Source: Rhynchobatus australiae (Eukaryota). From it: a stretch of DNA of 64,000 bases. The notes under the pieces were generated by a model, which had not been told where the DNA came from, ran no database searches, and saw only the letters and a list, made by a program, of their open reading frames with translations. Below, one piece after another: positions 1-64,000 of this stretch. The DNA lies in the NCBI GenBank assembly GCA_034780895.1, contig JAUZTB010000118.1:69655974-69719973 (forward strand), read 5' to 3'. The position numbers and the translations under genes are program-made. Every line of letters starts with the position of its first letter. The stretch's first letter is position 1.

Positions 1-469
1 TAAAAATAGGAACCATATGTAATTAGAAACCTTAGAATACTGATAGCAAATTCTTTCCCCAAGCATTGTATTGCCATTAAAATCTATTAGGGAGAACCAG
101 AACATTCAATTCCCAATCGGAAGCAGCATACAATAAAAGAATTACAATTTCGACTAAAACAAAAGGGAGCCTCAATGGTTAACAGTAACCTTCATCACAA
201 TTGGTAGTACAATGTAAATAAATGAAACTGCTCCACCATAATCTGAAACCGTAACTGCAAAGGGGAGGAACAAGACTCTTCCGACAAACTGAATTTTCAC
301 CTTCCCTGACCCCGCAGGTGTTGAAATTCTCAGTTACTCAAAGCCACCGAAAATAACATTTGAATGATAAATGTCAAGAGTTGACAGCCTTGTTTAGTTA
401 CGGCCTTTATACACTGTAGGCTCTGCATCTGCTGCAAGTTTGAGTGTTTCCTCTGTTCTAATGAGAAAA

Positions 470-562
470 GAAAACACTAAAAACACTCAGCAGGTCAGAC
501 AGCAACTGTGGAAAGAGAAACTGATTCACATTTCAGATCAAAGACCTTTCCTCAGAACTCTG
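470..562 (-). mobile_element. Older PLE terminal-repeat copy
   Basis: Minus strand reads GAGTT-CTGAGGA-AAGGTCTTTGATCT-GAAA-TGTG...TGCTGTCTGACCTGCTGAGTGTTT. Confidence 0.7.
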
Positions 563-1213
563 CTCTAATGTTGCACTGAGACCCAAGCTGGTGGTGCAAC
601 CAGATGACAGCAAAAGAAAATGAACTTGCTGGAATTAACTAAGGTGACCTAGTCAGGAAGACACTGGTGGCGTGGCTGCTGCTTCTCCTCACACAACATA
701 AACACAGCGGGAGAAATGCACCGAAACAGGTTTAGGACTGTAAACGTGGATGTGCGTTTCAGCTCTCGACAAGATGAACAGGAGTGAAGTCTAGTAGGTA
801 TGGAAGTGGTCTTAAAGATGGTATGGAGACAAAGTCTGGTGTTCAACATGGGTTCAGGTATGACACCAAAACCACAAATAAGATTAGTCTGGACATGGGC
901 AATTGCAGATTTGGGAATACAGTAAGTAGTTAAGGAATAATATTAATTGCAAAGGGGCAAAGAAAATTACTTCAGTCATCACAATATCTTGTTGGGGAAA
1001 GCTTCTCCTCATATAGTACCGAATTTCAGATCAATCTAACTTTCTCAACCTAACTGATCCTATTCCTGTTTATCTGGTTTTCCTTTGAATGCNNNNNNNN
1101 NNCAGCAGCAATAGTTGCTCCAAAGCTTCTGACGTCTCTCAATCTTCATATGGGTGATCAAACAGGGCAATTTGTATTTTGTCCCAAACAAAATATTTGT
1201 TTAAATGTCTTAC

Positions 1214-1466
1214 CTTCCTCTGTTTCATGCCACACAATCCCTTCCAGGTTTACACTAGTTCCTGGTTCACATGGTCCAAGGCATTCTGGCTCAGTCACCA
1301 CTCCGACCTCGCAAGTGTTTATTCCCATTGAACGAGTCCTTACTAACAGCTGCTCAACCGGTGCAGCAATGCTAGATGAAGGAGGAAAGTAGGAAGGCAG
1401 AATCTGAGGTGGCATGCTCACAGAGATCGGCGGCGGAGGTGCAGGCACAGTGAACAAAGGATCAAC
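1214..1466 (-). CDS. ZNF608: ZNF608 second coding exon (253 nt, phase 0 to phase 1)
   Basis: Acceptor TTTTCCTTTTTGTTTGACAG|GTT at 1467/1466 and donor GAAG|GTAAGA at 1214/1213. Encodes [84 protein letters not shown](G), continuing ...KTEK in frame into the conserved ZNF608/ZNF609/Brakeless domain. Confidence 0.96.
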
Positions 1467-4400
1467 CTGTCAAACAAAAAGGAAAATGTTATAACCTATA
1501 TTCAGAAAATAACAGCTTAACAATGCTGCATCATTTTATTGTTCCTGGAAACAAACCAAATCTCAATATCTTTCCCATAATCAAATCACTTATGATAATC
1601 AACAAAATTTGAAATCTCATTCAACCATCAGTTTAATTTCATTACCAGTGAATACCCCTGGTCAAACATTATGTTGTTTAAGTCCTTAATAATAGACAGC
1701 ACAATGAAATACAACAAATGACATTTAAGAATGCCTTTGGAAAGAATGTAGAATTGTGCAATATATTGATAGGAGCCATCAGGAATAATCAGTCTTACTC
1801 CATTATCCTTCAACAAAGAAAAGGATATTGTACAAAATGTCACACATTAATGAGCATGTGCAAAGCATTAATCATCGCAGAGAAAGTTCAATGTGTAAAA
1901 ATTAATATTGCTATAGATAGGCTCCATAAGTTACAAAGACATACTGTAATCTGGAGGAGCGGATAACTATAGTGGATGATCATCATAAAGTAATGCTTTC
2001 AACAAACATGCTGTAACATGGCATTCACTTTTTTGGTCCTTTTGTTAGCCTATCCTGAAATTCTGAGTTGTGACAATGAGCTTTGTAGGTAATGGTTAAG
2101 TCTTGTGCACCCAGTGTTTTCTACTGGATGACTACCATTTTGTACTCATCTTGCACATCTTAACAAGCCTTAGGAAATGCACACAGACAAAACCAATTTA
2201 CTTGCTATGTGTCTGAATCAGTTGCAACAAATACACCAAATTGTGCAGGGTGCACGCTAAGCACAGCTTAATCATTTCAATACTTTAAAATGATTTACAA
2301 TAATCCTCTGAAAGGACAGGCATACAATGCACCTTCAATCATAATGGAACATGGCTTTAACCCACCATTAACTGCATGGCAAAGTCTCTACACCTGGATG
2401 AAGAAATTGCAGCATGTGCCTCTCCATTCTGATTCCACTACTCTATCACAGTCGTCATATTTTTGCATTAAGGAAGTGAAGCCAGTGCGATTATCATGGG
2501 TTTCGACATCTCATGAAATACCATGTAATGAAGAGCATTGTGACATCCTATTTAATGGATCAGCCAGTGTGTCTGCAACTTGCCCACTCAGATTAGGAAG
2601 GTTTTCAGAGTCAGGACTTCAGTGGGGTAACAGCTCAGTGGAAGTGTGGGCACATCATTGCAATCCAATTCGTGTGGCTCACAGTAATAAAACTGCTGAT
2701 AGGCAAAGGTATTACATTCTCTCTATACCAATCCTGTACTTTGTAATGTAATACCTTTAAAAAGCTCTGATAACAGGATAGTATCTCTCCTTCCCCAACA
2801 ATGCAAGATCTGCTGAAACATAAAGCTCCAGGGAAAGACAGTGACTGCTTTAATACTGAAAGACACATTCTTTGATGAAACCTTCCTTTGTTGTTTATTG
2901 AAAACCCATTTCAAATCTTACCACAAGCAAAAGACTGTAATCAAATGTAGCCCCGCGGAGCACATTACAGGATATATTTTTCTTCGGCACGTAGCAAAAA
3001 TTCAAACTGAATGAGAATAAAAACAAGAGACACAAAATCTTATTCAGTGTTAAAAGACTAACAATGTGACGCCAATGAGCCATTTTCCATTAGGCAACAG
3101 TCTGACACCATCTGTTTCCCTGCGCAATTCAGCCCTCACAAAATCTCAAACAAAATCATATATCACAGTAAAAGCAGGAAGATACCAATTTTATTTTTAT
3201 AAAGTATTTGTTTTGGAGGATCAAATAACTGTGCTTTCCTCCCCCGCACACATTTCCACAACCTGCTCTCATGCCCATCCTATTGTGATAGAAATTAAAG
3301 GCAGTCTTTTCAGGCAGAGAAGGAGCACATTGAGAAAGGGATATCAGCCAGAGAAAACACTGGGTGCACAAGACTTAACAGCCGGACGTGGCAGTCTGTC
3401 AGAGTGGGGAAAATATATGTCAGAAACAGACGCTCTGCTTTCTTCAGTGTTACTCTAGCGTGATTATTCCCAGGTGTTTATGTGCACTGATCAGAATTCT
3501 GGCAATTCATCACAGAAACCAGAGCAAGGAGAAAGAACATGTTATCCACTCTGCAAAGATATTTACACACATAACTAAAACTGTGCCCAACTCTTATAGG
3601 GAAGCCAGCTCTTTTCAAAAGCAGTTGCCCATCACTTATTAATGCTCACAATGTAAATGTAATGTGTTGAATTTTTTCAACTTCTGCTGCAACATATGAT
3701 GAATGCTGACCCATATTCACAATGATCAAGTGCAATAAGACTTTTAGAAGGTGCAAGATTTTTGAAACTAAATGCCAGAAACATTACAAAAGTAATTATT
3801 TATAAAACGATCCATCTCTATGCATTACTGATCCTGCAAGCTAGAAATTGTCACAATCCTCCAATAACTTGCTTGATTTGGATGTTTTAGAGAAACTCGT
3901 ATTCTTTCTTTTGTTCCGAGTGTTAGAAAAGCATTCGGGCATTTTGTAATTATCCCAGTGTACCAGCAAACCTTCTGCAGAAAGATTTCTTAAAAAATTG
4001 ACACTGATTTACTAAAAGATATTACAGTACCGCCACCAACCTAATCATTAGTACTCCAGCAGCAGTCATGTGAACACATCAATTATGGGCAAGTGCCAAA
4101 AGCTCCAGAGATCCAGCAGATTAACAGGCAATCCTCTGTTTTACAAGCATACATCAAAAAGAATATTAATAAGAGGAGGGGGCGGTGTGAGAGCTTGTCA
4201 GGCTGATTCAGCCATGGATGTAAGCATTTCTTCCAGTCTTTTTCATGAAACTATTCCATGAAAGAAACTGGCACCAACTACAAAGTCTCTTGCCTCCACC
4301 TTTTCAAAAGCACTGTTGTGGATCACTGTAACATTTAGGAAAGTAAGAAATCTGGAGTTAATTTTATCCTGCTGTTCTGACAAGTATTTAGGCCCCTGGT

Positions 4401-7164
4401 ACTTTTAAAAAGCATCAGTTCAATATCTTCTCATTTCCACTCCTCTGTTACTAAAGCAGCCAAATTTATCAAAATTAGCCTTAAATATTGCAAGACAACT
4501 GGAATTACATCAAAGAAAGATTATTCGATGTACAAATATAGCAGAATCCACATAGGGTTCTGAGATCTGGATGCATTACAGTGCTGAAGTTTTATTATTT
4601 AATACACAAAGGATACTTTTATCACAGATATGTGTCCATTATACTTGAAACTGGATCAGACATACAGAATTACTTGTCTCAAGCACACAAGAAGGTGGTT
4701 TAAAGGTAGGGTCCTTCATTTTTTAGTTTATTTGAAACAGCCATTCCAAATGCAGATACATTTTTTATATCTACTTATAGCCTCCATATCCACTAAAGCT
4801 CTTCTAGACCACTCCAAGTAGCCCAATGTAAACTACTGAATACAGTATTACCAAAATCTCTGGAAATCTATTACTATCAACTAGTATACCAGCGGTAATT
4901 CCCAGCAGGATGCACACTATTGTGTTTTTTTCCCCGCTCCCTGCCCTAAATCCTAGTGCTAATACAGCTCTAATGACCTGGACTGAAAAACCTGCTCTGC
5001 ACAGTTACCTCCTGTTTTGAATTCATTGCAGCAGATTTACAAGGTCAATGGCATCCGTCAGCATTAAACATGCAGAGATTTTAAGAGGCCTGGAATGTTG
5101 CAGATAGAAAAGCATAAACTCGAGCCAAAGGGGGAGGATTAAAGGAAAGAACAATATAAAATGGAGTGCATTATTTCCCATGGCATGTAGTTACAGAATC
5201 GTTTCAAAAACAAATCCTCATATTTTATGTATAAGGGAGTTATTTCTTCCCTTTTAACAGTGAACAGAGCCATGTCATTTTTTTTCTCTCAGCAATTAAT
5301 AACACACAACTAGAACTACATTCTCAAACATGACATGTTTCAATCAGGCAATCCTAAATTTAATTAGCAAACCAATAATTGTGGAAAAGCTAGGCAATTT
5401 CCTATTTTCCACTAAAAGAGGAATTTTACCTCTCCTCTTCCAGCTCCATCCATAAGTCACTAAGGCAAATGATGATCTATGGGTCCAGTCTGCTCAATAT
5501 GAACAAGCTTTAATTAGGTTAGACCAGCAGATATTCAAAACAGGTAAAAATGTGAGCGGCTGTGTTGTTTAGTCCGTGCCTAGTAGATGGCTCCTGTATC
5601 TGTAATTAACATATGGATGCAATCTTCACATTCACTCAATTAGTCACAGACGTTGTGGATAAGCTGAGAAAGCAAATGCTGCTCATCCCAAGGATTTACA
5701 GCCACAAGCACCACACCATAAGCTCAATTCTTCCCATTATGCTTGCACAGCCAGTAAGCGCAAACCTATTTTTTTCTTCTCCCTCTTCCAAATGTGAATG
5801 GGTTCAGCATAAAACCTTCACGTAGGCTCACTGTCAGAGAGAGGAATGAATCAAGAACAATAATGCCTTTCACGGCACCTGTACTTGGCATAATTAGTCC
5901 AACCAGTTTCATGTTTCCTGAAAGCTAGGGAGATGCGGCTTCAAAGCAAATGATTCACTCATGCCACAAAAGAAATTGATATAAATGTCACCCAACTAAA
6001 GTATGGGATGAAAGTACGTGGTTAAGAACAGCATTTGAAAAGTGTAGTTTATTCTGGATAGAAAACAAAGTTCTTGTTGTCAAAGTTAGTTCACGGAAAC
6101 AAAGGAGCCACCTCCACACCACACTAATTTTGACGCCACCTCTGTGAAACCCACAGATTCATGCAGGGTTACAGCCTGTGCTTCTCAAGTGCTCATTCAT
6201 TATTTGTGATGCTGGTGCAGCTATTGGAACAGTAAGGCATCACAACTGAACCTAATCCTTATGTTGTCTCATCTGGAGGGTTGGGGAGAGGAAATGGGTA
6301 GGGTCATTTATCACGGAAGCCTCAAGTGATTTCCCCTCTCTTTAGTTCATGAACATTAAAAGAAACTGTGGTAAAATACCCTGCCTGCCTTGAACAAGAT
6401 CAGTGCTGGCCTGGAATGAAAACTGAAGCTTTCCTGATCTGGGTGGCTCTGTATTCGCCCTCTGAGACTAAATGATTTCTTTAATTCCTGTCTGGAATTC
6501 CTGAGTTTCCTGTGTGCTAGAAACCAATACTCCTTTGTACTCTTGTTTCAGTCCTGCNNNNNNNNNNNNNNNNNNNNNNNNNNNNNNNNNNNNNNNNNNN
6601 NNNNNNNNNNNNNNNNNNNNNNNNNNNNNNNNNNNNNNNNNNNNNNNNNNNNNNNNNATCACCACCAGTGTGTTGGACTTTTATTGCTTCACTCTGGCAT
6701 TATACTTGTTCTCTCCAGATGGAACTCACATTTCTTTAGAAATATGAGCATTACACCAATTACAAGTGTGCCATCTGAAGCTTACTTTAAAAAAATTGCT
6801 GGGTGTTGATGCAGTACAGAGAAACTTCATGGGAATATATTAAAGCTGTTGATTACATACAGTTCAATTTCAACCCTAAATTGGCCATTCTATTGCTAGA
6901 TGGTTTTTTTTTACAGTTCAAGTGTCCTGGTGTAGAGGATGAGAATATTTACCTCATACTATTCACAGTCTGCATTCACATCTGGCAAAGCCTTGCTCCG
7001 TGAACACCATGTCACTGGATTTGTTACAGTACTTAGGTTAACACATGATACTACTTTGTTTCACTCAAGTCCTTGTTATGTCATTTCCGAAGATCTCTCA
7101 ACACATCATCCATTACTGTCACAGCCCATCCTAACCCTTCTCCACAACTGAAGACCTGCTTGAT

Positions 7165-7280
7165 TTCAAACTTTTCCCAGTTCTGAGGAATGGTCATTAA
7201 CCTTATACATCAATTCTGTTTTTCTCTCTCTCTGTCTGCTGCCTGACCTACTGAGTGTTTCTAGCATTTTTCTTTTTTTA
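7165..7280 (+). mobile_element. Older PLE terminal-repeat copy
   Basis: CCAGTTCTGAGGAATGGTC...TGCTGCCTGACCTACTGAGTGTTTCTAGCA. Confidence 0.7.
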
Positions 7281-8339
7281 ATGTGTCCTGAAAGATAACA
7301 CTTCTGGGAAACACACCCACCCACATTAGGAAAAAGTACACCATCAGGTCCAGAGTTCACTAACGTTAATAAAAATTAAGCTCTCGTGTCCTTGTAATCA
7401 TTGATTACAAGGCCCCACATGACACCGCTGCCTTTTGAACTGAGGGATGTTTAAACTCGTGATAACATTGCAGATTATTTTTGTTTTGATTTTTTTAGTA
7501 CATATTCCAAATCATCAAGTATCTGCATTATTGAAGGTAATTTTAAGTGCAGTGTAACACCTAATTGTTTTATTTGTTTGTGGCAGTCAGCCAGGGAGAC
7601 TTCCAACGTATCATCCAGCCCATTTTGTGATTAATACTACCACTTTTAATATCTGTATTGAGTCAATACAGTATTTGGGACGTTCCCTGGAAGATTGTTT
7701 AGAAGTGAATCATACTTCTTGAATGGGATTTTATTTAAAGCAAACTCTACCACCCTGTTTCAACTTCAAAGGTCAACAAAGCCACTAAACCCTCTCTTCC
7801 TGATCCTTTTATGGCCTTTTCTGCTTGCACTACAACAACATATAAAGTGACTTGCCTTTATTCTGCATTACTGGGGTTTGATAAGGGGGAGGGGATGGGC
7901 AGACTGGATAAATGTTCGTGAACAAAAAAGCTGGAGACATTTTCAATTGATTTGCTGTGCAACTATTTCACTGGCTGCAATTTTTAAGCAGATCTATGGC
8001 ATTTAATTGTGTAATGCTTGTTATCATTGTAATTGTTTCACTGCCTCTGGTACATATTACTGACTAAAATACCCAAAATCAAGTTACAATTGGCAGAATT
8101 TGCCAAGCGACAGATCAATCTCTTTTACAACATATATAGTTTTGTGCAGACTCTTCTAAAGAAACTGAAGAAGGTGTCATGGGACATGATGATACTGCAG
8201 AGTATGACAGAGGTGGTTGAGCTCTTAATGAATTAAGGGCAGGGCGCCCAGTTTTCTAGATCATTTGAGGGTGGGCATGTTTGCTTCAAGGAGGTGAAGA
8301 ATCAGGCTTCATAGTTAAATTGGCTCCACTCCAGCAGTA

Positions 8340-8483
8340 ACACACAAACTGCTGGATGAACTCAGCGGGTCAGGCAGCAGCTATGGAGAGAAATGGACAG
8401 TCGACGTTTCGACTCGAAACCCTTCATCAAGACCAGCATTTTGTGTGTTGCTCCAGATTTCCAACATCTGCAGTCTCTCTTGT
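8340..8483. mobile_element. PLE mini-insertion with inverted 5' segment and 16-bp target duplication
   Basis: CTCCACTCCAGCAGTA at 8324-8339 and 8484-8499. Left arm is the terminal repeat in minus orientation (hammerhead-like 8435..8398); right arm is its 3' end in plus orientation. Confidence 0.85.
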
Positions 8484-9953
8484 CTCCACTCCAGCAGTAC
8501 ATGTTTGGTGGAAGCGAAAGAAGCCCACTTCCCCCAATCCCAAGACAAGAGATTCCATCCATGTTCCAGGTTGGGACATTCACAAAACTTGATCCAATGG
8601 CACCATGTCNNNNNNNNNNNNNNNNNNNNNNNNNNNNNNNNNNNNNNNNNNNNNNNNNNNNNNNNNNNNNNNNNNNNNNNNNNNNNNNNNNNNNNNNNNN
8701 NNNNNNNNNAATGTATTTGCAGGTAACATGGCAGAAATAAAAAAACAACCACATACCAAAACCATATACTCATAACAGGCAAAAAAAAAATCACCCATCA
8801 TGTGGTCTTGCTGGCCCTTCAAGGTAGGAGCACCAGAAGCTGGGAAAAAGTGGCTTCAAGGCAATTCTAGTTATCTGCAGTTTCATTTTTGTCTGTGGTT
8901 GTCTAGTTATCTGTACTAGGAAAAGTTCATTTATATACAAGTAGTTTCATTCCGCCACCCCCCCGAGTCATGTAACTAAAATCTCAACCAATTCAAAATT
9001 AAAAGGAACAATAATGCTCGGTTTTCTAATATTCATCCACTATTGCAATGTAATGGTAGTTCAAGTTATAAACTAAACTACAATAAAAGTTACAATAAAA
9101 ATTTTGTCCTCAATATCAGCATCACTTTGCCCACTGATTATACATACTAAAAATTGACTACATAATATTTAATGCCTTTCAAAGAAGAGAGATCCAAAGA
9201 TGTAACAAAGATTATGTAGAACATTACACCATCACAACTCAGCTGGCATCAGATAATAACTTACACGAATCCACATTGACAGCTGGAATAATGCTGACAT
9301 GCTAGTCATCCTGCAATGACATTAAAACAGGGCTATGAGTAACATTCAATTAGGATTAAAAATGTCAACAAATGATTTATGATGAATACTTGAAATCACT
9401 TGTGCTCCAAAAATCCAACTAAAGTTATTTGATCACTTCAAATATCAAAGTCAACTTTCAAAAGGAATAACTCTGGAAGGATATTCTTATCCACTTTCAT
9501 TAACCAATGAATGCCCAATTAGATGTGCAAGTGAAAGTATGATATAAATTTTAGAGAACCCACAGACGGACAACTGTTATTTGATACCAAAAGGCTAATT
9601 TAAAGCCCATTACTTTCCAGATGAATGCTATCATTATCCCATTTAGTGGCCACTGGAAAACATATCCACCACTCGGGACTGTGTTCTGATGTTTATATCC
9701 TTTTTTGTAAAGATTGTTCAGTGTATTGAACCGTAAACAGTTTCTCCATATTACTCTGAGGTAATAATTTTTCTTGGCGTTCTAATGTTCATTGAGAATA
9801 GTGAATACCTGCAAGGAACTCCTGGATTCTCTACAATACACCATAATGCTAATAACCAACCACTTGTTTGAAAGTGGGTAGCAACAGGAAAAACAATACA
9901 CTAATACTCATCATCATTCCATTTTTAATTTTTATGGCATCATTTCATACAAA

Positions 9954-10016
9954 GTGCTGAGTTCCCCCAGCATTTTGTGTGTTGCTCCAGATTCCAGCAT
10001 CTGCAGAATCTCGTGT
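9954..10016 (+). mobile_element. 5'-truncated PLE 3' end with 16-bp target duplication
   Basis: CATCATTTCATACAAA at 9938-9953 and 10017-10032 flank GTGCTGAGTTCCCCCAGCATTTTGTGTGTTGCTCCAGATTCCAGCATCTGCAG... Confidence 0.85.
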
Positions 10017-11864
10017 CATCATTTCATACAAAATAATTTCTTTCGGATAATTTAAACATTTGTTTTTAAACATTTTAACAGACTTATTCAGACGAGTTTG
10101 ACTATGAACTTTCATAGCTTAACACAGAATTTAATGAGCTCATCAAAAAGCAAAGAGAAAATGATTTATTTGTTAAGTAACTTCTGCCTTTTACTCCTGA
10201 GACATTACTATTTTAAAGATAACTTTAGGGGGCTTTTAGACGATTTTAAATGCTTCAAATTTTATAATTATTTATGCCTAAACAATTAGTCTCAAGACCT
10301 GTCAATGGAGTCTGTATTCATCATTATGGCCAAGTAATAATTAATACAGCAAACAAATATTGTAATTTCAATTGGAGGCCATTCCATACTGTTTCATAAA
10401 CCAAGTTACAATTAAAACTAAAAGGTACTTAAATAACACAATTAAGGAAAAAATACAACTACTGTTAGAAAAAATTATGTATTGAAATTGTGCTTAAACT
10501 TACAAAAAGGAGGAAGGTTGTAACCAAGAATACATTGGTTCTATGGCTTCCCACTTCTTTCCATCTATGAAATCAATGAAGTCATTCTTCATTCTAGGAC
10601 CTTGATACTTCCTAAACTCGCCATCCTTACAACTGAAAAAAAAACAATTCAATACCACAAGAAAATGGGTATTTTTATGCATTCACAATATTAGAATTCT
10701 TGAAGTTATCCAAATTACAAATATCACTTAAATTAGCTGCAACAAAGAAGCTTCCAATATTTTACTTGTCTTCAAAATGTACTCAATATATTCATTATGC
10801 AAAATGCTATTGTAAAATAAATTGTACTTCAACATACAGATTTACAGAGGTAAGAAGATATTTGATTAAAACTGGGCACATTGTACTTTAATATTAAGAA
10901 ATATTTTGAAGTTGTAATATGATACAGCAATGTGGCTAACTGGTTTATGAAACAGTTAATATTACTAATAACTACTCAGATCATAGCACCATCTAGATAT
11001 CCAAGGAAACTTTAAGATCCTATGAGGACATTTCTGCCATAATAAAATTATAAATAATTAAGTGGTAAAAGTAAACAAATTTTAGTCATTTTCACTTTGT
11101 TTTCCACAGACTAACACTGGTTCAATACATGTTTGGAATAAATAATGTAGTCCTTCTGATCACAAACACAAATCACAGCCAGTGATTATTTCACAACTAG
11201 ATCTAGTCATTACTGGACTCAGTCACTTCAAACATCTTTCACCTTTTTTTTAAGAAAAAGATACAGTCACCAGGCCATCAGGTGTCCACCTTTCAAACTT
11301 TGAACTCCATTGCTGAAATTACCTGATAACTGAGACAATCCAGTCCAGTTGACTAGTATACAAGATGACCCCAAATGTAGTGTTTGGTTTACAGCATGTT
11401 CCCCAGGTCTGACATATTCATTCTTTTGTATAGAATTTCATTGAGCATAGGAAATGTGAAGAGCACTGGATAAATTTAAAGTTTCTGCACAAAGTTTACA
11501 TTCTAGCCCAAGTTTATTGCTTCATTAAGAGTTAGCAAAATATCAGTTTAAAAATAACCCCATTCCTCTCCAAAAACATCCAGGACATCTCTAGCCTGCA
11601 TAGAGGGAATAAAACAAACTTAAAAAGGTAAGAATTATTGGCAGGGACAAGTAGTAAAATAGAAAAAAAAATCCAGAGACCCACTGCTCTTTGACCTTTC
11701 GGAATAAGGTAACTAATCTCCTCTAAGATCAGTTATTTTAACACAGCCTTGTGCCATTTTAAAGGCCTCAATGGCAATCTTTGGTAGGAAGGTGCAAAAA
11801 GCATAGTCAGTGAGAAAGCCAAGGAATTCCCGAATGTGCTTCTAAATATTTAAATTTAAATTTA

Positions 11865-12056
11865 CAGCATGGTAACAGGCCCTTTTGGCCCAACAAGTCC
11901 TTGCCTCCCATTTTAAACCCACGTTAATCTACCCATACGTCTTTGGAATGTGGGAGGAAACTGGAGCACCCGGAGGAAACCCACGCAGACACGGGACAAC
12001 GTACAAACTCCTTACAGACAGCAATGGGAATCAAACCCCGATCGCTGGCGCTGTAT
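11865..12056 (-). mobile_element. V-SINE (HE1-like) with CR1/HER1-type 3' tail
   Basis: V-domain GGAGTTTGTACGTTGTCCCGTGTCTGCGTGGGTTTCCTCCGGGTGCTCCAGTTTCCTCCCACA; tail GGGCCAAAAGGGCCTGTTACCATGCTGTA. Confidence 0.85.
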
Positions 12057-13989
12057 TCTCTAATCTTTAACATGTCATAAGTGTGTTGAAGATTCCAACC
12101 ATGTCTCCATCACTAGAATCCAATGGGCAAGAGCAAACATTGCAAAATATTTGTTCCACACCACATTCCTGGTACCCATCCAATTCAGAGCAGGCTCTCT
12201 GGCCTGGTCCCAAATGTTCAGTTTGCATGGATGGATAAGCTTCAGTCTCAAAGTATGAATTGCCCATCCACCCCCTCCTTTCACTCTAATGATAGAAACT
12301 GGTCTCACAGCTGTGTCATCAGCAGTATAATTTGTTGTCATTTCTCTTGAACTGGCAACAATCTTGTTCAAAATGTACAACAGCACCTGGAAACCCACAC
12401 ACAAAAAAAACATTCTGCACAACGTTGAAGGGCACGTTGAAGGAAGTATTGTTTACAGACACAGCATTCAAATTGTCCAGAACAGCTAAGGTTATAATAC
12501 CAGTCACTTGAGCATCAATAATGGTAGATTGTAACAATGAGACTTCGCCTTTGGGATTTTTGAGAAAAAAAAGATTAAAGTGAGAGCATTGTAGCAGTAG
12601 TTTGACAATTGCAAAATGCTCAGCAGCAATTCAGAATACAAATTAATGTTTACATAGTAAGTAAGCTACTGATTTATGGCAGTGTAAGCTAAGTGCAACC
12701 AATTAGAAAATGCAAAATTGCACAGGTGACACAATGCATAAGAAAATTTACAGCAAGAAATTGTGTGAGCAACATCTAGTGGGAAATACATCACTGCAGT
12801 TCAGCTTCCACATTGCCATTGAAATACCACTCCACCCCAATTCGTAAATAAAATCGAAAAACAGTGATACAAGTCTAAAGTGGTTAACATGGCCATAAAG
12901 TCTAGCTTATAATGTATTTTTAGAATTTACATTTCATTTATATTTTCCTTGCATATCATTCGCAATCTTAGTAACTGTCCACCTGACAAAGCAAAATGAT
13001 CCCTCAGAACACACCAGCCCAACATTTCACAAAATGCCAAGCAACAGCAAATTAATCGCTTCAGCTTCTAGCTACCCATTAACACGGGTCACTAATTAAT
13101 TAGGATGCAGAAATAATGGCAGACTTACAGCACACTAGGTGATTTTTTTTCCACTCACACAAAGTTCAAATCACAACTCTTAAAGGATTTTGCTTTGATT
13201 TAGTGAGTTGCTTTTCTCCCTCCCTTCCCCCCTCCTCTCGCCACCATTCTGCCCACAGTGGTTGTAAAACTACTCTACCAACAACTGGTGCCCAATAGCT
13301 GGAAGCAGTTTGCCTTGTCAAATTTCTGACAGTCTGCCACTGCCCATCCCCCATCCTTTGTCTGCTTAAGGCACTTATTGTGCTCAGCAGAGAGTTGCCT
13401 TGCCATTAAGAATGCATTTTACCTCCTGTTTTGACTAAGGGGTGGAGGACAAGGCAGTTTAACTGAAATAAGAAACTGCTACTTCATTCCTGGCCTACAG
13501 CATCTAATTCTTTTTCCTGATACCCCTAACCAACATTTGGCTAACAAATTGCACCTTCTCTCTATAAACAAATGATTTGTTCTACATTTAAACCATTCAT
13601 ACATTTTTCTTCTGTTGGCTGCAAGCCAAACAGCAAGCTTGCTGTCTCTATCAATATTAAGTGTGGTTAAAAAAGTAATAACTGGATTTCAGCTATATAT
13701 GACAACAAAGCGGTAAGGACAGCATCAACAGAATAAGGCTGCCAAGGTAATGACTACAATTGCGTTGATTTTTTAATGCATCATCCTCCAAACATTTTTT
13801 GACCAAGACTTTCATTCCTTAACGATATCATTTCAAGTGAGCAAAGGTACAGACATCCAAAGCACCCAGCTTTCTAAATATATGTATATGGTTATCAGCA
13901 AAAATGTTCAACACTCTCAGATAACTAATATGCAGGAGTCAAGCTCACATTTTCATTTAGAGGCACAGTACACACAACTTCACTGCATG

Positions 13990-15060
13990 TTAACTTCAAG
14001 AGGAATGCAGGGAGCAGTATCAACCACGATATATGGCCTCTCAAAAGGTTTTGACTCCAGTAAGTTAAGAGGGACTATGAGCATTCTTAAACACATTCTT
14101 CATCTCAAGTCTGCTCCATGACAGCATGCAAGCCATGGCCTTAAACCGTTGGGTCTACAACAGGCTCAGCCTTAGAGAAAACTGGTGTCAAGCAAGGCTG
14201 CAACATTAACATCAAACATTTTTGCTGCACTCTGCCCCCAAAAGGTCAAATGGAAACCTTAAGTTGCCTCCAGGACCATGGTCACCCCAACTTCAATCAT
14301 CGAACTGCAATATACAAAAAAATGGCTATTTATAAGATATCTTTATTAGTCACATGTACATCGAAACACACAGTGAAATGCATTTTTTGCATAGAGTGTT
14401 CTGGGGACAGCCCGCAAATGTCACCATGCTTCTGGCGCCAATAAAACATGCCCACAACTTCCTAACCTGTACGTCTTTGGAATGCGGGAGGAAATCAGAG
14501 CACCTGGAGGAAACCCACGCAGACACGGGGAGAACGTACAAACTCCTGACAGACAGTGGCCGGAATTGAACCCAGGTCGCTGGCTCTGTAATAGCGTTAC
14601 GCGTACCGCCACACTACCGTGGTGAGACACAGTATGTGCATGTCTGGAGTCCTTGCTCCAAGCTTTCACCAACTCATTCCCTGAAGCATGCAAGAGAATG
14701 GGCCTTACACTAAACAACCATACATTAGAGACCTCCAGCTTCCTACTTTCCCCAACTGCAGACATTCTATTCCAAAATCTTTTCACAGCAAGGGATTACC
14801 AAGTGAACAGGGGAAACAATTCATGGATGTTCTCAAATCTTCCTTGTAAAGTGCAACAATTTGACCAGCTCAAAGGAGGCACAGTCAGGATGGCTTCAGA
14901 AGCCTCATGCGAAGGGCAGAAAGAACGCACAACCTCCTAATCTACCCACCCACCCATACCATTATCTTCCGCAATGCCCTTGTAAACCAACTCAGAACCC
15001 ATGGAACAAATGTGGAAGCAAATCGTCCTCGTGTGATTGTCTTAAAACGTTTCATCCTTA
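13990..15060 (+). mobile_element. RTE-clade LINE RT relic split by a V-SINE
   Basis: LSKGFDS (DL.KAFD-like), TGVKQGC at 14181-14201, LQAFTNSFPEACKRMGLTLN after the SINE. Confidence 0.65.
14332..14621 (-). mobile_element. Full-length tRNA-derived V-SINE with Rex-Babar-type tail, inserted into an RTE relic
   Basis: tRNA-like head with A-box-like TAGTGTGGCGG and B box GGTTCAATTCC (14572..14562), V-domain, tail TTTCACTGTGTGTTTCGATGTACATGTGACTAATAAAG. Confidence 0.88.
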
Positions 15061-16162
15061 ATTCTCTATTCCATGGGACACCCAGATTACCTACTACTGC
15101 CCAATAGTGTGTCTCCCTTAAAGCCTAAATCCCATGCAGATTTGGCCAATTCAGCTCACACCTAATTAAATGTCCACCCTCCACCTAAGGCCTATCTCGG
15201 TCCACAGTACAATGTTATGCAAGTGATATCAAAGGAACATTGTGTTCCCTTTGATCCCAATAGGAACTTTTGGCTCCAACGATTCCAAACTTTGATATGT
15301 TATTTGGTCAGAAGAGCTGCATCAACAGTCTAGATGTGCACACTCCATGCTACTGAAGCACAACACTAAACTCTTAGGATAGAACTCAGAGGATAGAAAT
15401 GTATACTTAGCAATAAAGTTTCCAAGCCAGTGCCTCTACATTTGAACTCCTTCTACGTACACCTCCTGCCACCCTGAGGTGCATTGTGCATTATGACGCC
15501 CTGGACCTTTGAATATTTGTACAACTGCAGGACTTGAAAACAGCAAAGCCAATGGCAGTAAAGGAAATGGTTTTGCGAAGAAGACAACTGACAGCTTTAA
15601 AGAGCCAGAGGCAATTTAAATGCTTTGGGATTGGAATTAAAAATGCTACACTAATCACACATGACTTCTCTCATTACGGACCAATAATAACTATGTTTTG
15701 TTTGGATATTTTTAAAAAGGAATATATCAGTCATTTACCTCCTGATGATCATTCATTGTCCAGTCTCCAATTTTCAAAGTGCAACCTCAACCTTGGAACA
15801 TAACTAGCGTAAAAAAGTCTTTAATTTTATCAAAATTGGCGCCCTTGGCTTTTAAAGACGACTAGTATTTTACCTCTGAAGTTATATTAGTACAGGAACT
15901 TCCAGGGTCAATATTTTGTACTGCACACCAATTGCGCTTTCAATTTTTAGCAGGAGACGGTGCAACATTCAGGATTCTCATCTTTGATGTTTTAGTTCTT
16001 TCAAATTAGGAGTGGAGCACAGATGCTGCAGGGAAAAGGTGGAGAGCATGTTGTCAAGGGTGAAGCAGAACTCCACTACAAAGATACAATGGCTGATTTT
16101 CCATCAGGAAGAACAAGCTTTAATTTTGCTTCTGAAAATCAAAAAAAAACTTTCTGTATTTA

Positions 16163-16312
16163 AAAACAGAAAACGCTGGAAATATTCAGCAGGTCAGGCC
16201 ACATCTGTGGGAAGAGAATAAGAGTCAATATTTCAGGTCGGGGACCCTTCCATCAGAACACTCTGATGCGCCTGACCTAATGAGTATTTCTATCATTTTC
16301 TGCTTTTGTTTT
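16163..16312. mobile_element. PLE terminal repeat in fold-back arrangement
   Basis: Left arm GCTGGAAATATTCAGCAGGTCAGG...CATCAGAAC (minus orientation); right arm GATGCGCCTGACCTAATGAGTATTTC (plus orientation). Confidence 0.7.
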
Positions 16313-19300
16313 AATTCCAATTATGTTTGACCATTGATAATCCTCAAACAGCTGCCCTAGTTTCTCAGTCAGTCAAGTATCTGCACACTATTATTTCATG
16401 GAAGACTGAAACAGAAAATAGGATTTATTTCTATTACTACATGAGCTCACTAGAACTGTTTTTTTAAGCAAAACTATATCTTGGTCTTCTTAATATCATC
16501 CGAAACAATGGATATTAATAAAGACGATTAGAATTTTCTCCAGGATTTTGCTGTCTAGCATACAGTTACTTTATTCAGTGCCAAGTGGAACTGTTTCCTT
16601 TGCCCATTAGTAATCAAACTTTAAAACAGGAGACTGATTAGCAAAAGATCAAGGGTGCAAAGATAAAAACTGAATAGGCCTTTCAAAACACTTCTGACAT
16701 TGCTCTACAAAGGCAAGATTGTCCAAAAGCTCGGAGTGCAGGACAAAGAAGGAATTTACATTAGAAATCAAGACAGGAGGCCGGAGTTGTTTATTTAAAA
16801 TGAATGTATGAAGACTATTAATCTAAGTAGGGTTGCTATCAGGATTAAAAATACACCGACATTCCCCAAGTTACGAAGACAGAAAGCCAGGAAAGAATGC
16901 TAATGTCAGCAAGGAAGGTTCTTACAGAGGAAACAGATTGTGTAGGATAATATAGCAACGGTGTAATGGAAACAGCTGCTTGTTTTATACTCCAGTGTCT
17001 GGCATCTGCTACAGCATCATGGGAAAGGTTGGTTTAGGATTTCGACAACAAATATAAATTCAGACAACTAACCAAACAGCAGGATGCAGAATGTGCACAA
17101 AGAGCAAGATGATCTCTTTAGAAACATGGTGAAAGAATGAGAAAACAAATTCTAGCAGTGCTGGGTTCTGATGCAGTAATTGGGAAATGCTACTGGAAGG
17201 CTGTGGATTGTAATGAGATGCTCTGTCGGGTCTGGGTATTGTGGAGGGGCAGTGACTAGCAATAATAACCACAATTAAAAAAATACAGTGCAATGTGGAG
17301 AGACTTAACTGCTACATCATTGGTACATCACTTCACCCACTGCCTGCCTTTACCCTGAAAGCAGTAGCCTACGTAAGGATTTGATGAAATGCTTCACCTG
17401 TCAATGCAAATCCACTTAGTCAATATTCAGTGCTAAGTGCGCCATATGTGAAAGCTTCAGGAGAAGGTTGAAAAAAATGAAATACACCCCTTAATAAAGC
17501 TAAACCAGTGCAAGCCCATCTGCTTCAATTAGAGGAGTCAAATTAGAAAAATTACAGCTATCAAGATGTTTACAAGGCAAACCTGTTATCTTTGAAGAAA
17601 CACTTCCCTTTACACCACAATGCAGACAAGAAAGGCACTACCCAACATCTTACAGCAATATTTTATTCTAAATCAGCCTATCCTAATGTTGTTTCATATA
17701 AAAGGGTTTAATTGCTTGAAAAGGGTAGTTTACAAAGAACAAATCGTTGAGGAAAAAGAGAGCTATTCAATGGTGGAAGAGAGTTAATTTATATTTAATA
17801 CTCTTAGGAAATTAAGCAGAGTTCTTGACCATACCTCCATATGTAGCAAGGTTTAACATGCGCTCGTGAAACCGTTAAGCAGACATGGAAATGGCAGGAA
17901 GAAGACAAAGGGTAGTAAAGATTCAAATGTCTGGTTACTAAGGGGCCATTAAGCACCCCATTCCTTACTGAAGAAGCAAATTAAGAATGCCAAGAAGGTA
18001 TTATTTTTATTTGCACATTAGCATAATGCAATGATAAACTGAATACCTGCGTGAAATATATTCTCTACCTTCTGTTTCTAATGACTAACGTGGCTTCCTT
18101 ACAAATTTTATTACTTTTATTATAGGTTTTTGGCAGAGAATAGAAAGATTCTATTCTAAATCAGCATTTAAAATTAGTCCAGTGCCAGAAAAAGAGCACA
18201 ATTTAGTCAAAACAAATAGACATGATTTAGTTAAAAATAGATATAATTCACATCTCCCACTCAACATCCAAATGAAACAGCAATCCTGACATGTGACCCT
18301 GGAGAAATGCATCACCCCTCCCTTCACGAATTTGCTTTCAACTCTCAAAAATGATACAAACAGTCCTATTGTCAGCCAATCCACGTTTAATCCATGCATT
18401 AATGTCTGAATAGTTTTACAACCCTTCATTCAAATGCAAAGGCTTTGTTCAACTTGCCAAGACCATTTAGTTTGGATTAAAGGGAAAAAAGCAACAGACA
18501 CACTGTACTAAAAACCATCACAGGCACAAAGCAGCCTTTGGTATTACTGCTGTCCTTCTCCTTTAATACCCTTTAGTGGCAAATTATCACTTGGCCTGAT
18601 CTTCTGTTCCTCACTAACAAAGGTTATCCAATTTGAAGATCTCGTCCCAGTTAATGTTCCAAGCTGCTGAATTAAAATGCTGGTTCAAGCATCTATTTAA
18701 CCTACTGAATACGTTTTTTGGGCACATTTTTCACAATGCTTAATTTGAGGTTTCTTTAAAAATAGAATTCATGCATTTCAGCTGGTCAAAAGCACACATG
18801 CACAGTGCTTCATTCTAGTGTTTTCATCCCCTACACAAAGTCCCACTGTAGAAGAAAGGCTGATTTAAAAACGAAGCTAACCACAGCATTCTAAAGACCT
18901 CTAGCAATTCCATCATGTTTTTGGGAAATATAGAACTTGTCCATTGACAAAATGAAACATCATAAATCATGTATTATGTTAACTTAATACAGTTAAATGA
19001 TAGTGAACAGTTAGCTTTGACATTTTAATAGATTACCATTCCTGTACTTGAAAACTTGACAGCTTTTATTTTACTTACGGAGTCAAGCTCTGTACTGACA
19101 GATACTCTCAGCCTTTGGCTTTCTATAGGGATTGGAAAATTCGTGTTTGACAGGGTTTATCTAAACTCAAGGACAAGCTTTATGCTTAGCTGGCTACAAG
19201 GTTTGATTACACAGATGAATTTCCTATCTCACTTCATTTCAGATCTTGTGTTCAACTAAAACTGCAATTTCTTCCATCAGGGTCATCTTCTGCAACATAC

Positions 19301-20139
19301 AAGTTACAGCTTCCACTGATGGTAAATATACACACAGCATGGAAATAGACACAAGTTGGTCACTAAGTGTAAATCACGTAAAGATCCAGAAACCAAAAAA
19401 TGCTTTATAAAAGAACACAGGAAATTCCAAACCTTGCAGATCAAAAAATTCCAAAGGGTGTAACTCTAGTTATTGTATTGAGAGTGGGTGGCAACTGAGG
19501 TTCTTCAACAGAATTATTTTTGCAATCTGATGAAAACAAAAGGGTGAGGTGACTGACTTGCAATCTCCTTTTCAAACTGGTCCAACGTACAGGAAAATGT
19601 GGCTTACTAATCTTTCCGAAAATGATCTACAATAAATTGGAATTAAGAATGTCATTGCTGTGGTTTGACATCCATATGAAAACACACCATTATGCTTCTA
19701 ATTATCTTGACCCACATGGGAAAAGCAGGAATGCATTATGTCTTAATGATCACAACTAGAGGTCCTGGCTTTTCTTTTGCAAGGAACAGGGAAGATCCTC
19801 CCTGCAGCTTCACTATTAACATGTCTGTTTCCTGTCAGCCCACTCAGAGATAATGTCATTTATCTCCAAGCGGCACAAGACCAGTCATTAGCCTCAATAA
19901 AAAGACCTCGAACAAAGAACAATGATTGCTATCCGTTGCTCAGGGTCTACAGCCAAAAAACTAATTTCATTGAGGGAAGGGGGTGTGGAGATGCTGAACT
20001 GAAGTACTATTTATACACGCACCAACCAGAAGCAAGATTTGCCTAACGTATGATTAGTATAGATGATTTAGGTAACCACATTAAAAACCAGCCTTAAACA
20101 CTTTACTAGTCAATAGAATTTAGTTTTAGACAGGAAGAG

Positions 20140-20250
20140 AAAATGCAGGAGAGACTCAGCGGGTCAGTCAGCACTGCTGGAGAAAACAGAACAGTCAGCA
20201 TTCTGATGAGGAGTGCAAACACAAAATATTAATCTGTCACTTCTACAAAG
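20140..20250. mobile_element. Degenerate PLE terminal repeat, inverted arrangement
   Basis: ACTCAGCGGGTCAG... (minus orientation) followed by TTCTGATGAGG...AAATATTAATCTG (plus orientation). Confidence 0.5.
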
Positions 20251-20984
20251 CATCTCCAATCTTGTTCCTTTTCAGTTTAATTGTAGTATTATTTTTGATA
20301 AATTCTTTTTTTTTGACAAAGATGGATAGATTTTTTTGTTGGTGATGGTCTGATGGGATGTAAAATGAAGGTGGATAAATGTAAATGGAGTTGAAGTACT
20401 GTAATGTATTTGAATGGAAAAACACATTTGAGGAGCCAAATGGCTTTCTCCAATTTGGATGTTTTAACAAATCTGGGAATAATTCACTGAATAAGTGATC
20501 TGCACTTAAGATTTTGCCAATGTAAATGATGGTTTATCACTAGGTAAAAGCCTTCTGCAGCACAATATTCCCATAACAAATCTCCGCAAGAAGTCTAACT
20601 GTTTCTGCATCTCCTAATTGCTGTTGTGTACTTTGGAATGAAAACACGCTCTCTCTCTCTTTCACACCCACACACACACAAAGCACTAGATGTAATCACA
20701 TTAATCCTCCCTTTCCCATTTTAATTTTATACAAAGAATTTCTTTTCCAAGGCCAACAGTTCTACATTTGCAGTATTTTCATTCCAATAGTTCATAAAGT
20801 CTATCATGTTTAAAGAATACACATTCATCTTGTCTTGCAGGTTACCTGTATGATTTACTTACTCATACATGTGTTTCAAAAATCTTTCAGCCACAATTTT
20901 GATTAATGAAATAACTTGAATTTGTATATTATTTAACTACTTCAGGATGTCCTAAAGGGCTCCAGAGCCAAGAGCACATTTTAA

Positions 20985-21640
20985 ATAAACAATTCCCAGG
21001 GGTTATTGTTGACCAGAAACTCAACAGAACAGGCCACATAAGTTCCATGACCACAAGATCAGGTCAGAGGCTGGTTATCTTGCAAAAGTGACCCCCCTCT
21101 AAGTAGTCCAGGACCTTTCCACCATCTACAAGGGACAAAACAGGAGCGTGATGGAATCTCTCCCCTTACCTGAATGTGCACAGCATCAGTAACCTTCAAG
21201 AACCTCAACAGCATCCAGGTCAAAGAAGCTCAAGTAATTGAAATACCATCTAGCATTCTAAACATCATTCCCTTCACCACCAGTGAACAGTGCACAGTGG
21301 CTGCAGTGTGTAGCATGTAAACACTGCTGTTACATGCCAAGGCACCTGACAGCACCTCCTTTGCCTGTGACCTCTATCACCAAGGAAGACAAGGACAGTA
21401 AGGAACATCACCTGTCCAAGTCACACACCATCCTGACTTGGAAATATATCACCAGTGCTTCATCATTGTAATGGTGAAAATCCGGAACTCCCTTCTGAAC
21501 AGGACTGTGGACGACCTTCACCAAAAGGACCTCAGTGGGTCAAGAAGGCAGCTCACACATCTCTCAGGGGCAATCAGTCAGGCAATAAGTGCTGGCCTTG
21601 TTAGCAATGCCCAGATCTTGAAAATGAATTTTAAAAGCTA
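20985..21640 (+). mobile_element. CR1/L2-group LINE 3' fragment (degenerate)
   Basis: Degenerate GVIVDQKLN..GHI...TTRSGQRLVIL / LSTIYKGQNRSVME / FKNLNSIQVK motifs of the RT C-terminal region; tail GGCAATAAGTGCTGGCCTTG. Confidence 0.7.
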
Positions 21641-23511
21641 TTGTAGAAAAAATAAACATTAAGGCACGAATATTAAACATGTAAAATAGCTTTATGAAAG
21701 TTGTGGCAATAATTTGTGTTTGTCTTGATGTCCTTCTCAAGGTATGCCCATTAAAATAATTCAGAAAAGAATTTTAGTGGCCTTTAGAGCCATGTGTCCT
21801 TACAAATGAGATTAGGAATTCAGCTCATTAGTGGTAAAAATTCAATAGGAATTCTAGTCTCACAGATCTTGGGAGGTCACTACAAGTTCGTCCCGAAAGT
21901 TCTCAGCAGTCAAAGGGCACCAGCTCATTCGCTGACTTTGAAAGGGCTCTGGTCACACTATTCAAAGTTACAAAGCATTAAGTAGACTGAAGAGTTTTTT
22001 TGTTCTACAGGGACTCGTGCTAGTTTGTGCTACCATTCACCAGCCAAAACTCATCTAGCGGAGTTTTGAGTCAGCTTTTTAAACTGTTCACACTCGTACA
22101 AATCTGCCCTTTGTTTTCTTCTTTAATGACTGCTTACCACTTACAGTCTTTTACCACAGACTGTAACAGACAAGTAAGAGCAACATACAAAGAACAGGAA
22201 GGTATATGGATGTTTCCATTCAACTCGTCAGCAGGACCAAAAACAAGCACAAAAGACCCAGCAGAAAATGTGGTTCTGCCTGCAACTCATTTTCAGTACA
22301 ATTCCTTTCTATTTATTGGTCTGTTACGACTGAAAATAGTTGCTAGCATTAATGATCCATCAAATGGTTTGTAGACACAATTCTCAGCTGTGAAATTTAT
22401 CACTGCATCACTTTCAAAAGGTGACAAATTCTTCCCTGGGATATTAACAGGCCTTACGAGGACTCTCAGTCCTACATCAGCAGCATGGTTTCTGCAGTCT
22501 CCCAGTAAGATAACGAACAATCAATGGATAGGACAGCCAGTTGTACTCTATATTCTAGTCCTATAACATACCAGCAGTTTATAAGATAAATCATTGAACT
22601 CGGTTAGTGATTGGTTATATCATTAGCATCTCACTTCAAGCCAATCAAATACATAATTCTGTTTCATTTAGTGGACAAAAATCATAAAATCTTATTTGAT
22701 ACCAGTGACAGACTGGGTGCTAACAAGCCTTTATTAGGTAATCCTATATTGGAAGGATTTTGCAAACTCCTAGGAGTGGTTATTTGTCTTGCCAAGTCTA
22801 GATAAGTCAGACATGTTAGTAGCAGCTAAACCACAAAAATGGGTTACATAGAAATGCACAAACAACTCAAAATTATAGGCTGCATTTTACTCGAGCCATA
22901 CATGCAGGGAGTGGCAAGTTTTACAACATATTTGTGGTTCCCTGTATAAAAGACAGGGAAAAACAGAGTTGCAAAAATAATTAGTTTTAATAGGATCTAA
23001 TTTATCGAGTTTTACATGACTAACTGTAGCAAACAAATAGAATACCCAGGCCAAGAGTAAGTCTGCAAACACACTGCAGAGATTAAAGAATGACTACAAC
23101 TCTTGAGGATTTACCTTACACCTTTAGCATCCTGCTACTCAAACAAGTACAGCTGGACACATTTGTCTTCAACCTCATTTAAACCAGACAACTATATAAA
23201 TATTTCACAGCCTGTTTAACAGAAAGTGCCTTCACCTTTCAAATAAATAACAAGTACAAGACACTAGTGTATACATTAATACCATGGGTTCCATATCAGG
23301 TACCATTTCATTTCCTTCAAGCCATGTGCTGTGTATGCTGAAGGTTTAAATCTGAATGATCTCTGGAGCAGTCAACAGGAAAACAGGCTGTGCTAGAATG
23401 AATAGAGTCTGCTTGTCAATTATATCTAGGAAGAACCAAGACAAGCAAGCAGCAGTACCATAGTGGACATTTTTTGTATGACTCACTGATTATCAGCAGG
23501 CACAGCTTTTG

Positions 23512-23514
<3 letters not shown>

Positions 23515-23574
<60 letters not shown>
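23515..23574. repeat. (AC)30 microsatellite
   Basis: Perfect AC dinucleotide run. Confidence 0.98.
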
Positions 23575-23579
<5 letters not shown>

Positions 23580-25380
23580 CTTGATTGTTTTGAGAAATAG
23601 ACACATTGAAATAGTTTCCCCAGGAGACTATTTGAGGTATAAATAAGGAAGAAATAGGAGTAGTGAAGCCACACCAGTCTAATCTCTGTTGCCATGACAC
23701 CTGCCTCTAAGATTTGAAAGTGTACAGACTGCCTGCTAAACAAAACTGTTGAATCTGAACATTTGGCTGAGAGATTAAAAATAAGCTTAGGGGAGCAGGG
23801 AGCAATGCTTTTTTGCATTTCATACAGCCTGTGAATCCAATCAAATGGTCCTGAAACTTTAACCACAGCCATTGTGAAGAACAGATGAGAGCAAGTTATC
23901 TTGATACTTAAAGGAGATTAAAACGGTTCCCAATTTGCTTACTGTTGGAAACCAAGGTAAAACAATTTGATTGGAGAATTGTCAGACATGTCAAACAGTT
24001 AGCCAATCTTCTTAATTCCAAATCTGTTTAGATACCCTTCTCGTGACTAATAGACTATGAACATTAGCCTCTGCACCTTGCTGTTTAAATCTTTATTAGC
24101 ATCTCAATGTCTCCTTGAAACTGTTTCCCTGGCAATAAAATTAATCAAATAAAATACTGTCTTCCATGCCAACCAGTCTTGCTGCTGTCTAAAGTTTCCA
24201 ACAATAGTATCAGCAGAAATGCAAAGGTCATCACCTCAACAAGCTGGGAATTCACTTTACTCTATTATGCACTGAGACAAAATCCTCTCCAACTCGACTG
24301 ACCACTTCCATCACAGGGAATCAATTTATTGAGTTGAATGGGAAGGGAAAGGTTGAAAAGTAGATCACAAGGTGCTGGGCAAACTATATTAAAAGGAAGT
24401 AATTACTCTGAAAGGACTAAATTATTCAACTTTTCTTGACCAAAATTGAAGTAGAGCACAAAAGCTTCACTATGCACGACAACACAAAGCAGTTCTCAAC
24501 TCTTAACAGTGGTTTAAACGTTTTGTATATCTTATTAGAAATAAGGAACTGTTAGGATTTTGTTTTAGGAAAGGTACGGACATTGTTTCAAAACCAGCAT
24601 CAACAATAATCAGTCAGCTTCTTAAAATGGCACAATTCCTCTGACCTCATAATTATCCAACAAACAATAGATCCGAGCCTCCTGAGAAACTCCACAGTCT
24701 TTGGATAATTATCAACATACCAGAAGCCTGGTTACACACCAACAATGGAAGGCAAGGGCAAACTTCCCTTTCACACTGAATCTACAAAACAGATCATCGT
24801 GCCCACACTGATGTTAATAAAATACCAGGCACCATTCGGCCAACCCTGCATTCATAAAAGGCAAGACTGGTGCAGCCTTTATGAAGGCGTTTAGTGTGCT
24901 ATTTGATTACAAAGCACCTCCCCCACCCTTTAGGCAAACAGCAGTGATCACAATAACCTCATTTCTCTCCAGCTGCGGGTCTTACTCCATTGTTTGTGTG
25001 TATGATCATTACACCAGCCTGTTATTTCACACAAACAAGAGAAAATGTGGAATTTTCTCTCTTATTGGAGAGCTCCAAGGCCATGCTAGATACACCGATG
25101 CACAAAGTAATGGTCACAATTCGTGCTGTTAAGACAGTCGTCAACAGTTAAGAAATATAACCACAAACCCTTTCCATACCGTCGTCACCCGCAGGTTATT
25201 ACTGAGGTGCGTTCAAATTATAGCAGATATGCAAAAAGGCGAGCATTATCATTCCTCTCGCATTATTCATCCCGGTGCATCGCTCACATCCACACAAGTA
25301 GGCATGATTTTGTTGTTTTTATTATTATTTGCAAAGAATCCAACAACAAACAAGGCAGCAGAAAGTAAATAACGAGTTAC

Positions 25381-25799
25381 CTTTTCGGTTTTCAGTTTCT
25401 TGATGGGTCGAGCAGCGTCTCCGTCAGTCTCTGCATCCTCTTTCTTGGCCACGATAGGGCTGCTGAGGATCCCCGGCTCCAGAGTAGTTTTGATGTCCTG
25501 GACCCGGGGCGAGGGCTCTCCGGCGCCTCCGCCGCACTGCAGGGAGCTGCTGCCGCCCTTGGGGCCGAAATTAAAGAGGTGCGCGGCGGCTGAGCCCGCT
25601 ACCGACATGGGGGGCTGGCCCGGGATCGGGTGCACCCCCACATCGTGTTTAGTGCTATCCTTGCGAGACCTGCCACCCTCCTTATCCCGCTTAGAGCCTC
25701 CCCTGCCCGAGCCCTTGCCCGGTTTCTCTTCTTTGTTTTTAGTGCAATTGCCAATTGTGTTGTTGCAGTTATTGTTATTATTAATATTATTGCAACCAC

Positions 25800-25830
<31 letters not shown>

Positions 25831-26316
25831 AACTGTTTGACCCAGGGCTGAATTCATGCCAGAAACCTCTCCAGGGCGCCCTTGAACTTCCTGCCTCTTG
25901 CCAGCACTGCTAATTTCAGGAATCCCATACAGTGAGGCAGAGGAGAGAGATTTATTAGCATCCTTGGAAGTTTTGCTTCTTTTCACTTTGGATTTGCCAG
26001 TCTCCTTGTGGGAATTTCCTTGGGGAGGCTGGACGGAAGAGGAGGTGAATTTGAGGCTATCGGAAAGGGCTGCTGCTGCTGCACTAGCTCCACTTGGAGC
26101 CAATCCCCCGCAGTCCTTGGTGGTGTTGGTTGCAATGGTGTTGTTATTGCTGCTCGAATTATTCATTTCCAATTTCTGCCTGTCTTTCTCCAAATCGGCC
26201 TCCAAATCGATGATCAGATTTCCCACTCCAATTTCCCAGTCATCGCCACTGTCGTAAGTATCAACCGCGTTTGAATCAACACATTTACCAGTAGCAATGG
26301 AACTGTTCACTGACAT
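25381..26316 (-). CDS. ZNF608: Zinc finger protein 608, first coding exon (312 codons, phase-0 donor)
   Basis: Translation [51 protein letters not shown]...[23 protein letters not shown]...[21 protein letters not shown]...IKKLKTEK matches the vertebrate ZNF608 N-terminus (recognised from memory, closer than paralog ZNF609). Donor AAG|GTAACT at 25381/25380. Confidence 0.96.
25400..25720. other. CpG-island-like GC-rich segment inside the first coding exon
   Basis: Dense CpG (e.g. cggcgcctccgccgcac, gcgcggcggc) against a CpG-depleted background. Confidence 0.55.
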
Positions 26317-26381
26317 CCTGAAGATGAGATCTCTTGGATAAAAATTGGATGAACTTCACTGCTTTGGATCTGGGGGGACAT
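26307..26381 (-). other. Out-of-frame upstream ORF (24 aa) overlapping the ZNF608 start codon
   Basis: ATG at 26381 reads [27 protein letters not shown]; the stop (26309..26307) lies inside the main CDS. Offset from the main ATG is 65 nt. Confidence 0.6.
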
Positions 26382-26492
26382 TCGCTTCTCCGCCACGTGT
26401 TTCACCCCTTTCAAATGTTTATTTTATATATTTATATCTATATTCCCCTTATTCTCGAGTCACACGATCCACACACACGAATAAATTACTTC
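26317..26492 (-). other. ZNF608: 5' UTR portion (176 nt) of the ATG-containing ZNF608 exon
   Basis: Acceptor-like TTAGTCTTATCTTTTTACAG|GAAG at 26493/26492; unique sequence with retained CpGs up to the ATG. Confidence 0.7.
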
Positions 26493-27277
26493 CTGTAAAA
26501 AGATAAGACTAATAAATCGGTTGTTGGGTAAGACCAACATTTTTCTTCTATTTTAAAAAAAATCCTTTTGCATGTAGGTCTGGTTTGAACTTTCCAACGT
26601 TTTAATTTAAAAATCCTTCCGCATTAATAATTTGTACTTATCTCTGAACCATTTAAAAACTGTTGAAGCCGGCAACTGCTTTGACGAAAGGCGAATCTAT
26701 GGCCATCTCCACTGGCTGCCAGGGTGGTCTGGGGTGCAGCTTCTGATCTGTGCCACCCACAGCTCATCTGACCGCGGAGATGTGGTGAGACAGACTTCCC
26801 ATATCCATGTGTGTAAGGACTCTGCCTGGCAAGTCCTGTCGGCAGTATTTGGTCAGTGTCAACCCGTCCTGTGGCTGGTATCTGGCTGTGTTCAAGATGT
26901 CTCCTCCAAGGATTCCCACGTTACAACTGGGACCTCTCCTCATTGGCTCTGGGATTTGAGGTGATGAAAGCTGCAAGTTCAACCCTACGCCTACTTGTTT
27001 GGCTTCCTTTTAGCTGGAAAAGGGGCAAAATATCAACACATGTATCAGGAATGTCAGGCTACAGTGTAACCTAGGGGGCTCGTGCAATGTTGGTAACACA
27101 TTATAACATTGAACAACTGCCCTCTGAGTAATTTATACACAGTTTTAGTGTGGAACTTGCTAGAAGCTGCCTCTGTGGAGCAGACGCATCATAGGGAAAT
27201 GCTACTGTCTATCTATAAGCCCTTCTATTTAATAAAGCAGCAATGCACCTTTGTTTGTGGTTTAATAACAACTACTT

Positions 27278-27420
27278 GAGGGAGTGGTTGAGGCGGGTAC
27301 AATAATAACATTTAAAAGACACTAGGATGAGTATGTGGAGAGGAAAGGTTTGGAAGGATATGGGCCAAATGTAGGCAAATAGGACTGGCTTAGATGGGCA
27401 CCTTGTTTGGTATGGACCAG
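27278..27420 (+). mobile_element. CR1/HER1 LINE 3' fragment
   Basis: GTGGTTGAGGCGGGTACAATAATAACATTTAAAAGACACTAGGATGAGTATGTGGAGAGGAAAGGTTTGGAAGGATATGGGCCAAATG. Confidence 0.8.
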
Positions 27421-28302
27421 TCATGGTCTCTCACGTTCTACCCAGTATTCACCTTCCCATCAGCATCACTGAAGCAGATAACTGGTCCTTCCCGTCTGAG
27501 CCCTGGACTATGACAGTGGTTATGCTTCCAAATCAGTTTGATGGCTGCGCACCTGTGAAGATGTCCTGAGATTTAGAACGTTCTATCCAAGTGCAACACC
27601 TTCTTATTCTACAGATGTGCTTCTTGAGCTTGTTGGAGGGTGTTTGGAGAAGGTTTGTTGAGGAGCATGAATGGACCACTTGGGCTGGAGGGTCCACACT
27701 GTTCTTGTGCTTTCCGCATTCATTAACGGTTTCGTTTGAGAACCAGCGGTGCTGTCCTGGGGGCGAGGGGTGAAACCTAAGGCAGTTGGGGAACTCAGCA
27801 AGGACGGGGACTCAAAGAGCCTGGCAAGGCAGCCGGGAAAATGCACACAGCAGCAACGGGACGGATGGTGCCCAGCTGGTGAGACGGGGGGGGGGGGGGG
27901 ATGAGGCGGGGCGGGTGTTGGCGCGAGCGGGTGAGNNNNNNNNNNNNNNNNNNNNNNNNNNNNNNNNNNNNNNNNNNNNNNNNNNNNNNNNNNNNNNNNN
28001 NNNNNNNNNNNNNNNNNNNNNNNNNNNNNNNNNNNTAATTTCACACCGACCCAAATGGTAGTCGACAGCAACAGCAAAACTCGGAGCTGAAATCTTCTTT
28101 GCGAAAAACTAACATATGAGGAAGTTATCATAGTGCAAAAGAGACGCGTTTAAAAATTGCTGAAATGAATCACCACTCGTTCGCGCTCCATCAGCTCTGC
28201 ACCAAGGTGGCCCCAGTGACCGCAAATGAGGTTATTTGACAAAGATCAGTGTAGCCATTCAAAGTCTGAAGAGCATGCATCATGGGTAGCTGCAACTCTT
28301 AC

Positions 28303-28600
28303 CTTTAAATCATTCATTTAAACATCTCTTCCCCGCATTAGCAGCCCCCACCCCTCCACACGCAAATCTGCAACATTTCGCCATACATCATACATCCTGC
28401 ACAACTTATGCTCATATATGTGTAATACGAAATGGAAGAAACGTTTTAAACCTCCTCGCCAAATAAATGTTTCACTTCTTTCCCCTCCTCCTCTTTCTCC
28501 TGGCACACAGAACGGATTCTTCCCCTTTTCCCAGCAAACGAAAAATATCTTAAAAGTCCACACACGCGTCGCCACCAACAGCAAAAAAAAACTGCATGGG
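28303..28600 (-). other. Candidate alternative 5' non-coding exon (5' end unknown)
   Basis: Strong donor TTTAAAG|GTAAGA (28303/28302) in CpG-retaining unique sequence upstream of the 26492 acceptor. Confidence 0.35.
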
Positions 28601-29085
28601 AATATAAATTTAATTGTAAGAACTGTGCACGGATCCAAAAATCATTTTAAAAGTTTTCAAACTTCAAATTCCACCTTAACCGCACACTTTTCGTGATCAG
28701 TAAATAATTGTGCCATAAAGAGAGAGAGGGGGGGAGGAAAAAAAAGAGGAAAAAATCTACAGGCGTCCGGTTGAAACAAGACAGAATATGCTAACCCTGG
28801 GATAAATTAGTGAAGGGAAAAAAAATAGCAGAAACCTGGACTGGATTACACATTCTGTCCGGACGTGGCACCATCGTCTCAAAACAGTGTCAAACACACA
28901 AATTAAGCGAGGGAAACGACGCCAGTCAATCATGTGGTAATTTCATAATCGACAGTTTCAAATACAACAAAGCGAGGACCTGAGGGGTGGGGGAAGGGAG
29001 AGGGGGTGGAGGAGGAAAGGGGGAAAAAAGATATCTAATACAACTAGGACCGGTTTGCTGCAAACGTTGACGATTGTCTGCTTAC

Positions 29086-29300
29086 CATTTTCTGTCATCT
29101 TGTACTCGGATTAGGAGCTACACAGTTTAATTAGCTGGCGTTTAGAGCTAAAAGCTGTAATGAATTGTTGATGGATTTGAAGGGGGAGGTTGCAACAACC
29201 AACCATCTAAAAGCAGCTATTTTGTTACAGTTCGAGCTTCAATCACGTGAATCCAAGATTCCCTGTAGCTTGACGTGAGAACAAAAATCGGTGACAAGCG
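29086..29300 (-). promoter_or_regulatory. Candidate alternative 5' non-coding exon/regulatory block
   Basis: Strong donor AAAATG|GTAAGC (29086/29085), palindromic E-box TCACGTGA at 29243-29250, TGACGTGA at 29271-29278; CpG-retaining unique sequence. Confidence 0.4.
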
Positions 29301-29966
29301 TATCAGAAAACTGATCTTGCCTTAGAGAAAAAAGGGGAAAAAAAACTTGAGGTCTGCAGTTTTGAACAGGGGCGAAAAATCTCTTAGGGGGCTGTTAACG
29401 ACTTGGTCAGAATAAGCACAAACCTTTAGAAAGCGCTGCGTGTCCCTTTCATATCAGCGATAAAACGGGAGGGGGAATCATTCGTGATCGACAGTCGTAA
29501 CTGCTTATTAAAGTCAACTTCAGCAAAACTTGTCGCTATTTACAAGCTCAAGTTAGCACGATTAATGTCACGAGGGACCAAAAGCCAAAATAGAAGCATT
29601 TGTATTTATTTATTTTTTTAAAAATCGTGAACGTAAAATAAATAGGGANNNNNNNNNNNNNNNNNNNNNNNNNNNNNNNNNNNNNNNNNNNNNNNNNNNN
29701 NNNNNNNNNNNNNNNNNNNNNNNNNNNNNNNNNNNNNNNNNNNNNNNNATTTTTTTAAAAATCGTGAAAGTAAAATAAATAGGGAAACAGCACAGGATAT
29801 AACTTTTAAATCAACAGAATGAATCAAAACTATTTCTATTCAATTATAGCTCCATCTTATCAAAAAAAACTCAGGAGGGCGAGTAAAAGGAGAATTCTCT
29901 TGCCAAAATGCAATCTCTGGTGTGATTGATAAAACTTTGCTAAAGATTATTGTATAATATACTCAC

Positions 29967-30340
29967 GATCAATACTGGTTCGGTTTTGCCCTGGTCTTCG
30001 TGTGAAATGAAATGCATTTTTTTTTGTTTTGTTTTAAATCGGATCTTGCAATGGTGTGACTGCCTGTGTCCTTGTGTGGCGGTGTGTTTTGCTTGGCTTG
30101 TTCTCACTCGTGCCTGTGTGACTGTCGGTGTGTTTTGTTGGGTGCATTGGCTAGTTCTCAGTCTGTCTGTGTGTTTCGCTGGGTGTATTGGCTTGTCCTC
30201 ACTGTTTAGTTCGGTGTACTGACTTGTCCTCACAGTGTATGTGTATGTGTATTTTGCTGGGTACAGATTTCTCTCTTTCTCTCTCTCTCTCTCTCTGCTC
30301 CAGACCCGGCTCCGCTCCTTTGTTTCACAGCCATTCGCCC
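29967..30340 (-). other. ZNF608: Candidate non-coding first exon of ZNF608 (5' end approximate)
   Basis: Begins ~25-30 nt downstream of a CATAAAAG box and ends at a donor GATC|GTGAGTAT (29967/29966). Confidence 0.45.
30081..30263. repeat. Degenerate ~35-45-bp tandem repeat (about 5 units)
   Basis: Units resembling GTGTGTTTTGCTGGGTGTATTGGCTTGTCCTCAC start near 30081, 30127, 30168, 30213 and 30247. Confidence 0.75.
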
Positions 30341-30620
30341 TGCAGCCACTCAGAGCGCAGCTTTTATGAAACTCAGCCCAGCCATTGGCTGTGCATTTTC
30401 GCATCTGTGTGTGCGAGAGAGAGAGAGAGCTGAGCTTGCAGCACAAGAGTCAAGTTAGTCTGTGTGTGTGAAAGGAGCTTCCAGCAGAGCCAGCACTGGA
30501 GCGTTCAACTCCCAGCAGTAGAGCGTTTAGCCAACACAGCCAGAAAAAACAGCTACTTTCACCCTTCTCTCGTCACAGCCTGCGGCAGCCAACAGAGCTT
30601 GAACCAAGCACCCAGCTGAA
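30340..30620 (-). promoter_or_regulatory. Candidate ZNF608 core/proximal promoter
   Basis: On the minus strand, a CCAAT box (30388..30384) precedes a TATA-like CATAAAAG (30368..30361). Flanked by (GA)n/(GT)n tracts, with raised GC/CpG content and no transposon debris. Confidence 0.5.
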
Positions 30621-33600
30621 CCAGTTCCAAGTATTTAGTTCGTCAACCACTGCATAAAACAAAGGGTTACAATGATTTACACCCAAAACACTTTAGTACG
30701 GGGAGCACACATTTAAATTTACTTCTCTCTTCATCCAGAAGAATTAGGTCATGGTATTTAAATTCATAATAAAAAGCATCCTTCATCCAGATCACACCGA
30801 TTTAAAGTAACAGCAATCTGACTTTTTCCCCCAAATCATTTTCAATTATTTCCCTATTCATCCAGAAAATTCAGATTACTGATGTTTTGATTAACTGTCC
30901 TTTGTTTCAACATCACAACGAAAACAATATCTCACCCAGTTTTCTGAATATTATTTTAGTTTTAAACACTGAATATTACAACTAGAAATCACTTTTTCTA
31001 ATGAAGCAGTAAACATATTTTGGAATGACTACTCCATTGGAAATATTTTGAATCTACAACAGCTGGAAGCATTCACTTTACTTTGCAATCGGATTATTTC
31101 CCTCTGTGGTATTATTTGTTGTCCTAAATTACAAATGTTAGCACTTTAGTGTTTCTAATTTAATTGTGCAGTAGTTGGAAAGAGAAAGGATTATGTGCAT
31201 CCAAACAGCAAAATCTTAGGGAAACGTCTCCTTAAATTGTTTCCCTTTGGGTGGTTTTTGGTCAGAAAAGACATTGAATTAAAAAACAGAGGTTAAAGCA
31301 TTATCTTGTTGGGCCACGTGGGTGAACGATACATCAGTGCTTAAAAAGTGTTAGAAACACTCTGCAAGATCCCTTAAAATAAAGTTGCTTGTGCCACATT
31401 TAGATTATTCACTTCTATCAGTATTTCTTTCTCTGGACCTGTGTGTATTAAGTGTGTCCATGTATGGATGGTGAATATGCCTGCTTACATTTGTGGAAGT
31501 TACTTCTTCCCTTGTGTATACATATAGAAAAAGTGTGCCTGTTATGTCTCCGAATGATGTATGAGCTGTGGTATTTATTTTGTGCATGCATCATTTATCA
31601 TATTTGTGCCTGATATGTATATGCATTTTTTTTAACTTTTGCATGTGTCTCCGTGCTGCTTCGTTTCAGTGGTGTGCATTTCTGTGTTCCTTTATCTCGC
31701 GGATGACTTTCGTGCATGTTTGTCACGTAACAATATGAGTTAGATGCATTTGCATTTGTATTTGGTGCATGTCTTTCTCACTGTCTATGTGTTTATTGAT
31801 GTATGCAAATCTATTGCTCGTGTTTCTGTGCGAGTCCCTCCCTCCTTTCACTGCCAGTGGGATCAATCCCATTGTGGCTGCACCTTTTGGTACCCTACTT
31901 GGGTGCCTATTCTACCAGAGTACAAAGGCTAACTTTGCTCAAAGCTATCAATTCAGTATACCGAGAATCAAACATGAAATTATTTTTTTATGCCTCAGCT
32001 ACTCTCAGGTTCAATCACCTGAGTCATGAGTTAAATGCGTGTCTGGTGAATGTGTGTTGTCTGCGTCTCTGCAGAATGTAAGCTGTCTGAGGTGTGGTAT
32101 GTGCGTGCATCTGTGGCAAGTGAACCGAATGTCATATGGTGGGTTTTTTTCTGACAACGGTTTGTGTGTGTGCGTGTGTGTGTGTGTGTACCCTCTTCGC
32201 TATTTGCCCTTACCCTTCGTGCCTTCCCCACCCGAGTTGTAAGATAACACATGAGAGACAATATTTGCAGAGCAAACGTTTGCTCGAGTACAGATCATGT
32301 AAGAAGAAGCTTGCTCAACGCGAATGCGCAATAATCAATGTTCTTTCTATATATAAAAGACATTGGTGGCCAGGGTACGGTGAGGGTAGACTTGCACAAA
32401 CATATGGTCGCCCTCAGTGTCTGCAACCAAACGGCAGCTCGCGATTAGCCGAACTGTGCAAACTTCATGCCCCACTCACATGGTGCTATCAACACATTCT
32501 GCAGAGGTCGTAGTCTCTGTTTCGTAATAGCTTTTTTTTTGTTCTTTGTGTGTGGTTGATAACAATGTTTCTGTTTGGACATGTTGATCGTGTTTTATTT
32601 TGAGCTCACGGCAGTGCAGTAAACAGCGATCATTTCCTCCTTCCACTGAGTTTTTACTACAAAGAACCACGAAGTGGGGGATGGGGAGCGACAAAGCTTT
32701 CACAATAACCTTACTGATGTCCGGAAAAAAACCACATCCAAAATGGTTTTAACACTGGTGCATTTCCTAATGAATCTCCCTTGTTTGTATTGTTTCATAT
32801 ATGTATCTTGCTTGTTGAGCAAAGGGGAACATCTGAAGGTTTCAGTTTTAATTTGAAAATGTGATATTTGTCTAGCCAATGAATTGCAACCTGTGGTGTA
32901 AAACATAATTGCTTCATTAAAAATAAAGTTATCTTACGCTATCATACGTCGTAAATCTTTTCTCTATCTGATTATGAATAGAGATAATAATGATTTGAGG
33001 GAAAGGCATAGGTCAGAGTATGAATATGCTCAAATCCCTTTTAATTGATCTGGTAGTAATATGAAAATAAAGCAATAAAACATCATTTGTTTAGTACAAT
33101 TATCAGCAAATTTTAGTTTCCACCTGCAGAAAATAAGATGCTGTTCACTTAGACTAATGGCTATATTTGCTCGTTACAAAAATGTTCAAATATAACACTG
33201 ACAAATGTTAAACAACATACCACAAAGTAGCAGAGTGAGATAACCACATTTTTGTGTTTGTTTTATCTCTTCACATATAAATGAAGATAAATCATGTTTA
33301 ACAATATTCATTCTTGAAAGATAGTGGATTCTTATTTGTCCTTTAACATATATCCTCACGGGATAATTTACGTGCCACAATATGATGTGGAAGTTTATGG
33401 CAATAATATTATGAAGGATTATTGAATCAAAGCATGCTATTAGTACAAAAGAAATTACAATTCCATCCAGCTATGGACATCAGTACTTTCCTCCATATAA
33501 ATCTTCTGTCTAACCTCAATTCTCAGTTGTTCACACTCCATAACCATTAATATTACTTTATTTCACAAGCAGCTATTTTCTTTAATTCATAAACAATTTC

Positions 33601-34865
33601 AACAATAGTTTGTGCCAGACAGTTCCAGATTCTGACCATCCTCTCTATAGAGAATTTGGTTCATAATCTCGCCTGTAACACATCATATTATATGCTCTCA
33701 TTTGTCTGTCTCCTTGGTTAGAGTGAGCTGCACAGCACCTGCCAGAAAAAGAACTGAAATCCTGGCTCTCTGCTCCCTCCTTTGAGGTTGAAGTCATTGT
33801 ACCAGCATTTGCACTGGGGCTGTAGTCTTTGAACCAAAGTATCCAAGCCAATATATATTAGTTTCAGGCCCAAATATCATTCTTTCCTGATTCATATTCA
33901 AAAGACTATATTTGCATATCTGTATCTTTCTTCTTACAGTGGTTGAAATTCCTAGTAAACCCACTGGACCGAGTTCAACAACCAGATTTATGCACCAGCA
34001 GGGTGACTCAGTAATCTGGTGTCCCCAGTGACACTTACATTGAGCACATCTTGCTGGCTTTGTCAATTGGTTCAATGTAATTGAAACAAAAAATCCCTTC
34101 CGTTCTCATAAACTGTCATTGACTGATGCAACCAGAAATGTTTTTATTACACAGCGCTGTCTTCTAAACATGAAAATAAAAATATAAAACCTGTCTAATT
34201 TTATGCATCACTGCTTTTAAACATGGCATTCCAGAATAGTGTAAACATTTTAAAAACAGAATAGAAATGATATTTTCCTTTGGTAATTTTAATTTTTCAT
34301 TTCCACTGTATTTTTAAAATTCAGTTTTATTTTATTCTTTGTTACTAGAAATGGTGGCAATAGGCTTATTCAAATTTTGGTTTAGAGGAAGATCAATCAG
34401 ATTGCAAAGCTACTTTAACAGGCTCTGATGTCTGTTGATTTGAAACAAACCAGTGTAAGTGGTATTTGAACCCCACTTTTCTTCCTGCCAGTTCACATCC
34501 AACCACATTTTAAATTGTTAACGCATGTTGCCCTGCAAGTGCTGTATGAACTCACTGACACTCCACATGGTGCATAACGCCCAATATTTTTATGACCTGT
34601 ACTTTCCTTATCTGTGTTCCTTTTCCCAGTATCACTATTTGGCTTGTCCACAAACACCCAAGCGCAACCAAGTGCAGAAAAGAATTGACTTTACTGTGTT
34701 TTAATAATGCTTTGACACATTGATAAAAAATCATTTTCAGCATTATCCACCCAAACTTCTTGATTTCCCATTTCAATAACTTTTTGATGATTTTTTTTTT
34801 CTCTCTCAGCAAGTCCCATTGGGGTGTATCATGGGCTGTAGAGACGGAAAGATATCACACTTCTG

Positions 34866-35155
34866 CCAGTCCTGATGAAGGCTCTCAACCTGAAATGTCA
34901 ACTGCCCATTTCCCTCCATTGATGCTGCCTGACCAGCTGAGTTCCTCCAGCGNNNNNNNNNNNNNNNNNNNNNNNNNNNNNNNNNNNNNNNNNNNNNNNN
35001 NNNNNNNNNNNNNNNNNNNNNNNNNNNNNNNNNNNNNNNNNNNNNNNNNNNNCCAGTCCTGATGAAGGCTCTCAACCTGAAATGTCATCTGCCCATTTCC
35101 CTCCATTGATGCTGCCTGACCAGCTGAGTTCCTCCAGCGCCTTTGTGTGTTGCTG
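34866..35155 (+). mobile_element. Two tandem PLE terminal-repeat copies with hammerhead-like cores, separated by an N gap
   Basis: CAGTC-CTGATGA-AGGCTCTCAACCT-GAAA-TGTC at 34867-34899 and 35054-35086, followed by the same GATGCTGCCTGACCAGCTGAGTTCCTCCAGC segment seen at ~36708-36737. Confidence 0.8.
34867..34904 (+). ncRNA. Minimal type-I hammerhead ribozyme-like motif (best-preserved core in the window)
   Basis: Stem I CAGT(C)/(A)ACTG; core CUGAUGA (34872-34878); stem II AGG/CCT; GAAA (34892-34895); GUC triplet (34897-34899). Activity is untested. Confidence 0.5.
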
Positions 35156-35275
35156 AAAAATGGACATAGTAGTGTAAAGTTACTGGAAAGTTAGCCAGAG
35201 TTCATAACCATTAATTTAGGGACATGGATTTGAATCCCATGGCAACTGGGGAATTTACATTGAAAGGATTAAGTA

Positions 35276-35945
35276 TTGGGATTGGAATTGGTTTATTGTT
35301 GTCGCATGTATTAAGGTAAAGTAAAGAGCATAGTTTTACAAGCCATCCATGCAGATCATTTCAAAACATAAGTACATTAAAGTAGTACAATGGAAAAGCA
35401 ATATCAGAATGGAAAATGTAGTGTTACAGTTACAGAGAGAGTGCAGGGCAGGTAGACAATAAGGTGCAAGGGCCATGCCAAGGTAGATTGTGAGGTCAAG
35501 CGTTCATCTGTAGCATACAAGAGGTCCGTTCAAGAGTCTTATAACTGTGGGACAGAAGCCATCCTTGAGCCTGGTGGTGAGTGTTTTCAAGCTTTTGTAT
35601 CCTCTGCCCAATGGGAGAGGAGAGAAGAGAATGATGGGGGAGGGGTCTTTGCTTATGCTGGCTGCTTTTCTGAGGGAGTGAGAAATGTAGACAGAGTCCA
35701 TAGAGGGGAGGCTGGTTTCCGTGATGGAAACTGTGTCCACAACTCTCTGCAATTTCTTGCAGTCTTGAACAGAGCAGTTGCAATACCAAGCTGTGATGAA
35801 CCCAGATAGAATGCTTTCTATGGTGCATCGATAAAAGTTGTCAAGGGTCAATAGGTGCATGTCAATTTCCTTAGCCTGCTGAGGAAGTAAAGGTGCTGGT
35901 GTGCTTTGTTGGCCATAGCGTCTACGTGGTTGGACCACATAGATG
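35276..35945 (-). mobile_element. Rex-Babar LINE 3' end nested in an older SINE-like element
   Basis: LDNFYRCTIESILSGFITAWY...LPLGRGYKSLKTLTTRLKDGF; tail ...AATAAACCAATTCCAAT. Confidence 0.85.
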
Positions 35946-36226
35946 CAACTGTAATGCAACCATGATATTACCAGAATGTTATAAAAACACATGAGGTTCA
36001 CAGGGGTCCTTTAGGGAAGGCAAAGTGCCATCCTTACCAAGTCTGGACTACATGTGACTCCAGGCACTTGATGCATCCTTCATTCTGGAACAAATAAGGA
36101 TGGAGAATAAATACCAGCATTGCCAGTGATATCTATAGCCCAGGAATAACTAAACTTTAAAAAGTCATAGAGAGGTAGAGCACAGAAACAGGCTCTCCAG
36201 CCCACTGAGTCCACAGTGACCGTTAG

Positions 36227-36750
36227 CGCAGGTTGGAGGAACAACACCTCATATTCCGCATTGGGACTCTCCAACCTGATGGCCTCAACATTGATTTCTC
36301 TAACTTCCGGTAACTCCATCCCTTCTTTTTCTCCCCCTCCCCATTCCTTTGTCTTCCTTTATTCCTATGGCTCCCTTCCCCTGCCTTGATGACCTGCCCA
36401 TCTCCTCTCCTCTCCTCCCCCATCATTTATTCCATGGTTCACTGCCCTCTCCTACTGGATTCCTTCTTCTTCAGCCCTTTGCCTCTTCTACCTATCACCT
36501 CTCAGCTTCTTACATCTTCTCCCTTCCGTCACCGACCTACCTTCCCACTCTCACCTGGACTCGCCTATCACCTGGACTCGCCTATCCCCTGCCTGTGTGT
36601 GCTCCTCTCCCTCCCCCAACCTCCTCATTCTGGCTTCTGCCCTCTTCCTTTCCAGTCCTGATGAAGGGTCTCGGCCCACTACATCGACTGTTTATTTCCC
36701 TCTATGGATGCTGCCTGTCCTGCTGAGTTCCTCCAGTACTTTTTGTGCAG
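36227..36750 (+). mobile_element. Penelope-like element 3' end (GIY-YIG endonuclease C-terminus, pyrimidine-rich 3' region, terminal repeat with degenerate hammerhead motif)
   Basis: 36227-36313 translates RRLEEQHLIFRIGTLQPDGLNIDFSNFR*, the typical PLE GIY-YIG C-terminal motif (LIF.LGTL.P.GLN). A C/T-rich tract follows, then CAGTC-CTGATGA-AGGGTCTCGGCCC-actacatc-GACTG at 36653-36690. Confidence 0.85.
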
Positions 36751-38119
36751 TGACCATTAGCTACCCATTTACGTCAATCCGAAAATACCACTTTTTTATT
36801 CTCCCCACATTATCCTCATCTTCCCCCACATTCCACCACTCAATGAAAGATAGCAAGGTTTCTGGAGCAGACATTATCCCTGCTGCAGTTCCAAACTTGA
36901 CAGACGAGAACTTCTGTTATAAATTCACAGCCTCCATCTCTCACTTACCTCATTCCCAGCACCAATATAAGCAATCAATAGAAAACAGAACGATATCAAT
37001 GTAGCAAAATCCAATTATACTAATTATTGCAAGGAATAAGACATAGGTATCTGCATAGAAATATAAGTATTAGTTTGATGTAGACTGGTGTGAACAGTAT
37101 TTGAAAATCACTTCCCTTTCACTGAAGCATTCTAATCTGCTAAGTGGTAAAGTAAATGATAGGTGCATTATACCATTGTATCTTAATGAAATTAATTATT
37201 CAATGGCTTTTTTCATCCTACAATGCTTTGATTATACTGCTTCTGAAATTTATTGTAATATGATTGACAATAAGTTAAGATTTGAATTAGTCTATGTATA
37301 TCAACCCTAATTTGAATGAAGTTGAGGAAAGGCTGCATTAGTTCTGGAGGCAGTAAAGAATTGAGTTCTGCTTCAGACTCACAGGTTAGTCATCAATAAT
37401 TTGAAATGTCTCAAAGTGTATTTAACCAAATAGAGTAGAATGCATGCACTGAGTCGGGCAGATGAGGTGAAAGGGTATTAGTGACGAGTCCAACAAAGTG
37501 GATGAAGTGTTTTTGGAATACTTTCAAAAGTAGGGAAGGGGAAGATCTGGTGGAGAAATTTTGGCAGAGTTCCAATAAGAAGCTGAAGCAAAACAGATAG
37601 CAATAAAGGAGTGGACCTGTATCAGAGCAAGAAGAGGGGTATGACCCCTCTGGGACCTGTTAGATGAAGCAGTCAATAACAACATCTGACATCAATATTA
37701 TACCTTAACAAGAGCAACAACATCTTGCATTTATATGGCATCTTTAACTTAGTAAGAATTCCCAAAGCTCTTAAATGTATATTAAATAGGACCAAAACCA
37801 CAGAAGTCAGTTATTGTTAAAGATTCAAAAAGTTTCATGGTGTTAATGAGGTCTAGCAAGATTCTGGTGAATGAATTTAGAAATTTGAGTGGAAGTGAAA
37901 AGGCCAGATACAAGAACATAGAAAAAGTCAAGACTCAGTGAAAAAGGCATGAATTACAGCCTCTGCAGAAGTGAGAAGGAGATACAAGTGGTATCAGGTA
38001 TGCTTTGTAGGAGGAAAAGGGCATTTCTGTTGATTGAACACATGTAGGGAGTAAACTCAGCAATGACCAAGTAACACAGAAAGCCTGCACTCTTCCCTAT
38101 TTAACAACGAACTGACGGA

Positions 38120-38410
38120 ATCACTAAGAACCCTCACCATCTGGGACATGCCCTCTTCTCGTTACTACCATCGGAGAGAAGGTACAGGAAGCTGAACGCC
38201 CACACTCAGCGACTTAGGAACAGCTTCTTTCCCTCCGCCATCAGATTTTTGAACGGCCCATGACCGCATGAACACGACTTCATTATTCTTTTTTTGCACT
38301 CTATTTATTTTATAAATTATAATTTATAATTTTATGTCTTTGCACTGTACTGCTGCCACAAACAACAAATTTCACAACATATGTCAGTGATAATAAGCCT
38401 GATTCTGATG
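38120..38410 (+). mobile_element. Rex-Babar LINE 3' end (second tail type)
   Basis: ITKNPHHLGHALFSLLPSERRYRKL...RNSFFPSAIRFLN; tail GATAATAAGCCTGATTCTGA. Confidence 0.85.
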
Positions 38411-39329
38411 GTATTTTGATATACTTAAGACAATATTAGAGAAGTATTTGGAGGTTGAGGGCCCAAAGAGTTGGAATTCATGAAACAGTAATTGAATTTT
38501 ATGAAGCTGCATTTCATGGATACATGGATGTTGGTAGTGGACTCCTCAAGTGTCACTGCCAAAACTTCGAGAATACTTCAGATTATTTCAGATATTTAGA
38601 TAGTAACAATATAGAATCTCTGAGGTGCACATCTTGGCTCAGCAATGGAAGGACACAAGCTTCTGCTGTAAGCAGCAAAATTCCTGGACCACTCCATCTA
38701 CCTGCATCTACTCCTGCTTATTCATGCTGTGACTCTTCCAGTGCTCCACTGTCAAGCTCACTAATGAAACCCATACAAGGATTTGAAACTGATGGAGCCA
38801 GTAACATAGGAAGCATAGGATCTGGCTTCTTGGGAGACACTAGAATCTGTGGTTGGCTGTTTGTGGGATACAGTTAGGGACTGGAAATTTGCTGCTGTTG
38901 ACGTTTGGTTGCACAGAATACATTAGAATATATCTTTAGATATTACTTACAAGGCAATTACATCAACAACTTTCATTTATATAATGTCTTTGACATGGCA
39001 AAAATTCAATAATGGTGTTTTGCAGGGGAGTTATCAAACAATATACAACAATGCAATGGTGTGGTGCTTAAAATTATAAATGAGCAAGTTCATCAGTAAA
39101 TGAGCAGAGGGAGCAGGAGCATCTGAGATGATGATAAACCTGAAATTATGTAAGACCGAGTGATCAGAGGCAAACTTATTGAATAGTGCAGCAGGCATGA
39201 GGAGCCCAATGACTACTCCTGATCCTATTTCTTTTGTGCTTTTATTCTTATGTGCATTTTGAGGCAAGGGTTTTCAAAGCAGCCTCTTGAGATTCACAGC
39301 TGAGGTTACATGATACCCTGGCATGCAAA

Positions 39330-40030
39330 TCTACTCTTGAGTTGAATGCTATTTTCTCCAAAAATATTCCATTTATGTAGGACTTTTAATTTGGCCAAAA
39401 TCCCAAAATAATTTGCAGGAACGTAATAAAACCAAATCTTTAATGCCAACCACCTCAGGTGATGATAGTGCAGATGACTAAACACTTGATTAAAAAAAGT
39501 AGGTTTTAAGGGATATCTTAAAGGAGGAAAGAAAGGAAGAGAAGTTTCAGGATGGAATTTCACAGTTTAGGGCAGCTGGCTGCAATGAAAGAGAGATTGT
39601 ACGCGAGGATCTTAAAGAAGTCAGAGTTGGAAAATTGGAGAAGAGGAGGTACCTTGGAAGGATATGAAGTGAAGAAGATCACAGCGATAGGGGTAAACAA
39701 GACAATTGAGCAAGGATGGGAATTTTTAAATTAGCTATTGTTTAATTGGGGTAATGGGTGACCAGGATTTGATATATGTTAGAACAAGAACAAAAGAGTT
39801 TTGGATGATCTTAGATTTATAGAACATAGAAAAAGGAAGGTGAGCCAGGAGTGGGATAATCAAGGCCAGTGACTGAAGATTTCAGCAGCAGATAAACTGA
39901 GACAGGGACAGAGCGAAGCAACATTACATACCTGAGAACAGGCAGTCTAATAGTAATAATATGAGGTCATGGCACGAAGTTTGTGAAAAGTCTGGTTCCG
40001 TTTCCAGCAAGAGGGATGAAATCAATGGCT
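39330..40030 (-). mobile_element. L2-like 3' relic (similar relics at ~700-900, 37715-37800, 46240-46560, 47200-47500, 48100-48340, 49610-49930, 59480-59680)
   Basis: Degenerate L2 3' signatures such as GGTTTTAAGG...CTTAAAGGAGG...GGAATTTCACAGTTTAGGGC and CCTTCAGCTGCCAAGGCCCTAA...TTCCCTCCCT. Confidence 0.5.
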
Positions 40031-41089
40031 GGAAGTATTTCAGATCACAACAATCCACTTGCTGAATCTGCAGCTTATCCTGGACATGTAAATAATGCTT
40101 GAATGTGCATTATCTTGCTAGGTGTTGTCTTAAATTCTTAGGTAAGTTTTTAAGTTGTTTCAAGAACTTCAGCTAAAGTTGCAGCTATAATGTGTGTAAT
40201 GTCGCAGAATCGATGGTTGGCAAGCACTGAAAAGTGGTCTGAGTGGGACAATACACTCTGTGGCAATGTTTATTTTGACCACCCACATGCTCTGAGCTGT
40301 ACCATATCTGACATTGTCAAGTCTGGAAAGTTTTCTTTCCCTATGGAGCCAAGCCCACTTAGTGTTGCCACAGCTCTGACAAATAAGCACACCTACTCCC
40401 AAGCATTGCAGACTTCTCTTGCGGGACAGGTTTCTTGAGTATTAAACAATGTAACTCTCTAGAGCTTCACTTCTTTTGACAGCACCTCTTCCGCTACTTT
40501 AGAAAACTAAAGTATATGCTAACATAGTCCTGTTGCCAGAGTGGCATAAGCACACTGCTCTTTTCACAACTATATATTGCACCTTTTTAACTTAGTTTCA
40601 TGGTACAGTTCTGCTCTAATTGGGATGACTCTTGGAAAACTGCATGACAGTAGCAAGCAGCAATGATTTTAGGAGCCTACAGCTGCATGAAGGGCCAAAA
40701 TTGAATCTTTGCACAGAGCTCCTGCAAGGCAAACATCACCTCTAGCAGTGTGTGATCCTTCAAAAATTAATGAACAGAAAATCACAGGCTGCCGGAGTTT
40801 TTTTCTAAATGTACTCTCATTCATTATCCCATGTCAGGAGCTCCTAAACATAAAGTTTATTCAGCACAGAGACATCCAACTATTAAAAACATTGAACTAT
40901 AGAATAATGACAGGGTATTCACTGGGTTAGTTCTTCAATTGTTGTGATTCCTGAATGAGAGTCGTTGTTGGGGGATTGTGGTGCATGCCTTCCTTGTTTG
41001 GGCACATTGCAACATTTCCAACTTCTACAGATGCAGATCTAGAAGATGGTCTTCATACTGTCATTCAGATCAGCTTTTACTCCTTTAGT

Positions 41090-41302
41090 TTGAGCACAAA
41101 TATCCAGAATAATACTGTGGTGCACTACTAAGGGAATGATGTATTGGCAGAGGTGCTGTCTCTCAGATGAAAGTCCTGTCTGCTCCCTCAGATGTATGTA
41201 AAACAGTCCCACAGCACTTGTTTGAGGAAGTCACAAGAATTTTATTCCACATATCGTTCAGACATCATGATTTAAAACAATGGATTATCCTGTGATTATT
41301 AC
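41090..41302 (+). mobile_element. Deu-domain SINE relic (SacSINE1/AmnSINE1-like)
   Basis: GAGGTGCTGTCTCTCAGATGA...CCTGTCTGCTCCCTCAGATGTATGTAAAA...CCCACAGCACT resembles the Deu domain. Related 3' fragments lie at ~41895-41985 (-) and ~51730-51845 (+). Confidence 0.6.
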
Positions 41303-42999
41303 NNNNNNNNNNNNNNNNNNNNNNNNNNNNNNNNNNNNNNNNNNNNNNNNNNNNNNNNNNNNNNNNNNNNNNNNNNNNNNNNNNNNNNNNNNNNNNNNNN
41401 NNNNNNNNNNNNNNNNNNNNNNNNNNNNNNNNNNNNNNNNNNNNNNNNNNNNNNNNNNNNNNNNNNNNNNNNNNNNNNNNNNNNNNNNNNNNNNNNNNNN
41501 NNNNNNNNNNNNNNNNNNNNNNNNNNNNNNNNNNNNNNNNNNNNNNNNNNNNNNNNNNNNNNNNNNNNNNNNNNNNNNNNNNNNNNNNNNNNNNNNNNNN
41601 NNNNNNNNNNNNNNTCACCATGTCATCCAGTCAAACCGTCTCTATCCCCATTTCAAATATCTTTATTAATAAGAAAAATTATTGAAGGAAAGGAGAAACA
41701 GAATTTTTATATTGGGTCCATAGGATTCCCATCAAGTTGCATGCAGTAGTGCCCTGAAACTTGGCTTTAATTCCTGGAGAGGACAGTCTTTGGAGACTGA
41801 GGTGCCCATTGCAGCTGCCTTGTTGATGAGGGTTTCTAATTCTGCTTGCACTCAAACAACGGCTTGCATTTTAAAAAAGCTCAAGGCATTCAAAAAAGCT
41901 TAAGTACTTTTGAAGTGTTGTGACAGTCGTAAAATTTGACCTGCGTCAAGTAATATAGGTACAGCAAGCTCCCATAAACATTGTTTTAGTGTTGATTGTT
42001 TCATCAAGAAAATGTTAAAATGATTCCATTCAATATTGTTTTGTATAAATATCATTTTAAAATTCTTTGCACTTCTGTATTATATTGGTTAAAATAATAA
42101 AGGCACAACATTGAGAAATATGATTTTGGGTATAATCTTGTTCAAAAATATTTGTCCAAAAACAATTGTGAGTTCACAGGAAGAGCCACTGCCATGGAAA
42201 ATGTACCTTAAAGCAGTCTGTTTTTGCTCACCAGGCTACAGTTAGTGCTTGTTTTGCCCTGACTCTAGTATTATTAATCATGCTTTTTATTGAGATAAAT
42301 GGCACTGTACATGCAGTATTAACAAATCTCCATACATCAGTAGGTTTACAACAGTTTTCCTGAATTTCTGTTTATTTCTCCAGCCAAAAAACATTCTGAT
42401 ATTTATACTCTATAGCACACTTGTACATTTATAGTCAACTGCACTTATTTTGCAGTTGGAAGAGTAGAATATAATTAAATTATCATAATTGTGAATGATT
42501 ATAAAGCATAAGCAACTTGTTGTTTAAATTTAGATTTCTGTCTATGCACTGACATTTCATGCTTCATTGAGGTGAGATTTTATCCCATTCCACCATTCTT
42601 ATTACATTACGATATCAATAACTTTGTTTTATATTCTTCCAATAAACCAGGTACAATAGATATAGTTCATGAGGGAGAATGCTAAAAATCATAAACAAAG
42701 CAACTTCTTATGAATTAAGCTTTGATCTTAAAGGAAGATTTTAAATGCTAAAAGACCATCAGCTTCAGGAGAAAAAATTCCCACAATTTTTCTAAAGTGT
42801 GTGATTATGTGAATAATATTGAAGTCATTAAGTGGACTTCCGTGTAAAGCTTTCTACCAATATAAGCAGCCACTCCCAAATTCTCTTGTGGCTTCCCAAT
42901 CCCATTAGGGTTATCATCATATACTCACATATTGTTCTCTCATACACCACACAAATTCTATCTTGCCTCTTTCAGGAGTTTCCCCATGAAACAAAGTCT

Positions 43000-43745
43000 T
43001 CATAGATTCATGAAAGCTTATGGCATAGAAGGAGGCCATTTGACCTATCCACGCTGGCTAAAATTGGAATTTAGGTTAATCCCATTTTCAAGTTTAGTCT
43101 ATAGCCCTGAGATTATGGCTCTTCAAGTGCTCATCCAGGTACTTTTTTTAAATATGGTAGGAAATTCTGGCTTCAACATTTTTTCTAGGGAAGAGTTCCA
43201 CACCTTTACTACTTATTGAGTAAAATAATTCTTTTCAACTCCCCTCACATCCTTCTATCAAAGACTTCAAATCAATGCCCCCCAAGTTATTCATCTCTCT
43301 GCCATGGCAAATAGATCCTGTCCATTTATCCTACCTTTGTCATGGTTCTGGGTTCTGGTCCTCATTTGGCTCCATTAATGCCTTGTTGTCCAGCACATGG
43401 ATTCCATGCTGGACTGATTACATAACAATACACACCNNNNNNNNNNNNNNNNNNNNNNNNNNNNNNNNNNNNNNNNNNNNNNNNNNNNNNNNNNNNNNNN
43501 NNNNNNNNNNNNNNNNNNNNNNNNNNNNNNNNNNNNAGGAAGTATCCTGACTCCAGTCTTGTATTGGTGTGCTGCATTTGGGTTCTCTGTGAGTTTGCTC
43601 AACATTGTGACAACCTTGAACTAATTTCATACAATTAAACCTCCCTTTGATTTCCTTTGCTCAAAAGGAAAAAATCCCAGCCTGAACTGTCTCTCCTCAT
43701 AACTACAAACCTCCAGCCCTGGCAAGATCTTTAAATATTCTCTGT
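43000..43745 (-). mobile_element. CR1 LINE 3' relic
   Basis: ILPGLEVCSYEERQFRLGFFPFEQRKSKGGLI (CR1 SYEERL.RLGLFSLE.RRLRGDL); CR1 tail at ~43010-43050. Confidence 0.75.
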
Positions 43746-44384
43746 GCCTTTTTAACCACTTTGTTTTATTTGTCTTGTTACACAAAGGAATTTGTTGACA
43801 TGCTCTCAGGAATCTAAACTTCATTGTATCCTACCATTTATGGTAAATTTTCTTATCTCTTTTCTCCTCCCTAGAATCATCACCTCACAGGTTTCTAGAT
43901 TTAAATCCATTTGCCACTTTCAAACACATTTAACCTGTCCATTGATATCTTCCCATGGCTGAGAATTTCCTTGCTGAATTCCTTGCCTTCATTTCTTTAT
44001 GACTGTACATTCTAATTCTCAATTATTTAACCTTTGAATCTCCTTTTGTTCAACCACTCATTCACTTCTGCTCTCAAAATGCTATTTTCATTGGAACCTT
44101 CACTGTCACATGTCCCTGATTTTTCTTTGAGTAAATTACCAATATCTAGCTCTTCAAATTCTAAATCCACATATTAATGCATGTACAGCACACCATCACC
44201 TGTTCTGAATGGAAATGCATCACCTGTATTGTGCTATATTGTTCAATGGTTAAATTCTGTGGGACCACTGATAAGGCTAATAGGCTACCTGGTGTTCCAG
44301 CATCATTGTACGGGGAAAAGTTAAGAATAGGCTTTGTTCTTCACCTCCTCCTTGACCTTAATCTCTGCCTCACATTCCTCACCT

Positions 44385-45184
44385 CATTGGAAGTTGGATC
44401 CTCAACTTCCTCATTGGGAGATCACAGACAGTACGGATCAGTAATAACATCTCCTCCTCACTGATCATCAAGACAGGCACACCTCAAGGATGTGTGCTTA
44501 GCCCACTGTTCTACTCTCTCTACACTCATGACTGTGTGGCTAAGCACAGCTCAAATGCCATCTATAAATTCACTGATGACACCACTGTTGTTGGAAGAAT
44601 CTCAGATGACGATGAGGAGGCTAACAGGGGTGAGTTCGATCAGCTGGTTGAGTGCTGTCGTAACAACAACCTCGTACTCAACGTCAGCAAGACCAAGGAA
44701 CTAACTGTGGACTTCAGGAAGGGGAAGTCGGGAGAACACAAACCAGTTCTCATCGAGGGGTTAGGGGTGGAAAGGGTGAGCAGCTTCAAGTTCCTGGGTG
44801 TCAACATCTCAGGATCTATCCTGGGCCCAATGCATTGATACAATCATGAAGAAGGCATGCCAGCAGCTCCACTTCATGAGGACCCTTACAAATTTCTATA
44901 GATGTACAGTGGAGAACATTCTGATTGATTGCATCACAGCCTGGTATGGAGGCTCCAATGCCCAGGATTGCAAAAGTCTGCAGAGGGTAGTAGACTCAGC
45001 CAGTTCCATCACAGGCACAACCCTCCTCACCATTGAGGACTTCAGGAGGCAATGCCTCCAGAAGGCAACATCCATCATTAATGACCTTCACCATCCAGAA
45101 CATGCCGTCTTCTCATTACTACCATCAAGGAGGAGGTACAGGAGCCTGAAGACCCACACTCAATGATTCAGGAACAGCTTCTTC
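44385..45184 (+). mobile_element. Rex1/Babar-clade LINE reverse transcriptase fragment (frameshifted)
   Basis: [15 protein letters not shown]...[21 protein letters not shown]...[10 protein letters not shown]...[15 protein letters not shown]...FKFLGVNIS, then LTNFYRCTVENIL...LLPSRRRYRSLKT. Confidence 0.9.
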
Positions 45185-45293
45185 NNNNNNNNNNNNNNNN
45201 NNNNNNNNNNNNNNNNNNNNNNNNNNNNNNNNNNNNNNNNNNNNNNNNNNNNNNNNNNNNNNNNNNNNNNNNNNNNNNNNNNNNNNNNNNNNN

Positions 45294-45506
45294 CATCTGC
45301 CACTTGTCCGCCCAACTCTGCATCCTATCAATATCCCTCTGTAAGCTCTGACAGCCCTCCACACTATCCAAAACACCGCCGATCTTAGTGTCATCTGCAA
45401 ACTTACTAACCCAGCCTTCCACCCCCTCATCTATAAATATAACAAAAAGTAGAGGTCCCAGAACAGATCCCTACGGCACACCGCTAGTCACAGCCCTCCA
45501 ATCCGA
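45294..45506 (-). mobile_element. CR1-clade LINE RT fragment
   Basis: [70 protein letters not shown]. Confidence 0.9.
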
Positions 45507-47678
45507 AGAAGAAATTTGAAGAACCAAAGTGTCTGAATTCCTTTATGATTACTACATTGCACTGCAGTCGACAAATCTCACAGAGTTACTCATGGCAAGG
45601 AAATTGAGGTCAACTTTATTCCCAATATGAAAAGCAAAACTGAGAACAATTAAAAATGAAGGAATATTATGCCAAAAGTGTCAATCTAAGGAGCTGCATA
45701 TCTGGAGATGAAGTATTTGCTTTTAACTTCAGTTTTAGACCAAAGTGGTTCCTGCTGTGGTTGAGCAGAGTACAGGCTATTGTTATGTCTGGTCATTCTG
45801 GGAGATGGACAAGTCAGTTATGGCTCTCAGACCAAATATGATCTCTGTGAATATCATGCTTGGAAAAATGCACTACCTACAAGCTTGGAAAATTTAAATA
45901 AACTTTCTAAAGAAGAACCTCAGCCTCCATTTTGTACCTTGAGATGTAACAACAAACAAGTCATCCTCGATCCTGAGAGACTGCCGAAGAAGAAGTGCAT
46001 ACTCTTAAAATTATTTCTGTAGAGCACAGTACAGTATCTTTTTTTGTCTTTACTTTCTCCCTACTTTTGCAAGGTAAGGCTTTTTGATGGAATATTATTC
46101 CATGAATGCAGGGCAACAGCAAGTTTTATTTGAATCATACTCATAAGTTTAGAAATATTTCTGCATACAATGTAGGGTCAACAAGATCCATGTGAAGGTG
46201 GGAAGGATCTGCAGGGAAAGAAATGTGAAAAGCACAATCAAGCAGACATACAATAAGAAAACCTTTAGAAGTGTTCTAAACAGTCAGAAAGTTGTGGTTG
46301 GGGGAGAATATCTGTGCCTGAAGGGTTTGCCTACGTTGAAGAATTAGAGGGAGTAAAGCAGTAATCTAGCCTCAGATAATCAAGGAATACAAGTTAGAAC
46401 ATATATAGAGAGGGTTCTATTTAAATATATTATAGCGAATCTACGTGGTGACTTGGAAATGAGGGCATAGATCTTGAAATTGATTAGCTAGATGATGCAT
46501 GACTTGTTAGCATGATGGATGCAAAGACTGATATGGGTAAGAAAAATTAGGCCATGGAATTATGTTTAAAAGCTGAATTAAATGGGAGATGGAGGAAGGT
46601 GGGGATGGGAGGGTGGTGGGGGGAGGGGAGTAAGGAACAAGAAGGAAGATCTGCATACTTTCCTACATTATGAATGTTTTAGGCCTTTGACAATGGAGAG
46701 AGAAAGGCAGTGCTGCAAGTTGGCAATATTGCAGCAGATAAAAATATGCTCTTGGCATTCAACAGCTGCAGGGTAGGAGCAGAATGTGGAGGTTGCACAG
46801 CATGTAGTTTGAGTCAATGGAAAGCCAAGAAAGTTAATAAAACTGAGCTAAATATGTCCAGGTGGTGGAATGAAGCAAAGCATACATAAGACATACAGAA
46901 TCTTCTAAAGTTATTTTTATTAAGATGCTCATAAATAATCTGAACTGCAGAACAGGAAGTCTGTGGTTGGATCTCTGATCTGTGTTGAGTTAGCTGCTGT
47001 CAGATGAACAGTGATGTTGATTTTAAGCTTGGTTTTAGCAGCCCTGGAGTAGGGACTGGAAAAGTTAGTCAGGTTTCCAACTTCCGATCCACATCCAATA
47101 TTCCCTTCATTAAAGCTTGTTTGTGCAGTCAAAGACCTCAGTTGTGACATTCTCTGACATTTGCTGTCCAGAGGCCATGGAAGGGATATGGAAAAATGAA
47201 GGGCTATTAATCAGGCAAGAATGACAGAGACCATCCAGTAGGGATTACAATAATCAAGTTTAGATAAGGGACACAGATAAGGATTTCAGTGACATTTGAG
47301 CAGAGTCAGGGCTTCGGTCAAGTGATTTTTCAGAAGTCTTAATGATAGACCAGGTAGGTGTTAAAAAACCTCATTTTGGGATCAAATATAACACACAGGT
47401 TGTAATCACAAATTTGATTTCAAACAGATGGAAAAGGAAGGAATCAGTAGCCAGGGAATGGAGTTTGTGACAGCATTTATAGACAATGCCTTCAGTCATC
47501 CCAGGATTCACAATTCATGATTATCCTAATCTCTTGGCTGACCTACTATTCTCCATTTTTCATAAAAATCAGCTCTAAATCATAAAGATCTAGGTACCTG
47601 CATCTTTGTCCATGACCAGTTCTGCACACTTATTACCCTTTGCTAAGTGGTACCCATTGGCTGCTGGTCTATTAATAT

Positions 47679-47992
47679 TGTTACGGACTAGGACTATTAG
47701 TGAGTGTCCCTTTTAGATAGTGTGTGTGAGTGTGTGTGTGGTGTGCTTACGTCAACAGAAGATAACGAACGTCATGACGTTGTTGTTGAAACAACCAGTC
47801 GGAGTCAGTCTGAAGGAGANNNNNNNNNNNNNNNNNNNNNNNNNNNNNNNNNNNNNNNNNNNNNNNNNNNNNNNNNNNNNNNNNNNNNNNNNNNNNNNNN
47901 NNNNNNNNNNNNNNNNNNNGTAGTTATTAATAAAGTAGTTTTTAACACGTATACATGTCTCGGTGTGTTTCTGTTGTTGCTGGTACGTAACA
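47679..47992 (+). mobile_element. Solo LTR (Gypsy-like) with 4-bp TSD
   Basis: Terminal inverted repeat TGTTACG...CGTAACA, ATAT duplicated at 47675-47678 and 47993-47996, AATAAA at ~47929; contains an N gap. Confidence 0.85.
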
Positions 47993-48989
47993 ATATCCTA
48001 AAGTTACAAAGCTCATCCTTTCATTTAGATCCCTCATGGCTTCCCCCTTCCCAATCTGTGAAACCTAGTCCAGATCAATAGCACTTTGATAGTTCTGCAA
48101 GTCTTCAGTTTTGGTCTCTTCTGAATTTCAAAATCTTGAAGTTTGGTCACTGCACCTTCCACTCCCTAGATCCTAAGTTTTAGCCTTGCCCTTACATCTT
48201 TCCACCTTTTGATTAAGACACTCCTTACACTGCACTGCACCCCAACTCTTTATTTGCCACTTATTTTTTTTACTTCTGTGTTAATTTTTATCTGATGAAG
48301 CTGCTCTAAAATATTTTTCTATATTAAAGTTGCTATAAGAATACAAGCTGATGTTCTAAATAGACTTATCCCTCACAGATCTGTGAAATTCATCTCTCAA
48401 TAACCATAAAATTCATGATATATTCACAATTGTTGTTTATAAATTAGCCAGTCAGATGTATTACATGTCCTGAACTAATTTAATTGTTAAGAACGGATCT
48501 TGTGAACACAGGGGAAACTTGGAATTGTGTTTACCATCATTGAAAGCAGAATTTAAACAATTTTACATTTGTCAGGAAGTTCAACAAGGAATAGTTTCAC
48601 AACAGGATCAAACAAATTCTCTCCTATACACAATCAGAAATCAAAGTATTCTATTGCATGTGACACATCATAAAGCAATGTTGCAACAAAGCTCAAGGTA
48701 ATTCAGAGAAGTGGCTTCAAAATCTCCACTGCATAATAAACTGATACTTATTGCTCTTCAGAATGAAGACACCCACTTTACTTGCGCATAGTCTGCTAAC
48801 TTCATTTTAATTGGAGCTCTGTATATATGTATATTTTATGGATTATGCTTTTAAAATCCTAGCTATTTATTTTGAGGTAATGGAACATATTTTTAATGGT
48901 GAGATGCTTTAGATAGATAGATTGACTGCAGTTCAACACATGCATGTAAATATGCAGTTTAGTAACTGCTTTCAGCTTATTTCATTGAG

Positions 48990-49240
48990 TCTTTTTAGTG
49001 GCAGGACAGTGATGCTTGTTTCACGCGGGCAGCTCCCGACGTTGCTTTAATTGAGTGCTTTTCTATTGAACTGAGGAACAGAAATCCACAGCATGTCCCA
49101 TCCCCCCGCAGCAATTCCATTCCACTCCTAACTGATTATGCAGCGACAAATTAACTTGCTTGCAAATGAATAAAAGGTCGTGGGGAGGGAAAAAAATCTA
49201 ATGACAAATGGCCCGCAGCTAATGTCGCTGAAACCTATAA
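48990..49240. promoter_or_regulatory. Candidate conserved non-coding element/enhancer
   Basis: Unique, repeat-free block with retained CpGs and clustered homeodomain-type cores (TTAATTG, TGATTA, AATTAA, TAATG). Confidence 0.4.
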
Positions 49241-50074
49241 AAGCAAATAGTATTGAACAAATTGTCTTTTTTTCACAGGGAGAATGTATTCAGGTCAGGA
49301 AATGTTTTACACAGTTCAGACAAGGGTCTACACCCGAACAGTTAACCTTCATTCTCCCTTTTCAGATGCTAACGCATCTACAATGTATATGCACCATCTA
49401 TTGTTTTAGCTTTTCGTGTTTTACGATGTCCNNNNNNNNNNNNAAAAACACTATTTCTTAGGGGATTAAAATTATAATTCAAGCTAAAAAAAAGTGCCTC
49501 TTTGAATCATTTACTTGAATGCATATTTAGGGAAAAAAATCTACAGGGCAAAGTGTCCTGCTTTGGCTGGGTATATAATGAGCAGCAGTTGTTTGTTCAA
49601 GCAATATAAGGCCTCATCCTTTCCCATCTCTATAATCTCCAGTCCTAGAACATTCTGAGATAACAATACTCCTCCGGTTCTGGCCTCTTGAGCGTCCCCA
49701 GTTATAATTGCATCATCATCAGTGTCGTGCCTTCAGCTGCCAAGGCCCTAAACCCTAGTATTCCCTCCCTAGGTGTCCTCCTTTAAGATTTTTTTTAAAT
49801 AATACCTCTTTGACCATGTGTTTGGTCATCTGGAGTGGCTCAATGCCAGATTTCATTAATAGCGCTCTCACTAAGAACTTTAGGACGTTTTGCCTGGTTT
49901 TGTTTTTCTATATTAAAGAAGCAACTTGTCATTGTTGTAAAACACATCAACCATAACAGATGTCAAAGGTAGAGTATATAGAGGGCTGATGATTCACTTA
50001 CTTTATAACCTTCCAAAGTTGAAAGTCTTGCTCAAAATACATTTCCCCTTGAGTAAGAGTTTATAAAATGTGCA

Positions 50075-50375
50075 GAGTGGCATAGCAGGTAAACTCATTG
50101 AACCAGTCACCTAGCTTTGGTGCTGTCTGTGTGGAATTTGCATGTTCTCCCTGTGACCACATGAGTTTGCTCTGGGTGCTGCGATTTCCTCCCCACATCC
50201 CAAAGATGTGCTGATTGTTAGGTTAATCAGCTGTCATAAATTGCTCCTGGTGAAGGTGGGTGGTAGGAGAATAACAATGGGCATTTGTAAGAGAATAGGT
50301 TACAGCAAGAATAAGTCGGAGAATAGGATTGATGCAATTGCTTGGAGCCTAGACTGAATGATCTCTTTTTATGTC
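50075..50375 (+). mobile_element. Older V-SINE copy
   Basis: GCTGTCTGTGTGGAATTTGCATGTTCTCCCTGTGACC...TTTCCTCCCCACATCCCAAAGATGTG. Confidence 0.75.
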
Positions 50376-51266
50376 ATTATGAAATACGAAAAATGAAGTC
50401 CTGTTACTTTACAGGTTAAACAGCAGTCATTTTGACATAGCAATGCCTTAGAAAAGCAATGTTCGATTATTGTGCTTTTAGTGGCATTTAAGACCCCCAC
50501 CTGCACTTTCCAGTTTTGTGATGTTATTTTGATGAAAAACAGGGGATTTCTCCTGCCCAGTGTCACCGAAGTAGGTCTGAAACTTGCATTGCACCATAAC
50601 AGGCATGTGACACACCACCAGCTGTTTCGGTCATGGGCCCAACATTTTCTCGAGTGCTACTGAACCAACATTATACTTCTTTATTTGCATGCAAAGGTCA
50701 ACATTGAAACAAGGATCAGGGTAAGGGTGAACCATCGGAGATTTGAATTAGAGAGTGGTGTGGGGGTGGGGAGGAAGGCGGGTGTTGCATTATCTATTGC
50801 AGCTTTGGGGACTGAGGGATGGTGAGATCAATAATTGGAGATTAAGGGACTGGGGGTGCGGGGAATCAGGCTATTGGATTGTCAGGGCTATTGGACCATC
50901 AAGGGTTTGAGGCACTGACAGTTGGGCCTTGGAACATCAATGGACCTTGGCCACTGGGGGATTGCCATTGGGGAGTCAGGGCCTTGAGGCATTGGAGGGT
51001 CATGGTTATCAGGATTTCAGATGTTATTCAAGATATTGAATGATTGGATGGCAGGAAATTTGGATGTCAAGTGATGACAGAGGTGCTGAGATGGTAGGTA
51101 GAGGAGGTGATTAATACTGTGGTAATGGTGTGCTGGGGAAAGGACAGGATGGCCTAAGGAAAGAACGTAGGTTTGGGACTTAGTGCGTTCCCATTCTGGC
51201 ATTCCACAATGATACTGGGATGACGTGAACCAGTATCCCCTGCAAAGCTCCAAAGGGAGAATTACT

Positions 51267-51562
51267 TAAGATAAGCTGTCTTTATTAGTTACATGTACAT
51301 CAAAACACACAGTGAAATTCATCTTTTGCGTAGAGTGTCCTGGGGACAGCCCGCAAGTGTCGCCACACTTCCGGCGCCAACATAGCATACCCACAACTTC
51401 CTAACCCATACATTTTTGGAATGCGGGAGGAAACCAGGGCACCCAGAGGAAGCCTACTCAAACACAGGGAGAATGTACGAACTCCTTACAGACAGTGGCC
51501 AGAATTGAACCTGGGTCGCTGGCGCTGTAATAGCATTATGCTAACCACTACACTACCGTGCC
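51267..51562 (-). mobile_element. Full-length V-SINE, same subfamily as 14332-14621
   Basis: Colinear high similarity with the 14.3-kb copy across head, V-domain and tail. Confidence 0.88.
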
Positions 51563-51945
51563 TGCTAATATGAACCTAAAGCTGTAATAACTTTGGACAC
51601 ACAAAAAGGTTAGCAAATTGTCAACTGAATTTCTAGAGTGAGGCAAAACAACCCAGAAATCATTCATATCAGTTTTCACTCCATCCAATGTAGATTTTCA
51701 ATCACCTTACATTGAAATATACTGATATGTGATCACATTTTTAGTCCATTATTTATTTATCTCTGTGCAGCTGCTTGTGGGAGCTTGCTGTGCAGAAAGA
51801 GAATATCACATTTCCAACATTTCAACAATCACTGTACATTTAGACAATGTAAGGATATTTATACCTCCATCCTTTCCAGTAAGAGTGGCTGACTTCCTGG
51901 CTGCTCATCATTTCAAGGATTTGTGAAAAAACTTTATTTAATACA

Positions 51946-52050
51946 CAGTCCAGATGAAGCATCTCAACCCTACATGTTGACTGTCCACTTCCTCCACAGG
52001 TGCTGCCCTGCCCGCTGAGTTCCTTCAGCAGCTCATTTATTTGCTCCAAA
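51946..52050 (+). mobile_element. Degenerate PLE terminal repeat
   Basis: CAGTCCAGATGAAG...TGTTGACTG...GCTGCCCTGCCCGCTGAGTTCCT. Confidence 0.65.
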
Positions 52051-52089
52051 TAAATGTATCTGACTGACTGAAAAGTGCTTCGAGACATT

Positions 52090-52330
52090 ATGAAGGGTAC
52101 CACATAAGTGTAAGGGCCTTTATCTTGGATTGAGTGAAGAATATTGTCCAGGTCATCAGGATTCCTTGGTCTTTTCCAATGTACCGTGACCACTTGTAAA
52201 ATCAGAACAGTTGAATGAAGTGTTCGGGTATTGTCATATCTGAAGGACAATTCCACCTGTACTGGGTGAACATTATAGCATTGTTCTTTGGCAATGTCAA
52301 TAACCTCACACCTCATTTGTTAGGCTCACA
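52090..52330 (-). mobile_element. Degenerate LINE fragment, possibly the family at 20985-21640
   Basis: DDLDNI and SIQDK remnants in the minus-strand ORF 51840..52316. Confidence 0.4.
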
Positions 52331-52859
52331 ACCCGACTCAAACATGCAACAGTTTGACAATGCTCAGGATGTCTATACCTCCAACCCTTCCAGTGAGAGT
52401 GGCTGACTTCCTAGCTCCTCATTATTTCCAGGATGTGTGAGAAGCCTGCAACAGTAGGTCAGGTTGTGTCTTGCAGCGTAAGTCATGTTGGATCAAGGTT
52501 GCTGGTGGGAATCAGATTGTTTACTGCTAGTCGGGTCAGATGAAAGGCCAGCAGGGAAAATCAGATTGGGTCAAGGTAGCGTGTTGAACTCAGGTTGGGT
52601 CAAGGTGTTGGTCTGGGTTAGGGCAAGACAGACAGACAGTGCTGGGAAGTGGACTGGCATTGGGCTACCAGCAGGATATGAGTCATTAACGTGACTTGAG
52701 TTTCTCTGGAGTTTTAGACAATAGCTATCTTCGAGCACAATCCACTGGTGAAAGAGTGCAGGAGAAGCAATATGCTCAAAGACCTTAAAGTCAGAGACTG
52801 GGTTGTGTTCCCTGAATTTTGTGGAAATTGTAGGTTGGTGATCTTGCAAAATCCTCCAA

Positions 52860-53165
52860 GTCCACTGTCAGGATAAGTGAAGCAATGTCAGCTAACATTC
52901 GCAGTATTAAGGCTTGAGTCCAGCTCCAACGGGCAGTCCACATCATTTAGATGTCCAACAACAGACTCCCAGAATGCCATACTACCCCGAGCTCTATCAC
53001 AGTAAGAGATTACCAGGAGAACAAAAGAAATGCTTCAAGCATTTTCTGAAAGTATCCCTGAAAAATGTAACATCTTTACAAACTCATGGGAAGCCTTGGC
53101 CCGTGACTGATGAAAATGGAGAAGGAGCAGCAGAATGGCACTGAGAAGCTTAATTCTTTTTTGTC
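52860..53165 (+). mobile_element. RTE-clade LINE 3' fragment
   Basis: QLQRAVHII.MSNNRLP / YPELYHSKRLPGEQKKCFKHFLKVSLK resembles RTE QLRWAGHV.RM...LP..LY.EL..GKR..G.Q.KRFKD.LK. Confidence 0.7.
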
Positions 53166-54594
53166 AGGAGTATACAGTATTAGGAGAAGCCAGGAGGACC
53201 TATCATTTAGTTTGTTGGTCATTAAAAAAAGCTAAAATTTTGACTCATCAATTAAATATTTGCATCTCATTCATATTGGGAGAAATTAAAGAAGAGGTAG
53301 TCTACTTGTTAAAATAAAACAATGACATGGATCAATTAATTGTTCGGTTTGCGCTTGTGCTATGTTTTAGTCACTCGAAGAGAAATTTTTTTAAACCACA
53401 TTAGCAATCCGTGATTTTTTGAGTGGTACGTATGTTTCTTCACCTCAATGTATAATGGCGGAATTATCCATACATTCATCATTAAAGCTCAAAAAAAACC
53501 TGTTATATTTGGCAAAGTTTCCACAAAGCAGTAGCGTTCCAAATGTGTTCACCAAATGTAGTTGATGCATTTTAATTCTGAGAGTGTTTTGATATAGTTC
53601 AGTGTATCTACATTTTTCCCCATCCCCCTCTTTGAACTGACTAAGCTGCTTAGGCCAAGGCTAGATTGATAAGCACAATGATAAAGTTTTAGCATGCTTT
53701 AGCCTGAGCTGGCAGATTGCCTAGAGAGCAGATCGTGTAGATTCTTGTCCCTGTGAGCAGTCTGGCTTCAGCATAATGGGCATCATTGAAATCACCAACA
53801 CGTACTGTAGGCAAGGTCAGAGTGCCTTTCAGTGCTGCAACAATAAACCAGTACAGCTCTTTAGACCCCATGTAGGAGAAAATGAGGGAGGGGATTGGTC
53901 AAAAGAGCAATTGGATATTTATCCTATTTTTTTTCTCAAAACAATTAGGAAAGAAAATAGAGGGAGAAACCTGAATAAGATGCATTAGAGTAGATTCTAC
54001 ATACTTCATAACAAACAGCTTCCTTCTGCATGTATTTTCTGGACATGGAGAGATGTGAATTTAGAATTCTAACATTATGTATCATTGCCCGGTGTATCTA
54101 GAAAATTCAGAAATGACAGTTCCAGAAGTCACCAATGACAATTTCCTGTAGGTGTATTTTCATTTCTGGGGAAAAAAAACAACCTACGGAACTTCTATTA
54201 AATATTTCTATATAGTAAATACCCTCCACACCCAAAATGTAATTGGCATTTTAATCTTAATATGATAAATCTCTGATAAGGAGAGACACTTTGCATATAT
54301 GAAGGTTGCCTGTACTTCAGTTATATTTGGTAATTTTTACCTATAACATCAGAATCACACTTTTCACTGAATCAATAAAATAATAATAAATTACAAATAA
54401 GAATAACAGATGCCTGTCAGTTAGATAATTACAAGACTGAATGTTTCCAGTGGAATCATAACCATTAGAATGGGCCTTAACCAGAATGTTAGTAGTATTC
54501 AAAAGCTGAGTGACTTTCTTATTCATTATTACTTATTGTAATGATGACACCAGGGAAAAAACAACATAACTGAGTGTACCTGAGTCAGCACTCT

Positions 54595-55057
54595 GGAACT
54601 GGAATTGGAATTGGTTTATTATTGTCACTTGTACCAAGGTACAGTGAAAAACTTGTCTAGCATACCGTTCATACAGATCAATTCATTACACAGTGCATTG
54701 AGGTAGTACAAGGTAAAAACAATACAGAATGAGGAATAAAGTGTCACAGCTACAGAGAAAGTGCAGTGCAGGTGGACAAAAAGGTGCAAGGTCATAACGA
54801 GGTAGATTGTGAGGTCAAGAGTCCATTTTACCATAATAGAGAACCATTCAATAGTCTTATAACAGCAGGATAGAAGCTGTCCTTGAGCCTGGTGGTACGT
54901 GCTTTCTGGCTATTGTATCTTCTGCCTGGTGGGAGAGGGGAGGAGAGAGAATGTCCGGGGTGGGTGGGGTCTTTGATTCTGCTGGCTGCCTTGCCGAGAC
55001 AGTGAGAAGTATAGACAAAGTCAATGTAGGGGAGGCTGGTTTCTGTGATGTGCTGAG
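54595..55057 (-). mobile_element. Rex-Babar LINE 3' end
   Basis: Same family as 35276-35945; tail TTTTCACTGTACCTTGGTACAAGTGACAATAATAAACC(AATTCC)n. Confidence 0.85.
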
Positions 55058-55774
55058 NNNNNNNNNNNNNNNNNNNNNNNNNNNNNNNNNNNNNNNNNNN
55101 NNNNNNNNNNNNNNNNNNNNNNNNNNNNNNNNNNNNNNNNNNNNNNNNNNNNNNNNNNNNNNNNNNNNNNNNNNNNNNNNNNNNNNNNNNNNNNNNNNNN
55201 NNNNNNNNNNNNNNNNNNNNNNNNNNNNNNNNNNNNNNNNNNNNNNNNNNNNNNNNNNNNNNNNNNNNNNNNNNNNNNNNNNNNNNNNNNNNNNNNNNNN
55301 NNNNNNNNNNNNNNNNNNNNNNNNNNNNNNNNNNNNNNNNNNNNNNNNNNNNNNNNNNNNNNNNNNNNNNNNNNNNNNNNNNNNNNNNNNNNNNNNNNNN
55401 NNNNNNNNNNNNNNNNNNNNNNNNNNNNNNNNNNNNNNNNNNNNNNNNNNNNNNNNNNNNNNNNNNNNNNNNNNNNNNNNNNNNNNNNNNNNNNNNNNNN
55501 NNNNNNNNNNNNNNNNNNNNNNNNNNNNNNNNNNNNNNNNNNNNNNNNNNNNNNNNNNNNNNNNNNNNNNNNNNNNNNNNNNNNNNNNNNNNNNNNNNNN
55601 NNNNNNNNNNNNNNNNNNNNNNNNNNNNNNNNNNNNNNNNNNNNNNNNNNNNNNNNNNNNNNNNNNNNNNNNNNNNNNNNNNNNNNNNNNNNNNNNNNNN
55701 NNNNNNNNNNNNNNNNNNNNNNNNNNNNNNNNNNNNNNNNNNNNNNNNNNNNNNNNNNNNNNNNNNNNNNNNNN

Positions 55775-56105
55775 ACTGACATATGACATGAAATTTGTTG
55801 TTTTGTGGCAGCAGTACAGTGCAAAGACATAAAAATCTATAAATTACAAAATAAATAAATAGTGCAAAAAAAGAGGAATATCAAAGTAGTGTTCATGGGT
55901 TCATGGACCGTTCTGAAATCTAACGGCAGAGGGAAGAAGCTGTCCCTGAATCATTGAGGTTGGGTCTTCAGGCTCCTCTGTACCTCCTCCTGATGGTAAT
56001 GAGAAGCGGGCATGTCCCCGATGGTGTGGGTCCTTAATGATGGATACTGCCCCTTGAAGATGTCCTCAATGGTGGGGAGGGTCGTACCGTGGTGGAGCTG
56101 GCTGT
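55775..56105 (-). mobile_element. Rex-Babar LINE 3' end
   Basis: GTTLPTIEDIFK...; 3' UTR matches 38120-38410. Confidence 0.8.
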
Positions 56106-56214
56106 GTATATAACCCTTGGCAGTCTCTCCCACACCCTTCTTCCCCATTCCCCAGGCTGAAATATTGTACTACAGTCATCCTGCAGTTGACCAGGACTGG
56201 GTTCCTGTTAATCA

Positions 56215-56345
56215 AAATAAAACTGCAGATGCTGGAAATCTGAATTAAGAACAGAAACTGCTGGAACCACTCAGCAGTTCAGGGAGCATCTGTGAAAATT
56301 AACATTTCAAATCAGAGCCCTTTGATCAGAACTGGAAAAGGGAGA
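56215..56345 (-). mobile_element. Older PLE 3' end (may extend to ~56640)
   Basis: CTGCAGATGCTGGAAATCTGA...TGCTGGAACCACTCAGCAGTTCAGGGAGCATCTGTG...ATCAGAACTGG. Confidence 0.65.
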
Positions 56346-56721
56346 AAACGAGTTAGTTTTAAATTACAGAGAGTCTTGGGGAGGGGTGGATTGTATTAAA
56401 GAATTATCTCTGATAGGGTGTGGCCACGGTTGCTGTGGTGATAAACTGTTAATGAAATCATCTCAAGCAACACACTTTGTGTCTCCATAATGAAATCATC
56501 TGATTGATAGGGTAATGAGAAAAGTTAAAGAGACAATGTAAACGAAGGAACATGTAAAAGCTGTGAAATGCAAAGCTATAGGAAATGCCCAGTAGGTTAG
56601 GGTGTGCCAGTGGAAGTGAGAAACTGATCCAATGTTACAGATGGATCAGGAAATGCTTTTGGTTCATGGCTGATTTAAGGTGTGCAGAATGAGGAATCCC
56701 AGCAAGCCATATATTCTCTCT

Positions 56722-56860
56722 GGAGACACAGGAGACTGCAGGTGCTGGAATCTGGAGTTGATACAGGGGTTTCAACCCAACATTGACTATTCCTTCCCCC
56801 CCCTCCTCCAACAGATGCTGCTTGACCCGCTGAGTTCCTCCTGCAGATTGCTTGTTGCAC
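56722..56860. mobile_element. PLE mini-element: inverted 3' end joined to a plus-strand terminal repeat
   Basis: GGAGACACAGGAGACTGCAGGTGCTGGAATCTGGAG (reverse complement of the PLE end) followed by ...GATGCTGCTTGACCCGCTGAGTTCCTCC. Confidence 0.65.
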
Positions 56861-57029
56861 ATATTGTCACTGCCTGCTTGACTCTGGCAAGAGAGAACAA
56901 ATGTATCTGTCTTTCTCTGTGAATAGAGATTCTCAGTGCTTCCTTGTGCAACATGAAGGTGTAATAGACATCTCCAGTTCCAACCTGGAAGTTGCCAAAG
57001 GCATAAAATAATATTGCCGCTGTTGCTGC

Positions 57030-57750
57030 AAACGAAAGCTTTTCACTGTATCTTGATACATCCCTTCGGGTTCTCGATGCACTCTGTACTAACTCAGTGT
57101 ATCTGCACTGTGTAATGAATTGATCTGTATGAATGGTATGCAAGACAGGTTTNNNNNNNNNNNNNNNNNNNNNNNNNNNNNNNNNNNNNNNNNNNNNNNN
57201 NNNNNNNNNNNNNNNNNNNNNNNNNNNNNNNNNNNNNNNNNNNNNNNNNNNNNNNNNNNNNNNNNNNNNNNNNNNNNNNNNNNNNNNNNNNNNNNNNNNN
57301 NNNNNNNNNNNNNNNNNNNNNNNNNNNNNNNNNNNNNNNNNNNNNNNNNNNNNNNNNNNNNNNNNNNNNNNNNNNNNNNNNNNNNNNNNNNNNNNNNNNN
57401 NNNNNNNNNNNNNNNNNNNNNNNNNNNNNNNNNNNNNNNNNNNNNNNNNNNNNNNNNNNNNNNNNNNNNNNNNNNNNNNNNNNNNNNNNNNNNNNNNNNN
57501 GAGGTTGTGATTAGGGTTGTGCACATTGATTCAATAACCAAATAGTTAAAGAGAAGTAGCTGTTCTTGAACCTGGTGGCGTGGGACTTCAGGCTTCTGTA
57601 CCTCCGATGGTGGCTGCGAGAAGATGGCATGGCCTGGATGGAAGGATCTTTGAGGATAGATGTTGCCTTAGTGAAGCAGCACCTTATGTAGATCCTACCG
57701 GTGGTGGGGAGGGATTTACCAGTGATGTATTCGGCTGAATCCACTACATG
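57030..57750. mobile_element. Rex-Babar fragments either side of a gap (plus-strand tail pieces 57030-57152; minus-strand ORF end 57501-57750)
   Basis: VVDSAEYITGKSLPT...RRYRSLKSHATRFKNSYF on minus; TGTGTAATGAATTGATCTGTATGAATGGTATGCAAGAC tail on plus. Confidence 0.75.
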
Positions 57751-60700
57751 GTCCTTGCTCAGCTCTGAGGCTGGGAATTGTGGCTGCAGTTTGATAGATT
57801 TCATGAGGACGTCTTCAGTGCGGTATGGATGATGAATCAATGAAGTTGGCAAGGTCAAGGCAGGCATCTTTACTCTTTGTGTTGTATTCTCTTACCATTT
57901 GTTGCAGACCGAGCTTGGCAACTTCAGAACTCAGTCAGCTTAGTCAGGAGTTTTACTGAGCAACTCTGAAGATGGATATTGAAATTTCCATTCTGGGAGG
58001 GATATTCAATTCTCCTGCCCTGGGCCCGACCACAGAACTTTACAGAGTAGTGGATAATATAAAGGATTAATGATTCATCAGCAGAGGGATGGTGGTGAAT
58101 AGTAGTGAGCAGAAAGATTACTTGTAATGTTCGATATGAAAACATCAGGTCCAGACTTAATACTAAGTGGCTCTAAGAGACGTGCCCTTCCAATATATAT
58201 TTGGGTTGTCACTGTTGTTGGGTCCATGAAATAGGTAGGACAGAATATCCACAGTAATGATAATTAAGGAGATATGATTCTGTGAATATGGTAATGGCAT
58301 GGTGTCAATTTATTGGTTGTGGGACAGCTCTCCCAACTTTGCACAAGTGCCCAGATTTTGATAAGAAAGTGTTTGCAATGTTGACTGTGCTGGAGTGTCT
58401 TTGTTGTATCTTACGACAAGGTCAATGATGGATGATGTATCCAGTGTTCTTCATTTTCAGTTTTGCAGCAGTCTTGATGCAACTGAGTGACTTGCTTGGC
58501 TGAGGAAAGTTGGGAGGCAACCCTGCTGGTCTGAGCCTGTGGTTACATTAAGGCAAAACTATGAAAAGATGATAGATTTCTCCCCTTAAAGAACTTTGGT
58601 GGACCAGATGGTTAAGATTGTTTAAGATTATGTTATTTTCAGAATAGAAACTTCCAAGACATGGTGGTCATTAGTCCTTTTTTGTGGATTACTAGTCCAG
58701 CAATAAAACCACCAGGCCACCATGCTCANNNNNNNNNNNNNNNNNNNNNNNNNCATAGGGTAGGTCATAATTGGTTTATATATTTCCTATAAGTCGTATA
58801 TCAATTTAGACAAATATAACCAGTGACATTGATTTTTATTTGGAATCTGGGATTAAGTGGCAAAGTCTCCCTCCCACTGCAGTTCTTCATCTTGAACAGA
58901 CATTTCAACACTTTTTACTTCACATCCAACATCATTATAACCAAGTGACAGAGCATGGTGCAAGTTGTTTCCATCTTGAAAATCCTTACTGGATTACAGA
59001 GATAATTTCCATCTCACTTATTAATAGATTGCAAATTTAACTTTAAAATTCCAGTGATGCTGATGGTTCTCCTGATCTCACTAAACAGGTTTTCAACCTT
59101 CATTCTTTGACCAGTGATTTGTATCCCTGGTATTCTATCAGCTGCCTTATCATGTAGTTTTGGCTGAGCAATATGACACTGCATGGCCTGTCTATAAATA
59201 TATCCCTTGGAAAAGGCATTGACATACATAATGAAGTGACTTCCAACACTCACTACCTGGACGTTCAGAGATTGAATTAATTTCTAGCTATTTAAGTTGA
59301 AAGGGCTTTCAGATGGGGCCTTTATAGGACATGGATGACATCAGTGAGACTAATGTGAATCTTATGGCTCTGAAGAAGTGCTTTGGTAGGTTCTTGCCCT
59401 GAATTTTGTGACCCCCCCCCCCCGAGCCTTACAAATCTGTAAGTTTCTCTGTATTCTTGCAAGTCTCACCCCTAGTTGAGTGCTGATTTTTATCTTGTCA
59501 TCGTTTGCCTCTGTGCCTTTAGCTGCCTTGACTTAAACTCTAGAATTCCCTTCCTAATCCTCTCTGTCTTACTGCTTCACTCTCCTTTTCAAAAATTGTC
59601 TTTAACATCTCTTTGACAAAGCTTTTGGTCTTTTATATTGCCTTGCTTCAGGTTTTGTTTGATGCTTTCCTGTCCAGTTCCCTGAAGCCATTGTATTGAT
59701 GCAAGATTAATTTGGCGCTAAAATTTGTTGCATGGAAACAGTTAACCCAAGTTTATTCATTCATGATTGTTTGATGTACGTCATGACCAATTTATTTTAT
59801 TTTGTATCTGACAAAATGCTGTCAACAAACTTAGCTACAAAACCAAACCAATCCAATTCCATGTTAATCACTTTAACATATTAATATAAACTATTCCAGC
59901 TCAGTGCTTGTATGTTTATAAAGTATGTAACTGTGGGATTTCTGTTGTTAACAGAGATTATAATATTTTCCTTATGAATCCTGAACTTTCTAAAAGAAAT
60001 CAGGGGTATGAAGTCAGCGACCTTGAACTCAAAGGGAATGTGATATATTCCAAGGCAACGTGAATCAAAAAATCTTTCCTCATTTTAAGTATAAAGCTCT
60101 AGTGCACATGAGTAATGTGTTTGAACCCATGTGGACATATGCCCCAGATTTGTTGGAAAATGATTGGGAAAGGGCACTCAGGAAAATTGATTTTTTTGAC
60201 AAAACAGCCAGAGTGGAAGAGGTATGTGTTTAATTTAAGTATTGCCTGAGACGGAAATGCTTGCATTGCTCTTTGGTATAGGACCCAGGTGAAAAGGCTC
60301 CATTCACACATAGTCTTATGCTAAAATCTGTTTAAAATATGAGTGGGAAATTGCCTTATGTGGACATTCAGTTCTTTTAAGACTGCAAATTCATCAAATA
60401 GCAATCTGTCAGCCTGATTCTGTTTTCCACAAAAGTTAACGTCTGCCACTTTAAATCATTGCAACATGATAGGCCTCAGTCAGTGGTCGCTGGAGTAATG
60501 TTCACCTAATGAAAAACTGCAACACATGTTCACCAGGATTCTTCCAGATTCTATAGAGACAGCAAGAGGGATTTTCATTTTCTGTCCCCAAGTTTACCAG
60601 CATCACTCATACCTTACTGGGTCATAGGTTGTTTGGCTGCAGGACAAAGTCGATTATAGTTGGTGATAATCTTTTGAAAGACCATAATTTATCTTTGTTT

Positions 60701-61199
60701 GAAAGGTGTTCTTTCTCCCTGGGCTATTGGTGAGAGCAGGATTAACAAATATTCAATGGTGAATTCATAAAAGCTTTTGTCAGATCATATTTCCATAAAT
60801 CCTTTAAAGGTGTTGTCAAAAGTAGATGGAGTGAAAAGTGTCAAATTCACACAAAAGCTCCCTTGGGGCTCAAGGTATTTTGCAAAGATAAAGCTTAAAA
60901 TTCACACTCTACCCCTATGGGTGAGAAATTGGTCTTGGCAGTGCCTCAGCTTTAGCCATTGTAAGTGTCTCTACAGTTCAAGACTAAGTCCCCGGCATGC
61001 TTGCAGATCTCTGACATGAAACTCATTAGGTGCCATCTTAATAAAGATATGTACAGTTGAAGGAAGTATGCAATACAGACAGATCATAATGTCAATCACC
61101 ATGTAACTCTGCATCTGACTATTCTGGCATTCTTTTCTCTTTTCACTGCCCTCGCTCACTTTACTCTATTTACACTCTCTCAGCTATGATTAACAAGTA

Positions 61200-61435
61200 T
61201 ACATCACCCTCTCTTTTACAGCACCGATAGCAATGTCACTTGGACAATCTTAGTCTCCACCTATAATGGATGTTCCCTGTGGTCTCTCTACTTCTCCTCT
61301 CTCCATAAGCTTCAAACACACTTGTCTTCTACTTTCTTAGTTCCAGTGAAAGATTGTTGACCTGTAACTTTAAATCTATTTCTCCCTTCACTGATGCTGC
61401 CTGACCTGTGGAATACTTTCAGCATTTCCTGTACT
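61200..61435 (+). mobile_element. Old PLE 3' end
   Basis: ...TTGACCTGTAACTTTAAATCTATTTCTCCCTTCACTGATGCTGCCTGACCTG preceded by a pyrimidine-rich tract. Confidence 0.55.
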
Positions 61436-63689
61436 TGTCGCAAATAATTCTGATATGAATGAATGAATAAATATCAGGTGTCTACAGGTTAGCTAAGTTT
61501 ACCTCACTTCCTACCCAAGGACTCTAGATTTGGTCAAAGAACAGGTCAGAAATTGAGAATTAGTCCTTCAGAGTCATCATGGCTTAAAATCATACCAAAA
61601 GACATACTTGCCCACCTCAGCATTGGAAAAGCATTGCAATCGGGGATAAGCTTATGACTGCTTTAATATTTACGCTTTCCATCAGAAACTATTGGAAACT
61701 CCAACAAAAAATTGACAAATTGATAGCAAAAATGCTTAGAAAAGAGGAAAAAATATAGACACCTCTCAGTTGTTGGAAAGAAATCCTTGCAACTGTGGCT
61801 ATTTTCCCCACATAATTAACGGAAGTAGCAAATGAAGGTTTTAACTTGGGTTGGAGTGTTTTTAAAAATAAATGCCTATCTCCATAATACTATGTGATAT
61901 AGTCCTTTGAAAATTCAAAGTGAATGAGCAGAATCCTTTCTATCAACTTATTTGTTCTTAATATATTTTAAGTGATCTAGTACTTCTTTAAATGTCAGAA
62001 TACCTCATGAATAATTTAGTTTAGACCCAGAAAATTGATGGGATCTACAACTAAATATTACTGTATTGACAGCAGTGCCACAAATAGTACAAATATGTTG
62101 AGTAAAATTTAAAAGATTCTTCAAAACAGTTTTTCAAAAATCCAAGTAACCTTATTAATGCTCCATTTTCATGATAGTTCTACATTTATATCCTCTCTCC
62201 CTTATATTATTTTCTAAACTCCAAAGACGCTATGACCATACTTAATAAATTTATTGCTTTTCCAGTCTTTGATTCTTTAATTTATCATTTTCTTTTTACT
62301 CCTGATTTCTATTCCCCTTCCTGTTGCATAAAACTAACGATCTGATGGAGATTCCTTCTGGAAAGCCTTAATCTGAGACCGACAGGCAAAAGACTAGGAT
62401 GTGTAAAAGCCAGTTCATGAACACATCTGTGGGTTGACCTACAAACTCCCCGAATCACAGACCAGGAGACTAGACATCCAACAAGTGCTGTTTACAATTT
62501 TACCATGCTGCTGAAAACCAGGGGGGTCTCAGACCATTTAACACATGTGAATACACAGACATATAGTGCAGCTGGGGGAAGGGAACAAATCTCTTCTACT
62601 AGACCAGACGAGAGTGTGCAAAAGGCATATTTCCTTTTTTTTTGCTGTCATTATTTATTGCATGGCAGGAACTGTATTCAGCTGCTTTCTGAAAGGGTCT
62701 AACATTCAGATGAAAGGCAGCAAAAGCTAATGAAAAAGACATTTAAAAAAATAATAAAATATGTTTGACCTCTTCAGCCATCAGTCCTACACTGCATAAA
62801 ATAGACTGGGATGGCAAAGCATGAAATGAATAGCAGTTTGTAGCAAGTTGCAGCTGAAAAAATACCAGGCTTAGTACTTTCAGTATTGTGAGTGGTTTAG
62901 AGTCGGAAAGTGTGACAGGGAAATGCTGTACTGTTCCCTTTCTCTAAATTCTCACTCTGAAAGGAGCTGGTCAACTNNNNNNNNNNNNNNNNNNNNNNNN
63001 NNNNNNNNNNNNNNNNNNNNNNNNNNNNNNNNNNCACTTTTGTTTCTGAAAGACCTTCTCAGTGGAAGGCTATGTCACGGCCCGATTTGTTAATTTACCA
63101 ACAGTGTTGTCAACCCAAACTCTCACAGGCACACAGAAAGAAACAGTCTGTGTGACTGCTTGTAATATTAGATGTTTGGCTGCACTGAAAATAATAAAAA
63201 AATACCTTTGCTTTTTCACACTCCTCCTTTCAGATTCCTTGTGAAAAGCCCTAGGCAATTTGAGGCTTTTTCTGTTTTTATTTTGAGTGACTGAAAAGGT
63301 CAGTGTAGGTTAAAGCTTTTCAAAAAAGTAAATCATTTCATTGGGCAATACAAACTCTGAAAATGACTGCTTAGTTTGTCCTGAAAGACATAATGAGAAC
63401 AAATTGCAAGTCTCCATGCAAGTGTAGGCATTTTATCTCATAGGTTAAAATCTTGAATACTAAGAGAAAACTGTAGCCTTTTATTTTGAACTAACTGCGT
63501 TATAAAGTGAATTTAATTGTATGGATTGAAAGTTGAGTTTATCTGTAACCAAGTTCCAAAGTAAATGCAAATAAATCATATGTATAATATATATGCCTGC
63601 CTGTGTGCACGTATATGTTCTTTCTGTTACTATTCAGTTGATTCATTGGAATGTACATTCCATTAAAATTTATTTGCTTTTAGAGACTT

Positions 63690-64000
63690 TACACCCAGAA
63701 TATATAAAATTCATTCTCGTTTTTTACTGACTTTCGTTGCTTAGATTTTAAAATTCTCAGCTGAATATTCAATCCTCCCTTGAGCTCATCACTATGTCCA
63801 AAACATTATCCAAACTATCTCCTTACGTGAGTTCATTTGCTGCTGAAGCCCTCGTCCATGCCTTTATTAACCCCTTTCCAGTGCTCTCCTGGCCCGATGC
63901 CCCCATAAACCTGAGATCATTCAAAACTCTGCTGTCCATGTCCTAACACAAACCAGGAACCATTCACCCTACTTCCTGTGCTTTCTAATCTACAATTTCT
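63690..64000 (+). mobile_element. L2 LINE relic
   Basis: AAEALVHAFI...ALLA / IIQNSAVHVLT (L2 RT C-terminal motifs). Confidence 0.7.

Follow-up and report, generated by a model that had tools for sequence, protein, structure and literature searches.

The sequence at 34866-35155 of the window, the whole 64,000-nt stretch of Rhynchobatus australiae DNA analysed here, most probably represents a single decayed 3'-terminal fragment of about 100 nt from a Neptune-type Penelope-like element (PLE), written twice around a 100-N gap where two overlapping contig ends probably went unmerged. The earlier note had described it as a minimal hammerhead ribozyme motif with a tandem, potentially dimeric pair of copies cleaving after C34899 and C35086. 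Its coordinates were accurate: the CTGATGA cores lie at 34872-34878 and 35059-35065, C17 at 34899 and 35086, AUGU replaces ACGU in both copies, and the minus strand reads ACGT at 8404-8407. The remnant of a GIY-YIG C-terminus also occurs at 36227-36313, followed after 347 nt by a family copy. The parts of the locus and of its neighbours are collected in Table 1.

Table 1. Hammerhead-bearing PLE copies of the window and their parts
Feature	Position	Strand	Basis
Short 3'-terminal Neptune-type PLE copy (hammerhead and downstream block), ended by the left contig end	34866..34952	+	sequence
Stem I 5' arm CAGTC; site where family 5' ends pile up	34867..34871	+	
Intact CUGAUGA core, followed by the additional A usual in minimal hammerheads of PLEs	34872..34879	+	published consensus
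Stem II with two damaging changes, G10.3>C (34882) and C11.1>U (34891)	34880..34891	+	
GAAA, then stem III without a loop (ACGU decayed to AUGU), then C17	34892..34899	+	
Stem I 3' arm carrying G1.1>A	34900..34904	+	
100-N scaffold gap; flanking contig ends overlap by 87 nt	34953..35052	.	
Duplicate of 34866-34952; one difference, T35088 versus A34901	35053..35139	+	
3' terminus of the copy; coincides with the nearer of the family's two common end points (about +95 from C3)	35140..35155	+	
C-terminus of a PLE GIY-YIG domain (28 codons and the stop), from another insertion that is truncated at its 5' side	36227..36313	+	
Pyrimidine-rich spacer, from GT at the stop codon to CAG in stem I; putative intron	36310..36655	+	
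Hammerhead and downstream block of the GIY-YIG-bearing insertion; GAAA replaced by ACTA	36653..36748	+	
Further short family copy; ACGU intact, C3>U, stem II broken	8338..8433	-	

The CTGATGA 7-mer alone occurs at chance level in the window (15 versus 13.2 expected). In the 2.23-Gb genome, the intact canonical hammerhead pattern has 1,500 exact matches and the reversed pattern none. A profile built from natural copies gave 211 matches in 911 kb of non-N sequence, about 230 copies/Mb (0 for its reversed control in the first 578 kb), and extrapolation leads to roughly 0.4-0.5 million remnants genome-wide. The master sequence is a minimal type-I hammerhead with a stem I of 3-5 bp, a stem II of 4-5 bp and a loop-less ACGU stem III, and it lies 260-400 nt behind the GIY-YIG stop codon. 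Longer copies extend upstream into the GIY-YIG domain, the CX4CxxC linker and reverse transcriptase (RT) motifs. The earlier note was right to see a type-I minimal hammerhead in a Penelope-like terminal repeat, which belongs to the published class of PLE minimal hammerheads (Cervera and de la Pena, 2014). Fishes, coelacanth, frog and reptiles have been reported to carry this class in their Neptune and Poseidon elements.

RT motifs, the CX4CxxC linker and a GIY-YIG-type stretch were found together in loci L137, L155 and L165, and CX4CxxC precedes the GIY-YIG motif in L012, L155, L165 and others. Neighbours of the linked open reading frame in the Atlas carry HTH_animal, GIY-YIG and RVT_1 (score 0.94). 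By motifs and Atlas neighbours, an RT followed by a C-terminal GIY-YIG domain, the arrangement of endonuclease-bearing PLEs, lies upstream of the hammerhead repeat. Pfam gave nothing significant for the six proteins scanned, and the PDB search returned no significant match. A Zn-finger-like CX2-5CxxC linker between RT and endonuclease marks Neptune, which shares it with Nematis, in the available text of PMC8557442; the family is therefore called Neptune-type, an assignment that draws on motifs, Atlas neighbours and this linker rule rather than on an RT tree. An endonuclease remnant lies upstream on the same strand in 29/29 subfamily A, 7/25 D, 9/24 E, 2/25 C and 0/25 B loci, and in none of the eight loci of set F, the nearest relatives of the 34866-35155 copy.

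As is known for PLEs, the copies are 5'-truncated, may have inverted 5' arms and carry an optional tail of 30-40 nt. An inverted tail arm lies directly 5' of the minus-strand copy at 8338-8433, and 32 of 57 neighbour pairs within 600 nt are head-to-head. The 3' ends form two peaks near +95 and +130 from C3. A full junction between the terminal repeat (pLTR) and the open reading frame was not found, since 274 complete tails had no common downstream sequence beyond three pairs. A related PLE lineage (L171, L215 and about seven sampled copies, e.g. L095:4051 on the minus strand) has only 38 nt from the endonuclease end to the hammerhead core, and it is without the GT and the pyrimidine tract. In one short contig (L137/L139, G000:C4089), a 376-codon frame that contains RT occurs a second time in the opposite orientation, reflecting either two PLEs in inverted arrangement or a fold-back in the assembly. 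The window also contains another dispersed repeat of about 290 nt, SINE-like in appearance (14332-14621, 51271-51560 and 11931-12055), as well as remnants of LINE-type RT 3' regions (35277-35900, 54600-55050 and 44362-45166), which we take to be CR1/L2-like and one of which immediately follows the 34866-35155 copy.

The supposed tandem or dimeric pair is most likely an unmerged contig overlap, the duplicate spans coinciding with the two contig ends at the gap. The duplication comprises precisely the 87 bases that precede the 100 N and the 87 that follow them, 86 of the 87 being identical. In a survey of the window, with the gap at 34953-35052 included, and about 1 Mb of other genomic stretches, contig ends overlapped by at least 15 nt at no less than 90% identity at 27 of 119 gaps of exactly 100 N, compared with 5 of 254 other gaps (Fisher p=2e-10). 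Five of the seven end overlaps near the window had exactly one mismatch, as expected for unmerged alleles. From these gap statistics, 35053-35139 and 34866-34952 are likely the same locus, probably represented by its other allele, and once merged 34866-35155 is one copy of about 103 nt. Logan contigs from four runs over 34300-35500 yielded no piece spanning the gap, the signal being swamped by other family copies; hence we infer a single copy with some force rather than demonstrate it directly.

The coincidence of the duplicated span with the contig ends, the same signature at many 100-N gaps in unrelated sequence and the broken structure of both copies (an AUGU self-duplex at +2.6 versus -1.7 kcal/mol for ACGU) make a real tandem able to fold as a dimer, whether a nascent non-LTR retrozyme or a partial PLE tandem, very improbable, even though two near-identical copies do stand in the assembly, true direct neighbours exist elsewhere (L170; 15 same-strand pairs within 600 nt with no N between them) and the available part of a preprint reports tandem retrozymes in one chondrichthyan genome (bioRxiv 2026.07.22.740005). 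Like the family here, the non-LTR retrozymes of animals are, in that part (bioRxiv 10.64898/2026.07.22.740005), pLTR-derived, non-coding and equipped with a type-I hammerhead. They form tandem arrays of consecutive units with at least two complete hammerheads, whereas both copies at 34866-35155 are broken and the apparent tandem coincides with a contig-end overlap.

Other close pairs were seen in the assembly. Within the window, 29612-29785 shows a second apparent duplication across a 100-N gap (37 nt, one mismatch) in unrelated sequence. Two more family hammerheads are duplicated over 100-N gaps (L084 1500-1730 and L311 1932-2182), indicating that apparent tandem pairs of this kind recur. A real direct tandem without a gap is present at L170 4608-4867 on the minus strand, where a subfamily A copy with an intact hammerhead and a B-like copy lie 163 nt apart. 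Same-strand pairs of intact D-type hammerheads occur at G000:C1:2828230/2828306 (76 nt apart) and G000:C2:515704/516075 (371 nt apart), and these are better candidates for true dimers than the 34866-35155 locus. Close hammerhead pairs over 100-N gaps are often false in this assembly, a warning that bears on retrozyme and dimer counts.

The copy at 34866-35155 is very likely inert, judging from its letters and predicted fold. Its nearest genomic relatives are 89-94% identical to 34866-34952. Compared with the subfamily A majority, 6 (left copy) and 7 (right copy) of 38 positions differ; one difference is a normal U-A variant of stem II, and the remainder comprise G10.3>C and the decay of all four CpGs (in the loop and at C11.1, C15.2 and G1.1). 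Pairs are lost in all three stems, mostly via CpG decay, including the base pair beside the cut site, which is lost because of G1.1>A in the stem I 3' arm. The hammerhead fold was calculated at +1.6 and +2.7 kcal/mol for the two copies, whereas a natural copy with an intact motif reached -10.5. Shuffled sequences fold as well as these two copies do (z=-0.1 and +0.1). A minimal hammerhead descriptor demanding intact stems I and II and a palindromic stem III fails for both copies, and scanning with Rfam covariance models detected no hammerhead in the window at E<=5. Cleavage after C34899 and C35086, as the earlier note had supposed, is therefore unsupported, given the unfavourable fold energy and the stem mutations G1.1>A, G10.3>C, C11.1>U and C15.2>U. 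By eye, no clear target-site duplication was seen at this copy. A large coding exon at 25267-26355 on the minus strand is ZNF608/ZNF609-like (Atlas first match 0.94, of low recognition value). Its position about 8.5 kb away might suggest that the host co-opted the copy as a regulatory ribozyme near this gene; with exon and motif on opposite strands, the stems broken and a fold no better than shuffles, such co-option is extremely improbable.

Five subfamilies (A-E) were sampled at 24-30 loci each, and all of them keep the hammerhead geometry. The majority sequences of A and D are full minimal hammerheads, with CUGANGA-H, G10.1-C11.1, GAAA, a palindromic 15.2-16.2, UH and at least 3 bp in stem I; B deviates at A9, E at U4, and C has U at 11.1. 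The pair C2.1-G1.1 of four subfamilies is U-A in subfamily C (T in 23/24, A in 23/24), the pair 10.4-11.4 is U.G or U-A, and in D the variation at N7 and H17 stays within the consensus. Helix changes amount to one two-sided (2.1-1.1) and one one-sided (10.4-11.4) case in five subfamilies; so few lineage events speak for selection but fall short of proof. Subfamily E carries U4A (CAGAUGA) in 24/25 loci (L246-L270), with 22 of the 211 matches assigned to it. Subfamily B carries A9C or a G8-C-A9 bulge (CUGAUGC-A) in 23/24 loci (L171-L195), with 41 of the 211 matches assigned to it and 149 otherwise intact matches genome-wide; with endonuclease remnants at 0/25 loci, it is possibly non-autonomous.

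The earlier note had named a lack of excess conservation in the core over the flanks as a refuting outcome, and no such excess was found among genomic copies: in subfamilies A, D and E, changes at non-CpG sites numbered 27/326 in the core versus 113/1392 in the flanks in the unbiased set (p=0.91), and 29/800 versus 146/3554 at the top-match loci (p=0.62). The strict descriptor is passed by 2 family copies among the 211 matches. Together these results indicate that the copies decay neutrally. For the family, catalysis might now be largely dispensable, the fold being kept mainly within the promoter or RT-binding region of the terminal repeat. In favour of this, the core-changed subfamilies E (U4A) and B (A9C or bulge) were amplified widely, the subfamilies agree about equally well over the block at +51..+82 (23/32 invariant) and over the core (9/11), and, in the available text of PMC11167929, ribozyme mutants of an anole element had no effect on insertion in vitro. 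Nevertheless, compensatory and allowed-position changes preserve the geometry in each of the five subfamilies, activity may persist in the U4A and A9C/bulge variants, and the anole ribozyme cleaves once protein is added (PMC11167929, same portion), and we consider dispensable catalysis unlikely.

Cleavage by the family master sequence is plausible. Such motifs have been proposed to need a second copy for stem III and to cleave weakly (PMC4209133), and in the anole element, as far as the available text goes, cleavage requires the element's protein and uncut RNA is the main substrate for insertion (PMC11167929). By analogy, only weak cleavage would be expected of the master motif, two copies together forming stem III and the element protein probably helping. 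A dimer model may hold for the master RNA; nothing at 34866-35155 demonstrates dimer cleavage. Among upstream-anchored copies, 21/22 run through the cut site and end at +89 to +146, indicating that the reverse-transcribed template RNA was uncut there. The cut site had no excess of 5' ends (8 events over 978 nt at risk), and no cleavage-defined copy end was seen among the copies examined. The copies would have been dead on arrival, made by target-primed reverse transcription that began in the tail, 3' of the hammerhead; the 34866-35155 copy would be an inert product of this type.

New here is that 5' ends pile up not at the cut site but on the 5' edge of stem I, where transcription may start. 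Scorable 5' ends were obtained for 181 of the 211 matches, 30 being dropped for adjacent N, low score or a short 3' part. At -7..0 from C3, i.e. in the stem I 5' arm, 40 ends fall in 858 nt, compared with 77 in 7,499 nt nearby (about fourfold, p=3e-12); simulated uniform truncation gave a flat profile. The excess persists without seven copies apparently belonging to the short-spacer family (p=6e-9) and in the four best-defined subfamilies alone (p=2e-5), and the 34866-35155 copy has a 5' end of this type. The site reads YCAGTY in all five subfamilies, its CAG being invariant even where the pairing partner is not, and it resembles what we take to be the initiator consensus. By hand count, G precedes A in 50 of the first 100 listed junctions (152 matches) versus a background of 30-35%. 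Of 30 inspected junctions, 15 are inverted, so that the G is possibly templated, and in the non-inverted ones (8/15) the signal is weak (p=0.05-0.11).

A transcript start is the preferred reading of the pile-up, with dissociation of RT at the stem I base as a close rival. In its fuller form, which is put forward tentatively, transcripts would start at the A of YCAGTY, and RT primed in the tail 100-140 nt downstream would run off the capped 5' end, leaving very many solo copies of 100-140 nt, the one at 34866-35155 among them; the CAG may double as a retained-intron acceptor. The spacer starts with GT at the endonuclease stop codon in 23/49 A-assigned, 7/8 D and 3/7 E loci, and its 3' end consists of a pyrimidine tract and CAG. 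These bounds suggest a putative intron beginning at the endonuclease stop codon. Against this reading, the published consensus, as given in the available text, already includes a U-rich 5' flank. No spliced genomic copy was found, the junction pattern matching once genome-wide, in an unspliced copy. An in-frame read-through after splicing was dropped, D and E having stops.

With the published PLE minimal hammerheads, the family shares CUGANGA followed by an extra base, G10.1-C11.1, GAAA, a palindromic loop-less 15.2-16.2, a short stem I and a U-rich 5' flank, and the copies are likewise mostly solo, decayed and often in opposite-strand pairs. The 1,500 intact motifs, counted with a single pattern, are similar in order of magnitude to published numbers for coelacanth and Xenopus. 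Unlike the published examples, stem II is short here (4-5 bp). Among the published alignment rows available for comparison there was no cartilaginous fish, and the U4A and A9C/bulge variants were absent from them. In Poseidon PAc of Anolis carolinensis (Frangieh et al., 2024; PMC11167929), the accessible portion describes, as here, a hammerhead just upstream of two 3' ends about 35-40 nt apart (the tail) and uncut RNA as template; by contrast, the present family has a Neptune-type CX4CxxC linker and is known from sequence alone. In the Penelope pLTR of Drosophila virilis, according to the available text (PMC2377424, PMC4209133), an intron end maps to helix I, at its 5' end, which is also where the GT...CAG bounds would place it in the present family, and introns are retained in genomic copies, as would hold for the putative intron. 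The transcript start there lies 46 nt upstream of a 75-nt intron (PMC2377424, PMC4209133, same portions), whereas here the spacer measures 260-400 nt and the 5' ends cluster at helix I. No description of this PLE family or of a 5'-end hotspot was found in the literature search; repeat databases (Repbase/Dfam) and supplements may name the family.

The locus itself matters little, being a dead copy of a published motif together with an assembly duplication. The family offers leads on vertebrate Penelope transcription and on the need for the ribozyme, namely the hotspot at the stem I 5' end, the possible intron bounds and the amplified U4A and A9C variants. If the tentative start-site model were true, the copies would provide a genome-scale map of the 5' end of a vertebrate PLE RNA, and the ribozyme would be a cap-removing switch.
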